Shown: positions 1 to 64,000, numbered from the stretch's first letter. The stretch is 64,000 bases of DNA from Alphaproteobacteria bacterium (GCA_963555825.3 CAUVXB020000002.1:2176001-2240000), one strand, 5' to 3'. Notes: generated by a model from the sequence alone, not told the origin. Made by a program: numbers and translations.

Positions 1-645
1 GAGGCGCGCATCGCCGAGGCCGCCCGGGACGCTGGCCGCGCGGCGCAAGACATCACGCTGGTCGCCATCGCCAAGATGCATGTCGATGCGCGTATCGTGC
101 CGGCGCTCGAGGCAGGCCACCGCGTGTTCGGCGAGAACCGCGTGCAGGAGGCCGAGGCCAAGTGGCCGGCGCTGAAGGCGCGCTACCCGGACGTCGCGCT
201 GCATTTGGTCGGCCCGCTGCAGACCAACAAGACGCGAAACGCCATAGCATTGTTCGACGTCATCGAGACCGTCGACCGACCCAAGCTGGCGCGCAGGTTG
301 GCCGGGGAGATGGACCGCGCCGGCAAGCGCCCGTCCTGTTTCATCGAGGTCAACACCGGCGAGGAAGCGCAGAAGGCAGGCGTCCTGCCGGCCGACGCCG
401 ACGCCTTCGTCGCGCTTTGTCGTGATGAGCTCGACCTGCCGATCGTCGGCCTGATGTGCATTCCGCCGTTCGACGACGAACCCTCGCTGCACTTCGCGCT
501 GTTGGCCGACATCGCCGCGCGCAACGGGCTCGACCAGATCAGCATGGGCATGACCGCGGATTTCGACGTCGCGGTGCGCTTCGGCGCGACCCATGTGCGC
601 GTCGGCACGGCGATCTTCGGCCAACGCCCGCCGCGCGGTGTCTAG
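1..645 (+). CDS. yggS: YggS family PLP-binding protein (5' truncated by window edge)
   Basis: Frame open from base 1; motifs FGENRVQE, HLVGPLQTNK, GLMCIPP, SMGMTADF, GATHVRVGTAIFG. Confidence 0.93.
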   Translation, partial: EARIAEAARDAGRAAQDITLVAIAKMHVDARIVPALEAGHRVFGENRVQEAEAKWPALKARYPDVALHLVGPLQTNKTRNAIALFDVIETVDRPKLARRLAGEMDRAGKRPSCFIEVNTGEEAQKAGVLPADADAFVALCRDELDLPIVGLMCIPPFDDEPSLHFALLADIAARNGLDQISMGMTADFDVAVRFGATHVRVGTAIFGQRPPRGV

Positions 646-709
646 GGCGGCGTCGGGACGCGAAGCATAGCCGGGCCCGGTTCACCGGTCGCACCGCGCC
701 CGGCGCGAC

Positions 710-734
710 GTCCGCTAACCGCTCGAAACCGGAC
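710..734. repeat. 25-bp outer palindrome of cassette-like island 1 (GTCCG-N15-CGGAC)
   Basis: GTCCGCTAACCGCTCGAAACCGGAC; its partner at 4556-4580 shares the arms and the central GCTCG. Confidence 0.7.
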
Positions 735-770
735 CTCCAAGCCGCTATTGCTCAATGTCTGGTTCTGACC

Positions 771-2456
771 CAGCCTGTGTAAAAACGTCGATGGTGTTAT
801 GATTCTCTCGTGCTTTGGCGGGAGGGTCTGATGAAGCGTTTTGTCGAGGGTGTCGATCGCAGCCAGGGCACGTTGTTTCCGGAGCGCCTGGAAGACTGGA
901 TCGGCGACGACAACCCGGTTCGGGCGATCGACGTCTTCGTCGATGAGCTCGATCTTGGCGGCCTCGGGTTCGACCGGGTCGAGCCGCTGGCGACCGGCAG
1001 GCCGGCCTATCATCCTTGCGATTTGTTGAAGCTCTACATCTACGGCTATCTCAACCGGGTTCAGTCGAGCCGTCGGCTCGAGAGGGAGGCCGGGCGCAAT
1101 GTGGAAGTGATGTGGCTGGTCGGCCGGCTGGCGCCGGATCACAAGACGATCGCCGACTTCGGCCAAGGACAATGGTTCTGCGATCCGCCAGGTCTGTGCC
1201 CAGTTCATCGCCCTGTGCCGCCAACTGGGGCTGTTTGCCGAGGCGAGCGTGGCGATCGATGGCGCCAAGTTCAAGGCGGTCAACAGCCGGGACAGGAACT
1301 TCACGCGGGCCAAGATGGCGCGGCGGGTGGCGCAGATCGAGGAGAGCGTTGCGCGCTATCTGCAGCAACTCGACAGCGCCGACCGGCAAGAGCCGTCGCT
1401 GGCGCGCACGACCAAGACGACTCGTCTGGCCGACAAGATTGCGATCCTCAAGCAGGAGATGCGGCGCCTGAAGGCGCTTGAAGTCGAGCGGCGTGCGAGC
1501 CCGGACCAGCAGATCTCTCTGAGCGATCCCGATGCCCGCTCGATGGCGACGAGCGGCCGGGGTTCCGGCGTGGTGGGCTACAACGTTCAGGCCGCCGTCG
1601 ACACCAAGCATCACCTGATCGTTGCCCACGAGGTGACCAATCAGGGCACTGACCGCGCCCAGCTCTCAGCCATGGCGAAGCGGACCAAGGCGGCTCTGGA
1701 GACCGACGAGTTGGATGTCGTTGCCGATCGCGGCTACTACAACGGCAAGGAGATTCTGGCCTGCGATCAGGCCGGCATCACCGTCACGTTGCCTAAGCCG
1801 CTGACCTCTGGAGCCAAGGCCAAGGGCCGCTTCGGCAAACAGGACTTCGTCTATCTGGCCGCCGACGATGTCTATCGCTGCCCGGCCGGCGAGCGTTTGG
1901 TCTACCGCTTCACCAGCCAGGAGAGGGGGCTGAGCATGCGGCGCTACTGGACCAACGCCTGTCAGGGATGCGCCATCAAGCATCGCTGCACCACGGCCAA
2001 GCAGCGCCGCATCACCCGTTGGCAGCACGAACACATTCTCGAGGCCGTCGAGAGGCGGCTCGACGAGCACCCGGAGGCGATGCGTCGGCGGCGCGAGACG
2101 GCCGAGCATCCCTTCGGCACCCTCAAGGCCTGGATGGGCGCGACGCACTTCCAGATGAAGACGCTGAAGCGGGTGAGGACCGAGATGGCCTTGCACGTGC
2201 TGGCCTACAATCTCAAGCGCGTCATGAACATCATGGGCATCGACCCGCTGATCGCGGCGATCAGGACGGCATAGGCGCCCCTGCGCCGACAATTACGCCC
2301 ATACCCGGCCACATCGCGGCTCACAACGGCGCCAGCCGGCCGAAAAGCCCGCACGAGCGGCGAAAATCCATAATCCCGGAAAACACGTCCCGACTGATCA
2401 TCCAAACCCAAAGACGCGCCACACAGAAATAGCAGCAAACGTTCTCACACAGGCTG
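771..2456 (+). mobile_element. IS1182 family insertion sequence
   Basis: Terminal IRs CAGCCTGTGTAAAAACGT / ACGTTCTCACACAGGCTG; 4-bp duplication GACC at 767-770 and 2457-2460; internal transposase. Confidence 0.9.
831..2274 (+). pseudogene. IS1182 transposase with +1 frameshift
   Basis: N-terminal part (GRPAYHP, SSRRLERE, PDHKTIADF) and C-terminal DDE part (AIDGAKFKA, VGYNVQ, ADRGYY, EHPFGTLK) are in different frames; TTC GGCC AAG GAC at about 1158-1170 instead of the expected F-R-K-D. Confidence 0.85.
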
Positions 2457-2618
2457 GACCCTTAACAGACACGTTGCGGTGTGTGGGATATGACAAAACT
2501 TGCGGACCATGTGGCGTGGCCAACCCGTCCTCGGCCACGCGTAGCCCGGTTTGGGTGGAACGGTACGATCAAGCCTGCGCGAGACGTGGAGCATTCCGCT
2601 GCAAACTCGAAGCATTAG

Positions 2619-2771
2619 CTAACCATTCGTCATGATTTGAACGAATTGGTGGCAGAATTCTACTGCCTTCTCGAGTCTGAGCGTTTGCCAGATGTTCACT
2701 CCGATCAGAACTATGATCATCACAAAGAGCGCGATCTCAATATGTTTGTGAGGCATCGTCGTTTGAGCCAT
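2619..2771 (-). CDS. 50-aa single-pass membrane hypothetical protein (absent from ORF track)
   Basis: MAQTTMPHKHIEIALFVMIIVLIGVNIWQTLRLEKAVEFCHQFVQIMTNG*; GGGGAAG RBS-like motif upstream; one hydrophobic stretch. Confidence 0.55.
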   Translation of the reverse strand: MAQTTMPHKHIEIALFVMIIVLIGVNIWQTLRLEKAVEFCHQFVQIMTNG

Positions 2772-2983
2772 TGATCTTCCCCCATTTGACCAAGATGTTC
2801 ACGATGAATTGCTGAGAAAGCCAACTCCATTGAACAATCATCCCACTGAGCGGGCCATGTATGCTAGCGATAGCATCTCAGTACACGTCTGAGAAAACGA
2901 AGAGCCCGTGACCCTACCCGAGTTGGGCAGGAATAATCCAGCTTCTCGCTCCCGCTCGAATGTCTTGTGTGGATGGCTCCCGC

Positions 2984-3228
2984 GTTGCAAGGACTTTTTT
3001 CGGCGTAGCGACCTAGTCAGGTACAGTCTTGTGTCCGGCCTGTTGATGCGGTTTTGTTGAACCGCTGGCCCTGATGGTATCCGTGGATCGGGTCCCTATC
3101 TGCTTAGCGGGCTCGAACACCCAGGACATTGGTCGGGTTGTCCCGATCCCCGGTCTGACCGGTTCGCCATCACGTCTCGTCGTCCTTGCAATCGTCGAAA
3201 GGCGTTGTGCCTTCGAGCGATCAATTGG
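2984..3228 (-). ncRNA. Putative bridge/seek RNA region of the IS1111-type element
   Basis: About 245-bp non-coding region 3' of the transposase, with short segments matching both target flanks and both element ends. Confidence 0.65.
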
Positions 3229-4263
3229 TCATGCGGTCTCCTCAGTTGCGGGTCGGTGAGCGCGGTAGGCCTCGCCACGGGTCATGATGACCCAGGCGAT
3301 CCGCGCGGCCTTGTTGGCCATGGCCACGGCGACCAGCTTGTTGGGCTTGCTTACCAGCAAGTTGGTGATCCAGGGGTGAACCTCGGGCTTGCGCCGTGCC
3401 GATTGAAGCTGTGATGTCATGCCGATCACCAGCAGACGGCGAAGATAGCGGTCCGCCATCTTGGAGATGCGTCCCATGCGATCCTTGCCGGCGCTGGAAT
3501 CGGCCTTGGGCGTTAGCCCGAGCGAGGCGGCAAACTGGCGAGCCGATGTGAACCGGTGCGGATCGGTGACCGAGGCCGCCAGCGCCGAGGCGGTGATGTA
3601 ACCAATCCCCGGAATGGTCGCGAGCCGTTTGGCCAGGTCGTTGCCGCGGAACCAGGTCTTGATCTCGCCCTCGATCATGGCGACCCGGGCTTGCAACTCG
3701 CGGATCTGCTCGGCCAGGGCAATGACGATCTTGCATGCCAGCGGGGGAATGTCCGGCACCACTCCTTCGACAAGCTGATCGACGAGCCTCAGCGCGTGAT
3801 GAATGCCTTTGGCCAGCACGATGCCCAACTCGGCCAGCTGGGACCGGATCATGTTGACCAGCTGGGTGCGCTGGCCGACCGGCAGATCCCGTGTTCGGTG
3901 GAGCGCCAGGACCGATTGCTGCTCGGCCGACTCGATCGCGACGAACCGCATCGTGGGGCGCGTCACCGCCTCGCAGATCGCCTCCGCATCGGCGGCGTCG
4001 GTCTTGCCGCGCTTGACGTATGGTTTGACGTAGATCGGTGGCATCAATTTCACCTCGTGCCCCAATGCCTGGAGCTCGCGGGACCAGAAGTGGCTCGTGC
4101 CGCACGCCTCGATACCGATCAGACACGGTTCCAGCTTGCCGAAGAACGGCATCATCTGGCGCCGGCGCAACGATCGGCGGACGATGACCTTGCCGGTGCT
4201 GTCAATGCCGTGGACTTGGAAAACGTTCTTGGCCAGATCGAGGCCGACAGTGGTAACTTTCAT
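3229..4263 (-). CDS. IS110 family DEDD transposase/recombinase
   Basis: MKVTTVGLDLAKNVFQVHG, IGIEACG, KTDAADAEAI, TIPGIG, DSSAGK, VAMANKAAR. Confidence 0.92.
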   Translation of the reverse strand: MKVTTVGLDLAKNVFQVHGIDSTGKVIVRRSLRRRQMMPFFGKLEPCLIGIEACGTSHFWSRELQALGHEVKLMPPIYVKPYVKRGKTDAADAEAICEAVTRPTMRFVAIESAEQQSVLALHRTRDLPVGQRTQLVNMIRSQLAELGIVLAKGIHHALRLVDQLVEGVVPDIPPLACKIVIALAEQIRELQARVAMIEGEIKTWFRGNDLAKRLATIPGIGYITASALAASVTDPHRFTSARQFAASLGLTPKADSSAGKDRMGRISKMADRYLRRLLVIGMTSQLQSARRKPEVHPWITNLLVSKPNKLVAVAMANKAARIAWVIMTRGEAYRAHRPATEETA

Positions 4264-4358
4264 GGCGGATAGCTCCTCTTGCTCGTGGTTGATAACAACC
4301 ACCACTTTGGCATCTCGGTGCCGGGAGCGGGAGCCATCCACCCCATCTGCTTATGGCC

Positions 4359-4519
4359 GAGGCTGTTGAAAAAGTCCCGAAACATCCATTTTGAGCCTGA
4401 ATTGGCCAATTCTCCGAAATCGGTGTTTTCCTAAGTCTTTGATTTCATTGAACTCGAATTCTCATTGGTTCCGGGAAATTGGCGAGTTTGGTTCCGCTAC
4501 CGACTTTTTCAACAGCCTC
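4359..4519. mobile_element. 161-bp MITE with IS1182-like ends
   Basis: Perfect IR GAGGCTGTTGAAAAAGTC / GACTTTTTCAACAGCCTC; flanks GGCC / GGCT; internal IHF-consensus match (TAAGTCTTTGATT). Confidence 0.8.
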
Positions 4520-4555
4520 GGCTATAAGCTGACGTTACGACGGATTGATCAGCAT

Positions 4556-4580
4556 GTCCGGTTCCTGCTCGTAAGCGGAC
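4556..4580. repeat. 25-bp outer palindrome closing island 1
   Basis: GTCCGGTTCCTGCTCGTAAGCGGAC, 22 bp after the inner palindrome ending at 4533. Confidence 0.7.
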
Positions 4581-4586
4581 CCGGCG

Positions 4587-5099
4587 TCAGCCGTCGCCGT
4601 CCTCCGCCGAGATACAAATCCGGGTGGTTTCGTCGCACTCGGCCAGGATGGCCAGCAGGTCCTCTCGCGCGACGGTGACGCAGCCCTCGGTCGGGCCAAA
4701 GTCGGGCCGCGCGACGTGGAGGAAGATGGCGCTGCCCGCGCCGGGCACCACAGGATCGCCGTTGTGGGCCAGCGCCACGACCACGTCGTAGAGCGCATCG
4801 TCGCGCCACAGGGTCTCGGTGCCGGCGGCGTGAGCGCTGCGGACCAGCGTGTTGTACGCGACATCGGCCGGGTCGTCGCACCAGGCGTCCGCCGGGTCGG
4901 TAGCGCTCACCGGCAGGGCCGTTTCGGGCGGCGCACCGCGGTCGGGGCGGTAATAGACGCGGCGCAGCGCGAAGCAGCCGGCCGGCGTCGCGCCGTCGCC
5001 CTCGCGCTTGACGTCGGTCACGCCGGCGCGGCCGAGCGCGCAGCGCAGGCGCCGGCCGCGCCATTCCAGCGTGCCGTCGGCGCTCACCCGGATGTCCAT
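4587..5099 (-). CDS. L,D-transpeptidase (YkuD-like) family protein
   Basis: KREGDGATP, GSAIFLH and PTEGCV motifs. Confidence 0.88.
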   Translation of the reverse strand: MDIRVSADGTLEWRGRRLRCALGRAGVTDVKREGDGATPAGCFALRRVYYRPDRGAPPETALPVSATDPADAWCDDPADVAYNTLVRSAHAAGTETLWRDDALYDVVVALAHNGDPVVPGAGSAIFLHVARPDFGPTEGCVTVAREDLLAILAECDETTRICISAEDGDG

Positions 5100-5240
5100 G
5101 GCGCACGTCCCTCTCTGCCCGCCCGCCACCATCGGCGCGTGGCGGCGGCTGTCAAGTCCGCCGCGCGCGCCGCGCCATTCTATTCTGGCTGACCGACCCT
5201 ATATAACTGGGGTATAGACAGCGGGACCAGTGAGGGAGAC

Positions 5241-5960
5241 GTGACTGCAATGGTGTCGAGGGACCGATCGCCGACCATCGGCAAGCGCATTCTGATCGTC
5301 GACGATGACGATGCGTTGCGTCAATCGCTCGCCGAACAGCTCGAGCTGCACGAGGAATTCGAGATCGGCGTGGCGGCGACCGGCGGCGACGCGCTCCAGG
5401 CGGTCAAGTCGCTGCGCTACGACATCGTGCTGCTCGACGTCGGCCTGCCCGACATCGACGGCCGCGAGCTGTGCAAGGTGATGCGCCGGGGCGGCCACAA
5501 GATGCCGATCATCATGCTGACCGCCGCCGACACCGATTCGGACACCATCTTGGGCCTCGAATCGGGCGCCAACGATTACGTCGCCAAGCCGTTCCGGCTC
5601 GGCGTCCTGCTCGCCCGCATGCGCGCCCAGCTGCGCCAGCACGAGCGGAGCGAGGACGCGGTTTTCTCGATCGGCCCCTACACCTTCCGGCCGAGCGCCA
5701 AGCTGCTCGTCGAGCCCGACAGCAACCGCAAGATCCGTCTGACCGAGAAGGAGACGGCGATCCTCAAATATCTCTACCGCGCGGGCGACAAGGTGGTCGC
5801 GCGCGAGGTGCTGCTCGACGAGGTCTGGGGCTACAACGCCGGCGTCGCGACCCATACGCTCGAGACACATATCTACCGGCTGCGCCAGAAGATCGAGCGC
5901 GACCCGAGCGACGCCGTCCTGCTGCTCACCGAACCCGGCGGCTACCGCCTGGCGCCTTGA
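5241..5960 (+). CDS. OmpR/PhoB family response regulator
   Basis: ILIVDDD, LLDVGLPD, GANDYVAKPF receiver domain plus winged-helix HTLETHIYRLRQKIE. Confidence 0.93.
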   Translation: MTAMVSRDRSPTIGKRILIVDDDDALRQSLAEQLELHEEFEIGVAATGGDALQAVKSLRYDIVLLDVGLPDIDGRELCKVMRRGGHKMPIIMLTAADTDSDTILGLESGANDYVAKPFRLGVLLARMRAQLRQHERSEDAVFSIGPYTFRPSAKLLVEPDSNRKIRLTEKETAILKYLYRAGDKVVAREVLLDEVWGYNAGVATHTLETHIYRLRQKIERDPSDAVLLLTEPGGYRLAP

Positions 5961-6224
5961 GCCGCCACAAAACAACTCAAAAACACTTAATAAATAGGGT
6001 CAGACACTATTTAATGCTTTGAATATAAACGATTCGTCACATGTTGGGACGCGCGTTCCCGATCCCACAGCCAGCGCCGAGGCCGAACCCGTGTCCGATC
6101 ACGCCGCCGTCTGGTGGGTGCCGATGCGAAAGCCACGGTTTTCTTTGTAATATCAAATATATAAATGGTGTCTGACCCCGATAGTAAGAGCGTCAGACGC
6201 CGTTTTGGGGTTGTCGTGGTCGGC
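5961..6224. repeat. AT-rich intergenic element with three GGGGTCAGACACC-family motifs
   Basis: Near-palindrome TAAATAGGGTCAGACACTATTTA (5991-6013), GGTGTCTGACCCC (6167-6179), AGCGTCAGACGCC (6189-6201); imperfect outer inverted repeat. Confidence 0.65.
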
Positions 6225-6243
6225 GGCGCGGGCGGGCGGGTCG

Positions 6244-7506
6244 TCAGCACGCGCCAGCCGCGTCGCGGTCGATGCGTCTTAGCCGGCGGCCGATGTCGAG
6301 TGCGCCGAGTGCCGCGAGCGCCGTCACGGCGCCGAACAACGGCCATGAAAAGCGCCAGTCGCCGGCCATGACGACGGCCTGGGCGAGCAATACGGGGCCG
6401 ATCAAGATGCCGATGTTGCGCCCGGTCATGATAACGGCGAAGGAACTGGCGGCGCGGTTGGCGCCCATGACGGCGTTCGGCATGGCGAACAGGCAGGCCG
6501 GCGTGACGCCCGAGGTGACGCCGTAGAGAATGAGCGCCAGCGCGCCGAGCGCACCGCCGCCGAGCGCCGGCACGGCGAGCCAGATGACGACCTGGATGGC
6601 GATCGAACCGGCGAACAGCGGGATCAGGGGCACGCCGGCGCGCAACAGTGCGCCGGTAACGACGTTGAACACGATCACCATGGCGGCCGGCGGGACATAG
6701 GCGAGCGCGGCGCTGCCCGGGCTGAAGCCGTGCACCTCGACGAGAAACTGCGGCAGCCAGGTCATGAAGGCGATGTACTGGCCCGACCACAGCCCGAAGA
6801 CCGCGCCGACGACGACCAGGGCACCGCGCTGCGCGGATGTCGCCGTCGCTGCCCGGCCGTCACTGCCGCGTCGTGTCTCGAGCCGCGCCACGCCGGCCAC
6901 CTTGAGGCGCCACCCCCACAACGCAAGCGCAACGGTGAGCCCGACACCGATCCACCACAGAGGCTGCCACAGCCCGCGATCGATGACCGGCAGCGCGAAC
7001 AGGGTGGCGCTGATCTGGCCGATCGGAATCCACGCAGCCGTCATGCCGACGACGAGCGGCAACTGCATCCGGCTGGCGTTGATGTTGGCGAGCAGCGGCC
7101 CGGCGATCGCGCAGACCGTGAAACCGACGCCCTCGAGGCCGCGCGCGAGCAGCATCAGCCAGCCATTCTCGGGCAGCGCCAGCGCCAACGCCTCGCCGGC
7201 GAGGAAGGCGCCGAAGGCGAGCGTCAGATAGGGCACCAGGCCGTGCCGTTCGAGACCCCTGCCGACGCGCAGCGAGAGCGTCAGCCCGGCGAGCGCGAAG
7301 ACCGACATGAAGCCGCCGGCGAGCACCCGATCGTAGCCGTAGGTCTCGAGCATCACCGGCAGGGCCGGCGGCAGCTTGTACTGGTGATAGGCGGCGAGCG
7401 CCGCCAGCGCGAGGCCGAAAGCGACCCCGGACCAGCAGGTCTGCGTCTGGACGGGCGCGTCGGTGGCGCCTGCGGCGGCCGGCCCGCCGCGGGTTTTCCC
7501 TTTCAC
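6244..7506 (-). CDS. MFS transporter (CynX/NimT-like)
   Basis: About 12 hydrophobic segments; LLARGLEGVG MFS motif. Confidence 0.85.
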   Translation of the reverse strand: MKGKTRGGPAAAGATDAPVQTQTCWSGVAFGLALAALAAYHQYKLPPALPVMLETYGYDRVLAGGFMSVFALAGLTLSLRVGRGLERHGLVPYLTLAFGAFLAGEALALALPENGWLMLLARGLEGVGFTVCAIAGPLLANINASRMQLPLVVGMTAAWIPIGQISATLFALPVIDRGLWQPLWWIGVGLTVALALWGWRLKVAGVARLETRRGSDGRAATATSAQRGALVVVGAVFGLWSGQYIAFMTWLPQFLVEVHGFSPGSAALAYVPPAAMVIVFNVVTGALLRAGVPLIPLFAGSIAIQVVIWLAVPALGGGALGALALILYGVTSGVTPACLFAMPNAVMGANRAASSFAVIMTGRNIGILIGPVLLAQAVVMAGDWRFSWPLFGAVTALAALGALDIGRRLRRIDRDAAGAC

Positions 7507-7572
7507 GACAACGTCCTCTGAGGCATGCTAGACAGCCAATGGTAACCATTTGCTGGACGTTGGAGAACATCC

Positions 7573-8406
7573 TTGGCGTCTGACGACGACTTTTATGTCT
7601 GTTTTCGCGGCGTGCGCGGCTCGATTCCCTGTCCGGGCGCCAGGACGGCGCGCTATGGCGGCAACACGTCCTGCCTCGAGATCCGCTGCGGCGGCGACCT
7701 CTTGATCCTCGACGGCGGCACCGGCATTCGCCCGCTCGGCATGGCGGTGGCGGACGAAGGTCCGCTCGACGCCAACGTCTTCTTCACCCATACCCACCTC
7801 GACCACATCTGCGGCTGGCCCTATTTCACCAGCCTGCTCGACCCCGACAATTCGCTCACGGTGTGGGCCGGCCACCTGCTGCCCAACCACACCATCGGCG
7901 GCGTGCTCAACGGTCTGTTGACCGAGCCCTTCGCGCCGGTCAACGTCGATCGGGTGCGCGCGCGCGTGAACTACCGCGACTTCAAGGCGGGCGAGACGCT
8001 CGAGCCGCGCGCCGGCGTGGCCGTGCGCACCGCGCCGCTCAACCACCCGCAGGGCGCGACCGCCTACCGCGTCGAGTTCGGCGGCAAGTCGATCTGCTAT
8101 CTGACCGATACCGAACACGTACCCGGCGCGCCCGACGAGAACATCCTCGGCCTGATCGACGGCGCCGACGTGGTGATCTACGATTCGACCTACACCGACG
8201 AGGAATTCCCGGCGCATGTCAACTGGGGTCATTCGACCTGGCAGGAAGGCGTGCGCCTGTGCGACGCGGCGGGCGCCAAGACCTTCGTCGTGTTCCACCA
8301 CGATCCCGACCACGACGACGAATTCATGGACCGGGTCGCCGCCGAGGTCGAAAAAATGCGCCCGGGCTCGGTGGTGGCGCGGGAGGGCACGACGCTCAGG
8401 CCGTGA
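7573..8406 (+). CDS. MBL-fold metallo-hydrolase (cyclic phosphodiesterase-like)
   Basis: GVRGSIPCPG, YGGNTSC, THTHLDHI, WGHSTW, FHHDP. Confidence 0.88.
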   Translation: MASDDDFYVCFRGVRGSIPCPGARTARYGGNTSCLEIRCGGDLLILDGGTGIRPLGMAVADEGPLDANVFFTHTHLDHICGWPYFTSLLDPDNSLTVWAGHLLPNHTIGGVLNGLLTEPFAPVNVDRVRARVNYRDFKAGETLEPRAGVAVRTAPLNHPQGATAYRVEFGGKSICYLTDTEHVPGAPDENILGLIDGADVVIYDSTYTDEEFPAHVNWGHSTWQEGVRLCDAAGAKTFVVFHHDPDHDDEFMDRVAAEVEKMRPGSVVAREGTTLRP

Positions 8407-9275
8407 GCGCGCGGTGCCTGCGATTCGGCCTCGCCACCGTGCTCGGTCTCGCCAAGCGCGGCTTCTTCATCCCCTACCGTTATGCCGACACCCTGCCACC
8501 GCCCGGCGCGCGACCCTCCTATCGCGCCATGGAAGCGTTGTTCGATGCGCATCGGGCCGAATTCGTGGCGCTGATCGACGGCCTCGACGGTTACGCGGAC
8601 GCCTTCGCCGCGATCGGCCCCGATGACCCACCGGCGCCACGCTGGAACCAGGACTGGTTCCCGCGCCTCGACGCTGCCGTCGCCTATGCACTGGTGCGAC
8701 GAGGCGCGCCGGCGCGCATCGTCGAGGTCGGCTCGGGCCATTCGACGCGCTTCATGGCCCGCGCGGTCGCCGACGGCGGCCTGGCGACGCGCATCACGGC
8801 GATCGACCCGGCGCCGCGCGCCGCACTCGAAGGCCTCGACGTCGAAATCCACCGTCAGCCAGTGCACCAAGCCGGTGCCGCGCCGTTCGCCGCGCTCGCG
8901 GCCGGCGATGTATTGTTCATCGATTCGAGCCACATCCTGATGCCCGGCAGCGACGTCGACTGGCTGTTCAACCATCTGCTGCCGACGCTGCCGGCGGGGC
9001 TGCGCGTTCACATCCACGACGTCTTCCTGCCCGACGACTACCCGGCCGGCTGGGATTGGCGCGGCTACAACGAACAGCTCGGCGTCGCCGCCATGCTGCT
9101 GGCAGGCGGCTACCGGCCGCTGTTCGCAAGCCATTACGCGACGACCCGCCTGGCCGCGGCGTTGGCCGAAAGCGCCGTCGCGCGGCTGCCGCTCGGCGCC
9201 GGCGCGTACGAGACGAGCCTGTGGCTCGAAAAGACCTGCCCGGCGGTCGGCTCACGCGCAGTTGAGGGGAATTGA
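8403..9275 (+). CDS. Class I SAM-dependent methyltransferase (Methyltransf_24-like)
   Basis: GTG start overlapping the previous stop; IVEVGSGHST, FIDSSH, HIHDVFLP, YNEQ. Confidence 0.82.
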   Translation: MSARCLRFGLATVLGLAKRGFFIPYRYADTLPPPGARPSYRAMEALFDAHRAEFVALIDGLDGYADAFAAIGPDDPPAPRWNQDWFPRLDAAVAYALVRRGAPARIVEVGSGHSTRFMARAVADGGLATRITAIDPAPRAALEGLDVEIHRQPVHQAGAAPFAALAAGDVLFIDSSHILMPGSDVDWLFNHLLPTLPAGLRVHIHDVFLPDDYPAGWDWRGYNEQLGVAAMLLAGGYRPLFASHYATTRLAAALAESAVARLPLGAGAYETSLWLEKTCPAVGSRAVEGN

Positions 9276-9327
9276 TTGGAACCGTGGCCTATATAGGCAG
9301 CGAAACGACGATGAGAGGTCGACGCTC

Positions 9328-10674
9328 ATGCCCGGCTCGTTGAAAGAATGGCTGTTCGGCGCCGGCGGCGGGCGGATGCCGGAGCGCGTCGCGGCACGCA
9401 TCCGCGAGACCCAGGACGAGAGCGAGGTCCTGATCGGCTGGGTGCAGCTGGTCGGCGTCGTCTTTTTCGGCATCGTCTACACCATCGCGCCAAAGACCTT
9501 CGACGCCGACGCCATGTTCGCGCCGGTGCCCTGGGCGCTCGGCTTCTACCTCGGCTTCACGCTGATCCGCCTGTTCCTGGCGCTCCGCCGCCGGCTGCCG
9601 GACTGGATGATCGTCGCCTCGGTGGTCGTCGACATGAGCGTGCTGCTGATCACCATATGGAGCTTTCACCTGCAGTATGAGCAACCGCCCGGCTTCTCGC
9701 TCAAGGCGCCGACGCTGCTCTACGTCTTCATATTGATCGCGCTGCGCACGCTGCGTTTCGAGCCGCGCTACGTCGTGCTGGCCGGCGCCGCCGCGGTGAC
9801 CGGCTGGCTGACGCTGTTGTTCTACGCGTTGTTCTTCAGCGCCATGCCGAGCGAGGTGACGCGCGACTACGTGCATTACATCACCTCGCCGAGCATCCTG
9901 ATCGGCGGCGAGGTCGACAAGATCCTGTCGATGGTCGCGGTCACCGCGATCCTCGCCTTCGCGCTGGCGCGCGCGCGCCGGCTGTTGATCCAGTCGGCGA
10001 CCGAGCATCTGGCGGTCTCCGACCTGTCGCGCTTCTTCGCGCCCGAGATCGCCCGGCAGATCACCAGCGCCGAGCACGGCGTGCAGCCCGGCCAGGGCGA
10101 GGTCCGCGAGGCCGCGATCCTCAACCTCGACATCCGCGGCTTCACGCCGCTGGCGCACGGCATGCCGGCCGACGACGTGATGGCGTTGCTGGCCGAGTAT
10201 CAGGCGCGCATGGTGCCGGTCATCCAGCGCCACGGCGGCAGCATCGACAAGTTCATGGGCGATGGTATCATGGCGACCTTCGGCGCCGCGATGGAGACCG
10301 AAAGCTACGCCGCCGACGCGCTCGACGCCGTGCGCGGCCTGCTCGAGGCGTCCGATGCGTGGAACGTCGAGCGCGAGACGGCAGGCAAGTCACCGCTCCG
10401 CGTCGGCGTTGGCGTCGCCGTCGGCGCGGTGGTGTTCGGCGCGGTCGGCGACGCGACGCGGCTCGAGTACACGGTGATCGGCGATGCCGTCAACCTCGCC
10501 GCCAAGCTCGAGAAACACACCAAGGTCGAGGGCCGCCGCGCGTTGACCACGGCCGACGCGCTGGCCCGCGCGCTGGCCCAGGGCTACGCCGCCCCGGCCG
10601 GTCTCGAGACCCGCGCCGCGCGGACCGTCGAAGGCGTCGACACGCCTCTCGATTTGGTCGTGATGGACGGCTAA
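9328..10674 (+). CDS. Membrane-bound class III adenylate/guanylate cyclase
   Basis: About 6 TM segments followed by DIRGFT, DKFMGDGIMA, EYTVIGDAVNLAAKLE; start could also be 9262. Confidence 0.9.
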   Translation: MPGSLKEWLFGAGGGRMPERVAARIRETQDESEVLIGWVQLVGVVFFGIVYTIAPKTFDADAMFAPVPWALGFYLGFTLIRLFLALRRRLPDWMIVASVVVDMSVLLITIWSFHLQYEQPPGFSLKAPTLLYVFILIALRTLRFEPRYVVLAGAAAVTGWLTLLFYALFFSAMPSEVTRDYVHYITSPSILIGGEVDKILSMVAVTAILAFALARARRLLIQSATEHLAVSDLSRFFAPEIARQITSAEHGVQPGQGEVREAAILNLDIRGFTPLAHGMPADDVMALLAEYQARMVPVIQRHGGSIDKFMGDGIMATFGAAMETESYAADALDAVRGLLEASDAWNVERETAGKSPLRVGVGVAVGAVVFGAVGDATRLEYTVIGDAVNLAAKLEKHTKVEGRRALTTADALARALAQGYAAPAGLETRAARTVEGVDTPLDLVVMDG

Positions 10675-11609
10675 TCGAAGACGATCTTGGGGAAGTAGAG
10701 CGAGACCACCCAGTTGGGCTGGTCGACGATTTCGCTGATACGCAGATCGGCGCACACGCTGCACAGCATGTAGGCCTCGGCGGCGGCGAGGCCGTGCAGC
10801 GTGCCCAGCCGCTCGATCATGCCGCTCACCGCGTGCTTGGCGCCCTGCATCAGGTCGGGGCCGATGCCGGTGGTGACGTGGTAGCCCTTCTCGTCGAAGT
10901 GGCGTGACACCGGCCCCGCCGTGTCGTAGCGCGGAAAGGCGAGGTCGGCGCCCTTGACCAGGTCGAACGTCAGCGCGACCGTCATCGGGCTCTCTATCGC
11001 CGTGCCGCAGACCTCGCCATCGCCCTAGGCGGCGTGGGTGTCGCCGACCGAGAACAACGCGCCGGCGACCTCGATCGGCAGATAGAGCTCGGTGCCGGCC
11101 GAGAGGTCGCGGATGTCCATGTTGCCGCCGACCCGGCGCGGCGGCACGATCGAATGCAGCCCGGCCTCGCCCGGCGCGACGCCGATGGTGCCGCAGAAGG
11201 GTTTCAGCGGCACCTTGCCGCCGGGGCCGTAAAGCGCCGGCGCCAGGCCTTGGGCGTAGTACTTCCAGATATGGAGCGCCGGCTCGGGGAACTGATCGGC
11301 GAGCAGGCCGAAGCCCGGGATGACCGCGGTCCAGCCCCAGCCGGAGGGCTCGAAGGCGTCGATGGTGACCTTCAGCGCATCGCCCGGTTCGGCGCCGTCG
11401 ACGTAGACCGGCCCGGTGACCGGATTGATCGTGCCGAAATCCAGCGCGGCGACCTCGGCGACGCCCGACGAAGGGCTGAGCTGGCCGCCGGACGCGTCGA
11501 CGACCTCGAACGCGACACTGTCGCCGGGCGCCACGGTCAGCACGGGCTCATTCGCGTTGTCCCAGCCGTAATGGTGGTGTTCACCGTGGATCGTGTGCTT
11601 GCCCGCCAT
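10671..11609 (-). pseudogene. Acetamidase/formamidase family gene with in-frame amber stop
   Basis: Two ORFs in the same frame, joined as GDTHAA*GDGEVCGTAIE; TAG at 11025-11027 where Gln (CAG) is expected. Confidence 0.85.
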
Positions 11610-11681
11610 TTTTCCGACCTCCCTGACCCGTTGCAACGGCGATTATGTCCGAGTCTGCGCGGCGCCACAAAGGCGCACGTG

Positions 11682-12497
11682 TCAGCCTTCGCGGAACTTG
11701 GTGTCGCGCCAGGCCAGCGCGGCCTTCAGGCCCTCATCCTCGCGGATGCGTTTGAACTCGGCCTTCTCGGGCGTCATGGTCGATTCGATCAAGATATCGA
11801 TATCGAGCGCGGCCTCGAGCGCCTGGCGCATGCCCATGATCTCGTAGCCGCGGTGCACGGCGCGCTTGGTCATGCGCACCGAATGCGCCGCCGCGTTCGC
11901 CATGTCGCGGGCGATCGCCATGGCGGCGTCGAATTCCTCGCCGTCGGGCACCACCCGGTTGATCAGGCCGAACTCGTAGATCCGTTGCGCCGGGATCCGG
12001 TCGTTGCCGCTCAACAGCAGCTCCTTGGCCTGTTTCGGGCCGGTCGACCAGGGCAGCAGCATGGCGATGATGCCCGATGAGAAGCGCACCTCGGGTTCGC
12101 CGAACATGGTGCTCTCGGCCGCCACGGTGATGTCGCAGGCGAGCGCGAGTTCGAAGGCGCCGGCCAGGCAATGGCCGTGCACCGCGGCCAGCGTCGGCTT
12201 GGGGCAGTCCCAGAACTGCATGATGAAGTCGAAATCGGCGCGCAGGATGGCCTCCCAGTCGCCCGGCCCGTCGGGTTTGCGCTCGGTCGACGCCTTGAGG
12301 TCGAAGCCGGCCGAAAAGGCGCGCCCCGCGCCGCGCACGACGATCGCGAACACCGCCTCGTCGGCGCTGAGCGCCGCCATGGCGGCGTTGGTCTCCTCGA
12401 CGAGCTGCGGGTTGAAGGCGTTTAGCACCCTCTCGCGGTTGAACGTCAGGATGCCGATCTTGCCGTCGCGTTCGACGGTAATGCACTCGTAGCTCAT
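11682..12497 (-). CDS. Enoyl-CoA hydratase/isomerase
   Basis: AFSAGFDL, GHCLAGAFELALACD, FGEPE. Confidence 0.9.
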   Translation of the reverse strand: MSYECITVERDGKIGILTFNRERVLNAFNPQLVEETNAAMAALSADEAVFAIVVRGAGRAFSAGFDLKASTERKPDGPGDWEAILRADFDFIMQFWDCPKPTLAAVHGHCLAGAFELALACDITVAAESTMFGEPEVRFSSGIIAMLLPWSTGPKQAKELLLSGNDRIPAQRIYEFGLINRVVPDGEEFDAAMAIARDMANAAAHSVRMTKRAVHRGYEIMGMRQALEAALDIDILIESTMTPEKAEFKRIREDEGLKAALAWRDTKFREG

Positions 12498-14587
12498 GTC
12501 ACTTCCCTTTCGCTCCGTGGCACGACCAACGCGTCGACGGCGACGACGCCGCGTTGGTGCGCGATGATCGGATTGACGTCCAGCTCGGCGATGGCATCGC
12601 CCAAATCAGCCGCCAGCACCGAGAGCCGCGCCACCGCGTCCGATAGCGCGTCGAGATCGGCGGCCGGCCGGCCGCGCGCGCCGGCGAGCAGCGCGAAGCC
12701 CTTGAGCCGCTCCAAATATCCCATGGCGTCGGCCGCGCCGACCGGCGGCAGGAAGGTCACCGTGTCGGCGAACACTTCGACGAAGACGCCGCCCAGGCCG
12801 ACCGTCATGACCGGGCCGAACTGGACGTCCAAGACCATGCCGACGAGCAGCTCGGTGCCGGCGGGCGCCCGTTGCTGGATCATCACCGCCGGCCCGAGCG
12901 TCGCCGCCATGGCATCATAGGCGGTGGCGACCGCATCCGCGTCCTCGAGGCCGAGCACGACGCCACCCGCTTCCGTCTTGTGCCCGACCGCGGCATCGGC
13001 GGTCTTCATGACGACCGGATAACCGAGTCGTCCGGCGGCGTCGATGGCGCCGTCGCGGCTGTCCGCTTCGATGCACGCCGGCACGGCGACGCCGAAATCG
13101 GCGATCAATCGCAGCGCCTCGCCAGACCCGAGCGCCGGGCCGGCGAGCCGCTTGCGCCAGCGCGCGATCGTCGCGGCAGGCGGGCGCTCGGGCGGTGGCG
13201 CGGGCATGCGGCGGCGCCGCGCGTGCCAGGTGATCAGGTGGTCGATCGCCGCCAGGCCCGTTTCGGTGCCCATGAGCACCGGGATGCCGAGCGCGCGCAA
13301 GCGCGCGGCCTCGGCCGGGTCGACCGAGGAGTGCAGGTTGCTGAGCGCCAGGCAGGGCTTGTCGGTCGCCGCGTGGGTGTCCTCGATCGCCTGGGTCGAG
13401 GCGTAGAGGATGTCGCGGCCCGAGACCAGGTTGGTGGCCAGCGCGACGACGCCGACCGTCTCGTCTTCGGCCAGCGCCCGCGTCACTTTGGGCAGCACGC
13501 TCAAACCGCTCTCGCCCCAGTAATCGACCGGGTTTTCCGCATCGAGACCCGCATCGAGGGTCGCCCCGAGCTTTTCCTTGGTCGCTTCGGTCAGCGCTGC
13601 GAGCGTGAGCCCAATGTCATCTGCGAGATCGACGATGAGTTGGCGTTCGCCGCCCGAATCGGTCTGCACGCCGAGCGCGTCGGTCGTCGGCGTGCGGCCG
13701 CAGGCCATCAGCTCCAGCGTATCGTGCATCTCGTCGAGCGTGCGTACGCGCACGACGTTGTGGCGCTCGAACACCGCGTCGAAGGCGGCGTCCGAGCCGG
13801 CCAGAGCGCCCGAGTGGGTGAAGGCGAAGGCGCGCGACTTCTCGGTGCGGCCGATCTTGAGCGCGACGATCGGAATGCCGCGTGCTTGCGCCGCGTCCGC
13901 GGCGGCGAGGAAGTGTTCGGGCGCACGCATGGTTTCCATGACGCAGCCGATGACCCGGGTTTCCGGCTGTGCCACCAGGAAGTCCAGGTAATCGGCCATC
14001 GTCGCGCCGATCTCCATGCCGGTCGAGACGCCATAGTTCATGGCCAGTTGACGGTGGCTGCCGCCGAGGCCCGACCAGGTCGAGCCCGAATGCGACAACA
14101 GCGCGACGCCGCCGACAAGCGGCGTCCCGGGCAGTGCGGTCAGGCACATATGAACGTCGTCGATCAGGTTGAACAGCCCCATGCAGTTGCCGCCGCAGAC
14201 CGCCATGCCGGCCTCGCGCGCGATCGCCGCGAGCCGCTCGGCAAGCGGCGGGTCGGCCGGCTCGGCCTCGTAGCAGCGGCCGAAGATCATCGCCGCCGGC
14301 ACGCCCGCCGCGGCGGCCTCGGCGAGCGCCTGCTCGACGCGACCGTCGTTGACCGTGAGCACCACACAGTCGGGCGGCGCGGGCAGCTCGGCGACCGAGG
14401 GGTAGCACGGCAATTCGCCGATCGCGTCGTAGCGCGGGTTGACGCCCCACACCGCGCCGCCGTAGCGCGGCCCGGCGACGATACCGAGCACGTGGTTGCC
14501 GGCCGCGCCGGCTCGCCGCGTCGCACCGATCACGGCCACCGAGCGGGGCCGCATCAGGGCAACCATCGCTTCGGGGGGCGTGGCCAT
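12494..14587 (-). CDS. Acetate--CoA ligase (ADP-forming) family, fused alpha/beta subunits
   Basis: PRSVAVIGA, GGNCMG, SHSG, THSGALAG, HKTEAGGV, ELDVNP; true start MATPPEA lies inside the longer ORF. Confidence 0.88.
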   Translation of the reverse strand: MATPPEAMVALMRPRSVAVIGATRRAGAAGNHVLGIVAGPRYGGAVWGVNPRYDAIGELPCYPSVAELPAPPDCVVLTVNDGRVEQALAEAAAAGVPAAMIFGRCYEAEPADPPLAERLAAIAREAGMAVCGGNCMGLFNLIDDVHMCLTALPGTPLVGGVALLSHSGSTWSGLGGSHRQLAMNYGVSTGMEIGATMADYLDFLVAQPETRVIGCVMETMRAPEHFLAAADAAQARGIPIVALKIGRTEKSRAFAFTHSGALAGSDAAFDAVFERHNVVRVRTLDEMHDTLELMACGRTPTTDALGVQTDSGGERQLIVDLADDIGLTLAALTEATKEKLGATLDAGLDAENPVDYWGESGLSVLPKVTRALAEDETVGVVALATNLVSGRDILYASTQAIEDTHAATDKPCLALSNLHSSVDPAEAARLRALGIPVLMGTETGLAAIDHLITWHARRRRMPAPPPERPPAATIARWRKRLAGPALGSGEALRLIADFGVAVPACIEADSRDGAIDAAGRLGYPVVMKTADAAVGHKTEAGGVVLGLEDADAVATAYDAMAATLGPAVMIQQRAPAGTELLVGMVLDVQFGPVMTVGLGGVFVEVFADTVTFLPPVGAADAMGYLERLKGFALLAGARGRPAADLDALSDAVARLSVLAADLGDAIAELDVNPIIAHQRGVVAVDALVVPRSEREVT

Positions 14588-14610
14588 GGCGCTATGCAGC
14601 GAACCGGCTA

Positions 14611-15570
14611 TCACGCCAGGGCGGCGCAGGCTTCGGCGAACTCGGCCGCCAGGCGGTCGACCAGCGCGGCGACCGGCGGCGCGTCGTGGATGCCGCCGAT
14701 GCCCTGGCCGGCGCTCCAGATGTCGCGCCACGCCTTTACCTCGGACCCGTCGTTCGAGCCGAAGTCCATCTTCGGCTTGTCGGGCGTCGGCAGGTCGTCG
14801 GGGTCGAGGCCGACAGCCTCGATCGACGCGCGAAGGTAGCTGCCCGGCACGCCCGAGAACGCCGCCGTGTAGACGATGTCCTTGGCCGCGCCTTCGATCA
14901 GCATGGTCTTGTAGGCCGCGCTCGCGTTGGCTTCTTGCGAAGCGATGAAGCGCGAGGCCATATAGGCGAGGTCGGCGCCCATGGCGCGTGCGCCGGCGAC
15001 CGACCAGCCGTCGGTGATTGCGCCGGAGAGGATGATCGTGCCGTCGAACCAGGCACGCACTTCGCGCAACAGCGCGAACGGGCTCAAGACACCGGCGTGG
15101 CCGCCGGCCCCGGCGCAGACCAGGATCAACCCGTCGACGTCCTGCTCGGCGGCCTTCTGGGCGTGGCGCAGGTTGACGACGTCGTGGAACACGACGCCGC
15201 CATAGCCGTGCACCGCCTCGACCACCTCGGCGGGCGGGCGCAGGCTGGTGATGATGATCGGCACTTCGTGCTCGACACAGATCGCCATGTCGGCGGCCAG
15301 CCGATCGTTGGTCGTGTGGCAGATCTGGTTGACCGCGAAAGGCGCCGCCGGGCGTTCCGGATGCGCCGCGTCGTGGCCGGCGAGATCGTCCTTGATTTGC
15401 CGGATCCAATCGCCGAGCGCCGTCTGCGGCCGGGCGTTGAGCGCCGGGAAGCCGCCGACGATACCCGCCTTGCACTGCGCCGTGACCAACGCGACGTCCG
15501 AGACGATGAACATCGGCGCGCCGATGACCGGAATGCGGAGCCTGTCGCGCAGGACGTCGGGGAGCGGCAT
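14611..15570 (-). CDS. Nitronate monooxygenase family flavin oxidoreductase
   Basis: PVIGAPMFIVS, GAGGHAG, GADLAYMASRFIA, WSAGQG. Confidence 0.9.
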   Translation of the reverse strand: MPLPDVLRDRLRIPVIGAPMFIVSDVALVTAQCKAGIVGGFPALNARPQTALGDWIRQIKDDLAGHDAAHPERPAAPFAVNQICHTTNDRLAADMAICVEHEVPIIITSLRPPAEVVEAVHGYGGVVFHDVVNLRHAQKAAEQDVDGLILVCAGAGGHAGVLSPFALLREVRAWFDGTIILSGAITDGWSVAGARAMGADLAYMASRFIASQEANASAAYKTMLIEGAAKDIVYTAAFSGVPGSYLRASIEAVGLDPDDLPTPDKPKMDFGSNDGSEVKAWRDIWSAGQGIGGIHDAPPVAALVDRLAAEFAEACAALA

Positions 15571-15721
15571 GGCGGTTTCCTCTGATGTCTCGAAAGCCGC
15601 GCGATGGTAGGCGAGCTGGCGCGATTGTGCGAGCCCCGAGCGACATATACCGGGCGATTGCAATCAGACGGTGGCCGGCTAGTCTGTATCCCCGCCAACA
15701 GCATTGGGGACCGCGCGCGAA

Positions 15722-16507
15722 ATGGCCGAAGACACGGAACGACCGGTAGCGATCGTCAGCGGCAGTGCCTCGGGCATCGGCGCCGCCTGCGCGCGGCGCT
15801 TCGCGGCGGAAGGCTTCAACCTGGTGGTCAATTACACGCGCTCGGCCGAGGCCGCCGAGACGACCGCCCGGGCCTGTCGGGACGCCGGCGCCGAGGCCGT
15901 CGTGGTCCAGGGCGACGTCGCCGACGACGCGGCCTGCATCGCGATGGTCGCGGCGGCCGAACGGACGTGGGGCCGGCTCGACGTTCTGGTCAACAACGCC
16001 GGGGTGACCCGTTTCGGCAATCCGGCGGACCTGGCGACGCTCGATGCCGACGACTTCGCGCGCGTCTTCGCGGTCAACGTGACCGGCGCCTATCAGCTGT
16101 CGCGCGCTGCGGCGCCGCTGCTCGGCGCTCGCGCCTCAGGCGCCATCGTCAACATCTCGTCGCATTCGGGGTTCTCGGGCATCGGCTCGTCGATCGCCTA
16201 CGCGGCATCCAAGGGCGCGCTCAACACGCTGACGCTGTCGCTGGCGCGCGCCTTGGCGCCTGATGTGCGTGTCAACGCCGTCTGTCCCGGCTTCGTCGAC
16301 ACCCAGTGGCTGGCGGGCAGGTTCGACGACGACGCGCTGGCCGCCTTGAAGCGCCGCACCGCCGAGATCGCGCCGCTGCGCCGGCTGGTCTCGCCCGACG
16401 AGGTCGCCGAGGCGGTCTCGTGGTTCGCGCTCGGCGGCCGTTCGATCACCGGTCAGCTGCTGGTCATCGACGGCGGCACCCACCTCACCGTCGCCGACCC
16501 GTTGTAG
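15722..16507 (+). CDS. SDR family oxidoreductase
   Basis: SGSASGIG, VNNAG, YAASK. Confidence 0.92.
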   Translation: MAEDTERPVAIVSGSASGIGAACARRFAAEGFNLVVNYTRSAEAAETTARACRDAGAEAVVVQGDVADDAACIAMVAAAERTWGRLDVLVNNAGVTRFGNPADLATLDADDFARVFAVNVTGAYQLSRAAAPLLGARASGAIVNISSHSGFSGIGSSIAYAASKGALNTLTLSLARALAPDVRVNAVCPGFVDTQWLAGRFDDDALAALKRRTAEIAPLRRLVSPDEVAEAVSWFALGGRSITGQLLVIDGGTHLTVADPL

Positions 16508-16526
16508 GAACGGTCAAAATATTAAT

Positions 16527-16600
16527 GGGGTCAGACATCATTTAGAGGAGTTAACGTATTGATTCAACGTCGTAAAATAAAAGAAAAGGTGTCTGACTCC
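16527..16600. repeat. Inverted doublet of GGGGTCAGACACC-family motifs around an IHF consensus site
   Basis: GGGGTCAGACATC ... GGTGTCTGACTCC; TAACGTATTGATT (16552-16564) is the reverse complement of WATCAANNNNTTR. Confidence 0.7.
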
Positions 16601-16641
16601 ATTTGGAGGAGGTCGCGTGTGGTGTGCGAATGCCGACCGTG

Positions 16642-17661
16642 TTAGCCGAACTTGGTCAGGTAACGGTCGGCCAGCCCGACCGATTGGTCGGTCGCCTCGT
16701 CGCCCAGCGCCTTGGCCAGATCGGTCTCCGAATGGGATGCGGACCAGGCCAGGATCTGCATGCGCCGGAGCATCAGGAAGCTCGGGACTTCGTCTTCCTC
16801 GGCTTGCGACATGGGCCGCTCACGCCGGTAGCCTTCGAGCCAGGCGGCGACCAGTTCGGGCACGTCTGCGCGGTGTTCGATGAAGCTGAGCGCGGTGCCG
16901 AGGTCGTGCAGGTACCAGCTGAACCCCGAATCGTCGAAGTCGATGACCCGCGTGTCGCCGTCGTGGATCAACAGGTTGGCAACGCGCATGTCGGCGTGCA
17001 CCAGGCCGTAGCGGTCGCGGCCCATGCCGAAGGCCTTGAGGCGGCGCTCGAGGGTCGCGGCGACGCGGCCGAACAGCGCGATGCGTTCGGCGTTCAGGTT
17101 CGGGCCGTCGAACCAGTGGCCCCAATGCGGCGTCACGCCCAGGATGGTCTGGCAGTTCCAGCTGAAGCGCTCGAAGCCGGGCGGCGGCGTCCAGCGCTCG
17201 ACGTGGCGGTGCATGCGCGCGGTGACCGCGCCCAGGTTGGGCATCGACGGCAGCAGGTTGTCGGGATCGGGCTCCTCGCCCGCCAGATGCTCGAAGAAAA
17301 CGCAGACCCGCCCGTCGGGCAGCTCCTCGGTCGCGACGCGGTGGAGGCCCGCGCCGTCGGGATACGCGATGACGTCGGGCGTGTGGACGCGTGCGTCGGT
17401 CTTGAGCGCGGCCATCCAGGCGTGCTCCGAGGCGATCGCCGCGGGCGTGTGGTAGCGGGTGCGGTGGATGCGCAGGATGCGCGTCGCGCCACTCGCCCTG
17501 TCGGTCACCAGATAGGTCGTGTTCTCCGACTGGTTGAGCAGCGTGAGCGAGACCGCGCGGCCGGGCGCGATGATCACCGCCGCCTTGCTCGCGACGCCTT
17601 TGAGGCGGCGCAGCAGTTCGACCTGGCCGAGGCCGCTGGTCGGGTCGACCGTGTTGGTCAT
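16642..17661 (-). CDS. Aminoglycoside phosphotransferase / type II homoserine kinase-like protein
   Basis: SENTTY, ILRIHR, HADMRVANLL, VIDFDD. Confidence 0.85.
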   Translation of the reverse strand: MTNTVDPTSGLGQVELLRRLKGVASKAAVIIAPGRAVSLTLLNQSENTTYLVTDRASGATRILRIHRTRYHTPAAIASEHAWMAALKTDARVHTPDVIAYPDGAGLHRVATEELPDGRVCVFFEHLAGEEPDPDNLLPSMPNLGAVTARMHRHVERWTPPPGFERFSWNCQTILGVTPHWGHWFDGPNLNAERIALFGRVAATLERRLKAFGMGRDRYGLVHADMRVANLLIHDGDTRVIDFDDSGFSWYLHDLGTALSFIEHRADVPELVAAWLEGYRRERPMSQAEEDEVPSFLMLRRMQILAWSASHSETDLAKALGDEATDQSVGLADRYLTKFG

Positions 17662-17662
17662 G

Positions 17663-18583
17663 TCATCTTTGCGCCGGCGGCAGCGGTTTCAGGCCTTCGA
17701 GCAGCGTCAACAGGTTGTCGTCGCGCCAGGCGTGGATCTCGTCCATCGTCAGGTGGCCGGTCGTCGCGTCGACCTCGTCGATCGCCACCCGGTCGAACCC
17801 GTCCGGCCCGCGCCAGCCCCAATGCTCGATGGCGCCGCGGATGCCGCCGAGACCGCCCGCCATGTTCCAGCAGGCGAGCGGTCCGGCGAAGGCCCAGCGC
17901 AGGCCAGGGCCGTAGACCAACGCGTCGTCGGCGTCGCGGTAATCGCAGATGCCGGCCTCGACGAGCTCGTGGTTTTCCCGCAACACGACCATTTGCAGCC
18001 GGTTGGAGATATAGGATTCGATCTCCTTCTTGAGCCGCACCGCGCGCTTGCCGATGGCGGTGTAAAACGCCATCGACCAGTCGAGCACGGCGTCGTCGGT
18101 GCGCTCGCCGCCGACCACCTCGACCAGCGGCAGCAGATAGGACGGCGCGAAGGGGTGGCCGACGATGCAGCGTTCCGGGTGTTGGCACTTGCTGGCGATC
18201 CGCGAGGGCAGGAAATGCGACGACGAGGAGGCGATGACGACGTCGTTGGGCGCCGCGGCGTCGATCCGCGCGAACAGCTCGATCTTGAGGTCCTCGTGGT
18301 CGAGCGCGCTTTCCTGGATGAAATCGGCGTCGGCGACCGCGTCGGCGAGGTCGGCGGTGAAGCGCAGCCGATCGCGCCGCGCCCCCGGCGCCTGGCCGAT
18401 CGTCTCGAGGCTCGGCCAGGCGACGTCGACGATATGCGCCAGCCGGGCCTCGGCGTCGGTGCCCGGATCGGTCGCGACGACGTCGAGGCCGTGGGCGAGA
18501 AAATAGGCGGCCCAGCCGCCGCCGATCGCGCCGGCGCCGACGCAGGCGATGCGTTTCACGTGGTCGGGGTCGGGTCGTGCCAT
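17663..18583 (-). CDS. 3-hydroxyacyl-CoA dehydrogenase family (carnitine dehydrogenase-like)
   Basis: VGAGAIGGGW, FIQESA, ASSSS, GHPFAP, PLVEVVG, GPGLRWA. Confidence 0.87.
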   Translation of the reverse strand: MARPDPDHVKRIACVGAGAIGGGWAAYFLAHGLDVVATDPGTDAEARLAHIVDVAWPSLETIGQAPGARRDRLRFTADLADAVADADFIQESALDHEDLKIELFARIDAAAPNDVVIASSSSHFLPSRIASKCQHPERCIVGHPFAPSYLLPLVEVVGGERTDDAVLDWSMAFYTAIGKRAVRLKKEIESYISNRLQMVVLRENHELVEAGICDYRDADDALVYGPGLRWAFAGPLACWNMAGGLGGIRGAIEHWGWRGPDGFDRVAIDEVDATTGHLTMDEIHAWRDDNLLTLLEGLKPLPPAQR

Positions 18584-18692
18584 GGCTGTCTCTCCCGCGG
18601 TTACCGGCCGACGCTATCTCAATCACCCTTTCGCGGCATCATCGAATCGTGGCAAACCAGGCGAACGGGATAAATATTTCGGAGCACGCGCG

Positions 18693-19862
18693 ATGCCCAG
18701 CGATCGTCTCGACACGATGCCCAACCCCGACCTCGTGGTCGGCGCGCAAGGCCGCGAAAGCTGGAACGTGGCGGAATGCCGCCGCGCCAGCTTTCACCGC
18801 CTGCACGCCATCGCGCGCTATGGCTTCAGCCTGCGCGCGCCCGACGTGCTGCGTCTTGGCAAGAACATCGACCGCCGCATCGCCGACATGCCGACGGTTC
18901 GCAAACTGACCGAGACGACCATCTTCTCGGCCATGGTCGTGCTGCGTGACACCACGGTGATCTTCGAGAAATACGCGCCTGATTTCGGCCCGACCGATGC
19001 CCACAGCGTGATGTCGATCAGCAAGACGGCGATCAACCTGATCTTCGGCAAACTGATCGACGACGGCCTGATCGACAGCGCGGCAACGGTCGGCGGGCAC
19101 CTGCCCGAGATCGGTACGGGCTACGCCCAAGCGACCATCCGAGACGTCCTCGACATGAACATCGTCAACGACTACACAGAGGACTATTCCGACCCCGAGA
19201 CGACGGCGCTGTTGCACGAGGCGGCGATGGGCTGGCGCCTGTTCCCGGCCGGCACGAGCGACATCACCGACCGCGAGTTCCTGTGCACCATCGCCAGCGA
19301 CGATCTGGTCAACCGTTCGGGCGAGCCGCAGTACAAATCGGCCAACACCGACGTGCTGGGTTGGATCGCCGAGCGCGTCAGCGGGCGCGGCCTGCGCGAC
19401 CACTTCATCGATATCGTCGAGGCCGCCGGGATCGAGGACACGTTCCACATGTCGACCGATCGCGCCGGCGTCGCCAACCTGAATGGCGGCATCTGCATGA
19501 CGGCGCGCGACCTGGCGCGGTATGGCCTGATCTTCGCGCGCGGCGGCATCGGCGTCCACGGCGAGACGGTCGGCAGTCGCGCCTTCATCGAGGCGACGCG
19601 GGCCGGTCGGGGGCCGCGCTATCCGGCGCCGCACGACCATGTGTACTATTGCAACCAAATGCGCAGCGACGGCCGCTGGATCGGCCATGGCGGCTGGGGC
19701 GGTCAGTTCCTGCTGATCGATCCGGACACGCGCGTCGTCGTCGTGTTCTTCAGCGTCTTGGAGAACGAAGACGCGTCGGACTGGGATTATCAGCTCGAAA
19801 CGATCGCCATGGCCGAGGCGATCACGCGGCTCGCGTTCGACGACGAGAGCGCTTGGCTCTAG
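18693..19862 (+). CDS. Serine hydrolase, beta-lactamase family (6-aminohexanoate-dimer hydrolase-like)
   Basis: SxxK (SISK), YKSANTDVLGW, HGGWGGQ. Confidence 0.85.
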   Translation: MPSDRLDTMPNPDLVVGAQGRESWNVAECRRASFHRLHAIARYGFSLRAPDVLRLGKNIDRRIADMPTVRKLTETTIFSAMVVLRDTTVIFEKYAPDFGPTDAHSVMSISKTAINLIFGKLIDDGLIDSAATVGGHLPEIGTGYAQATIRDVLDMNIVNDYTEDYSDPETTALLHEAAMGWRLFPAGTSDITDREFLCTIASDDLVNRSGEPQYKSANTDVLGWIAERVSGRGLRDHFIDIVEAAGIEDTFHMSTDRAGVANLNGGICMTARDLARYGLIFARGGIGVHGETVGSRAFIEATRAGRGPRYPAPHDHVYYCNQMRSDGRWIGHGGWGGQFLLIDPDTRVVVVFFSVLENEDASDWDYQLETIAMAEAITRLAFDDESAWL

Positions 19863-20134
19863 CCCGGATTTCTCACCAAGGACAGGCGCGTCATCGCGTC
19901 GGGCGGTCGCCGATCCGCCAGGAGAAGGCCGCGGAGCGTAGCCTGGGCTACGCGCAAGGCCTTCGACGCCGCGCACGCCCCGCCCGGCGCGACCCGAAGG
20001 GCGGCGGATCTCGGAAGACAGGCGGCGTCAAAGCGTTTGCCCGATGCGCGAGCATCGTGGCCCGCGCGCCTTTCCTAGCCTGTCGTCCGATATCCGCCGT
20101 GCCGCACCCGTCCTTGGTGAGAAAGCCGGGCTAG
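19859..20134. mobile_element. 276-bp MITE copy 1, CTAG-flanked
   Basis: TIR CTAGCCCGGATTTCTCACCAAGGAC / GTCCTTGGTGAGAAAGCCGGGCTAG; homologous copy at 36001-36276. Confidence 0.85.
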
Positions 20135-21306
20135 CGGTACGGATCGGCGGCGTCGCGCAGGCCGTCGCCGAAGAAGTTGAAGGCGAGCACGATGATGATG
20201 ACCGGCGCGACCGGCAGCATGAGCCAGGGATAGAGCGCGACGACGTTGATGTTCTGCGCCTCGTTCAACAGCACGCCCCAGCTGGTGATCGGCGGGCGCA
20301 GGCCGAGCCCGAGGAATGACAGCGCCGTCTCGCCGAGGATCATCGACGGGATCGACAGCGTGGCGCTCGCGATCAGGTGGCTCAGAAAACTCGGCAAGAG
20401 GTGACGGCCGATGACGCGCGACGGCGAGGCGCCCATCAGCACGGCGGCGGTCGCGAAATCTTCCTCGCGCAGCGCCAAGAGCTTCGAGCGCACCGCGCGC
20501 GCCAATCCCGTCCAGTCCAGCAGCCCGAGGATCACGGTGATGCCGAAGTAGATCAGGATCGGGTTCCAGGTCACCGGCAGCGCCGCCGAGAGCGCCATCC
20601 AGAGCGGCAGCTCCGGGAAGCTCCGGATGATCTCGATGAGGCGCTGCGCGACGGTATCGACCCAGCCGCCGTAATAGCCCGACACACCGCCGATGACGAT
20701 GCCCAGCGTGAAACTGATGATGATGCCGAACAGGCCGACGGTCAGCGAGATGCGCGTGCCGTAGATGATGCGCGACAGCATGTCGCGGCCCAACCGGTCG
20801 GTGCCGAACAGGAACAACTCGCCGCCCTCGGCCGGGCAGATCAGGTGAACGTCGCTCTCGAACAGGCCCCAGAAGGTGTAGCCGTCGCCCCGGCAGAAGA
20901 AGCGCAGCGGCTGAACCTTGTCCGGATTGGGCGTGTAGACGCGGCGAAAATCGGTCATGTCGAGGTAGTAGTCGAAGCCGTGGACGAACGGCCCGACAAA
21001 GCTGCCGTCGTGGAACAGATTTAGCGTCTGCGGTGGCGCGTAGATGAAATCGGTGTGCCGCGTGTGCAGGTTGTAGGGCGCCAGGAACTCGCTGATCAGG
21101 ATCGAAAAGTAGAGCGTGACCAGGACGGCGCCCGAGATGACCGCGATACGGTGGCGTCTGAGCTTGAACCACATCAGCGTCCATTGCGACGCCATGTAGT
21201 AACGCTCCTGCTCGGGCGTCAGCTGCTCGACCGCGTAGGGGTCGAACGGTTCGCGCGAGACGACGTGCTCGATTTCGGGCAACGAGGATTTGGTCGCGTC
21301 GGTCAT
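20131..21306 (-). CDS. Peptide/nickel-type ABC transporter permease (OppC/DppC-like)
   Basis: FGTDRLGRD, ETALSFLGLG, FFGDGLRDAADP. Confidence 0.92.
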   Translation of the reverse strand: MTDATKSSLPEIEHVVSREPFDPYAVEQLTPEQERYYMASQWTLMWFKLRRHRIAVISGAVLVTLYFSILISEFLAPYNLHTRHTDFIYAPPQTLNLFHDGSFVGPFVHGFDYYLDMTDFRRVYTPNPDKVQPLRFFCRGDGYTFWGLFESDVHLICPAEGGELFLFGTDRLGRDMLSRIIYGTRISLTVGLFGIIISFTLGIVIGGVSGYYGGWVDTVAQRLIEIIRSFPELPLWMALSAALPVTWNPILIYFGITVILGLLDWTGLARAVRSKLLALREEDFATAAVLMGASPSRVIGRHLLPSFLSHLIASATLSIPSMILGETALSFLGLGLRPPITSWGVLLNEAQNINVVALYPWLMLPVAPVIIIVLAFNFFGDGLRDAADPYR

Positions 21307-21307
21307 G

Positions 21308-22306
21308 TCAGCGCGAGACCCCGCCTTGGAGCCGGATGCGCGGGTCGAGCATGGCGAGCAGCAGGTCCGAGATGAACACGCCGATCACCGTCAGCGACGC
21401 CAGGAACATCAGGAACGAGCCGGCGAGATACATGTCCTGGGTGCGCAGCGCGTTGAGCAACATCGGTCCGGTGGTCGGCAGCGACAGCACGACAGAAACG
21501 ATCGCCGCGCCCGAGATGATCTGCGGCAGCAGCATGCCGATGTCGGCGATGAACGGGTTGAGCGACATGCGCAGTGGGTATTTGACCAACAGCTTGAACG
21601 GCGGCAGGCCCTTGGCGCGGCCGGTGATGACGTATTGCTTGTGCAGCTCGTCGAGCAAGTTGGCGCGCAGGCGCCGGATCATGCCGGCGGTGCCCGAGGT
21701 GCCGATGACGATGACTGGAATCCACAGATGCTCGAGCACCGACATCGCCTTGGACCAGCTCCACGCCTCTTCGAGGTACATCGGGTCCATCAGCCCGCCG
21801 ATCGAGGTGCCGAAGGTGACGTTGGCGAAATAGAGCAGCACCAGGGCGAGCAGGAAATTGGGCGTTGCCAGGCCAAGAAAGCCGATGAAGGTGAGGCCGT
21901 GGTCGGCCCAGCTGTATTGGTGCGTCGCCGAGTAGACACCGATCGGGAACGATACCGCCCAGGTGAACATGATGGTCGAGAACGCGACGATGAAGCTGAG
22001 CAACAGGCGGTCGCCGACCACGTCGGTGACCGGCAGGCTGAACTCGAACGAATAGCCAAAATCGCCCTGCAGCATGCCGAATACCCATAGCAGGTACTGC
22101 TCGTACATCGGCTTGTCGAAGCCGTACTGCTGGCGCAAGAACTCGATCTTGTCGAGGTTGACCCTCTCGCCCTGGGACTCGAGCTCGGCGATATAGGTGG
22201 TCAGATAATCGCCCGGCGGCAGCTGGATGATGACGAAGGTGATCAGGCTGATCGCCAACAGCGTCGGGATCATGATCAAGAGACGGTGGGTCGTGTATGC
22301 GAACAC
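21308..22306 (-). CDS. Peptide/nickel-type ABC transporter permease (OppB/DppB-like)
   Basis: GDFGYSF, GRAKGL, SDLLLAMLDPRIR. Confidence 0.92.
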   Translation of the reverse strand: MFAYTTHRLLIMIPTLLAISLITFVIIQLPPGDYLTTYIAELESQGERVNLDKIEFLRQQYGFDKPMYEQYLLWVFGMLQGDFGYSFEFSLPVTDVVGDRLLLSFIVAFSTIMFTWAVSFPIGVYSATHQYSWADHGLTFIGFLGLATPNFLLALVLLYFANVTFGTSIGGLMDPMYLEEAWSWSKAMSVLEHLWIPVIVIGTSGTAGMIRRLRANLLDELHKQYVITGRAKGLPPFKLLVKYPLRMSLNPFIADIGMLLPQIISGAAIVSVVLSLPTTGPMLLNALRTQDMYLAGSFLMFLASLTVIGVFISDLLLAMLDPRIRLQGGVSR

Positions 22307-22321
22307 CCGGGGCGGCCTCGC

Positions 22322-24291
22322 TCAGCCCGACGTATCGGCGGCGCCGTCGGGCGCGAACCAGAACGTCTCGGGCCGATACATGCCGAAGTGCGAGCCCGGG
22401 TCCCAATTGTAGATCCCTTCGGGCGGCACGTTTCGCATGCGGTTGCTGACCACCACCGGCTGGGGAATGCCGCTGACCAGGCCGATGGTGAAGACCTGCT
22501 CGGCGTGAATTTCGAGCATGCGCCGCCAGATCGCGGCGCGCTGGTCGCGCGAGCTTGCGCCGAGCCAGGCCTCGTGCAGGTCGGCGAGCTCGAGCGCCGC
22601 GTCGAGATCGACCGGCTCGCCCGAACGGCCGCCGGTCTCGTAATACTGGCCCCACATCGGCCAGTGATAGCCGTGTTGCGAGGTCGGCGCCAGCTCGTGC
22701 GGGCTCATGTCGGCGGTCGGCACGCCGTTTTCGTAACCGAACCAGATCGCCATCTGGGTCTGGCCGGCGAAAATGCGGTTGCGGAACACCTCGCGCTGCG
22801 ACGGCCTGGTGTAGAGCTTGATGCCGGCTTGCAGCCAGCTGTCGTGAATCAGTTCGAGGACGTCGGTCTGCTCGGTGTCCTCGCCGGCGGTCTCGACGAT
22901 GATCTCGAGCGACCGGCCGTCGGGCAGCAGGCGCACGCCGCGGTCGTCGCGCTCGGTCAGCCCGATCTCGTCCAACAGCACGTTGGCGGCTTCGACGTCG
23001 AGCTCGGCCCAGGCCGAGCGGTACTCGGCCCTGAACAGCGGGCTCAATGGCAGCACCGTGTTGTTGCCCTCGATGCCCAGCCCGTAATAGATCACCTGGT
23101 TGATCTCGTGCCGGTTGATCGCCATCGACAGCGCGCGGCGAAAGCGCAAGTCGCGCATCAGGGCGCGCCACACCGGGTCGGTGACGTTGAGATTGGGGTA
23201 GAGCGCAAGCTGCGAGCCGCGCACCGTGCGCCACAGCCGCACGCGATAGTCGTTGCGCTCCTCGCCGGCCTTGAGGAACGTGTAGTTGTTGAAGAACAGT
23301 CCGCGCGCCTGCAAATCGCTCTCGCCGGCGCCGGTCTTGGCCGGGATCAGCCGCGAGCTGCCGACGTCGAGCAGCACGCGGTCGATGTAGGGCAGCTGCC
23401 GCCCGACCGCGTCGATGCGGTGGAAATAGGGGTTGCGCACGGCCACGAAGCGCGTCGCCGGCTGCACCGTCGTGTTCATCCAGGGCTGCAGCGTCGGCAG
23501 CGCCGGATTGTCGAAGCGGTACATGTTGTCCTTGGAATTGTGCAGTGCCGCCCAGTTGTGCTTGCCGGTCTCCTCGGCCTGCGCCTCGAGCGCCGCCGGG
23601 TCGGTATAGGCGATGTGAAACTGCTTGAGGTAATGCGCCGGGCGAAAGATGAACAGCGGCGAGGCGCCGGCCAACGCGGGCAGGAAGTTCGGGTTGGGCT
23701 TCGACCAAGTGAACCGTACCGTGGTCGCGTCGACAACCTCGAACTTGGGCGGCTTGCTGTCGATCAGCATGATCTTGGGCGGACCCGACGGCGCCAAGAG
23801 CTCGTTGTTGGCGACGTCCTCCCAGTAATAGCGGAAGTCCTCGGCGGTGAACGGTTGGCCGTCCGACCAGCGGTGACCGGCGCGCAGCGACAGCGTGAAG
23901 ACGCGCGAGTCGACGATCTCGATGCTCTTGAGGATGTCCGGCTCGAACTCGAACGTCTCGTTGTAGCAGACCAGCCGCGCATAACCGTAGACGACCAGAA
24001 GGCGCACGTCTTTCGTGCGGCCGACCAACATGTGCCAGTCGCCGCCATACTCGCCCAGGCTGCGCGCATCGCCGGGCGGCACGACCAGCGGCTCGGCCGG
24101 CAGACGTTCGGTGACCGGCGGCAATTCGCCGGCGCCGACCGGTTCGCTCAGCGCGGGCGGCTCGACGAACGCATCCGGCACGCCGGCGGCCGGCAATTCG
24201 AGGACCACCGTGCCGGCCGCCGCGGGCAGCGCGGCGAGCAGCAATGCGCCGAGTGCCGCGAGGCCCAGCCGGCGGTAACGGCGGCGTGCGC

Positions 24292-24295
<4 letters not shown>
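22322..24295 (-). CDS. ABC transporter substrate-binding protein, family 5
   Basis: Signal peptide; LPPVTERLP, RWSDGQPFTAED, RNPYF, QLPYID. Confidence 0.92.
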
Positions 24296-26171
<1,876 letters not shown>

Positions 26172-26175
<4 letters not shown>

Positions 26176-26672
26176 TTGGAGTCCGGCGCGGGCTCGACGG
26201 CGTCCAGGCCGAGCGCCGTCAAATTGATGGCAGTCGAATCGCCCAGCGCAACACTATTGGCGCGCGCCGCGGACAGCGCGCGCCCGACAATCTGCGAGAA
26301 ATCGCCGATCGTCGAATCGAGCCTAAACGTGCGGCCCGACCCGCTGAGCTTCAGTTGCATCCATCCTCCCTGCCGATCTTTTTTCGTTGAATAATACCTG
26401 AGGGTCATAGCGTTAAGGTCCCGCCAACGCAACAAGCCTCCAGCGGGACCCGTCACCTCGATCGCTTCGTCGGAAATCTCCACGCTCGACAGATGATGGA
26501 GAATCGTTCGCAACCCATACAAGGCGAATAATGAGGCAAGCGCGACCAGGATGTAAACCACTACGGGCACGGCATCGGCCAGGACGATCGGCCCGACCGT
26601 GCAGGCGAGGCCGGCGGCGGCGCGGGTATAATCGGCGGCGAGCGCGCCAAGCGGATAACTGTGCCGGCTCAT
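26172..26672 (-). CDS. Hypothetical membrane protein
   Basis: Two N-terminal hydrophobic segments; overlaps the next gene start; lies within the operon. Confidence 0.7.
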
Positions 26673-26744
26673 GACACCGCGTCGTGACCCGCGTCGCGCC
26701 TTCGGTCCGGCGCGTCGTTCAGACCATGCCAGTCGGTCATTTGC

Positions 26745-27890
26745 TCACTCCGCCCACTCGGCGATCAACGCGGCGCTCCGCGCCGCGCCGTCGATTGCGA
26801 TAGCGCCCGAGCCGGGCCGTGGCGCCGCCAGCGCCGTGTCGACGGCCGCGGCGAGCCCGGCCGCGGTGAGATCGTGCTCGTCAACCACGCGCGCCAAACC
26901 CATTGCCGCCAGACGCGCGGTACGCAGCGCCTGCTCGGTCTGCCCGCCGCGCGCGAACGGCACCAGGATCGTCCGGACGCGCGCCTGCATGAGGTCGACG
27001 ACGGTATTGTATCCAGCCTGGGAAATCGACACAGCGCAATTCGCCAGCAGATCGGCGAAATCGGGCCGCGCCGGCTCGACGACGACGCCGTCGGGCGGCC
27101 GCGCCGCCAGACGGGCGAAATCCGCCGCCGGCAGGTTGGCGCCGGCAAGCAGGCGCCAGCGCTTGTCCGCCGCGCCGGTCGATATTGCGCGCGCCTCGAT
27201 CGCGGCCGCCATCAGCGCCGTGCCGACGGCGCCGCCGCCGGCCGAAACGACGACCTCGTCCCAACCGTCGTCGCCCGGGCGACCGCGCCGGCCCGCGGCG
27301 GCGGCGACGTAGCCGGTGTAGGCGATCTGCTCGGCGATCTCGCCGGCCGCCGGAAAGCTGTCGTCGAAGCACACGACCGCCGGGTCGCCATGCACCAGGA
27401 CAGCGTCGAAATAGCGCCGCGCCCAAGCGGCCGCCTCGGCGGTGCGCTTGGGCGCCCGTGCGGTCAGGATGTCGCGCACCGACGAAATTATCCGTGGCCG
27501 GGGTGTCACTGCCTGTGCGGCGTCGAGCAGCGGCAGCAGCTCGAAGCGCATCTGGCGGCGGCCGAAGGGAAACATCTCGACTACCAGCACGTCGGGTGCG
27601 GCGGCGCGGAACAACGCCAAGAGCCGGTCGCGGCGGCGCGCGAGCCAGGCCTCGTCGACCTCGCTTCCGCCGGCGTCGACCAGACCCGAGAACGCCGCGT
27701 CGTGGCTCTTGAGCGGCGGCAGCTGGACGAGCGTCGCATCGCCGACGTCGAGACCGTCGACCGGCACGCCGCCGCTCGCCAGCGTGACCTCGAGACCGAG
27801 TTCGGCGCTGGCGCGCGCAATGATGGCGGCGCGCTTCAAGTGGCCGGTCCCCAGCAGGTGTTGGACGTAGATCAGCACGCGGCGCGTCAT
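26745..27890 (-). CDS. Predicted glycosyltransferase (GT28 C-terminal-like)
   Basis: YVQHLLGTGH, VSAGGGAVG, SQAGYNT; start MTRRVLIY lies inside the longer ORF. Confidence 0.85.
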   Translation of the reverse strand: MTRRVLIYVQHLLGTGHLKRAAIIARASAELGLEVTLASGGVPVDGLDVGDATLVQLPPLKSHDAAFSGLVDAGGSEVDEAWLARRRDRLLALFRAAAPDVLVVEMFPFGRRQMRFELLPLLDAAQAVTPRPRIISSVRDILTARAPKRTAEAAAWARRYFDAVLVHGDPAVVCFDDSFPAAGEIAEQIAYTGYVAAAAGRRGRPGDDGWDEVVVSAGGGAVGTALMAAAIEARAISTGAADKRWRLLAGANLPAADFARLAARPPDGVVVEPARPDFADLLANCAVSISQAGYNTVVDLMQARVRTILVPFARGGQTEQALRTARLAAMGLARVVDEHDLTAAGLAAAVDTALAAPRPGSGAIAIDGAARSAALIAEWAE

Positions 27891-28477
27891 GGCGCGCCGA
27901 GTGGCAGGTTGAGCGCCACGACGGTGGGCGTGCCGTCGGCGGCGAGGCCGAACAGATGGGCGCGGTCCCAGGCGAGCCGCGCCGGTGGGTCGACGGTCAT
28001 GTCCCAACGAGTGGCCAGCGCGTAAAGCGCGCGGATGACGCCCTTGTGGCTGACCACGGCAACCGGGCGCCCGGCGCGCGCCAGTTCGGCCAGCCAGGGC
28101 GCGAGCCGCGCCTGGACGTCGCGTGGGCTCTCGCCGCCGTCGGGCCTGAAGTCGAGGCCGCGCGCCTCGTTCTCGGTCATCGCCGCGCCCAGCTCGGCGC
28201 GCAGCTCGGCGAGCCGGCGACCTTCCCATGCGCCCCAGTCCATTTCGATCAAGCGCGGTTCGGTGGCGCAGTCGCGGGCCCCCATGAGCCGCGCCGTCTC
28301 GCGCGCCCGCCCGAGTGGGCTCGACAGCCAGCCGACGGCGCCCAGCTCGGGCGGCAGGCGCCAGCCGGCGGCGGCGCTGCGGCCAGCGGCGCTCAACGGC
28401 TCGTCGGCGTGGCCCTGGATGCGGCCCGCTTCGTTCCACGCCGTCGGCGCGTGGCGGATCATGGCGAGCCGGGTCAT
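27887..28477 (-). CDS. Histidine phosphatase family protein
   Basis: RHAPTAWN, RIQG, GGES, VSHKGVIR. Confidence 0.88.
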   Translation of the reverse strand: MTRLAMIRHAPTAWNEAGRIQGHADEPLSAAGRSAAAGWRLPPELGAVGWLSSPLGRARETARLMGARDCATEPRLIEMDWGAWEGRRLAELRAELGAAMTENEARGLDFRPDGGESPRDVQARLAPWLAELARAGRPVAVVSHKGVIRALYALATRWDMTVDPPARLAWDRAHLFGLAADGTPTVVALNLPLGAP

Positions 28478-29616
28478 CGCGCCGTCCGGGCAACGGCGAG
28501 CGCAACGGCGAGCGTCGCGCTGGCGGCCGCCATGCCGTGATCGCGTGCGATGCGGTCGGCGGCGTTGGCGCCGAGGCGCGCGCGCAGGCTCGGGTCGGCA
28601 AGCAACGCACGGAGCTGCTCGGCGAACGCCGCGTCATCACCGGGCGGTGTCAGAAAGCCGGTTTCGCCATCGACGACGATGTCGACGACGCCGCGCACCC
28701 GGCCGGCGACGACCGGCGTGCCGGCGGCCTGCGCCTCGAGCAAGGCGAGACCGTAGGCCTCGTTGACCGCCGGCCAGGCGACGATGTCGGCGGCGGCGTA
28801 AAGCGCCGGCATCGCGTCCGGGTTGCGTTCGCCGGCGTCGGCAACGCGTCTCGGGCCGAGCGCGTCGAGCGCTGCGACGACCTCGCCGCGCGCCGGGCCG
28901 TCGCCGACCACGACGAGGCGCCACGCGATGTCGCCGAGATGACCGAGTGCGGCGGCCAGGCGGCGATACGAGGCGAGCTTGTCGCCCGGTCGCATCATGC
29001 CGACGGCGAGCAGCCAGGGCGCGTCGGTGTCGAGGCCGAGCTCGGCGGCAAGGTGCATCCGGTGCGCCGTGCGATCGGCACGCGCCGCTTCGAATGGCGC
29101 CGGGTCGAGGAAGGGCTTGAGCGCAATCAGGCGCTCGGGCGCGCCGACCAGGGGGCGCAGGCAGGCGACGTCGTCGCTGTTGACGGTCAGCACCGCATCG
29201 GCGCCGGCGATCGCGGCGGCGGCGGCGGCGTGGCCGGCGGCCCAGAGTCCGTCGACTTGTTTCGGCGCCGACGACGCCTCGGCGACCAGATAGGGGATGT
29301 CGAGCGCCGCGCTCACCGCCGGACCGAGCCAATCGGGCGCCTTGTGGTAGAGGTGATAGGTGAACCACGCCTCGGGCCGCGTGGCCGAAGCCGTGTAGCG
29401 CTCGATCAGCGCAGCCGCCTCGGCTTCGCCGCGCGCGCGTATGCCGGCTTGCCGCGCGGCGTCGCCGGCGCCTTCGAAGCTGCGCAGTGTGGAGGCGACG
29501 TCGACCTCGTGGCCGGCGGCGCGGAGCGCGGCGACGATCAGGCCGGCCATGCGGCGGTCGCCCGACGGCACCGGGTGGCTCGGCGCCTTGAGCGGGGCAT
29601 AGAAGGCGATGCGCAT
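28474..29616 (-). CDS. Glycosyltransferase family 4
   Basis: PSGDRRM, EAYGLALLEAQAAG. Confidence 0.9.
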   Translation of the reverse strand: MRIAFYAPLKAPSHPVPSGDRRMAGLIVAALRAAGHEVDVASTLRSFEGAGDAARQAGIRARGEAEAAALIERYTASATRPEAWFTYHLYHKAPDWLGPAVSAALDIPYLVAEASSAPKQVDGLWAAGHAAAAAAIAGADAVLTVNSDDVACLRPLVGAPERLIALKPFLDPAPFEAARADRTAHRMHLAAELGLDTDAPWLLAVGMMRPGDKLASYRRLAAALGHLGDIAWRLVVVGDGPARGEVVAALDALGPRRVADAGERNPDAMPALYAAADIVAWPAVNEAYGLALLEAQAAGTPVVAGRVRGVVDIVVDGETGFLTPPGDDAAFAEQLRALLADPSLRARLGANAADRIARDHGMAAASATLAVALAVARTAR

Positions 29617-29634
29617 GGCGGCTCCGTTGCCCCG

Positions 29635-30861
29635 TCAGCCGACGAGCCCGAACTTCGCCGCCAGCCGAACGATGCCGTCGCGCATGGCGAAACGTTCGCG
29701 CACCCGCGCCTCGCCCGCCGCGCCGAGCTCGGCGCGCCGCGCCGGATCGCCGATCAACGCAACCAGCGCAGTGCCCAGCGCGGCACGGTCGCGCGGCTCG
29801 ACGAGGCGGCCGGTGACGCCGTCCTCGATTAGCTCGGGTACCGCCGAGACCCGCGTCGCGAGCACGGCGAGCCCCTGGGACTGGGCCTCCATCAACACGT
29901 TGGGCAGGCCGTCGCGGTCGCCGTCATCGGCGATCCGGCTGGCGAGCACGAAGAGGTCGGCGGCGCGGTAGTTGCGCAGCACGACGTCTTGCGGCTGGGC
30001 GCCAAGCCAGTCGATCCGGCCATCGAGGCCGGCGGCGCGCGCTGCGCGCTCGAGTGTCTCGTGCAGCGGGCCATCGCCGATGTGAACCAACCGCCAGTGG
30101 AGATCGTCGGGCAGCGATGCCAGTGCGGCGATAAGATCGTCGTAGCCTTTCTTGACCACCGCGCGCCCGACCGAGAGCAGGATGACGGGGTCATTCGGGT
30201 TGCTGCCGTCGCGCGGCGGCCGCCGGCCGTCGGTGGGCGGAAAGCGGGCCAGATCGAGACCATGATAGGCGAGCTCGACACGGCCGGCCGGGGCAAGCGC
30301 GGCGAGATGATCGCGGTTGGTCGCCGTGCAGGTCACCAGCCAGTCGCAATCGGCGAGCTTTTCGGCCAGTTCCCATTCGGGCGAGGTCCAGATGTCCTTG
30401 GCATGCGCCGAGCAGCTCCATGGCAGACCGGCGATCGTTGCGGCGTAGCGCGTCACCGACGCCGGCGTATGCAGGAAATGCGCATGCAGGCGAACGGCAT
30501 CGGCCGGCGCTTCATGCGCCAGCACCAGCGCCTGGCCGAAGCGGCGCGCCCGATTGCGGCTGATGTCGCGCCGCAGGTCGCCGAGCCAGGCGCGCCGCGC
30601 CGCACGGTAGCCCGGCTTGCGGCGCATCGCCCGCCAGGCGCGCCACACCCGGCGCGGTTCGTCGCCGAGATATTCCGGCAGGTAGTTGACCGGCGCGACG
30701 ATTTCGCCGTGGATCGGATGGACATGAGCATCGGTCGGGTGGCGCAGCGAGGCAATCGTGATGTCGAGGCCGCGCTGCTCGAGGCCGCGAATCTCTTGTG
30801 CGATGAAAGTCTCTGAGAGACGCGGGTAGCCCTTCAGGACGAAGACGACCGGGCCGTCCAC
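29635..30861 (-). CDS. Glycosyltransferase family 4 (WcaL-like)
   Basis: YPRLSETFI, HAHF, DGDRDGLPNVLMEA. Confidence 0.9.
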   Translation of the reverse strand: MDGPVVFVLKGYPRLSETFIAQEIRGLEQRGLDITIASLRHPTDAHVHPIHGEIVAPVNYLPEYLGDEPRRVWRAWRAMRRKPGYRAARRAWLGDLRRDISRNRARRFGQALVLAHEAPADAVRLHAHFLHTPASVTRYAATIAGLPWSCSAHAKDIWTSPEWELAEKLADCDWLVTCTATNRDHLAALAPAGRVELAYHGLDLARFPPTDGRRPPRDGSNPNDPVILLSVGRAVVKKGYDDLIAALASLPDDLHWRLVHIGDGPLHETLERAARAAGLDGRIDWLGAQPQDVVLRNYRAADLFVLASRIADDGDRDGLPNVLMEAQSQGLAVLATRVSAVPELIEDGVTGRLVEPRDRAALGTALVALIGDPARRAELGAAGEARVRERFAMRDGIVRLAAKFGLVG

Positions 30862-30869
30862 CGAACCCC

Positions 30870-32096
30870 TTATCCCGATTGCCGGCGCTGCGCGATACCG
30901 AGCTCGCGATCGCGATCGTCCAGGCGCATGCCGACGAGGCGGTTGAGGTTGATGAAGCCGTCCAGGAGGCCCGGAATGACGACCTCGGAGGGCTGGCTCT
31001 GCTGCGGCAACTGGCGCAGCGCGGTCGCCATGGCGAAGGGGTCGCGCATCTCGTCATCGACCAGCATCGACACCAGGCCCAGGTCGCGCGCCTGCACGGT
31101 GCGGATGTATTGCTCCATGCGCGGCACCCGGCGCGGCACGATCAGCGCCCGCTTGTCTAACGACAGGATCTCGCAGAAGGTGTTGTAGCCGCCCATGGCA
31201 ACGACGCCGGCGGCGCGCGCCATCAGGCCCTCGAGATAGGTGTCGAAGACGATCGCCTTGACCCGCGGCAGTTGGCTGACACGCTCTTGGAACATCGCCT
31301 GCAGCTCGGGTTGCATGAACGGTCCGAACACGATCAGCGCGTTCCACGGCGGCGGCGTGCTGCACTCATAGGCGCCCAGCACCCAGTCGATCAGTCCCTC
31401 GCCGTCACCGCCGCCGCCCGCGGTGACCAACAGATAGGGCTCCTCGATCAAGTCGCCGATGTGCGAGGCCGCCGCGCCCGCCGGCACGGTGCGCGGCAGA
31501 TAGCCGGTGAAGGTGACCTTGCGGCGTACCTTGGCGGGCATGTCGATCTCGGCGATCGGGTCGCAGATCTGCGGCAGGCCATAGATCCAGATGTCGTCGT
31601 AAAGATCGGTCAACGACGGCATGACTTTCTTGCGCTCCCATTCGGGCACCAGGAGCTTCGGTTCGTCGAGCACGTCGCGCAAGCCAAGGACGAGACGGGT
31701 GCCGCCTTCCTTGAGCATGCTCAGCGTGTCCTCGACCTCGCCGCGCAGGCCGAGCGGCTCCTTGTCGACGATGAAGATGTCGGGCTGGAAGATATCGGCG
31801 GTGTGCTTAATGATCGAGGCGCGCATCGCCAGCATCTGCTCGATGTCGATGTGCAGGTTGAGCGACGTGTATTCGCCGTTGCGCAGCTTGATGACGCCCG
31901 GGATGCGCACGAAGTCGACGCGGGCGCGAAAGTCGAAGCTGCCGATGATCGGCGAGCCCGACAGGATCAGCACCGACAGGTGCTTGTTTTCCTCGACCAG
32001 CGAATGGGCGATCGCGCGGCAACGGCGCAGATGTCCGAGCCCGAAGGTGTCGTGACTGTAGATCAGTACGCGGTGGCCTTCCGGATTGCGACTCAT
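30870..32096 (-). CDS. Predicted glycosyltransferase (GT28 C-terminal-like)
   Basis: YSHDTFGLGHLRR, AGGGGDG, MGGYNTFCE. Confidence 0.87.
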   Translation of the reverse strand: MSRNPEGHRVLIYSHDTFGLGHLRRCRAIAHSLVEENKHLSVLILSGSPIIGSFDFRARVDFVRIPGVIKLRNGEYTSLNLHIDIEQMLAMRASIIKHTADIFQPDIFIVDKEPLGLRGEVEDTLSMLKEGGTRLVLGLRDVLDEPKLLVPEWERKKVMPSLTDLYDDIWIYGLPQICDPIAEIDMPAKVRRKVTFTGYLPRTVPAGAAASHIGDLIEEPYLLVTAGGGGDGEGLIDWVLGAYECSTPPPWNALIVFGPFMQPELQAMFQERVSQLPRVKAIVFDTYLEGLMARAAGVVAMGGYNTFCEILSLDKRALIVPRRVPRMEQYIRTVQARDLGLVSMLVDDEMRDPFAMATALRQLPQQSQPSEVVIPGLLDGFINLNRLVGMRLDDRDRELGIAQRRQSG

Positions 32097-32296
32097 GCGC
32101 CCGGCCCCCCGATGCCATAGAAACCGACCGCGGACTATGGCACAAGCCAGGAATTGACGGAAGATTCCATTTTTCGGGCTTCCGCGGCCGCCCGGCGCGA
32201 ATAAGTTTACGGCCAGGCGAAGCTGGGCTAGGGTTGCCGGGTCGTTCCGCAGGTAAACCGCGACGTTGGGGGCCGGTTCCGGAACGGGTGCAGGTC

Positions 32297-34960
32297 ATGG
32301 ATCGCAGCTTATACAGTTTCATCTTTCGCTTCAGCAAGACGCAGCAAATTTACGTGCTGGCGATCACGCTGTGTTCGCTGCCGTTCTACTACGTCTCGCT
32401 CGACATCCCGAAGAGGATCGTCAACGGCGCGCTCGATACGGAGCAAGACGCGTTCCCCCTGCCGTTGGAGTTCTTCGGCTGGGAGATCACCGAGCTCGGC
32501 CGGTTTCCGCTGCTGTTCACGCTGTGCGGCCTGTTCCTCGCGCTCGTCTTTATCAACGGCGGCTTCAAGTATTTCATCAACGTATACAAGGGCCTGATGG
32601 GCGAGCGCATGCTGCGCCGCCTGCGCTACCTGCTCTATGGGCGCATCCTGCGCTTCCCGCTGCCGCATTTCCGCAAGGTCTCCCAAGGCGAGCTGATCCC
32701 GATGATCACGGCCGAGGTCGAGCCGTTGGGCGGTTTCATCGGCGACGCCTTCGCCCTGCCCGTGCACCAGGGCGGGCTGCTGATCACGGCGCTCATCTTC
32801 ATCATGGCGCAGGACTGGAAGATGGGCGTCGCGGCGATCGCGTTCTACCCGGTCCAGGGCTGGATCATCCCCAAGCTGCAGCGCACCGTGAACATGCTCG
32901 GCAAGCAGCGCGTTCAGGCGGTGCGCAAGCTGTCGGACCGGATCGGCGAGGCGGTCACGGGCGCCGGCGAGATCCACGCCCACGACACCTCGGCGTACGA
33001 ACTGGCGGACTTCTCGTCGCGGCTGGGGCGGATCTTCGAGATCCGCTACCAGATCTACCGCAAGAAGTTCTTCATGAAGTTCCTCAACAACTTCCTGAAC
33101 CAGTTGACGCCCTTCTTCTTCTTCTCGATCGGCGGCTATCTGGTGATCCAGGGCGAGCTCTCGCTCGGCTCGCTGGTCGCGATCCTGGCCGCCTACAAGG
33201 ACCTCGCGCCGCCCTGGAAGGAATTGCTCAACTACTACCAGCGCCAGGCCGATAGCCGCATCAAATACGACCAGGTGGTCTCGCAGTTCGAGCCGCCCGG
33301 CATGTGGGACGAAGACCGGGTCACGGCGGATGTCGAGCGTGCCGAACCGCTCGCCGGCGCCATCGAGGCGGGCAACCTGACGCTCGCCGACGCCGATGTC
33401 CGCATCGTCGACGCGGCGTCGTTCACGATCGGCCTCAACGAGCGCATCGCCATCGTCGGCGCCGGCGGCAGCGGCAAGGAGGAGCTCGCCCAGATGCTGC
33501 CCGGCCTCTTGGCGCCGACCGGCGGCAGCCTCAAGATCGGCCCGCACGACGTGCAGTCGCTGCCCGAGGCGCTGCTCGGCCGCCGCATCGCCTATGTCGG
33601 TGCGCAGACCCAGCTGTTCTCGGCGAGCATCGGCGACAACCTGCTCTATGGCCTCAAGCACCGGCCACTGATCGATGTTGAATACGACGACGCCGCCGCC
33701 GTCGAGCGCAAGCGCGAAATGTCCGAATCGCTGGCCTCGGGCAACACCACCGCCGACCCCGGCGCCGACTGGATCGATTATGCCGCCGCCGGCGTCGAGA
33801 ACCGTGAAGAGCTCGGCCGCGCGGCGATCCGCGCGCTCGGCGTTGCCGAGATGGTCGACGACATTTACCAGCTCGGCCTGCGCGGCGCGATCGACCCGGC
33901 GAAGAACGCCGAGGCCGCCGAGAGCATCCTCAAAGCGCGCCGTTCACTGCGCGACCACCTGGCCGAGGCGAACATCGAGCAGCTCGTCGAGCCGTTCGAC
34001 AAGACGACGTACAACACCAACGCGACGGTCGCCGAGAACCTGCTGTTCGGCACGCCGGTCGGCGGCACCTTCGACATGAATCGCCTTGCCGAGAACGCCT
34101 ATGTCGTCGCGGTGCTCGAGAAGTGCGGCCTGATCGAGGATATTCTGGTCATGGGCTTCGACGTCGCGACGACCATGGTCGAGCTGTTCTCGGACCTGCC
34201 GCCGGATCACGAATTCTTCGAGCAGTTCGGCTTCATCAAGGCCGACGACCTGCCCGACTACAAGGAGCTGATCGGCCGCGCCGACCGGGGCGACCTCGCC
34301 GCGCTGAAGGACGAGGAGCGCGGCATGCTGATGTCGCTGCCGTTCCTTCTGATCCCAGCGCGCCATGCGCTCGGCATGATCGACGAGCCGATGCAGGCGC
34401 GTTTGCTCGAAGCGCGCGCCGCCTTCGCCGAGGGCCTCCCGGAAGAACACGCCGACGCCATCGAGTTTTTCGACCGCGACAGCTACAACGCGGCGGCCAG
34501 CCTGCAGGACAACATCCTGTTCGGCAAGCTGGCCTACGGTCAGGCGAAGGCGTCGAGCCGCATCGGCGCGCTGATCTCCGAGATCATCGACGAACTGGCG
34601 CTGCGCGACACCGTCGTCAAGGCGGGCTTCGATTTCCAGGTCGGCATCGGCGGCACGCGGCTGTCGGCGGCGCAGCGCCAGAAACTGGCGATCGCGCGCT
34701 GCGTGCTCAAGCGGCCCGACGTCCTGATCTTGTCCGAGGCGACGGCGCCGCTCGACGGCGCGACGCAGACCAAGATCACCACCAATCTGCTTACCGAATT
34801 TGAGAGCCGGGCGCTCATCTGGGTGCTGCACCGGCCCAGCCTGGCCAGCCAGTTCGACCGCGTGCTCGTCATGCGCGGCGGCCGCGTTGTCGAGCAAGGC
34901 AACTTCGCCGAGCTCGACCAACCCGACACGCATTTCAAGGAGCTGATCGCGGCGGAATAG
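32297..34960 (+). CDS. ABC exporter, fused permease + atypical ATP-binding domain
   Basis: N-terminal TMD; GAGGSGKE, long insertion, LSAAQRQK, LILSEAT, LHR. Confidence 0.88.
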   Translation: MDRSLYSFIFRFSKTQQIYVLAITLCSLPFYYVSLDIPKRIVNGALDTEQDAFPLPLEFFGWEITELGRFPLLFTLCGLFLALVFINGGFKYFINVYKGLMGERMLRRLRYLLYGRILRFPLPHFRKVSQGELIPMITAEVEPLGGFIGDAFALPVHQGGLLITALIFIMAQDWKMGVAAIAFYPVQGWIIPKLQRTVNMLGKQRVQAVRKLSDRIGEAVTGAGEIHAHDTSAYELADFSSRLGRIFEIRYQIYRKKFFMKFLNNFLNQLTPFFFFSIGGYLVIQGELSLGSLVAILAAYKDLAPPWKELLNYYQRQADSRIKYDQVVSQFEPPGMWDEDRVTADVERAEPLAGAIEAGNLTLADADVRIVDAASFTIGLNERIAIVGAGGSGKEELAQMLPGLLAPTGGSLKIGPHDVQSLPEALLGRRIAYVGAQTQLFSASIGDNLLYGLKHRPLIDVEYDDAAAVERKREMSESLASGNTTADPGADWIDYAAAGVENREELGRAAIRALGVAEMVDDIYQLGLRGAIDPAKNAEAAESILKARRSLRDHLAEANIEQLVEPFDKTTYNTNATVAENLLFGTPVGGTFDMNRLAENAYVVAVLEKCGLIEDILVMGFDVATTMVELFSDLPPDHEFFEQFGFIKADDLPDYKELIGRADRGDLAALKDEERGMLMSLPFLLIPARHALGMIDEPMQARLLEARAAFAEGLPEEHADAIEFFDRDSYNAAASLQDNILFGKLAYGQAKASSRIGALISEIIDELALRDTVVKAGFDFQVGIGGTRLSAAQRQKLAIARCVLKRPDVLILSEATAPLDGATQTKITTNLLTEFESRALIWVLHRPSLASQFDRVLVMRGGRVVEQGNFAELDQPDTHFKELIAAE

Positions 34961-35012
34961 TCCGCCGCGTCAAATACCAAGGATCATTGATCCTTGGTAT
35001 GAGGACAGAGCC

Positions 35013-35480
35013 ATGTCGTTGAACGAAGACGTCGAACGGTTACGCAACATCCCGTTGTTCGCCAAGATAGAGCCGAGCAAGCTCAAGCTGCTCGCTTTCA
35101 CCGCGCAACGGCTCACCTTCAACGCCGACGAAAGCCTGTTCCATCAAGGCGACATCGGCGACGCCGCCTACATCATCATCGACGGCAACGCCGACGTCGT
35201 GGTCGACACGCCGAACGGGCCGATCACCGTGGCGACGCTGGGCAAGAACGCCTTCGTCGGCGAGATCGCCATTCTGTGCGACGTGCCGCGCACGGCCACC
35301 GTGACGGCGACCAGCGAACTGACCACGATCTGCATCTCGAAGGAGCTGTTCTTCCAGCTGGTCGGCCAGTTCCCGCAGATGGCGATTGAGATCATGCGCG
35401 AGCTCGCCCACCGGCTCGAACTGACGACGCGGGATCTGCAGGAGGCGGTCACCAAGCTCAAGGCGGCCGAGTCGCGGTAA
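35013..35480 (+). CDS. Stand-alone cyclic nucleotide-binding domain protein
   Basis: LFHQGDIGD, FVGEIAIL, PRTATV; no HTH domain. Confidence 0.9.
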   Translation: MSLNEDVERLRNIPLFAKIEPSKLKLLAFTAQRLTFNADESLFHQGDIGDAAYIIIDGNADVVVDTPNGPITVATLGKNAFVGEIAILCDVPRTATVTATSELTTICISKELFFQLVGQFPQMAIEIMRELAHRLELTTRDLQEAVTKLKAAESR

Positions 35481-35509
35481 CCGCGCCGCGCCCACCTGAC
35501 CCGACTGAC

Positions 35510-36004
35510 GTGAGCCGTCTCGACAGCTTCATCCGCCGCCTGTCGGCGCAACGCGATTGCCTCGCCGAGGCGGCGCGGCTGATCGCCGGTCTGCCCGGCC
35601 CGGTGCTCGAGCTCGGGCTCGGCAACGGCCGCACCTACGATCACCTGCGCGAGACCCTGCCCGGCCGCGAAATCTTCGTCTTCGACCGCCAAATCGCCGC
35701 CCATCCCGACTGCATCCCCGACGCCGATCACATGATGCTCGGCGATTTCGCCGACACGCTGCCCGGCGTGGCGGCGCGGCTGCCCGCGCCGGTCGCGCTG
35801 GCGCATATGGACGTCGGCCTGCACGACCCGGCCGCCAACGCCGCGCAATGCGCCCTGGTCGCCGGCGCCGTCGCGCCCCTGATGGCGGCGGGCGGCGTCA
35901 TCGTCGCCGATCAGGCGATGACGCAACCGGGCTGGACGCCGCTCGCGCTGCCTAACGGCGTGCCCGAGGACCGCTACTTCATGTACCGGGTGGTGGGGGA
36001 CTAG
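35510..36004 (+). CDS. Small class I SAM-dependent methyltransferase (Methyltransf_17-like)
   Basis: MSRLDSFIRRL, VLELGLGNGRTYDHLRE. Confidence 0.85.
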   Translation: MSRLDSFIRRLSAQRDCLAEAARLIAGLPGPVLELGLGNGRTYDHLRETLPGREIFVFDRQIAAHPDCIPDADHMMLGDFADTLPGVAARLPAPVALAHMDVGLHDPAANAAQCALVAGAVAPLMAAGGVIVADQAMTQPGWTPLALPNGVPEDRYFMYRVVGD

Positions 36005-36276
36005 CCCGGATTTCTCACCAAGGACAGGCGCGTCATCGCGTCGGGCGGAGCCGATCCGCCAGGAGAAGGCCGCCGAGCGTGGCCTGGGCCACGGTCAAGG
36101 TCTTCGACGCCGCGGACGGCCCGCCCGGCGCGACTCTTAAGGGCGACGGATCTCGGACGACAGGCCGCGTCAAAGCGCTTGCCCGATGCGTTAGCATCGT
36201 GGCCTGCACGCTTTTCCTAGCCTGTTGTCCGATATCCGCCGTGCCTCACCTGTCCATGGTGAGAAGGCCGGGCTAG
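36001..36276. mobile_element. 276-bp MITE copy 2, CTAG-flanked
   Basis: Same TIRs, length and orientation as 19859-20134, with scattered substitutions. Confidence 0.85.
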
Positions 36277-36332
36277 CGCGCAGCCTGACCGAATCCGATC
36301 ATCGGACTATGCGCTGGGACCAACGCGGCCGG

Positions 36333-37211
36333 TCATTGGGCGGCGGCCGACGGCGATCGTTGGCCATCGATGAACGCCGCGGCGTCGCTCAGCACGGGCG
36401 CAATGCCCCTGAAAGGCCTGGCGAGCGCGAATACGATCTCGAGATGCCCGACGTCCGGGTAGATGATGTGGCGCGCGTTCCCGCCGGCGTCTCGAACCGC
36501 CTTCGAAAGCTTGACCGTGTTGGAGACGAACACCGTATCGTCATCTTCGCCATGAAGCAGCAGCATCGGCGCTTCATCGCCGTCGACGAACACGATAGGC
36601 CGCGCCGTATTCTGGTCGGCGAGATGGGCGAAGATCGGCGCGACGCTCGCGGTTCGCGACGGATAAAACGCGTACGGGCCGGCCAGAGCGATGGTGCCGC
36701 GGATACTGTTCCGAGGCACGCCTTCGGCCGCCAGATAGCTTTCATCCAGGGTGAGCATCGCGGCGATATGGGCGCCCGCCGAGTGTCCCATCAGATACAG
36801 CCGGTCGGGGTCGCCGGCGAAGTCGGCAACGTGCTCCAACACCCAACGCACCGCCTTCGCGCCATCCTCGACGAAGGCCGGGAAGCGGACGTCCGGGAAC
36901 AGGCGATAGTCGGGCACGACCGCGACGTAGCCGCGACTCGCCAGCGCATCGGCGGCGAAACGATAGTCGGCGCGTTCGCCGCCGCGCCAGCTTCCGCCGT
37001 AGAAGAAGACGACGACGGGCAACGGACCATCCCGTAGCTTCGGAACATAGATGTCCAAAGCATGGCGGGCCTTCGGGCCGAATCGAATCGCCGAATGCAC
37101 GGTAAAGCCGTCTTCGTCTATCGTCGCATTGAGAATCGTGAACGGTGAGCACGCCGAAAGCGCGAACAGCGCGGCAAGGAACATCGACAAGCGACGCAGC
37201 GCCATGAGCAT
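36333..37211 (-). CDS. Alpha/beta hydrolase (esterase/lipase), probable lipoprotein
   Basis: LSAC lipobox, YGGSW, GHSAG, LHGEDD, GH. Confidence 0.88.
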   Translation of the reverse strand: MLMALRRLSMFLAALFALSACSPFTILNATIDEDGFTVHSAIRFGPKARHALDIYVPKLRDGPLPVVVFFYGGSWRGGERADYRFAADALASRGYVAVVPDYRLFPDVRFPAFVEDGAKAVRWVLEHVADFAGDPDRLYLMGHSAGAHIAAMLTLDESYLAAEGVPRNSIRGTIALAGPYAFYPSRTASVAPIFAHLADQNTARPIVFVDGDEAPMLLLHGEDDDTVFVSNTVKLSKAVRDAGGNARHIIYPDVGHLEIVFALARPFRGIAPVLSDAAAFIDGQRSPSAAAQ

Positions 37212-37320
37212 CGTCGTTCGGTGCGTTGGCGATACATTGCGGACGCCGCCAACCCGACCCGCCATCGGCGACGAACACGCGGTACCTCTGGATTCCTGGC
37301 ACCTAATCATGACTCGGGCG

Positions 37321-38079
37321 CTAGCGCCCGGTGAACTTGGGCTTGCGGCGTTCGGCGAAGGCGGCGAGGCCTTCCTTCATGTCCGCGGAGGCGAAGCAGG
37401 CGAGGATTTCCTGTGCCGCCCGGCCCTCGTCGAGCGCGCCGCGCTGGATCTCGATCAGGGCGCGCTTCATGCCCTGGACGGCGCCGGGCGCGACGCCGGC
37501 GAGCGCCTCGACCAGGGCGTCGACGCGCGCTTGGAACGCTTCGCGCGGCTCGAGCCAGTCGAGATAACCGATCCGCAACAGCTCCTCGGCGTCCATCGTT
37601 TCGTCGGCGAGCAGCAGGCGGCGCGCCGGGCCGGGACCCAAACGCGCGGCAAACCGGCGGATGCCGCCGACGTTGTAGAAAACGCCGAGCCGCGCCGCCG
37701 GCATGGCTAGTTTCATGCCGGCGACGCCGACACGGAAATCGCAGGCCAGCGCCAGATCGGCGGCGCCGCCGTAGACCGCGCCGTTGAGCGCGCAGACCGT
37801 CGGCACGCGGACGTCCTCGAGCCCGTTCGTGAGTCTCTCGATCGGGTTGTCGCGCCAGTCGGTGGTCGCCACGTCGCCGTGGGCGAAGCCGGCGCTGAAC
37901 GCCTTCTCGCCGGCGCCGGTGATGACCAACACGCGGACGGCGGCGGCGGCGTCGACATCGTCCAAGAGCGCGCCGAACCGGTCGAGATCGGCGAGCGCGA
38001 GCATGTTGCGCTTGTCGGGCCGCTCGATCGTGATCGTCGCGCGGTGGCCGGCGAATTCGAGGCGCAGGTGCTTGCCCAT
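37321..38079 (-). CDS. Enoyl-CoA hydratase/isomerase
   Basis: AFSAG, GGAADLALACDFR, AFAERRKPKF. Confidence 0.88.
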   Translation of the reverse strand: MGKHLRLEFAGHRATITIERPDKRNMLALADLDRFGALLDDVDAAAAVRVLVITGAGEKAFSAGFAHGDVATTDWRDNPIERLTNGLEDVRVPTVCALNGAVYGGAADLALACDFRVGVAGMKLAMPAARLGVFYNVGGIRRFAARLGPGPARRLLLADETMDAEELLRIGYLDWLEPREAFQARVDALVEALAGVAPGAVQGMKRALIEIQRGALDEGRAAQEILACFASADMKEGLAAFAERRKPKFTGR

Positions 38080-38086
38080 GATCGGC

Positions 38087-38884
38087 TCAGACCTCGAGCG
38101 TGGCGATGACCGGGACGTGGTCGGACGGCGCCGCCCAGCCGCGCGCGTCGCGCTGAACCTCGGCCCCGCTCAGCGCGTCGGCGAGCGCCGGCGTCACCCA
38201 GACGTGGTCGAGCCGGCGGCCGCGGTCGGCTTCATCCCAGTCGCGTGCGCGGTAGCTCCACCAGCTATAGACGTGTTGATCGGGCGGAATGAAGGCGCGT
38301 ACCGCGTCGACCCAGTCGTGCGCCGCGCGCAGGCGCTCGAGCGCCTCGACCTCGACCGGCGTGTGGCTGACCACCTTCAAGAGCGCCTTGTGCGACCAGA
38401 CGTCGGTCTCGAGCGGCGCGATGTTGAGGTCGCCGACCAGCACCAGCCGGTTGCCCGGCGCCTTGCGCGCGGCGAACCAGTTGGTCATCTCGGCGAGGAA
38501 CTGGAGCTTGTGGGCGAACTTGTCGTTGACCGCCGGGTCGGGCACGTCGCCGCCCGCCGGGACATACAAATTGTTGATCTCGATGCCGTTCTCGAGGACC
38601 GCCACCGCATGGCGGCCGTCGGCCTTGCCGCACCAGCCGGGCGTCTCGCTATGCGCGAGGGGCAGGCGCGAGAGGATCGCGACGCCGTTGTAGCCCTTGA
38701 TGCCGGTCACCACGCTGTGGCGGTAGCCGAGCGTGGCGAAGTCCTCGATCGGGAACAGCGCGTCGACCACCTTGGTCTCCTGCAGGCAGATGACGTGCGG
38801 TTCGTGTTGCTCGACGAGCGCGGCGATGCCGTTGAGGCGGATACGCACCGAGTTGACGTTCCAGGTCGCGATACGAAGCTGCAC
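38087..38884 (-). CDS. xth: Exodeoxyribonuclease III
   Basis: IATWNVNSVR, LQETK, GDLNIAP, YSWWSYR, RLDH, PSDHVP. Confidence 0.93.
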   Translation of the reverse strand: MQLRIATWNVNSVRIRLNGIAALVEQHEPHVICLQETKVVDALFPIEDFATLGYRHSVVTGIKGYNGVAILSRLPLAHSETPGWCGKADGRHAVAVLENGIEINNLYVPAGGDVPDPAVNDKFAHKLQFLAEMTNWFAARKAPGNRLVLVGDLNIAPLETDVWSHKALLKVVSHTPVEVEALERLRAAHDWVDAVRAFIPPDQHVYSWWSYRARDWDEADRGRRLDHVWVTPALADALSGAEVQRDARGWAAPSDHVPVIATLEV

Positions 38885-39029
38885 GATGTCGGCGGGTCCG
38901 TCGGTGGCGGGGCGGCGGACTCTAGCGCGTTATTCGATCGATGGGAATCTATCGCGTGCGGCCCGGCGATGCCGCCGCGCCGGCCGGCCGGGAAGGCCTC
39001 GGGCGGCGCGGCGGCATGCCGTGCGCGGA

Positions 39030-39197
39030 TTAGTCGTTGCGCGCGACCCTCGGGTGTTGCCCGGCGGCTACCGAGTCGATGTCGGCGCGCGTGATGCCGA
39101 TATCGCGAAGCTGGGCGTCCGAGAGGCCGGCCAGCTGATTGCGGATCGCATCCCGGCTGCGCCAACGCCGGACCGAATCGAAGAAGTTCGTCAGCAT
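39030..39197 (-). CDS. DUF1127 small protein, 55 aa (absent from ORF track)
   Basis: MLTNFFDSVRRWRSRDAIRNQLAGLSDAQLRDIGITRADIDSVAAGQHPRVARND*; AAGGAG RBS; GC hairpin at 38969-39017 downstream. Confidence 0.85.
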   Translation of the reverse strand: MLTNFFDSVRRWRSRDAIRNQLAGLSDAQLRDIGITRADIDSVAAGQHPRVARND

Positions 39198-39369
39198 CGT
39201 TGGTCTCCTTGTCTGGCGAGCCCGGGCACGGCGGTGCTCGGGAGGCGATAGATGGGTTCGACCCGCGCCGCCGACCAGCCGCGCTGGCGCCCATCAGCCA
39301 TGCGGCGACTGCATGGCTTCGGCGCGGCCCAGCACGGCGCGCGCGCTAAAATTCGGCTATCATTCCACC

Positions 39370-40089
39370 ATGGACGTGCTGATCATCGAACATATGGATA
39401 CGGCGGGGCCCGCCGCGCTTGGCGACGCGCTCGAGGCCGCCGGCGCGCGGCTCGACCTGCGCGACGCCGGCGCCGGCGCCGCGCTGCCGGCCGACGCCGC
39501 CGGCCACGGCGGGCTGGTCGTGCTGGGCGGCGTGATGAACGCCAACGACGACGCCGCCTTTCCGCATCTCGCCGCCTGCGTCGACCTGATCCGCGCTTTC
39601 CACGCGCGCGGCAAGCCGGTGCTCGGCATCTGCCTGGGCGGCCAGTTGATCGCCCGCGCCTTCGACGCGACGGTCTGGCGGGGCCGCGCGCGCGAACGCG
39701 GCTTCGTGCCGATCGCGCACACAGCGGCCGCGGCGCGGGACGCCTTGCTCGGCGGTCTCGCGCCGCCGCACTGGCTGATGCAGTGGCACGACGACAGCTT
39801 CGAGGTACCCGCCGGCGCCGCGCGGCTGATGACCGGCCAGGCCTGCCGCAATCAGGCGTTCCGGATCGGCGACGTGACGTACGCCTTCCAGTGCCATTTC
39901 GAGGTGACGCGGGCCTTGGTCGAGCGCTGGGTCGCGAGTTTCAAGGCGCCGCCGACCGACCCGATCGACATCGATTTCGTCGGCCGCATAGACGACGAGC
40001 TGACGCGCCACATCGCCGCCTCGATGGCGTTCTGCGATGCGGTCGGCCGCCGCTGGGCCGCCCTCGTCGCCGCCCGCCGCGCCGCCTGA
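39370..40089 (+). CDS. Type 1 glutamine amidotransferase
   Basis: LGICLGGQL, QWHDDSF, FQCHFE. Confidence 0.9.
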   Translation: MDVLIIEHMDTAGPAALGDALEAAGARLDLRDAGAGAALPADAAGHGGLVVLGGVMNANDDAAFPHLAACVDLIRAFHARGKPVLGICLGGQLIARAFDATVWRGRARERGFVPIAHTAAAARDALLGGLAPPHWLMQWHDDSFEVPAGAARLMTGQACRNQAFRIGDVTYAFQCHFEVTRALVERWVASFKAPPTDPIDIDFVGRIDDELTRHIAASMAFCDAVGRRWAALVAARRAA

Positions 40090-40145
40090 TCCCGTCACCG
40101 CGCCCAGGCCATGCCGATGCAAAACGCAGCGCGCCATTTTGTAAC

Positions 40146-40211
40146 GGGGTCAGACACCATTTTTCGACGATAACACATTGTTTATCAATACTATAAAGGG
40201 GGTCAGACACC
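40146..40211 (+). repeat. Direct doublet of GGGGTCAGACACC
   Basis: Exact copies at 40146-40158 and 40199-40211 with an AT-rich spacer. Confidence 0.8.
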
Positions 40212-40324
40212 GTTATTCGCAAAACCAATCCGGCCGAGGTCGGCGCTCCAAAATGCTTGTCGAGCAGCCGTCCAACCCACTAATGTTCGACCAGAGACGT
40301 CCTTACTTGGGGAATGTCGGTCAA

Positions 40325-40756
40325 ATGAAAGCGAATGACCTCGACAGCGCGATCGAACAGAGCCACGCGGCTCTAGGCGCGATCCTGAAAGGCGACCCCA
40401 GTGGTTACCAAGCATTGTACTCCGATGCGGAAGACGTGACTCTGGGCAACCCGTTCGGCCCGTACGCATGCGGCCGGCAGAAGGTTGAAGCAACCCTGGC
40501 CGGCGCCGCCTCGCACTACCGCGATGGAGAGGTCACTGGTGTAGAACTCATAGCGAATTATGTATCCGACGACCTCGCGTGCATAGTCGAGGTGGAGCGC
40601 GGGCAAGCTAAGGTCGGCGGCGGCAAGGAACTCGTCCAGGTAGCTATACGCGTGACCAGCGTGTTTCGATTGGAGCAAGGTGCTTGGAAGCTCGTACATC
40701 GGCACGCGGATCCGATTACGACGCCACGGCCGGCAGCGTCCGTTGTCAGCAAATAG
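40325..40756 (+). CDS. NTF2/SnoaL-like (DUF4440-type) protein
   Basis: LGNPFG, RVTSVFR, WKLVHRHADP; codon usage less GC-biased than neighbours. Confidence 0.8.
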   Translation: MKANDLDSAIEQSHAALGAILKGDPSGYQALYSDAEDVTLGNPFGPYACGRQKVEATLAGAASHYRDGEVTGVELIANYVSDDLACIVEVERGQAKVGGGKELVQVAIRVTSVFRLEQGAWKLVHRHADPITTPRPAASVVSK

Positions 40757-40800
40757 CGCGCTGCCGGTAGGCCGGCCGGGTGCCGCCATACACAAGCGCG

Positions 40801-40910
40801 GCCTAACAAGGCACTGCAGCTGACGTGGCACGGCTCGCTCCAATCGAAGTCTGGTAGCATTCTGGCATCAACCTTGGGTGCCTCGGCAACGGTCATCGCC
40901 GGCGCCGCGA
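40801..40910 (+). other. Truncated integron attC-like site (left arm only)
   Basis: GCCTAAC (RYYYAAC) followed by AAGGCACTGCAGCTGACG just after a gene stop; no complementary right arm or GTTRRRY found. Confidence 0.6.
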
Positions 40911-40915
40911 ACTAA

Positions 40916-40972
40916 CGTGTCTGATTCCGCTTAAGCTGTTGTTATTTAATAAAAATAAAGGAGTCTGACCCC
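40916..40972 (-). repeat. Doublet of GGGGTCAGACACC-family motifs in reverse orientation
   Basis: CGTGTCTGATTCC (40916-40928) and GGAGTCTGACCCC (40960-40972) with an AT-rich spacer. Confidence 0.7.
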
Positions 40973-41027
40973 GTTTAATAGTCGGTCAGCAGGGTATCTG
41001 GCGCCGGGGCTGACGCGGCGCGGCCCG

Positions 41028-42392
41028 CTAAAGCCCCAGTTGGTCGGCGGTGGCGTCGAGCGCGTCGCGCGCCACGCCGACCAGCGCATCGATCTCGGCG
41101 CGGCTGATGATCAGCGGCGGCGACAGCACCATGATGTCGCGGATCGCGCGCATGATCAGCCCCTTCTCCAGCGCGATGTCGCGGCAGATTCCGCCGACGC
41201 GGCGCTTCTCGTCGAACGAGCGGCGCGCGCCCTTGTCGGCGACCAGCTCGATGCCGGCAACCATGCCGCCGCCGCGCACCTCGCCGACCAGCGGGTGATC
41301 GGCCAGCTCGCGCAGCCGCGCCTGCAGATAGGGTCCGGTATCTGAACCGACGCGCGCGACGATGCCCTCGTCGCGCAGGATGCGGATGTTCTCGGCGGCC
41401 ACCGCGCAGGCCACCGGGTGGCCCGAATAGGTGAAGCCGTGCGAGAACTCGCCGCCCTTCTCGATCAATGTCTCGGCGACCCGGTCATGGACCATGACGC
41501 CCGAGATCGGCAGGTAGCCCGACGACAGGCCCTTGGCCATGGTCATGAAATCGGGCTCGATGCCGAAGCTGTCCGAGCCGAACCATTCGCCGGTGCGGCC
41601 GAAGCCGCAGATCACCTCGTCGGCGATCAGCAGCACGTCGTGTTCGCGGCAGATGCGCTGGATCTCGGGCCAATAGGTCCGGGGCGGCACGATGACGCCG
41701 CCCGCGCCCATGATCGGCTCGCCGATGAAGGCGCCGATGGTGTCGGCGCCCCGATCCAGGATCAGGCGCTCCAGCGAGCGCGCCGCGTGGACGCCGAATT
41801 CGTCCGGGCTCGCCTCGCCGCCCTCTTGGTACCAGTACGGCGCATCGATGTGGGCGAAGCCGTCGAGCGGCAGGTCGAACGGGTTCTGCATCGCCGACAT
41901 TCCCGACAGGCTCGCCGCCGCCATGGTGACGCCGTGGTAGGCGTGCTGGCGGCTGACGATGGTCTTCTTCTTCGGCTTGCCGCACAGGTTCCAATAGAAG
42001 CGCACCATCTTGGCGATGGTGTCGTTCGCCTCCGAGCCCGAGTTGGCGAAGAAGACGTGGTTGAAGCCGTCGGGGGTGACCTCGCCGAGCAACGCGCCGA
42101 GCTCGATCGCCGGCGGCGTCGAGGTGTTGAAGAAGGTGTTGTAGTAGGGCAGTTCGTCGAGCTGCGCCGCGGCGACGTCGCGCAGTTCCGTCCGGCCATA
42201 GCCGATGTTGACGCACCACAGCCCGGCCATGCCGTCGATCAGGCGGTTGTCCTCGGAATCCCAGAGATAGATGCCGTCGGCGCGGGTGATGACCCGAACG
42301 CCCGCGGCGTTGAGTTCCTTGGTGTCTGTGAACGGATGCAGATGGTGGCGGCGGTCGAGTTCCTGCCAGACGGCGGTGGAGTTCTTGGGCAT
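41028..42392 (-). CDS. Class III aminotransferase (putrescine-pyruvate, SpuC-like)
   Basis: HPFTD, DGMAGLWCVNIGYGR, DEVICGFGRTG, AKGLSSGY, HGFTYSGHP. Confidence 0.9.
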   Translation of the reverse strand: MPKNSTAVWQELDRRHHLHPFTDTKELNAAGVRVITRADGIYLWDSEDNRLIDGMAGLWCVNIGYGRTELRDVAAAQLDELPYYNTFFNTSTPPAIELGALLGEVTPDGFNHVFFANSGSEANDTIAKMVRFYWNLCGKPKKKTIVSRQHAYHGVTMAAASLSGMSAMQNPFDLPLDGFAHIDAPYWYQEGGEASPDEFGVHAARSLERLILDRGADTIGAFIGEPIMGAGGVIVPPRTYWPEIQRICREHDVLLIADEVICGFGRTGEWFGSDSFGIEPDFMTMAKGLSSGYLPISGVMVHDRVAETLIEKGGEFSHGFTYSGHPVACAVAAENIRILRDEGIVARVGSDTGPYLQARLRELADHPLVGEVRGGGMVAGIELVADKGARRSFDEKRRVGGICRDIALEKGLIMRAIRDIMVLSPPLIISRAEIDALVGVARDALDATADQLGL

Positions 42393-42471
42393 GATGGTTC
42401 CTCGATTTCAAGACGACGCTTCACGAGTGGTTGGCGCGGGCCCCGTTGGGTCGCGCTGGAAGCGGTCGTGT

Positions 42472-42633
42472 CTAAGGCGTGAAATCGACGCGCGCGCAGA
42501 GGATCAGGACATCGTGGCGGCGCGACAGCGCCGTGCAGCGAAGGTGCGTCACGCGGGACATGCCGCTGTTTAGCACGGCGCCGGCCGCGTTGTCATGCCG
42601 CGCGCCACGCGGCGGTCGAGTCTCGGATTGAGA
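42472..42633. repeat. About 162-bp direct repeat, copy 1
   Basis: Near-identical to 43030-43191 (one substitution seen). Confidence 0.9.
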
Positions 42634-42652
42634 CGGCGCGCCGCCGCTGCTC

Positions 42653-43030
42653 GCGGGCTTCAAGGTCCTGCCCCGGCGTTGGGTGGTGGAGCGCACCTTT
42701 GCCTGGCTGAGATGGGCCTTCCCCTGGCTGCGCCACGTCTTCGCCGATGGCGCCTACGCCGGACCGAAACTCGGCAAGGCGCTGGAAAAGATCGGCCAGT
42801 GGACGCTGGAGATCGTCAAGCGAAGCGACGACGTGACGGGCTTCAAGGTCCTGCCCCGGCGTTGGGTGGTGGAGCGCACCTTTGCCTGGCTCGGTCGACC
42901 GCCGTCTCGCCAAAGACTTCGAGGCCACCATCGCCAGCGCCGAGGCCTGGCTCATGATCGCAAGCATCCAACTCCTCACACGAAGGATCGCAAGGCTTTG
43001 AAATCAAACAATTCATTCCCGGCCGGGCTC
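42653..43030 (+). pseudogene. IS5 family (IS1031-like) transposase 3' fragments and right end
   Basis: GFKVLPRRWVVERTFAWL encoded twice, FADGAYAG, frameshifted tail, end CCGGGCTC-TAA. Confidence 0.8.
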
Positions 43031-43191
43031 TAAGGCGTGAAATCGACGCGCGCGCAGAGGATCAGGACATCGTGGCGGCGCGACAGCGCCGTGCAGCGAA
43101 GGTGCGTCGCGCGGGACATGCCGCTGTTTAGCACGGCGCCGGCCGCGTTGTCATGCCGCGCGCCACGCGGCGGTCGAGTCTCGGATTGAGA
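43030..43191. repeat. About 162-bp direct repeat, copy 2
   Basis: Near-identical to 42472-42633. Confidence 0.9.
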
Positions 43192-43287
43192 TGAGATGTG
43201 GTTCGATAGCTCGACGCCGACTCATATGTCGGTTCTCCGACCCAAAGCGGCCATCACTCTGGTGCGGCCGTTATGTCCGAGATTAGC

Positions 43288-44515
43288 TGCCGCCTCAACC
43301 GGTCGATGCAACACAAGCGTTGAATCTCTCTGCCGGTGTTTCAAACCCCAAGGTTTTGCGTGGCCGTTCGTTGAGCTGACGCGCCACTTTGTTCAGATGA
43401 GCCTGCGAGTATACCGACACGTCGGTGCCTTTGGGGAAGTACTGTCTGAGCAGGCCATTAGTGTTCTCATTGGAACCCCGTTGCCACGGGCTTTGCGGAT
43501 CACAGAAGTAGACATCGATGTCGGTCGCCAAGCTGAACCGGCGATGGTCCGCGAGTTCCTTGCCCCGGTCCCAGGTCAGGGACTTGTAGAGCTCGGTCGG
43601 CAGCTTCCTCGCCTGCCTGATGAGCGCGGATACCACTGTCAGGGTTTCCTTGTTGGCAACCTTTACCAACATCACGTAACGCGTTTGACGTTCGACCAGG
43701 GTCGCGATGTAGCTGTTCTTCGATCCCGACAACAGATCACCTTCCCAGTGACCCGGCACCGCCCGATCTTCGACCGAGGCCGGGCGCTCACGGATCGACA
43801 CCATGTCCGTGATTTGACCCCGGCCAACGCCTTTCCGGCGCGCCTCTTTCGAGCGTCGGATCGTGCGCTTCGATCGAAGATGCTGAAGCAGCTCCTTCTT
43901 AAGCACACCGCGGGCTTGAACAAACAAACTGCGATAGATCGTCTCGTGAGACACCTGATAAGACCCAGCTCCTGGATGCGCTCGCTTGAGCCATCCGGCG
44001 ATCTGCTCCGGTGACCAGTTCAACCCGAGCTTCATCGCCACCACCCGCCGCATCCCCGAACTCAGTGCCAGCTTACATCGCTTCGGGCGTCGCGCTCGAG
44101 CCCAGGCCATGTCATCGGCAAGCGCGGCACGATACTGATCATAACCGCCATTGCGGCGAACTTCCCGGCTCACCGTCGAGGGCGACCGGCTCAGCAACAA
44201 CGCCATCGATCGGATCGAGTGCCGGGCCACGATCCCCCGTGAGATCTCCTCGCGTTCCCATAGGCTCAACGCCAGCCGCGAGCGCCGTCGTGGCGAAGGC
44301 CGGATCCCGCCGTGCGGCGATAGTTGGAAATAAATCGACGACGACGGCTTACCAAACACCCGACCAATCGCCTTCAACGACTCCCCGCGTTGCCAGCGGT
44401 CCCAAAGCTCCGTCTTCTCTGCCGAACTGAACCCTCGACCATTTCTTCGCGTCATCTGCATACACTCCATCTCTTCGTTCAAGATAAAGTGTTGCGTCGA
44501 CCCATTGAGACCGCC
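43288..44515 (-). mobile_element. IS30 family insertion sequence
   Basis: Imperfect 26-bp IRs GCCGCCTCAACCGGTCGATGCAACAC / reverse complement GCGGTCTCAATGGGTCGACGCAACAC (21/26 by eye). Confidence 0.88.
43295..44461 (-). CDS. IS30 family transposase
   Basis: WSPEQIAG, SHETIY, GHWEGDL, TWDRGKE, WQRGSNENTNGLLRQYFPKG. Confidence 0.93.
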   Translation of the reverse strand: MQMTRRNGRGFSSAEKTELWDRWQRGESLKAIGRVFGKPSSSIYFQLSPHGGIRPSPRRRSRLALSLWEREEISRGIVARHSIRSMALLLSRSPSTVSREVRRNGGYDQYRAALADDMAWARARRPKRCKLALSSGMRRVVAMKLGLNWSPEQIAGWLKRAHPGAGSYQVSHETIYRSLFVQARGVLKKELLQHLRSKRTIRRSKEARRKGVGRGQITDMVSIRERPASVEDRAVPGHWEGDLLSGSKNSYIATLVERQTRYVMLVKVANKETLTVVSALIRQARKLPTELYKSLTWDRGKELADHRRFSLATDIDVYFCDPQSPWQRGSNENTNGLLRQYFPKGTDVSVYSQAHLNKVARQLNERPRKTLGFETPAERFNACVASTG

Positions 44516-44600
44516 CCCATTTTCGGACATTCCTGTCGTCTGGCATTTGTTTTTCAAACGAGTAATATTTCCTACGAATGAGAAAAATTGGAGAGTGGTT

Positions 44601-45503
44601 ATGACAGTCGAATTTGTTCGTACTCCAGATGAACGATTTTTCGATCTACCTGGGTTTAATTATCAGCCGAATTATTTGGAAGACTTACCTGGGTACGATG
44701 GCTTACGGACGCATTATATCGACGAAGGACCAAAAGATGCGAGGCACGTATTTCTCTGCCTACATGGCGAACCCGCTTGGGCCTATCTTTTTCGCAAAAT
44801 GATCCCTGTGTTTCTAAACGCTGGCCATAGGGTGATTGCACCAGACTTTTTTGGTTTCGGAAGATCGGATAAGCCGGTCGATGATGATGTTTATACTTTC
44901 CATTTTCATCGCAACTATCTAATCGCTTTGATCGAACGGCTTGAAATTTCGAATATTACTCTCGTCTGCCAGGATTGGGGTGGGTTGTTGGGATTAACCT
45001 TGCCCATGGACATGCCGGATCGGTTCAAACGCATGATCATCATGAACACGGCTCTTGCAGTTGGTGAGAGCCCAAGCGACGGCTTTATGCAATGGAGAGC
45101 TTTTGCCGCTGCTAATCCGGATATGGATGTGGCCACTTTAATGCAACGCGGCAGCTCGATTCTAAGCGACGCGGAGGCAGCCGCCTATGGGGCTCCGTTC
45201 CCTGATATTAAGTACAAGGCCGGGGTTCGTCGATTTCCGGACATGGTGATGATCTCGCCAGAGATGGAAGGAGTAGACACCTCGAAACGGGCGGTCGAAT
45301 TCTTGCGCAACGATTGGTCTGGGCAATGCTTCATGGCCTGCGGGGCTAGAGATCCGGTTCTCGGACCGCCCGTCATGCAGGTTATGAAGGAGATTGTTCG
45401 CGATTCCTCGGAAATCATGATGATCGAGGACGCAGGACATTTTGTTCAGGAGTGGGGAGAATCTGTTGCGGAGGCCGCGCTTAGGTACTTTGGCGATGTT
45501 TAG
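44601..45503 (+). CDS. Haloalkane dehalogenase (DhlA/HLD-I-like)
   Basis: RTPDERF, LHGEPAW, QDWGG nucleophile elbow, DPVLG, AGHFVQE; visibly AT-richer than the backbone. Confidence 0.88.
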   Translation: MTVEFVRTPDERFFDLPGFNYQPNYLEDLPGYDGLRTHYIDEGPKDARHVFLCLHGEPAWAYLFRKMIPVFLNAGHRVIAPDFFGFGRSDKPVDDDVYTFHFHRNYLIALIERLEISNITLVCQDWGGLLGLTLPMDMPDRFKRMIIMNTALAVGESPSDGFMQWRAFAAANPDMDVATLMQRGSSILSDAEAAAYGAPFPDIKYKAGVRRFPDMVMISPEMEGVDTSKRAVEFLRNDWSGQCFMACGARDPVLGPPVMQVMKEIVRDSSEIMMIEDAGHFVQEWGESVAEAALRYFGDV

Positions 45504-45515
45504 AACCGCGCCAAT

Positions 45516-45586
45516 GTCCGTTGTGGGTCAGATGCGGCTGTACCGATGACCGGGCGTCAAGGTCCGCCGTCTGGGGAAATGCAGAC
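45516..45586. repeat. 24-bp + 25-bp palindrome pair (22-bp spacer) closing island 2
   Basis: GTCCGTTGTGGGTCAGATGCGGCT (45516-45539) and GTCCGCCGTCTGGGGAAATGCAGAC (45562-45586). Confidence 0.7.
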
Positions 45587-45661
45587 ATGATCCGCTGAAA
45601 AACCGACGTTCCGCGCGTTGCTTCGGCAGACCGTAAAACCGGGACACGGCCCTCGCGCCCC

Positions 45662-46999
45662 TCAAACGTTCAAGAGCAGGTGTTCGCGCTCCCAGGACGA
45701 GACGACGCGGCGGTAGGCGTCGTGTTCGGCCCGCTTGACCGCGAGCAACACCGCGGCGAAATCCTGGCCGAGCGTCTCGCGCAGCGGCTTCGAGGCGCGG
45801 AACTTGTCGAGCGCCTCGGGCAGGTCGCGCGGCAGTGACGCGGCGCGCTGGTAGCCCGAGCCCTCGATCGGCTTGGTTGGCGTTAGCTTGCCGGTCATGC
45901 CGAGATAGCCGCAGGCGAGCGACGCGGCGATCGCCAGATAGGGGTTGGTGTCGGCGCTGGCGACGCGGTTTTCGATGCGCCGCCCCTCGGGCCCCGAGGT
46001 CGGCACGCGCAAGCCGACGGTGCGGTTCTCGCGCGCCCAATGGACGTTGATCGGCGCGTCCGAGAAGCGGCGTAGCCGGCGGTAGGAGTTGACGTTGGGC
46101 GCAAAGAGCGGCATCGCGGCCGGCAGGAACTTCTGCAGACCGGCGATATGGGCGAGGAACAGCGCCGTGTCGTCGCCGTTCTTCTTGGCGAACAGGTTGC
46201 GCCCGGTTTTGGCGTCGACGACGCTTTGGTGCTGGTGCATCGACGAGCCCGGCTCGTCGTCCATCGGCTTGGCCATGAAAGTGGCGTACAGCTTGTGGCG
46301 CAGCGCCGCCTGGCGCACCGTGCGCTTGAACAGCATGGTGTCGTCGGCAGCGCGCAGCGCATCGCCATGCGCGAAGTTGATCTCCATCTGCGCTAGGCCG
46401 CCCTCGTGGATCAGCGTGTCGATGCCGATCTCGGAGGCCTCGCAATAGTCGTAGATGTCCTCGAACAGCGGATCGAACTCGTTGACCGCGTCGATGCCGT
46501 AGGCCTGGCGGCCGGTCTCGGGCCGCCCCGAGGCGCCGATCGGCGGCTCCAGCGGATAGTCCGGATCGGTGTTGACGGCGACCAGGTAGAATTCCATCTC
46601 GGGCGCCACGACGGGCCGCCAGCCGCGCTCGGCATAGAGCGCGAGGACGCGCCGCAGCACCTGGCGCGGCGCCATGCCGACCGGGCGGCCGTCGGCGTAG
46701 GCGCAGTCATTGATGACCTGCGCCGTCGGCTCGTCGTACCACGGCACCATGCGCAGGCTGGTCGGGTCGGGCGTCAGGTAAATGTCGGGCGCCGTCGGGT
46801 CGGTCGGATCGTCGTCGTCGGGCAGCCACGCGCCGTTGACGGTCTGGCTGAAGACGTTCTCGGGCAGGCGCAGCGAGCGGTCGCGCTGGCTCTTGATGAA
46901 GCGCTCGGTGGGCAGGATCTTGCCGCGCGGGATGCCGGTCAGGTCGGCGACCAGGCATTCGACCTCGGTGACGCCGCGCTCTTTAAGCCACGCGTCCAC
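45662..46999 (-). CDS. Glutamine synthetase family (glutamylpolyamine synthetase, SpuB/PuuA-like)
   Basis: GIPRGK, VAPEMEFYL, FMAKPM, PGSSMH, NVNSYRR, RIENR. Confidence 0.92.
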   Translation of the reverse strand: MDAWLKERGVTEVECLVADLTGIPRGKILPTERFIKSQRDRSLRLPENVFSQTVNGAWLPDDDDPTDPTAPDIYLTPDPTSLRMVPWYDEPTAQVINDCAYADGRPVGMAPRQVLRRVLALYAERGWRPVVAPEMEFYLVAVNTDPDYPLEPPIGASGRPETGRQAYGIDAVNEFDPLFEDIYDYCEASEIGIDTLIHEGGLAQMEINFAHGDALRAADDTMLFKRTVRQAALRHKLYATFMAKPMDDEPGSSMHQHQSVVDAKTGRNLFAKKNGDDTALFLAHIAGLQKFLPAAMPLFAPNVNSYRRLRRFSDAPINVHWARENRTVGLRVPTSGPEGRRIENRVASADTNPYLAIAASLACGYLGMTGKLTPTKPIEGSGYQRAASLPRDLPEALDKFRASKPLRETLGQDFAAVLLAVKRAEHDAYRRVVSSWEREHLLLNV

Positions 47000-47801
47000 G
47001 GGCCACCTCGGCGTGGCGCGCGGCGGCGCGGGCGCGGGCGGCGTCGCCGAAGGCGCCGAACAGGGCGCGCGACAGGGCGTCGTCCATGACGCGCCATTCC
47101 GGGTGCCACTGGACGCCGAGCGCGAAGCCCGGCGCGCCGTCGACCCGGACCGCCTCGATCAGGCCGTCGGGCGCGGTCGCCTCGACCGCCAGTCGATCGC
47201 CCGGACGGTCGATCGCCTGGTTGTGCAGCGAGTTGACCATGGCCTCGGTGGCGCCGGCGAGCCGCGCGATGACACCGCCCGGCGCGAGGCGAACCATATG
47301 CACCGGCGCATACTGCTGCGCGCGCGGTAGGGTCGTGTCCTCGCAATGGTTCATCAGGCCGGGCACCTCGTGAACGCGCTGATGCAGCGTTCCGCCGAAG
47401 GCGACGTTGAGCTCCTGAATGCCGCGGCAGACCGCGAACAGCGGCAGGCCGGCGTCGACCGCGGCGCGGATCAGTGGCAGCGTGGTGACGTCGCGCCGAG
47501 GGTCGTGCAGGGTGCCGGGCACGCTGGCCTCGCCGTCGTAGCGGTGCGGCTCGACGTTCGACGGGCTGCCCGGCAGGAACAGGCCGTCAAGCCGCGCGAT
47601 CAGGTCGTCGAGGTCGACGTGTCCGGTCAGATCGGCGAGGTCGCCACCGCCGCCCAGCGTGGGCAGCACAATGGGCAGCGCGCCCGAAGCATGGGCGACC
47701 GCGTTGATGTATTTCTCGCCGACCGCGTGAAACGGGTGGATGCCGATCTCACGCACGTCGCTGGCGATGCCGATCAGGGGCAGGGATGGCGGGCTCGTCA
47801 T
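46983..47801 (-). CDS. Gamma-glutamyl-gamma-aminobutyrate hydrolase (SpuA/PuuD-like)
   Basis: GSPSNVEP, CRGIQELNV, NSLHNQ, GVQWHPE. Confidence 0.92.
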   Translation of the reverse strand: MTSPPSLPLIGIASDVREIGIHPFHAVGEKYINAVAHASGALPIVLPTLGGGGDLADLTGHVDLDDLIARLDGLFLPGSPSNVEPHRYDGEASVPGTLHDPRRDVTTLPLIRAAVDAGLPLFAVCRGIQELNVAFGGTLHQRVHEVPGLMNHCEDTTLPRAQQYAPVHMVRLAPGGVIARLAGATEAMVNSLHNQAIDRPGDRLAVEATAPDGLIEAVRVDGAPGFALGVQWHPEWRVMDDALSRALFGAFGDAARARAAARHAEVARGRVA

Positions 47802-47929
47802 GGCCCCTGGCTACCACGGCGCCCGAACCAGAGCAACATTGCATCGCTTACGGGAATGGCGGAAACTCACGGCACGCGCGGCGGTTCGGCCGCGCGCGAC
47901 AAACGAGAACGGCATTGACGGTTTCACCC

Positions 47930-48769
47930 ATGACCGACGCGCTGCTGGCCAACGAACCGACGATCCGACTGAGCGTCTTCCTTGGCATCTTCGCCGTCAT
48001 GGCGCTATGGGAGGTCGCAGCACCCCGGCGGGCGCGCGGCTTCACGCGCCTGCGGCGCTGGCCAAACAACATCGGCATCGTCGTCGTCAACACGGTTGTA
48101 CTGCGTCTTGTCTTCCCGGTCGCGGCGGTCGGCATGGCGGTCTTCGCCGAGGCCGGTGGCTGGGGGTTGTTGAACAGCCATGCGCCGCCCGCCTGGCTCG
48201 CCGTCGTGATCGCCGTCGTCCTCTTGGATCTGGCGATCTATCTGCAACATGTCATGGTCCACGCGGTGCCGGCGTTCTGGCGGCTGCACCGGATGCATCA
48301 CGCCGATCTCGACTTCGACGTCACCACGGGGGCGCGCTTCCACCCGATCGAGATCCTGCTGTCGATGATGATCAAGCTGTTGGTCGTCGCCGCGCTCGGC
48401 GCGCCGCCGGTCGCCGTGCTGATCTTCGAGGTCATGCTCAACGCCTCGTCGATGTTCAACCACGGCAACGTGCGCATGCCCGAAGGCGTCGACCGCGTGC
48501 TCCGCTGGTTCGTCGTCACGCCCGACATGCACCGCGTCCATCATTCAGTGGTGCGCCGCGAGACCAACTCGAACTTCGGCTTCAGCCTGCCCTGGTGGGA
48601 CCGCCTGTTCGGCACCTACCGGGCCCAGCCGGCGGCCGGCCACGAGGCCATGACGATCGGCATCGAACAGTTCCGCGAGCCCGGCGACATGAGGCTCGAC
48701 CGGATGCTCATCCAGCCCTTCAAGGGCGACGCCGGCGCCTACCCGATCAACCGCGCGGACGGTGAGTGA
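47930..48769 (+). CDS. Sterol desaturase / fatty acid hydroxylase family protein
   Basis: His boxes HVMVH, HRMHH, HRVHH; NSNFG, WDRLFGT. Confidence 0.9.
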   Translation: MTDALLANEPTIRLSVFLGIFAVMALWEVAAPRRARGFTRLRRWPNNIGIVVVNTVVLRLVFPVAAVGMAVFAEAGGWGLLNSHAPPAWLAVVIAVVLLDLAIYLQHVMVHAVPAFWRLHRMHHADLDFDVTTGARFHPIEILLSMMIKLLVVAALGAPPVAVLIFEVMLNASSMFNHGNVRMPEGVDRVLRWFVVTPDMHRVHHSVVRRETNSNFGFSLPWWDRLFGTYRAQPAAGHEAMTIGIEQFREPGDMRLDRMLIQPFKGDAGAYPINRADGE

Positions 48770-48938
48770 CGGAGCCTGATCGTCCCGGGGTGCAGGCTCA
48801 CGAAAGTCCGGTTTCGGCCGCCGCAGCCAATGCCCGTTTCCGGCATCCTCGCCTTGCGTATGCGGTCGTTGGCGGCGGCGCGACGCGTGACCTTGAACGT
48901 CAAATGAACCCGGACGGCAAATTTGCTACGGTGCAGGC

Positions 48939-49298
48939 ATGACCATCGAGTGCATCAGCGCCATTACACTGGCGACCCATGACATGTCGCGCGCGGTACG
49001 GTTCTACCGGACACTCGGATTCGAGATGATCCACGGCGGTGAGGACGCGTCGTTCACCAGCTTCCGGGCCGGCACGGGCTACCTCAACCTCATTGCCCAG
49101 CCGGCGGGCCGCCAATGGTCATGGTGGGGACGGGTGATCTTTTACGTCTCCGACGTCGACGCGCTGTACCGGCACGCCGTGGCCTGCGCGCTCGACCCGG
49201 ACACCACGCCCGCCGACGCCGAATGGGGCGAGCGTTACTTCCACCTGACCGATCCAGACGGCCATGAGATTAGCTTCGCCAGGCCCTTGAGCACCTGA
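48939..49298 (+). CDS. VOC/glyoxalase family protein
   Basis: AVRFYRTLGF, WGERYFHLTDPDGHEISF. Confidence 0.88.
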   Translation: MTIECISAITLATHDMSRAVRFYRTLGFEMIHGGEDASFTSFRAGTGYLNLIAQPAGRQWSWWGRVIFYVSDVDALYRHAVACALDPDTTPADAEWGERYFHLTDPDGHEISFARPLST

Positions 49299-49352
49299 AT
49301 CAAAATACCGGGAACGGTCCAAGCCTGGGGTCCGGTCTCAATCGAGCCACCA

Positions 49353-49802
49353 TTACGGCGATTCCGCATACGTCATCGTCAGGGTGCCGATGAAGGGGCC
49401 CGAAAAACCACTGGTGAAGGTCTCACCCACATCGTGAAATTGACCGTCCCGTATCGGGCCTTCGAACCGAATATCGCGATCGTCCCAAATAATACATCGA
49501 ACGAGCATCGTGATTTTCGCGTAATCGCCGATGATTTTGCCGCTGATACGAGCTCGAAACGAGGGTCCCATCTGCACCCATTGGCTTTTGATTTTCCCGT
49601 CGATCACCTCGGTCGCAAATGTTTCCTCTCTGATTCTGACGAGCGCCTCGCCTTGCCCGGTACCGGTGAATCGGAACACGGTTTGGTAGATACCGTTTTC
49701 GAAGTCGGCGGCCTCCGCCTGGCAGCCGTAGACCGCCATAAGCCCAAGCACGGCCAACGCCAAAATCCGCGGTTTCGACGATGAAGTCCGGTTCGTCATC
49801 AT
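49353..49802 (-). CDS. Hypothetical exported/lipoprotein
   Basis: Basic N-terminus, hydrophobic stretch, AVYGC; no recognised family. Confidence 0.55.
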   Translation of the reverse strand: MMTNRTSSSKPRILALAVLGLMAVYGCQAEAADFENGIYQTVFRFTGTGQGEALVRIREETFATEVIDGKIKSQWVQMGPSFRARISGKIIGDYAKITMLVRCIIWDDRDIRFEGPIRDGQFHDVGETFTSGFSGPFIGTLTMTYAESP

Positions 49803-49998
49803 GTTGCGCGCCCATCCCTCGCTCGGCGGCACTCGACCAGCGCTGCCTCGTTTTTTTACTTATCCCATTCGTATTGGCCGAGATTCCCCAGATAGCACCT
49901 CAGCGTAGCCGTAGACGGTAACACATCCGCCGGCGGCCTCACCACCGGTGGCGTGGTATCCAAATCCTCAACGATTTGCGTCGCCGTGCCCTGGTTGT

Positions 49999-50151
49999 CG
50001 GCCACGACGCCATGACGATCGGCATCGAGCAGTTCCGAGCGCCCGGCGACATGAGGCTCGACCGCATGCTCATCCAGCCCTTCAAGGGCGACGCCGGCAC
50101 TTACCCGATCGACCGCGCCGACGGTGAGAGACGGCGCCTAATCGCCGCGGG
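49999..50151 (+). repeat. Diverged duplicate of the desaturase 3' end (48637-48790)
   Basis: Encodes HDAMTIGIEQFRAPGDMRLDRMLIQPFKGDAGTYPIDRADGE. Confidence 0.88.
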
Positions 50152-50347
50152 ACGCGGGCCCGCGAGAATTCTGTTTCGATCGGTGCCACCAATGACCAAT
50201 ACCCGCCGGAAAGCGGCCGCGTGCGCCGAATGCCCGGGAATGGCCCATAGCGGATTTCTACGAACCCGCAGCTAGGAACCGTGTTGTCGTTGGCGTGCGA
50301 GCAATGTAACCCTAGACTCCGGATTTTAGCCGGGAGGGCGTCGTCAC

Positions 50348-50981
50348 ATGCTGGTTCTCTACTACGCTCCGGACACCTGCGCCCTTGCATCTCATATCGC
50401 GCTCGAAGATGCGGGCGCGGAGTACCGTCTCCGTCGCATCGATTTCGAAAATGAAGAACAACGCGGCCCAGACTATCTGGCGATCAATCCGAAAGGGCGT
50501 GTCCCGGCTCTTGTGGCCACGCGCGGCGTCCTAACGGAGACGCCTGTAATGCTTGCGTATGTGGCCCAGTTTGTATCCCGCCGCACGACTCGCGCCGCTC
50601 GGTGATCCCTTCGCCTTCGGTCAGCTTCAAGCGTTCAACAGCTATGTCTGTTCGACGTTGCATGTGGCGCACGCGCATCGGATGCGCGGCGACCGGTGGG
50701 TCGACGAACCGAAGGCCATCGCCGCGATGCGGCGCAAGGTCCCGGATTCAGTCAGCGCTTGTTACGCATACATCGAAGAGCAGGCGTTCGTCGGTCCGTT
50801 TGTCATGGGCGAGAGCTATACGATCGCCGATCCTTACCTGTTCACCGTCGCACAATGGATCGAGGCCGATGGCGTCGATCCGGCGCAATTTCCGAAAGTT
50901 GCGGCGCATCGTGAAATGATGCGGCAGCGAAAGTCGGTTCAAACCGCGCTTCGCGCAGAGTTCGAGGGGGCTGGAGCATAA
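50348..50981 (+). pseudogene. Glutathione S-transferase with +1 frameshift
   Basis: N-domain (INPKGRVPAL, LTET) and C-domain (YTIADPYLF) in different frames; extra T in CAG T TTG TAT at about 50570. Confidence 0.82.
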
Positions 50982-51194
50982 TTCTGTCGTGCATGAACGC
51001 CTACTTTGCTTCGGGAGCTTTGCAATTCCTCTTCGTCCGGTCCCGGCCAGGACCGGTCATTCAGAGGGCGGCTCGCGCGGGTCCGCTTGCCGCCTGGACA
51101 CGGGCATCGGCGAGCCGGTTTCTCGTGTTCCCGACGATGCGGCCTATCGGCCGCCGTCCTGGCGCGCATTCGTCGCCTCGCGAAGGCGCCCGCG

Positions 51195-51581
51195 TCAATC
51201 GCTGTCGGCGTCGGCGAAGGCGTGGCGCGCGGCGTCCAGGGCGGTATAGGCCGCCGGCCAGCCGACATAGTAGGCCAGATGGATGATCGCCTCGGTGATC
51301 TGCTCGCGCGTCAATCCGGCGTTCAGCCCGCCGCGGATATGAAGCCGCAACGGCGCTTCCTTGCCCAGCGTCATGAGCGCCGCGATGGTCACCAGACTGC
51401 GCAGCGGCAGTTCCAATCCCGGCCGCGTCCAGACCTGACCGAACAAGAACTCATCGGACATGGCGTTGAGATCCGGTGCGATCGCCGCCGATGCATTGTT
51501 GGCGAACGCCTTGTCGAACGCTTCGCCGAACAGCCGGTCGCGTAGGGCGCGGCCAGCGTCGGAATGTTTGTTAGCAGCCAT
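51195..51581 (-). CDS. Carboxymuconolactone decarboxylase family protein
   Basis: FGQVWTRPGL, RSLVTIAAL, LAYYVGWP. Confidence 0.9.
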   Translation of the reverse strand: MAANKHSDAGRALRDRLFGEAFDKAFANNASAAIAPDLNAMSDEFLFGQVWTRPGLELPLRSLVTIAALMTLGKEAPLRLHIRGGLNAGLTREQITEAIIHLAYYVGWPAAYTALDAARHAFADADSD

Positions 51582-51677
51582 GCAGTTCCCTCCATCGGTG
51601 GTCGGGTGAATCGTCGTCGCGAGGACACCCGTTCAGCCCCGACACCCGACGTGCGCGCAGAAGGTCGAGTGATGACC

Positions 51678-51839
51678 CAGGCTAAGTGAAAACGTCATCC
51701 AATTCAGAATTTCGAGTCAGTCTGCTCGATTTCTGAAAGTTTTAGCCTGCCAAGTGACGGATTCGAATGGCACTGAGAATTCAGCGAAGGGGCATAAATC
51801 ACATCACGGGCAAATTTCCGACGTTTTCACTCCGGCCTG
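51678..51839. mobile_element. 162-bp MITE with IS1182-like ends
   Basis: IR CAGGCTAAGTGAAAACGTC / GACGTTTTCACTCCGGCCTG; exact GACC duplication at 51674-51677 and 51840-51843. Confidence 0.8.
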
Positions 51840-51927
51840 GACCCCGTGCAGACTCCCTTCTGAAATAGGTTTGCAGTAGCTTACTTGCGAGCCGTGCGTA
51901 TCCGGCAGGCCGCTTGGAGGTGCAAGG

Positions 51928-52938
51928 ATGGACCCGATTACGGACGTGCGGGAGATTTCGCGGCTCGCCTATGGTTTCAAGGCGAGCAAGGCCCCGCTCG
52001 TCGGCATCGATCTCGACCTTTTCAGCAGGCTATCCGAAACCGCGAAGCAACTGTCGTCGCTTGCCGAGGAAACCGGCATCGCGGAGAACCGCCTCGAAAC
52101 GCTGCTTACGGCGTTGACCAGCCTGGGTCTTCTGGTCAAGACCGAGGGAACCTATGCCAACGCCCCGGCATGCGATGACTACCTGGTGAAGGGCAAGCCC
52201 GCCTATTTCGGCGACTATTTCGGCCTGCAGACCGACCAGTTCATCTTCCCCGCCTTCAACGATCTAGGGGCCGTGATCCGGGGCGACAGCGGTTCCAGCA
52301 TTTGGCGTGACTACGAGACTCTGATGCGGGATGCGGAAACCGCCGAGCGTTTCAGCAGGGGACAGCACGCGGGCTCTCTCGGCCCGGCGATCGCCTTATC
52401 GAAGCAGGTCGATTTCTCCGACAAAACCGCCCTGTTGGACGTGGCCGGCGGTAGCGGCGCCTTCACGATCATGCTGTGCAAGCGAAACCCGGGCCTTGCG
52501 GCCACCATCTTCGATTTTCCGACGGCGCTGCCGGTCGCCAGGCAGTTCGTCGCCGAGGCGGGCCTGGACGGACGGGTCGAATTCGTCGGTGGTAACGCGA
52601 TCACCGGGGAATGGCCGCAAGGCCACGACGCGGTCCTGATGTCATTTCTGTTCAGCGCCGTCGGTGAAGACGCCCTTCCCGTGTTGCTGGAAAAGGCCCA
52701 TGGCGCGCTTCCCGCCGGCGGCGCACTGATCGTCCACGACTTCATGGTCGAGGACGACAAAACCGGCCCCCGCGACGCCGCGCTGTGGTTCCTGACGTGC
52801 ATGTTCAATTGTCCGGAAGCCGTCGTCCTGACGCCAGATCTCGTCCAGGGACTGGTCGAGGGCGCCGGCTTCGAGAATGCCGAGGCGCGGGATTTGATCC
52901 CCGGCCTTACCAAGGTGATCGTGGCGCGCAAGCCCTGA
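51928..52938 (+). CDS. O-methyltransferase family 2 (dimerisation + SAM domain)
   Basis: LLDVAGGSG, IFDFP, LIVHDF. Confidence 0.87.
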   Translation: MDPITDVREISRLAYGFKASKAPLVGIDLDLFSRLSETAKQLSSLAEETGIAENRLETLLTALTSLGLLVKTEGTYANAPACDDYLVKGKPAYFGDYFGLQTDQFIFPAFNDLGAVIRGDSGSSIWRDYETLMRDAETAERFSRGQHAGSLGPAIALSKQVDFSDKTALLDVAGGSGAFTIMLCKRNPGLAATIFDFPTALPVARQFVAEAGLDGRVEFVGGNAITGEWPQGHDAVLMSFLFSAVGEDALPVLLEKAHGALPAGGALIVHDFMVEDDKTGPRDAALWFLTCMFNCPEAVVLTPDLVQGLVEGAGFENAEARDLIPGLTKVIVARKP

Positions 52939-53076
52939 GCAACACCCCCCGAATAGCGCGGGGTCGTGAATACCGACGGCGGCCGATCACGGCATGCGCA
53001 ACATCGTAGCTTCATCGCGGACTGACGTCGCCGATGACCCGACGCGCGATCACGACACCGGTCCCGGCGTCACGCC

Positions 53077-54444
53077 CTAGCGTGCGAGCGTGCCGGGCGG
53101 GGCGTCGCAGGCGAGCGGGATGCGCGGGTAGTAGTAGGCGAGCGTGAGCGCGCGGACCGCCATGAAGATCAGGAAGGCGAGCCACAGGCCGTGGTTGCCC
53201 CAAATCGGCATCAGCGTCCAGGTCGCCGCCAGATAGACCGCGAGCGAGACGATCATCGAGTTGCGCATCTCGGCCGAGCGCGTCGCGCCGATGAAGATGC
53301 CGTCGAACTGAAAGCTCCAGACCGAGATCAGCGGCGCGGCGATCATCCAGGGCAGCACCTCGCGCGCCGCCGCGCGCACCGCGTCGACGTCGGTCAGCAC
53401 GTCGATCACCAGCGTGCCGGCGACCAGATAGGCGGCGGTGAAGGCGACCGCCATGATCAGCGCCCAAAGCGTCGAGGCGCGCACCGTGCCGGCGAGCGCC
53501 GCGCGGTCGCGCGCGCCGACCGCGCGGCCGACCAGCGCCTCGGCCGCGTGGGCGAAGCCGTTGAGCGGGTAGGCCATGAACAAAAAGAGGTTCATCATCA
53601 CCGCGTTGGCGGCGAGCACGACGTCGCCCATCTTGGCGCCCTGCGCGGTGAGGTAGGCGAAGGCCGCGATCAGGCACAGCGTGCGCAGGAAGATGTCGCG
53701 GTTGGTGGCGAACAGGTGGCGCAGCGAGCGCCGCTCGACGATGCGCTCGAGCCGCCAACGGCCGCCCATGCGGCGCAGCGTGCCCGCGACCAGGACCAGG
53801 CCGAGCGCGAGGCCGGCGTATTCGGCGATGATGGTGGCCAGCGCGACGCCCTCGACGGCCATCCCGAGGCCGACGACGAACCACAGATCGAGCACGATGT
53901 TGACCGCGTTGATGACGACCTGCAGGACCAGCGCCGCGCGCGCGTCCTGCATGCCGAGAAACCAGCCCAAAAGCGTGAAGTTGGCGAGCGCCGCCGGCGC
54001 GCCCCAGACGCGGATCGCGAAATAGGCGCGGGCGTGCGTCTCGACCTCGGCGCTCGCCTCGAAGAAGCCCATGGCGAGACCGATGGTCGGCGTCTGCAGG
54101 GCGAGAATGGCGAGCGCGAGTGCGCCGGCGATGATCAGCGAGCGCGCCAGGGTCGCGCGCATCTCGTCGGCGTCGTCGTCGCCGTGTGCCTGGGCGGTCA
54201 GGCCGGTCGTCGCCATGCGCAGGAAGCCGAAGCCCCAATACAGGAAGGAGAAGATCATCGCGCCGACCGCGACCGCGCCGAGATAATAGGCCTCGGGTAG
54301 ATGGCCGACGACGGCGGTGTCGACCGCGCCCAACAGCGGCACCGTGACGTTGGCCGCGATCATCGGCGCGGCGAGCCGCCAGACGCGCCGGTTCCAGTCG
54401 CTGGCGGCGACAGCGCGGGATTGTGTCTGCGTGTGGGCACTCAT
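53077..54444 (-). CDS. dinF: MATE family efflux transporter (DinF-like)
   Basis: VPLLGAVDTAVVGH, FGFLRMATTG, DIFLRT, DGIFIGAT. Confidence 0.88.
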   Translation of the reverse strand: MSAHTQTQSRAVAASDWNRRVWRLAAPMIAANVTVPLLGAVDTAVVGHLPEAYYLGAVAVGAMIFSFLYWGFGFLRMATTGLTAQAHGDDDADEMRATLARSLIIAGALALAILALQTPTIGLAMGFFEASAEVETHARAYFAIRVWGAPAALANFTLLGWFLGMQDARAALVLQVVINAVNIVLDLWFVVGLGMAVEGVALATIIAEYAGLALGLVLVAGTLRRMGGRWRLERIVERRSLRHLFATNRDIFLRTLCLIAAFAYLTAQGAKMGDVVLAANAVMMNLFLFMAYPLNGFAHAAEALVGRAVGARDRAALAGTVRASTLWALIMAVAFTAAYLVAGTLVIDVLTDVDAVRAAAREVLPWMIAAPLISVWSFQFDGIFIGATRSAEMRNSMIVSLAVYLAATWTLMPIWGNHGLWLAFLIFMAVRALTLAYYYPRIPLACDAPPGTLAR

Positions 54445-54474
54445 CGGTCGCGACGCGGGTGCGGCGCCGCGGCC

Positions 54475-55098
54475 CTACGGCGCTTCGCCCGAGGGGAAGG
54501 GGGCGGGCGCCTCGAACAGCTCGGGATCGAGCGCGACGCCGAGCTGGGTGCCGACCAGCGTGATGCGCGTGACATAGCCCTGGGCGTCGACGACGATCCA
54601 TTGGCGCAGATCGAGCGGGTTGTCGGTGAACACCAAGGTGAGCGAGCCGAGTCCCGGGTTGCCGGCCTTCTCGAGCGTGACACGCAGGATCGAAGCCTCG
54701 CGCTCGACGCCTTTGACCAGCACGTCCTCGCCGAAGCGAATGTTCTCGGCGACGAACACCGACGCCGGACTGTCGCCGAGCGGCATCTGGCTGATCTGGC
54801 CGAGGTCGCTATCGATGTAGGTCAGCCATCCGTCGGTGCCGATGATCTTGACGTTGGGCGGCGGCGTGTATTCGATGCGCAGCTGGCCGGGCCGCTGGAT
54901 GTAGAGCGTGCCCTCGCTGACCGCGCCGTCGGCGGCGATCTGCACAAAGCCGGCGCGCAGCGTGTCGATGCCGTTGAGGTAGGCCTCGACGCGGCTGATC
55001 GCCTCGGCCTCTTCGGCCGGCGTCGTCGCCGAGCGCGCGTTCGCGCCGATGACGGCGAGCGCCAGCACAACGACGAGCACGCGTAGAAATCTAGTCAC
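54475..55098 (-). CDS. lolA: Outer membrane lipoprotein carrier LolA family
   Basis: Signal peptide; FVQ, RPGQLRIEY, LRQWIVVDAQG; downstream of ftsK. Confidence 0.85.
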   Translation of the reverse strand: MTRFLRVLVVVLALAVIGANARSATTPAEEAEAISRVEAYLNGIDTLRAGFVQIAADGAVSEGTLYIQRPGQLRIEYTPPPNVKIIGTDGWLTYIDSDLGQISQMPLGDSPASVFVAENIRFGEDVLVKGVEREASILRVTLEKAGNPGLGSLTLVFTDNPLDLRQWIVVDAQGYVTRITLVGTQLGVALDPELFEAPAPFPSGEAP

Positions 55099-55359
55099 GG
55101 CCGATCGGCCTCCGGTCCAGCGGTCAGTATTCGCCTCGGGTCCAGGCGAATGTGGGGTGCACGCCTCGTTGTAGCAACCACCGAGCGCGCGGGAAACCAT
55201 TAGTCCGGTGCTCATGACGGTCTTCCGCCTACCTTGCACAGGCGCGTCTCGGCGCCCATGAACGATAGATAAGGTCAAAATTTATGTCGTACAACGTCCG
55301 TGATTCGCATAGTATCTAAACAATTCTGTTTAGCTTCGGAAAACCCGGGAGGGGCCGAA

Positions 55360-56277
55360 ATGGCGCTCAATTGGGACGATATGCGCATCTTTCTCGCGGT
55401 CGCGCGCGAGGGCAACCTGTCGGCCGCGGCGCGCGCCCTCAAGGTGACCCAGCCGACCGTCGGGCGGCGTCTCAAGGCGGTCGAGGAACGGCTCGCGACG
55501 CGGCTGTTCGACCGCCTGCCCGACGGTTTCGCGCCGACCGCCTCGGGCGCCGCGCTGCTGCCCTTGGCCGAGGCGATGGAACGCGCGGCGGAAGCGGTCG
55601 AGCGCCGCCAAGCGAGCTTCGCCGACGCGGTGTCGGGCACGGTGCGCGTCTCGGCGGTCGAGACCATGGTGCAGTTCATCACCGCGCATCTGACGACGTT
55701 GCAGGCGAGACTCCCCGATATCGATCTCGAGCTCGTCGTGACCCACACCGATGTCAATCTGTCGAAGCGCGAAGCCGATCTGATGATACGCGAGTGCCTG
55801 CCTGACAATCCCGGCCTGATCAGCCGCAAGCTGGGCAGCTTTGCCTATGCGGTGTACGGCGAGGCGGGCTTCGTCGCCCGTCACCCGGCGGCGCGCACGC
55901 ACCGGCGCTACCGCGACTGCCCTTGGGCCGGCTACGACGAGGAGCACGCCTATTTCCTGAACCAGACCTGGCTGTTGGAGCAGCTCGACGGTGCGCTGCC
56001 GGCGGTGCGCGTCAACAACGGCCTGGTGCTGCACGATGCGGTGCGCCAGGCCGCCGGGCTCGGCGTGCTGCCTTGTTTCGCGGGCGATGGCGACGCTGCG
56101 CTGGTCCGCCTGACGCCGCCGATCCACGGCATGCTCTCGACCCAGAACCTGATCGTCCACCGCGATCTGCGCCGGGTGCCGAGCGTGCGTGCCGTGATGG
56201 ACGAGCTGGTCGCGCTGTTCACCGCCGAGGCGCCGCGCCTGCTGGGCCGCGACGAAGGCGTCCGCGAAAGCGCCTAG
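55360..56277 (+). CDS. LysR family transcriptional regulator
   Basis: WDDMRIFLAVAREGNLSAAARALKVTQPTVGRR. Confidence 0.93.
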   Translation: MALNWDDMRIFLAVAREGNLSAAARALKVTQPTVGRRLKAVEERLATRLFDRLPDGFAPTASGAALLPLAEAMERAAEAVERRQASFADAVSGTVRVSAVETMVQFITAHLTTLQARLPDIDLELVVTHTDVNLSKREADLMIRECLPDNPGLISRKLGSFAYAVYGEAGFVARHPAARTHRRYRDCPWAGYDEEHAYFLNQTWLLEQLDGALPAVRVNNGLVLHDAVRQAAGLGVLPCFAGDGDAALVRLTPPIHGMLSTQNLIVHRDLRRVPSVRAVMDELVALFTAEAPRLLGRDEGVRESA

Positions 56278-56312
56278 GGCTTAATCTGTTCGACGGGGAT
56301 CGGTCCAAATCT

Positions 56313-56462
56313 GCTAGCCCGCGCCAGTCTTATTGGGACAAGAGGCGGGCCGCCGACCGTTCGGCCAATCCTTGATCCCATAAAATCGGCTTGATACCAC
56401 AAGATTGGCATGCGCGGCGATTGAGCGCAGGTCATCTTTGCGAAGCAAAGCTGACCGCACAA
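56313..56462. repeat. Intergenic structured repeat, copy 1
   Basis: Homologous to 59084-59213; hairpin GGTCATCTTTGC-GAA-GCAAAGCTGACC; extra internal duplication of about 20 bp. Confidence 0.85.
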
Positions 56463-56467
56463 AAACT

Positions 56468-58876
56468 CTACCCCAAGTCGTTGCCGTCGATATCGCGGGC
56501 CAGTACCTCGCGCTTGCCGACGTGGTTGGCGCGGCTGATCACGCCCTCGGCTTCCATTCGCTCGATGATGCGCGCCGCCCGGTTGTAGCCGATCTGCAGG
56601 TGGCGCTGGACGAAGCTGGTCGAGGCCCTGCGTTCGCGGCAGATCAGCGCGACCGCCTGGTCATAGAGCTGATCATCGCCACCACCGGCCGCCGCGCCGA
56701 GCCCGAGAAGCGGCCGGTCAAGATCTTCCTCGGTGACCTCCTCGATGTAGTCGGGCTTGCCCTGGCTCTTGAGGAACTCCACGACCCGTTCGACCTCGAC
56801 GTCGGAGACGAAGGGGCCGTGGACGCGGGTGATGCGCCCGCCGGTCGACATGTACAGCATGTCGCCCTGCCCCAGGAGCTGCTCGGCGCCCTGCTCGCCC
56901 AGGATCGTCCGGCTGTCGATCTTCGAGGTCACCTGGAAGCTGACGCGGGTCGGGAAGTTGGCCTTGATGGTGCCGGTGATGACGTCGACCGAGGGCCGCT
57001 GCGTCGCCATGATCAGATGGATGCCGGCGGCCCGCGCCATTTGGGCGAGACGCTGGATGGCGCCCTCGACCTCCTTGCCGGCGACCAGCATAAGATCGGC
57101 CATCTCGTCGACCACGACGACGATGAACGGCAAGGTCTCGATCGGCAGTTCCTGCTCTTCGTACACCGGCTCGCCGGTCTCGGCGTCGTAGCCGGTCTGC
57201 ACCCTACGCGTCAGCATCTCACCCTTGGCGAGCGCCTCCTCGATGCGTTTGTTGTAGCCGGCGATGTTGCGCACGCCGAGCCGCGACATGGCGGTGTAGC
57301 GGTTCTCCATCTCGCGCACGGTCCAGCTCAGCGCCACCACCGCCTTGTTCGGGTCGGTGACGACCGGCGCGAGCAGATGCGGGATGTCGTCGTAGACCGA
57401 CAGTTCCAGGACCTTGGGGTCGATCATGATGAACTTGCACTGGTCGGGCGGCAGCCGATACAGCAGCGACAGGATCATGGTGTTGATCGCCACCGATTTG
57501 CCCGAGCCGGTGGTGCCGGCGATCAGGAGATGCGGCATGCGCGAGAGGTCGGTCATCACCGGCGCGCCGCCGATGTCCTTGCCGAGCGCCAGCGTCAGCC
57601 GGGCGGCCGTGCTCTCGTATTCGGGCGCCGCCAGCAGCTCGCGCAGATAGACGCTCTCACGCCGGCTGTTGGGCAACTCGATGCCGATCACGCTGCGGCC
57701 CGGGATCAGCGCGACGCGCACCGAGATCGCGCTCATCGAGCGCGCGATGTCGTCGGCCAGGCTGATCACCCGCGCCGACTTGGTGCCCGGCGCCGGCTCC
57801 AGCTCATAGAGGCTGACGACCGGGCCGGGGCGCACCTTGACGATCTCGCCGTGTACGCCGAAGTCGTCGAGCACCGCCTCCAAGAGCCGCGCGTTCTGCG
57901 CCAGCGCTTCGTCGTTGTCGGCGGTGCTCGCGCCGTGATCGGGCGGCAGGCCCAGCAGGTTCAGCGGCGGCAGCTGATATTCGCCGGGCGAGACCAGATC
58001 GAGCGTTTCCTGGCGCGCGCCGCGCCGGCCGGTCTGCGCGCGCGGCGCGACGATACGCGGCGCGTCGGGCACAGCCTCGCGCTTGACGGGGCCCAACCGG
58101 GGCCCGGTGACCGCGTCCTCGCCGCCGTCCGTTGAAGCGGGGCCACGCAGGCGCGGCTCGATGCGTTCGGCGCGCCGCGCGGCGCCGCGTCGGGCGACCA
58201 GCTCCTCGGATTCGTCGCCGCGCTTGGCGACGATATCCTTGAGGTCACGCGCGCCGCGGCCGAGCCGGCCGGCGAGCCACAAGCCGCCGCGGCCCATGCC
58301 CCGCCATTCTCCGCCGCTGAGGCCCAGCGCGGGGATCATGAGGGCGAGGGTCATCACGCCGCACAGCACGCCGACCAGCCAGGCATCGACGCCGATCATC
58401 GCCGCATGGGGCGAAACGGCGCCGAGCAGCGTCGCGCCCGCGATGCCGCCCATTCCGGCGACCGCCGAGCCGCCTTCCGGCGCGGGCAGCGCGGCGGCGG
58501 CAATCACCCCGGCGGCCAGCGCCGGCACGAGCAACGCGACGCGCAACCAGGGCCGCGTCAGCCGGCGGTGAACCAGCAGGCTCCAGCCCCAGGCGAGCGG
58601 CGCGGCGATCGGCACCAGCGCGGCGACGCCGATGGTCTGGCGCATCAGGTCGGCGATATAGGCGCCGAGCGTCCCGGCGAGGTTGCCGGCGGCCTGTCCG
58701 GCCGCCGTGTTGAGCGAGGGATCGGCGGCGTCGAAACTGAGCAGCGCGAGCGCCAGGAAACCGGCGAACATCATCAGCGCGCCGCCCGAGAGCTCGATAA
58801 GGCGGCGGCGCAGGAAGGCGGTCAGCCCGGCGGGCAGCAGCGTCGGGGTCGTGGCAGCGGTCAAACGACTGGCCAT
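56468..58876 (-). CDS. ftsK: DNA translocase FtsK
   Basis: 4TM N-terminus, [26 protein letters not shown], gamma domain QIGYNRAAR. Confidence 0.96.
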
Positions 58877-59083
58877 GGCACACTCCTCAAGCGCCCGTCG
58901 GCGAACCGATGCCGACGGGAAACAACCAAGGCAAGCCTAGCACGTCACGGATACGAATGCAAAAAAGCTATTACGAGTGTTGTGCTTAGAAGAATTTGTT
59001 GGGTTGAAACCTTAACGAAACCCTCGATCCCGCACCGATTCGGCTACCGCATAGTCCGACAAATTGGAAATTGGTCGGATTAT

Positions 59084-59213
59084 GCCAGCGCGCGCCAATC
59101 TAAATGGGACAAGAGGCGCGCCGCCGACCGTTCGGCCAGCTTTGATTCCATAAGATTGGCATGCGCGGCGATTGAGCGCGGGTCATCCTTGCGACGCAAA
59201 GATGACCGGACAA
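59084..59213. repeat. Intergenic structured repeat, copy 2
   Basis: Homologous to 56313-56462; hairpin GGTCATCCTTGC-GAC-GCAAAGATGACC. Confidence 0.85.
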
Positions 59214-59217
59214 TAGG

Positions 59218-60603
59218 CTACCGTTTCGGCGTCGGTCGTGGAACGTCGGCGAGCGCCGCCTCGCAGGCCGCGCCGACCCGGAGCAGCGCGTTCTCGGTAA
59301 ACGGCCGGCCCATCAGCATCAGCCCAACCGGCAGGCCGCCGCCGTCATCGCCGCAGGGCAGCGTCAGCGCACAGGTCGCCAGCAGGTTGCCCAGGGTCGT
59401 ATTGCCCAGCGCGCGCAGGTTGGTCGCGAGATAGAGCTCGTCGTCGGCGACCAGTGGCGCGATCGGCGGCGGCGCGATCGGCACCGTCGGCGCGAGCAGC
59501 GCGGCGGCGCCCGCCATGCGGGCGTGCAGCCGGCGCGCCGCGTCGGCCAGGCCGCGACGCAGCGCCTCGAGGTCGACGGCGCTGACCTTGGCGCCCAGCC
59601 GGAACCGGTTGAGCACGTTGTGGTAGACCTTGTCGGGCTCGGCCTCGATCGCGTCGCGCCATTGGGCGTAGCCCTCGGCGGCGACCTGGGTGCCATAGCG
59701 GCCGATCAGCGCGATCGCCTCGTCGAACTCGGGCACGTCGATCCAGTCGACCTCGGCGCCGGCCGCGGCGAGGCGCTCGATCGCCACCTTGACGGCCGTC
59801 TCGACGCCAGGCTCCGTCGCGTCCCAGACCACGTTCGCGGCGACCGCCAGGCGCTGGCCGGCGAGCGTCGCACCGGCCAGATCGGCGGTCGGCCGCGCCG
59901 CCAGCACGCCGAGCATGGCGCCCGCGTCGGCGACGTCGCGCGCCAGCGGCCCGATGGTATCCAGGCTCGGCGCCAGCGGCAGCACGCCGTCGACCGGCAC
60001 CAGTCCGATCGTCGTCTTGAGACCGACGACGCCGTTCCACGACGCCGGGATGCGCACCGAACCGCCGGTATCGCTGCCGATCGCGATCGGCGCCAGGCCG
60101 CGCGCGAGCGAGACCGCGGCGCCCGAGGACGAGCCGCCCGGCGCGCGCGCGACCTCGGCGTCGAAGGGGTTGGCCGGCGTGCCGTAATGCGGGTTGATGG
60201 CCAACCCCGAGAAGGCGAATTCGGTGAGGTTGGTTTTCCCTAAGCAGACCATGCCGGCGCGCGTCGCCCGCGCCAGCACCCGCGCGTCGGCCTCGGGCAC
60301 GCGATCGGCGAAGACCGGCGAGCCGCCGGTCGTCGCGACGCCGGCGGAATCGACCAGGTCCTTCCACGAAATCGGCACGCCGTCGAGCGGGCCGATGCGC
60401 CGGCCGGCCTTGGCGCGCTCGCGCGCCGCGCCGGCCTCGGCCAGCGCGCGCTCGGGCGTGGTGCGCAGATAGATGCTGTGATCGGTGTCGGCCGCTTCGA
60501 TGCGGCCGAGGAAGTGCTCGGCCAGCGCCACCGGGTCGATGGCGCCTTCACCGATTCCGGCGCCGAGCTCGAGCGCCGTCATTTCGTGCCATGTTTGTGT
60601 CAT
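59218..60603 (-). CDS. Amidase signature family protein
   Basis: GVPISWKD, PGGSSSG, GSDTGGSVRIPA. Confidence 0.93.
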   Translation of the reverse strand: MTQTWHEMTALELGAGIGEGAIDPVALAEHFLGRIEAADTDHSIYLRTTPERALAEAGAARERAKAGRRIGPLDGVPISWKDLVDSAGVATTGGSPVFADRVPEADARVLARATRAGMVCLGKTNLTEFAFSGLAINPHYGTPANPFDAEVARAPGGSSSGAAVSLARGLAPIAIGSDTGGSVRIPASWNGVVGLKTTIGLVPVDGVLPLAPSLDTIGPLARDVADAGAMLGVLAARPTADLAGATLAGQRLAVAANVVWDATEPGVETAVKVAIERLAAAGAEVDWIDVPEFDEAIALIGRYGTQVAAEGYAQWRDAIEAEPDKVYHNVLNRFRLGAKVSAVDLEALRRGLADAARRLHARMAGAAALLAPTVPIAPPPIAPLVADDELYLATNLRALGNTTLGNLLATCALTLPCGDDGGGLPVGLMLMGRPFTENALLRVGAACEAALADVPRPTPKR

Positions 60604-60728
60604 GCCAAGACCCTATCGCCGGGGCGCGTTTCCTGCAATCGTGCCGAGGCGACCCTTGAATGCGCGCCGGTTCGTCCCGACGTCAGCAAGAGCAGCCACG
60701 TACATCCCCCTTGACGGAAGGATCGACG

Positions 60729-61565
60729 ATGGGCGACCGAACCAAGCTCCACGACGAGGTTTCCGAGTTCTACGCCCGCGCGGTCGTTCGCAGCGACGGC
60801 GGCTGCGGTGCCGCATCCGACGATTTCGTCGCGCTCACGGGCTACGCCGACGACGACTTGGCTAACCTGCCCGACGACGTCCTCGCCAGCGCCTTCGGCT
60901 GCGGCAACCCGGTCGCGTTCAGCCGCGTAATGCCCGGCGACACCGTTGTCGATCTCGGCTCGGGCGCCGGCATCGATCTGCTCATCGCGGGCCGCAAGGT
61001 CCGGGCGCAGGGTCGGGTCATCGGCGTCGACATGACCGATGCGATGATCGAGCGCGCGCGCGCCAACGCCGCCGCGGCGGGACTGGACAACGTCGAGGTG
61101 CGCAAGGGGTTGATCGAAGACCTGCCGGTCGACGACGGCTCGGTCGACTGGGTGATCTCCAACTGCGTGATCAATCTGTCGCCCGACAAATCCGCGGTGT
61201 TCGCCGAGATTGCTCGCGTGCTCAAGCCCGGCGGCGAGATGCTGGTGTCCGACATCGTCGTCGAGGACCTGCCCGACTGGGTGCGCGAGAACAAGGCGCT
61301 TTACTCGGCCTGTGTCGCCGGCGCGATCAGTGAGGGCGACTACGTCGCGGGCCTCCGCGCCGCGGGCCTCGCCGACGTCGAAGTGCGCGATCGGCTGGTC
61401 TACGACGCCGGCCAGCTCGAAGCGATGTACCGCGAAGAGATCCCCGACGCGGCGAAGCTTCGTGAAGCGGGCGAATCAGCCGAGGCGGCGCTGCGCCGCG
61501 CGGCCACCGAGGTCGCCGGCAAGGTATGGAGCATCAACGTTTACGCGCGCAAGCCAGGCGCGTAA
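60729..61565 (+). CDS. arsM: Arsenite methyltransferase-like protein
   Basis: FGCGNP, DLGSGAGID, IGVDMT, SNCVINL, SACVAGA plus an N-terminal Cys. Confidence 0.8.
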   Translation: MGDRTKLHDEVSEFYARAVVRSDGGCGAASDDFVALTGYADDDLANLPDDVLASAFGCGNPVAFSRVMPGDTVVDLGSGAGIDLLIAGRKVRAQGRVIGVDMTDAMIERARANAAAAGLDNVEVRKGLIEDLPVDDGSVDWVISNCVINLSPDKSAVFAEIARVLKPGGEMLVSDIVVEDLPDWVRENKALYSACVAGAISEGDYVAGLRAAGLADVEVRDRLVYDAGQLEAMYREEIPDAAKLREAGESAEAALRRAATEVAGKVWSINVYARKPGA

Positions 61566-61608
61566 TTCCGGGCTAGACAGCCGGTGCGACGGCGCGCGAT
61601 GGTAGCGC

Positions 61609-62844
61609 ATGGCCCGCGCGCGAACGACATCCGAAACGATCGAAACCGAGGTGCTCGTGGTCGGCGGCGGCATGGTCGGCCTGACGCTCGGCTGCGCGCT
61701 CGCCGATGTCGGCGTCGCGGTCGCCGTGGCCGACCGCGCCGACCCGGCCACGGTGGTCGGTGCCGGCTTCGACGGCCGGGTCTCGGCGATCGCCTACGGC
61801 TCGCGCCGCGTGCTCGAGGCGATCGGCCTGTGGCCGGCGCTGGCGCCGCAAGCCGAGCCGATCCTCGAGATCCGCGTCTCGGACGGCGACTCGCCGCTGT
61901 TTCTGCACTACGACCACGCCGAGATCGGCGACCAGCCGCTCGGCCACATGGTCGAGAACCGGCACATCCGCCACGCCCTGTTCGACCTCGTCGCGCGCCA
62001 CGACCGGCTGCGTCTGCTGGCGCCCTGCGCGGTCGACGCGGTGACGCGCGGCGCCGCCGGCGTCGCGGCGCGGCTCGCCGACGGCCGCGAGGTCCGCGCC
62101 CGGCTCGTCGTCGCCGCCGACGGGCGCGGCTCGACGCTGCGCCGCGCCGCGGGCATCAACGTCACCACATGGCGCTATCCGCAGACCGGCATCGTCTGCA
62201 CCGTTGCGCATGAACGGCCGCACCGCGGCATCGCGCATGAACGCTTCCTGCCGGCCGGGCCTTTCGCCATCCTGCCGATGACCGGCGACCGCTCGTCGCT
62301 GGTGTGGACCGAGCGCGCCGATATCGCGCCGGCCATGATGGCGCTAGACGACGCCGCGTTCGGCGCCGAGATGGCGCGCCGCTTCGGCGAATTCCTGGGC
62401 GATCTAGAGGTCGTCGGGCCGCGCTGGAGCTATCCGCTCTCGCTGGTCCACGCCGAGCGCTACGTGGATATGCGCCTGGCGCTGATCGGCGACGCCGCAC
62501 ACGCCATCCATCCGATCGCCGGCCAGGGGCTGAACCTGGGCATCCGCGACGTCGCTGCGCTGGCCGAGGTGTTGGTCGACGCGCGCCGCCTGGGACTCGA
62601 CCTCGGCTCGGCGACCGTCATCGAGCGTTACCAGCGCTGGCGGCGCTTCGACAGCGTCGTGCTGGCGGCGGCGACCGACGGGCTCAACCGGCTGTTCTCG
62701 ACCGACGACCCGGCGCTGCGGCTGATGCGTGACCTGGGCCTGGCCGCGGTCAACCGGGTCGCGCCCCTGAAACGGCTGTTCATGCGCCACGCCATGGGCG
62801 TCGTCGGCACGCTGCCCAAGCTGGCGCGCGGCGAGCGGCTATAG
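61609..62844 (+). CDS. UbiH/UbiF/VisC/COQ6 family FAD-dependent hydroxylase
   Basis: VGGGMVG, AADG, GDAAHAIHPIAGQGLNLG. Confidence 0.92.
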   Translation: MARARTTSETIETEVLVVGGGMVGLTLGCALADVGVAVAVADRADPATVVGAGFDGRVSAIAYGSRRVLEAIGLWPALAPQAEPILEIRVSDGDSPLFLHYDHAEIGDQPLGHMVENRHIRHALFDLVARHDRLRLLAPCAVDAVTRGAAGVAARLADGREVRARLVVAADGRGSTLRRAAGINVTTWRYPQTGIVCTVAHERPHRGIAHERFLPAGPFAILPMTGDRSSLVWTERADIAPAMMALDDAAFGAEMARRFGEFLGDLEVVGPRWSYPLSLVHAERYVDMRLALIGDAAHAIHPIAGQGLNLGIRDVAALAEVLVDARRLGLDLGSATVIERYQRWRRFDSVVLAAATDGLNRLFSTDDPALRLMRDLGLAAVNRVAPLKRLFMRHAMGVVGTLPKLARGERL

Positions 62845-63885
62845 CGTCGCCCACAGCTGATAGGCGGCGCCGACGGCGAGCGCGCCCGTCAGGCCAAGCG
62901 CCAGATACCAGGCGAAGACGCCGCGCCGGACCAGCACGAAGACCGACATCGCGGTCGGCAGGCTGGTCACCTCGCCGGCCGTCATGAAGGCGAGCGCAGC
63001 GCCCGGCTGCATGCCCATGTCCAAGAGCGCCGAAACCGTCGGCGTCGCAGCATAGGCGTTGAGGTAGGTCGGTACGCCGACCAGGACACTCGCCGGAATG
63101 ACCCACCATTCGCCGCCGCCGAGCGAGGCCGCCACCCGCTCGGCCGGAATGAGCGCGACCAGCAGGCTCTCGATGACGAAGGCGAGGGTCAGCCACTTGA
63201 GGAGAAAGGCGGCGATTGCGAGGGCTTGCCCGACGAACGCCTGGCGCCGGCCGGGCTCGCGCCAGAAGGCCCAGGCGACCGCCGGGGTCTCGCCCGGCGT
63301 ATAGGCGTCGCACGAGCCCCATACGCTCGAGAACCCGCGCCGCGCCGCCTCGGGCCCGAGCGGATCGGTGATTGTCGGATACCGGGCCAGGGCATGGGTC
63401 GCGTAGCCCGCGGCGAGGCCCATGGCGAGCGCCGACAGCGCGCGGGTCAGTGCGAACGGCAGGTCGATGATCGCAGCGGTCAGGATGAACATCTCGGGGT
63501 CCATCAGCGGCGAGCCGATCCAGAACGCCATTACCGGCGCGAGTGGCACGCCGGCGGCGAGCAGACCGGCGACGACCGTGATGACGCTGACCGAGCAGAG
63601 CGGCGACAGCGCGCCGAACACCGCGGCGGCAAAGATCACCGTCGCCGGCCGGCCCATAAGCACCCGCGCGATCCGCCGATCGAGGCCGCTCGCCGCGATC
63701 GCCGCGGCGAGCGCCGCCGAGATCGCCAGGAACGGCGCGACGAACCACAGCGAGCCGAGCGTGAACTGCAGACTCGCGACCGCTTGTGCGGGCCACGCAA
63801 GCGCCGTGACGCCGAGGACGATCGCGGTCGCCAGCCAGACCCGGTCGATATCTCGGGCGCGCCGCGCAGCGATCAGGCGTAACAC
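62839..63885 (-). CDS. Permease (DUF318/ArsP-like)
   Basis: GALSPLCS, MAFWIGSPLMDP, GVPTY, GAALAFM. Confidence 0.8.
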   Translation of the reverse strand: MLRLIAARRARDIDRVWLATAIVLGVTALAWPAQAVASLQFTLGSLWFVAPFLAISAALAAAIAASGLDRRIARVLMGRPATVIFAAAVFGALSPLCSVSVITVVAGLLAAGVPLAPVMAFWIGSPLMDPEMFILTAAIIDLPFALTRALSALAMGLAAGYATHALARYPTITDPLGPEAARRGFSSVWGSCDAYTPGETPAVAWAFWREPGRRQAFVGQALAIAAFLLKWLTLAFVIESLLVALIPAERVAASLGGGEWWVIPASVLVGVPTYLNAYAATPTVSALLDMGMQPGAALAFMTAGEVTSLPTAMSVFVLVRRGVFAWYLALGLTGALAVGAAYQLWATL

Positions 63886-63887
63886 GG

Positions 63888-64000
63888 CTAAAGCCGGGGC
63901 GGCGTGCCGCTCGGGCGGCCCAGCATTGCGTCGCGCGTCGCGCCGTCGAGGCCGATGTCGGCCAGGCCGCCGGCGTCGAGCGCGGCCAGTTCGTTCAGGT
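63888..64000 (-). CDS. 3' end of a probable DUF1127-like protein (truncated by window edge)
   Basis: ...LNELAALDAGGLADIGLDGATRDAMLGRPSGTPPRL*. Confidence 0.55.
   Translation of the reverse strand, partial: LNELAALDAGGLADIGLDGATRDAMLGRPSGTPPRL

Follow-up and report, generated by a model that had tools for sequence, protein, structure and literature searches.

Mosaic palindromic repeats in an alphaproteobacterial genome suggest an undescribed gene-swapping site

The window analysed here, a stretch of 64,000 nucleotides from an alphaproteobacterial genome, opens with the 3' part of a yggS-like gene (1-645, + strand; open frame with its stop at 643-645; Pfam Ala_racemase_N, 2.3e-19) and continues, beyond an insert at 710-4580, with an L,D-transpeptidase gene, ldt (4587-5132, - strand; YkuD domain, 5.3e-13). 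These genes form the left and right conserved flanks and are convergent neighbours in loci of 16 relatives. The outer unit of the left half-element is a 25-bp palindrome (710-734, + strand; read from the sequence, 34.0 matrix bits, orientation a) of a family with about 100 copies. It is followed by a 22-bp linker (735-756), and by a 24-mer with a GACCC loop, whose left 15 bases (757-771, + strand) and right nine (2462-2470, + strand) were placed by reading the sequence and comparing IS1182-family flanks. An IS1182-family insertion sequence splits this 24-mer (772-2456, + strand; about 30 genome copies at 94-99% identity). Its transposase is frameshifted (ORFs 810-1481 and 1249-2274, with DUF772 and DDE_Tnp_1_6 domains), and a direct copy of GACCC adjoins the element on each side (767-771 and 2457-2461). 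The cargo is a 0.49-kb segment with a GC content of 0.52 (2471-2961), containing a 50-aa ORF with one hydrophobic stretch (2619-2771, - strand). It is single-copy in the genome, matches no Pfam family and has no real DNA match among 300 other genomes of the class; it was found in a sediment run with 1 mismatch in 327 bases. The second 24-mer, with a GGCT loop, lies in three pieces on the + strand, namely 2962-2965 (its first four bases), 4349-4354 plus one GGCY copy, and 4524-4533. It is interrupted by an IS110-family element (2966-4348, - strand; DEDD_Tnp_IS110 and Transposase_20 domains; four further full copies at 99% identity) and by a 161-bp MITE with perfect terminal inverted repeats (4359-4519; about 10 genome copies, the flanks of seven compared). 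The middle piece (4349-4358), placed by flank comparison, ends with the left of the MITE's two 4-bp RGCY target repeats (4355-4358 and 4520-4523), and the loop and distal arm lie at 4520-4533. The right 22-bp linker (4534-4555) and a 25-bp palindrome in the same orientation as the first (4556-4580, + strand) complete the right half-element. IS and MITE ends at this locus were set by comparison with other genome copies, and both 24-mers reconstructed in the initial annotation are of the correct length.

The 25-22-24 / 24-22-25 geometry recurs at 43228-45586, as the initial annotation had noted. On the left of this second locus, a diverged 25-mer (43228-43252) and its 22-bp linker (43253-43274; + strand, 14.1 matrix bits) belong to a subfamily common to the complete copies C2:3616688 and C2:1066956. 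Within the left 24-mer (43275-44530) sits an IS30-family element at about 43288-44519, with three full copies in the genome and a - strand transposase bearing HTH_38 and rve domains; as its ends are placed only approximately, the length of this 24-mer is presumed. The cargo (44531-45515, + strand; GC 0.49) comprises a lone alpha/beta-hydrolase gene (44601-45503; Abhydrolase_1, 7.6e-29) and its upstream region, with no further copy in the genome. The right side is exact, with a 24-mer at 45516-45539, a linker of 22 bp at 45540-45561 and a 25-mer at 45562-45586 (+ strand; about eight related subfamily copies).

These palindromes belong to a mosaic repeat family that is lineage-specific and numbers about 100 copies genome-wide. 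One kind of unit is 25 bp long and two are 24 bp long, the latter with GACCC or GGCT as the loop; GTCYG...CRGAC ends are common to all, with a layout of 10-5-10 in the 25-mer and about 10-4-10 in the 24-mers. Linkers are fixed at 22 bp between 25-mer and 24-mer and at 36 bp where one 25-mer follows another. A complete element has the order 24-22-25-(36-25)-22-24, and the window holds the permuted form in which cargo lies between 25-22-24 and 24-22-25. The frequency of the pattern is beyond chance: the window has two occurrences of 25-22-GTCNG where 0.01 would be expected (two or more in 0 of 100 shuffles), a 25-mer weight matrix with its threshold at 16 bits finds 104 matches in the genome and 3 in the shuffled genome, an IUPAC 25-mer with up to two mismatches finds 53 against 0 in a reversed control, and 25-22-GTCYG with up to one mismatch finds 74 against a control of 9. 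The full pattern of the initial annotation has three intact matches genome-wide, most copies being IS-interrupted or deviating. Among 13 genomes of the order, modules clearly exceed the control only in the host genome and in G001, from a different genus (72 matches against 7). One whole element with its spacer is conserved in another genus, and the single-25-mer form is present in G001 and at C2:3589996. We found 26 doublets at 60-61 bp spacing, with three recurrent types of 36-bp spacer; by inspection, eight of them have no recognisable 24-mer on at least one side. The copies listed sit in intergenic contexts. Set against a MITE, with its terminal inverted repeats, target-site duplication and related autonomous IS, complete elements have palindromic 24-mer ends and are near-identical within G001, as after recent spread; neither a target-site duplication nor a parent IS was seen for them, and no Rfam family matched at four element-holding loci. 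As a side observation, about 130 of 200 matches to GTCNG-N15-CNGAC are, by inspection, unrelated background, and lengths in multiples of three are also enriched.

The insert at the first locus had been described as symmetric, which holds for the mirrored order of units and no further: the 25-mers on either side are direct repeats, both at 34.0 bits in orientation a and at 9.0 and 14.2 bits on the other strand. Additionally, the 25-mer arms lack compensatory changes in 103 oriented copies. The two positions of pair 4:22, like those of pair 6:20, change independently of each other; C:A, T:G, G:G and C:C combinations are common, and the counts at 4:22 (C:G 35, C:A 21, T:G 19, T:A 10) are about those expected from independence. 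This fits double-stranded protein-binding half-sites rather than hairpins.

Related metagenome contigs bear on whether the contents of a bracket change. The empty yggS-ldt junction that the initial annotation proposed to look for in relatives was found in contig L052, and filled alleles across related strains hold three unrelated cargos: the 0.49-kb segment with its small ORF in the window strain, 1.64 kb encoding a 468-aa membrane protein in the IS-free bracket of L053, and, in L050 and L051, 3.2 kb or more carrying a cyclase-AAA-TPR gene, the cyclase having at least 1082 aa. The cargos of contigs L050, L051 and L053 have no DNA match in the host genome; at the protein level it holds only 34% relatives of the cyclase and none of the L053 protein. 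The empty allele matches window positions 1-637 and resumes at 4587 after 17 bases of different sequence; by inspection, the empty site carries an inverted repeat of 9 bp around a loop of 9 bp. The filled allele differs by more than a simple insertion: it replaces these 17 bp and adds a 72-bp segment outside the repeat family (638-709, including the final yggS codons), which is absent from the empty allele, present in filled ones and without a second copy in the genome. Over 618-709, which begins 20 bases further upstream in yggS, L053 is identical at 90 of 92 positions.

At this one locus compared, homology between strains breaks at or inside the 24-mers. The left linker is identical to that of L053 at 19 of 22 positions, and both arms of the left 24-mer at only 5/9. 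On the right, identity to L053 is 24/25 in the 25-mer, 20/22 in the linker (19/22 to L050) and 9/10 in the distal 24-mer arm (also 9/10 to L050); it falls to 5/10 in the proximal arm (4/10 to L050) and to 7-8/30 in the adjoining cargo. Between L053 and L050, the distal arm is identical at 10/10 positions and the proximal arm at 2/10. The background among paralogues is 3.6/10 for the proximal arm and a mean of 6.4/22 against 26 paralogous modules for the linker, the latter measured for the right-hand linker only. The two break points lie at non-equivalent positions in the left and right 24-mers.

Across the genome, half-elements pair around IS-rich, lower-GC unique DNA. Among 35 neighbour pairs 0.8-20 kb apart, 12 have a right-hand then a left-hand 24-mer, one has the reverse order and two are same-sided. 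Nine single-single pairs, by inspection, face inward in the same orientation; the remaining three comprise one in reverse order with an IS110 in the spacer, one same-sided and one inverted. Single-gene cargo had been proposed; the brackets do enclose variable unique segments, mostly of one to three genes. Clean one-gene brackets listed are the IS-free one around a CBS-domain gene (C2:3229103-3230071), that of the alpha/beta-hydrolase and that of L053. Cargo GC of 0.52, 0.49 and 0.59, against 0.65-0.72 in the flanks, makes the cargo look foreign, and the DNA between inward-facing 24-mers is accessory and varies from strain to strain among relatives. Cargo genes point in either direction, no cargo is common to two different brackets in the genome, and inspection of cargo edges revealed neither target duplication nor conserved motif. 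G001 holds array-like gene-element-gene strings with unrelated genes (DUF1989, amidinotransferase-like, GNAT, GMC oxidoreductase).

The 24-mers are also entry points for four types of mobile element, namely IS1182-, IS110- and IS30-family ISs and one MITE. Left flanks of the IS1182-family element end in GACCC in 22 of 28 copies, and a 25-mer lies on the same side at a fixed distance, with the 22-bp linker length, in 23 of the 28. These flanks are far more diverged than the element itself (94-99% identical), so the ISs entered pre-existing sites and the motifs are not decayed ends of the nested ISs. AATGTCY precedes the IS110-family element in all five copies compared; its insertion point, after base 4 of the 24-mer, differs from the homology break point. 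The consensus of 35 right-type modules already includes the IS1182 end, and many brackets are crowded with ISs, including elements of up to 85-105 copies.

No recombinase was found in or beside any bracket. Of 45 tyrosine-recombinase matches, a single one lies less than 10 kb from a 25-mer, and it is a stop-containing, truncated remnant adjoining a tRNA. No integron integrase is present: the best match to the model TIGR02249 scores 79 bits, below the cut-off of 265. The genome has three Y1_Tnp genes, with no repeat units flanking their loci and no RAYT link. In the order, 9 of 13 genomes carry Y1_Tnp, some of them with module counts no higher than background, and these genes do not correlate with repeat copy number. 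Three sequencing runs holding this strain were searched for the excised circles that the initial annotation had suggested; no excision or circle joint was seen, and their contigs reproduce the IS junctions exactly.

How, then, might the contents of a bracket be replaced? We tentatively propose, as a reading that falls somewhat short of probable, that 24-mer-bounded segments are exchanged at dimeric-protein sites by a trans-encoded enzyme. The units would be double-stranded binding sites, at which a dimeric protein reads GTCYG half-sites. The 25-mer and linker would form a resident platform, and a conservative, site-specific reaction, cutting at or within the 24-mers, would insert, remove or exchange the segments that they bound. 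Candidates for its enzyme, which would be encoded elsewhere, are any of the 45 tyrosine-recombinase matches, a Y1 HUH enzyme and, acting in trans, a DEDD recombinase of the IS110 type; ISs targeting the same 24-mers would later accumulate in the brackets. In favour of the proposal are the family's copy number and geometry, the pairing grammar, the clean one-gene brackets, the foreign look of the cargo and its polymorphism at yggS-ldt, the positions of the homology breaks, arms that read as binding sites and the gene-element-gene strings of G001. The proposal is weakened by the want of an adjacent recombinase, an IntI, a Y1 link and an excision joint, by the unclean filled allele, the non-equivalent breaks, the single locus compared and the mixed cargo orientation, and by cargo edges free of motif or duplication. 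Overall, the interpretation in the initial annotation is partly supported: its phased binding sites for a trans-acting recombinase agree with arms that resemble half-sites, but no recombinase accompanies them.

IS crowding could also drive turnover alone. Since the 24-mers are plain IS targets, a serious competitor to our proposal is that insertion hot spots turn over passively, which we consider rather unlikely. The repeats would then be REP/BIME-type structural elements (terminators or nucleoid-protein sites) with IS-preferred 24-mers and no cassette enzyme, and cargo would change through IS-mediated insertion and deletion together with homologous recombination between ISs at identical bracket positions. 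The fixed 24-mer positions of the four element types (GACCC in 22/28, AATGTCY in 5/5, the MITE at RGCY), the IS1182 end in the right-type consensus and the IS-rich brackets all suit this explanation. Moreover, REPs are favoured targets of five IS families (IS3, IS4, IS5, IS110 and IS256) according to one study (PMC1525189). It fits poorly with IS-free brackets that hold a single gene between intact 24-mers; homology between ISs cannot account for the arrival of a new proximal arm together with new cargo at sites free of ISs, and the inward, same-orientation pairing of half-elements requires a structured precursor.

Alternatively, the whole bracket may be one non-autonomous transposon with ends 25-22-24 and 24-22-25, moved by an HUH/Y1 or other transposase that recognises the ends on one strand, as in IS200/IS605-type elements and their gene-less derivatives. 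The yggS-ldt cargos would then be independent insertions into the preferred terminator-like palindrome of the empty allele, whose inverted repeat agrees with this idea, as do 25-mers in direct copies like the end hairpins of single-strand transposons, the presence or absence of the whole unit and the three Y1_Tnp genes. We regard it as improbable: at yggS-ldt the linkers and distal arms are orthologous (linkers 19-21/22, against 6.4/22 for paralogues) and only inner parts change, the arms lack compensatory change, the Y1_Tnp genes are neither unit-flanked nor correlated with units, and no two brackets in the genome have a cargo in common. There might even be nothing special here, just ordinary intergenic palindromes or terminators, chance geometry and ordinary indels, given that GC-rich genomes hold many GTC...GAC palindromes (about 130 of 200 simple matches being unrelated) and that multiples-of-three lengths are enriched. 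This is hardly credible, being contradicted by the shuffle and reversed-pattern controls, the conserved linkers and spacers, the whole element in another genus and the pairing grammar.

Our exchange proposal recalls several known systems. The likeness to integrons and attC sites, including the Vibrio VCR, lies in unrelated, often small single genes with structured repeats (about 120-180 bp) between them, in the arrays of G001 and in an enzyme that would act in trans. The initial annotation had spoken of an integron-like logic; the genome has no IntI, cargo orientation is mixed, unlike that of co-oriented cassettes beside attI, and sites are chromosome-wide with half-sites at the ends. By inspection, a GTTRRRY-type core is missing and the linkers on the two sides lack complementarity; three to four separate local palindromes replace the one long attC hairpin with its R''/L''/L'/R' boxes. 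The pdif sites of plasmid dif modules are 28 bp long (11-6-11) and bound by XerC/XerD, whereas the sites here are 10-5-10 and about 10-4-10 with a second site 22 bp away, and are chromosomal and dispersed. In three reports on Acinetobacter (PMC13141974, PMC6449649, PMC10132070), small accessory modules lie between short inverted-arm recombination sites and a recombinase encoded elsewhere moves them, an arrangement that the brackets here may share, and ISs target pdif sites in one orientation. Set beside IS200/IS605-type elements, which have direct subterminal hairpins at both ends and a Y1 transposase acting on them, the repeats here show direct 25-mer copies but neither covariation nor a Y1 gene link. 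The dRS3/NIME repeats and minimal mobile elements of Neisseria and the Brucella Bru-RS are mosaic intergenic palindromic repeats acting as integration or IS hot spots, or alternative cassettes between conserved flanks; their sequences are unrelated to those here, and minimal mobile elements are thought to be moved by homologous recombination of flanking genes, not at repeats.

ISPpu9 of Pseudomonas putida encodes a REP-targeting DEDD recombinase that reportedly circularises passenger modules alone (ssr9) and inserts them into REPs (PMC12288879). Here too, IS110-family elements target the family's own 24-mers, but no IS110 end sequences could be made out at cargo ends. BIMEs of enterobacteria and pseudomonads are mosaics of palindromic units with linkers. 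Our repeats are likewise short extragenic imperfect palindromes in tens to hundreds of copies, combined into mosaics in which linkers of set length join two or three types of unit. They differ in having units of 24/25 bp with GTCYG ends and no GTAG-type guide seen, no unit-flanked RAYT (REPtron), Y1 genes that do not track copy number, arms that lack compensatory change and half-elements that pair around variable cargo. A literature search returned no BIME report of half-elements around variable cargo, which does not establish absence from print. We view the repeats as a REP/BIME-type variant marking gene-swap sites; they suggest a gene-swapping site of an undescribed kind, for which a cassette mechanism is plausible.

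In the host genome (6.04 Mb, 65% GC, two contigs, C1 and C2), 3.9 kb separate the stop codon of a yggS-like gene (Pfam Ala_racemase_N, stop at 643-645) from that of a convergent L,D-transpeptidase gene (ldt, YkuD domain, 4587-5132). Nested in this stretch are an IS1182-family element (772-2456; about 30 copies; DUF772 and DDE_Tnp_1_6 domains, with the transposase frameshifted here and direct GACCC on either side), an IS110-family element (2966-4348; 4 further full copies at 99% identity) and a 161-bp MITE (4359-4519) with 4-bp RGCY target repeats, their ends being set from other genomic copies. Excising them leaves the geometry claimed in the initial annotation: a palindromic 25-bp repeat (25-mer, 710-734), 22 bp, a palindromic 24-mer, a cargo of 0.49 kb unique DNA (2471-2961), a second 24-mer, 22 bp and a second 25-mer (4556-4580). 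Its recurrence at 43228-45586 could also be confirmed, with a 24-mer at 45516-45539, a linker at 45540-45561 and a 25-mer at 45562-45586 on the right, and a 25-mer (43228-43252) with its 22-bp linker on the left, where the 24-mer is split by an IS30-family element (HTH_38 and rve domains, ends approximate). The symmetry described for these inserts holds for the order of the units, which is mirrored (25-22-24 / 24-22-25), but not for the two 25-mers, which are direct copies when judged by their asymmetric loop. The window contains no complete element. Two half-elements are present instead, a right half (25-22-24) and, from another element, a left half (24-22-25); their 24-mers point towards the cargo, an arrangement hereafter called a bracket. 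Just upstream of the second locus, an intergenic direct duplication of about 165 bp (42470-42640 and 43030-43195) surrounds an IS5-like transposase gene fragment (42640-43030).

These units belong to a large repeat family. The window has two occurrences of the pattern 25-22-GTCNG, where 0.01 would be expected. Throughout the host genome, a 25-mer weight matrix with a cut-off of 16 bits found 104 sites (as against 3 when the genome was shuffled), an IUPAC 25-mer pattern found 53 with up to 2 mismatches (0 with a reversed control), and 25-22-GTCYG with at most 1 mismatch found 74 (9 in the control). With all sites listed in one orientation, the full unit reads 24-mer with a GGCT(A) loop, 22 bp, 25-mer, 36 bp, 25-mer, 22 bp, 24-mer with a GACCC loop. 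In all, 26 doublets of 25-mers are present, with three recurring spacer types; by inspection of the listing, 8 of the 26 have no recognisable 24-mer on at least one side. The second locus derives from another, diverged family whose spacer measures 83 bp. A profile of the left module did not match the right module over its full length, since their linkers are of two different types. A suspected systematic contrast between inner and outer 25-mer arms gained no backing from a consensus comparison, and an Rfam search of four element-bearing loci returned tRNA matches only, with no known RNA or structured family. A dense array at C1:499524-499830 comprises five 25-mers, and two of its elements abut at 73-bp spacing with almost no 24-mer between the linkers; this could be an unoccupied or collapsed bracket.

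The alleles at the yggS-ldt junction of relatives are central to our interpretation. The two genes are adjacent and convergent in 16 loci of family- and class-level relatives, and among 10 of these the gap is 4-62 bp in eight, the remaining two having gaps of 213 bp and 225 bp. The 225-bp gap is that of locus L011 in a distant relative (G010), and contains a stretch like an IS1182-family end (..CAGTCTGTGTGAATAC..); from its sequence, this junction may have been hit independently by a related element. When metagenomes were scanned with the ldt protein, four close relatives were recovered (84-87% amino-acid identity), and among them was the empty junction that had been sought: L052 matches the host genome on both sides (93.7% and 90.6%), with 17 bp replacing window positions 638-4586. 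L053 shares the 72-bp left segment, the 25-mer, the linker and the right half with the host genome, and its left 24-mer is intact; the 1.64 kb of other DNA in between encodes a multi-pass membrane protein of 468 aa without a Pfam family. In L050 and L051, that right half adjoins at least 3.2 kb encoding a guanylate-cyclase/AAA/TPR protein (at least 1082 aa). The cargos of these relatives had no match in the host DNA; at the protein level, the host holds relatives of the cyclase at only 34% and none of the L053 protein. The cargo is variable inside the same brackets, as had been proposed, with three different fillings and an empty allele at one junction.

Where the alleles diverge can be read from segment identities. 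On the right side, the host genome and L053 share 24/25 positions of the 25-mer, 20/22 of the linker, 9/10 of the distal arm of the 24-mer and 4/4 of its loop, then 5/10 of its proximal arm and 7-8/30 of the cargo. The distal and proximal arms of L053 and L050 agree at 10/10 and 2/10 positions, respectively. In comparisons with 26 paralogous modules, the linker agrees on average at 6.4/22 positions and the proximal arm at 3.6/10. On the left side, the linker agrees at 19/22 positions and both 24-mer arms at just 5/9. These identities indicate that the outer 25-mer and linker are orthologous, and on the alignments the exchanged part begins at the left 24-mer and ends inside the right 24-mer. 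The filled allele also has 72 extra and 17 replaced bases relative to the empty one, and so is not a textbook clean insertion.

Neighbouring 25-mers lying 0.8-20 kb apart form 35 pairs, 12 of which have the inward 24-mer order of the window, 1 the reverse order and 2 a same-sided order, while each of the remaining 20 includes at least one site that a simple test could not classify. Given that inward order is automatic for adjacent complete elements, only single half-elements are informative; by inspection of the listing, pairs of these were inward and in the same orientation in 9 cases, against 1 reverse (with an IS110 copy in the spacer), 1 same-sided and 1 inverted. Outside the pairs the DNA is core-like with a GC content of 0.65-0.72; inside it is IS-rich, with unique stretches at 0.47-0.62. 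Besides the pairs, arrays occur at C2:2633546-2647762 and C2:3489861-3498706. One IS-free bracket (C2:3229103-3230071) holds a CBS-pair gene with its upstream region, and the second locus in the window, whose only IS is the IS30 copy interrupting the left 24-mer, holds one alpha/beta-hydrolase gene with its upstream region. Larger brackets contain sensor kinases, a TRAP transporter, cyclases and oxidoreductases, and no recombinase was seen in them among the part of their ORFs compared with Pfam. Against 300 other genomes of the class, the yggS-ldt cargo gave four matches of 32-61 bases (E 6e-5 to 7e-4), none a real match, and its 50-aa ORF and three other cargo ORFs had no Pfam family. Inspection of cargo edges revealed neither target duplications nor conserved motifs. 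Adenylate/guanylate-cyclase-type genes recur as cargo across loci and strains (L050 1864-5112; C2:2029707-2031434; C2:2923748-2924140), though only distantly related to each other and with the two host ORFs judged by eye. At C1:28220-30685, an inverted pair of right-type half-elements, itself set within 288-bp inverted repeats (94% identity), surrounds about 1.6 kb including a cyclase-like stretch; from its layout, this would be a bracket of an inverted kind.

The 24-mers are also insertion targets. Left flanks of IS1182-family copies end in GACCC in 22 of 28 cases. A 25-mer at the fixed spacing accompanies 23 of the 28, without exception on one and the same side of the IS, and a consensus drawn from 35 right-type modules already extends into the IS end. 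The IS110-family element follows AATGTCY in all 5 copies compared, the MITE site is the GGCY loop of a 24-mer, and an IS30-family element lies inside a 24-mer at two loci. Since the flanks are much more diverged than the IS copies themselves, the ISs entered older sites, and the idea that the motifs are decayed IS ends was rejected. The IS30-family copies at C1:939928-941172 and window 43287-44531 agree at 100% along 1245 bp, a stretch that reaches 12 bases past the likely right end of the IS; it seems that one copy took along flanking 24-mer bases, or that gene conversion occurred. The IS load of the host genome is massive (an IS3-like element in about 85 copies, another element in about 74 and the IS1182 family in about 30). 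Taken with the presence of the window in sponge-metagenome runs (low-share sediment runs were excluded as habitat evidence), this expansion fits a recently host-restricted lifestyle, and the genome is marine and probably host-associated.

Three sequencing runs (X16, X20 and X1) have the structure of the window, with contigs covering 1-795, 2454-2986 and 4495-5400. They yielded no excision joints and no polymorphism, and are therefore uninformative on mobility. In sediment run X6 the cargo is present with a single mismatch over 327 bases, and the yggS and ldt pieces are 2-3% different. One contig of this run links 733 to 4554 via 36 other letters that resemble an element spacer; this joint may represent an empty allele of the form 25-36-25 or come from an unrelated copy of the element. 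Close relatives are also represented in public sponge and sediment data by contigs of 85-97% identity. Modules are clearly above control in 2 of 13 genomes of the order, the host (74 vs 9) and G001, of another genus (72 vs 7); the few copies in G007 and G004 may be real, and one whole 25-36-25-22-24 element, its spacer being of the type seen in the host genome, is retained in G004. Consecutive unrelated genes of G001 (GMC oxidoreductase, DUF1989, amidinotransferase-like, GNAT) are separated by elements that are nearly identical and contain just one 25-mer (24-22-25-22-24). This string looks like a cassette array; equally, it could be repeats in successive intergenic spaces.

Another question regards the enzyme. 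An integron was rejected, as no integron integrase was found in the host genome, and so was a RAYT/REPtron link, for which no RAYT association was found. The genome carries an unusually heavy load of 45 PF00589 matches, and only one of these tyrosine recombinases lies within 10 kb of a 25-mer, a truncated remnant beside a tRNA gene. There (L045 1-1560; C1:765337-766900), the tRNA gene precedes a phage-type integrase that is truncated and contains stops, and next comes a complete repeat element whose 24-mer carries an IS1182 copy; the locus resembles a decayed island with its edge at the repeat. Adjacent trios of tyrosine-recombinase genes at C2:601578-603959, C2:2326091-2329931 and C2:3600917-3603298 resemble 'recombinase in trio' elements. 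For ISPpu9, a REP-targeting IS110 enzyme is reported to be able to move passenger modules (PMC12288879), which makes an enzyme of that kind, with its non-coding RNA, a candidate here. Further candidates are the Xer-like and other tyrosine recombinases and three Y1 proteins.

Among 103 oriented 25-mers, variable positions in one arm change independently of those in the other (pair 4:22 is C:G in 35, C:A in 21, T:G in 19 and T:A in 10), which speaks against hairpin selection and argues that the 25-mers are putative double-stranded, dimer-type binding sites with GTCYG half-sites. Our preferred reading, held tentatively and at somewhat under an even chance, is that the 25-mer and linker would form a resident platform, that segments bounded by 24-mers would be exchanged conservatively, and that the enzyme would be encoded elsewhere. 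The wider proposal is rather doubtful: a chromosomal, integrase-less cassette system, common to at least two genera of one alphaproteobacterial-type family, in which segments of one to a few genes with 24-bp palindromic ends would dock between 25-bp palindromic platforms, read at GTCYG half-sites by a putative trans-acting site-specific recombinase, and which IS1182-, IS110- and IS30-family elements and the MITE would have colonised secondarily. The main rival is passive turnover at an IS hot spot, to be read beside the targeting of 24-mers by several elements; we regard it as a serious contender, if on the unlikely side. Alternatively, the whole bracket might be one transposon, which would fit the direct 25-mers and the presence/absence allele. 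Orthologous outer parts together with changed inner parts do not suit such a transposon, making it improbable.

If the brackets are true exchange sites, they would represent a third logic for single-gene movement in bacteria, beside integrons and Xer/dif modules. The role of REP/BIME-type repeats has been argued over for decades; exchange sites resembling such ordinary repeats would give this repeat class a testable function, and the fixed geometry and half-site offer concrete bait for a putative binding protein. Even if turnover is passive, one empty and three filled alleles are a clean natural example of palindromic repeats seeding accessory-gene islets and focusing IS expansion. A literature search found no account of palindromic half-elements around swappable cargo, which is not proof of absence.

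Integrons and VCR arrays are similar in appearance, but the family described here fails their defining features; Xer/dif modules follow a similar logic, and the features that define them are likewise not those of this family. BIMEs are built of fixed units and fixed linkers, as is this family, which nonetheless differs from REPs in failing both the RAYT link and stem covariation. It also shares with REPs, described as targets for five IS families (PMC1525189), the role of an IS target. Finally, each unit, with arms of about 10 bp around a 4-6-bp centre, is like the core site of a recombinase.
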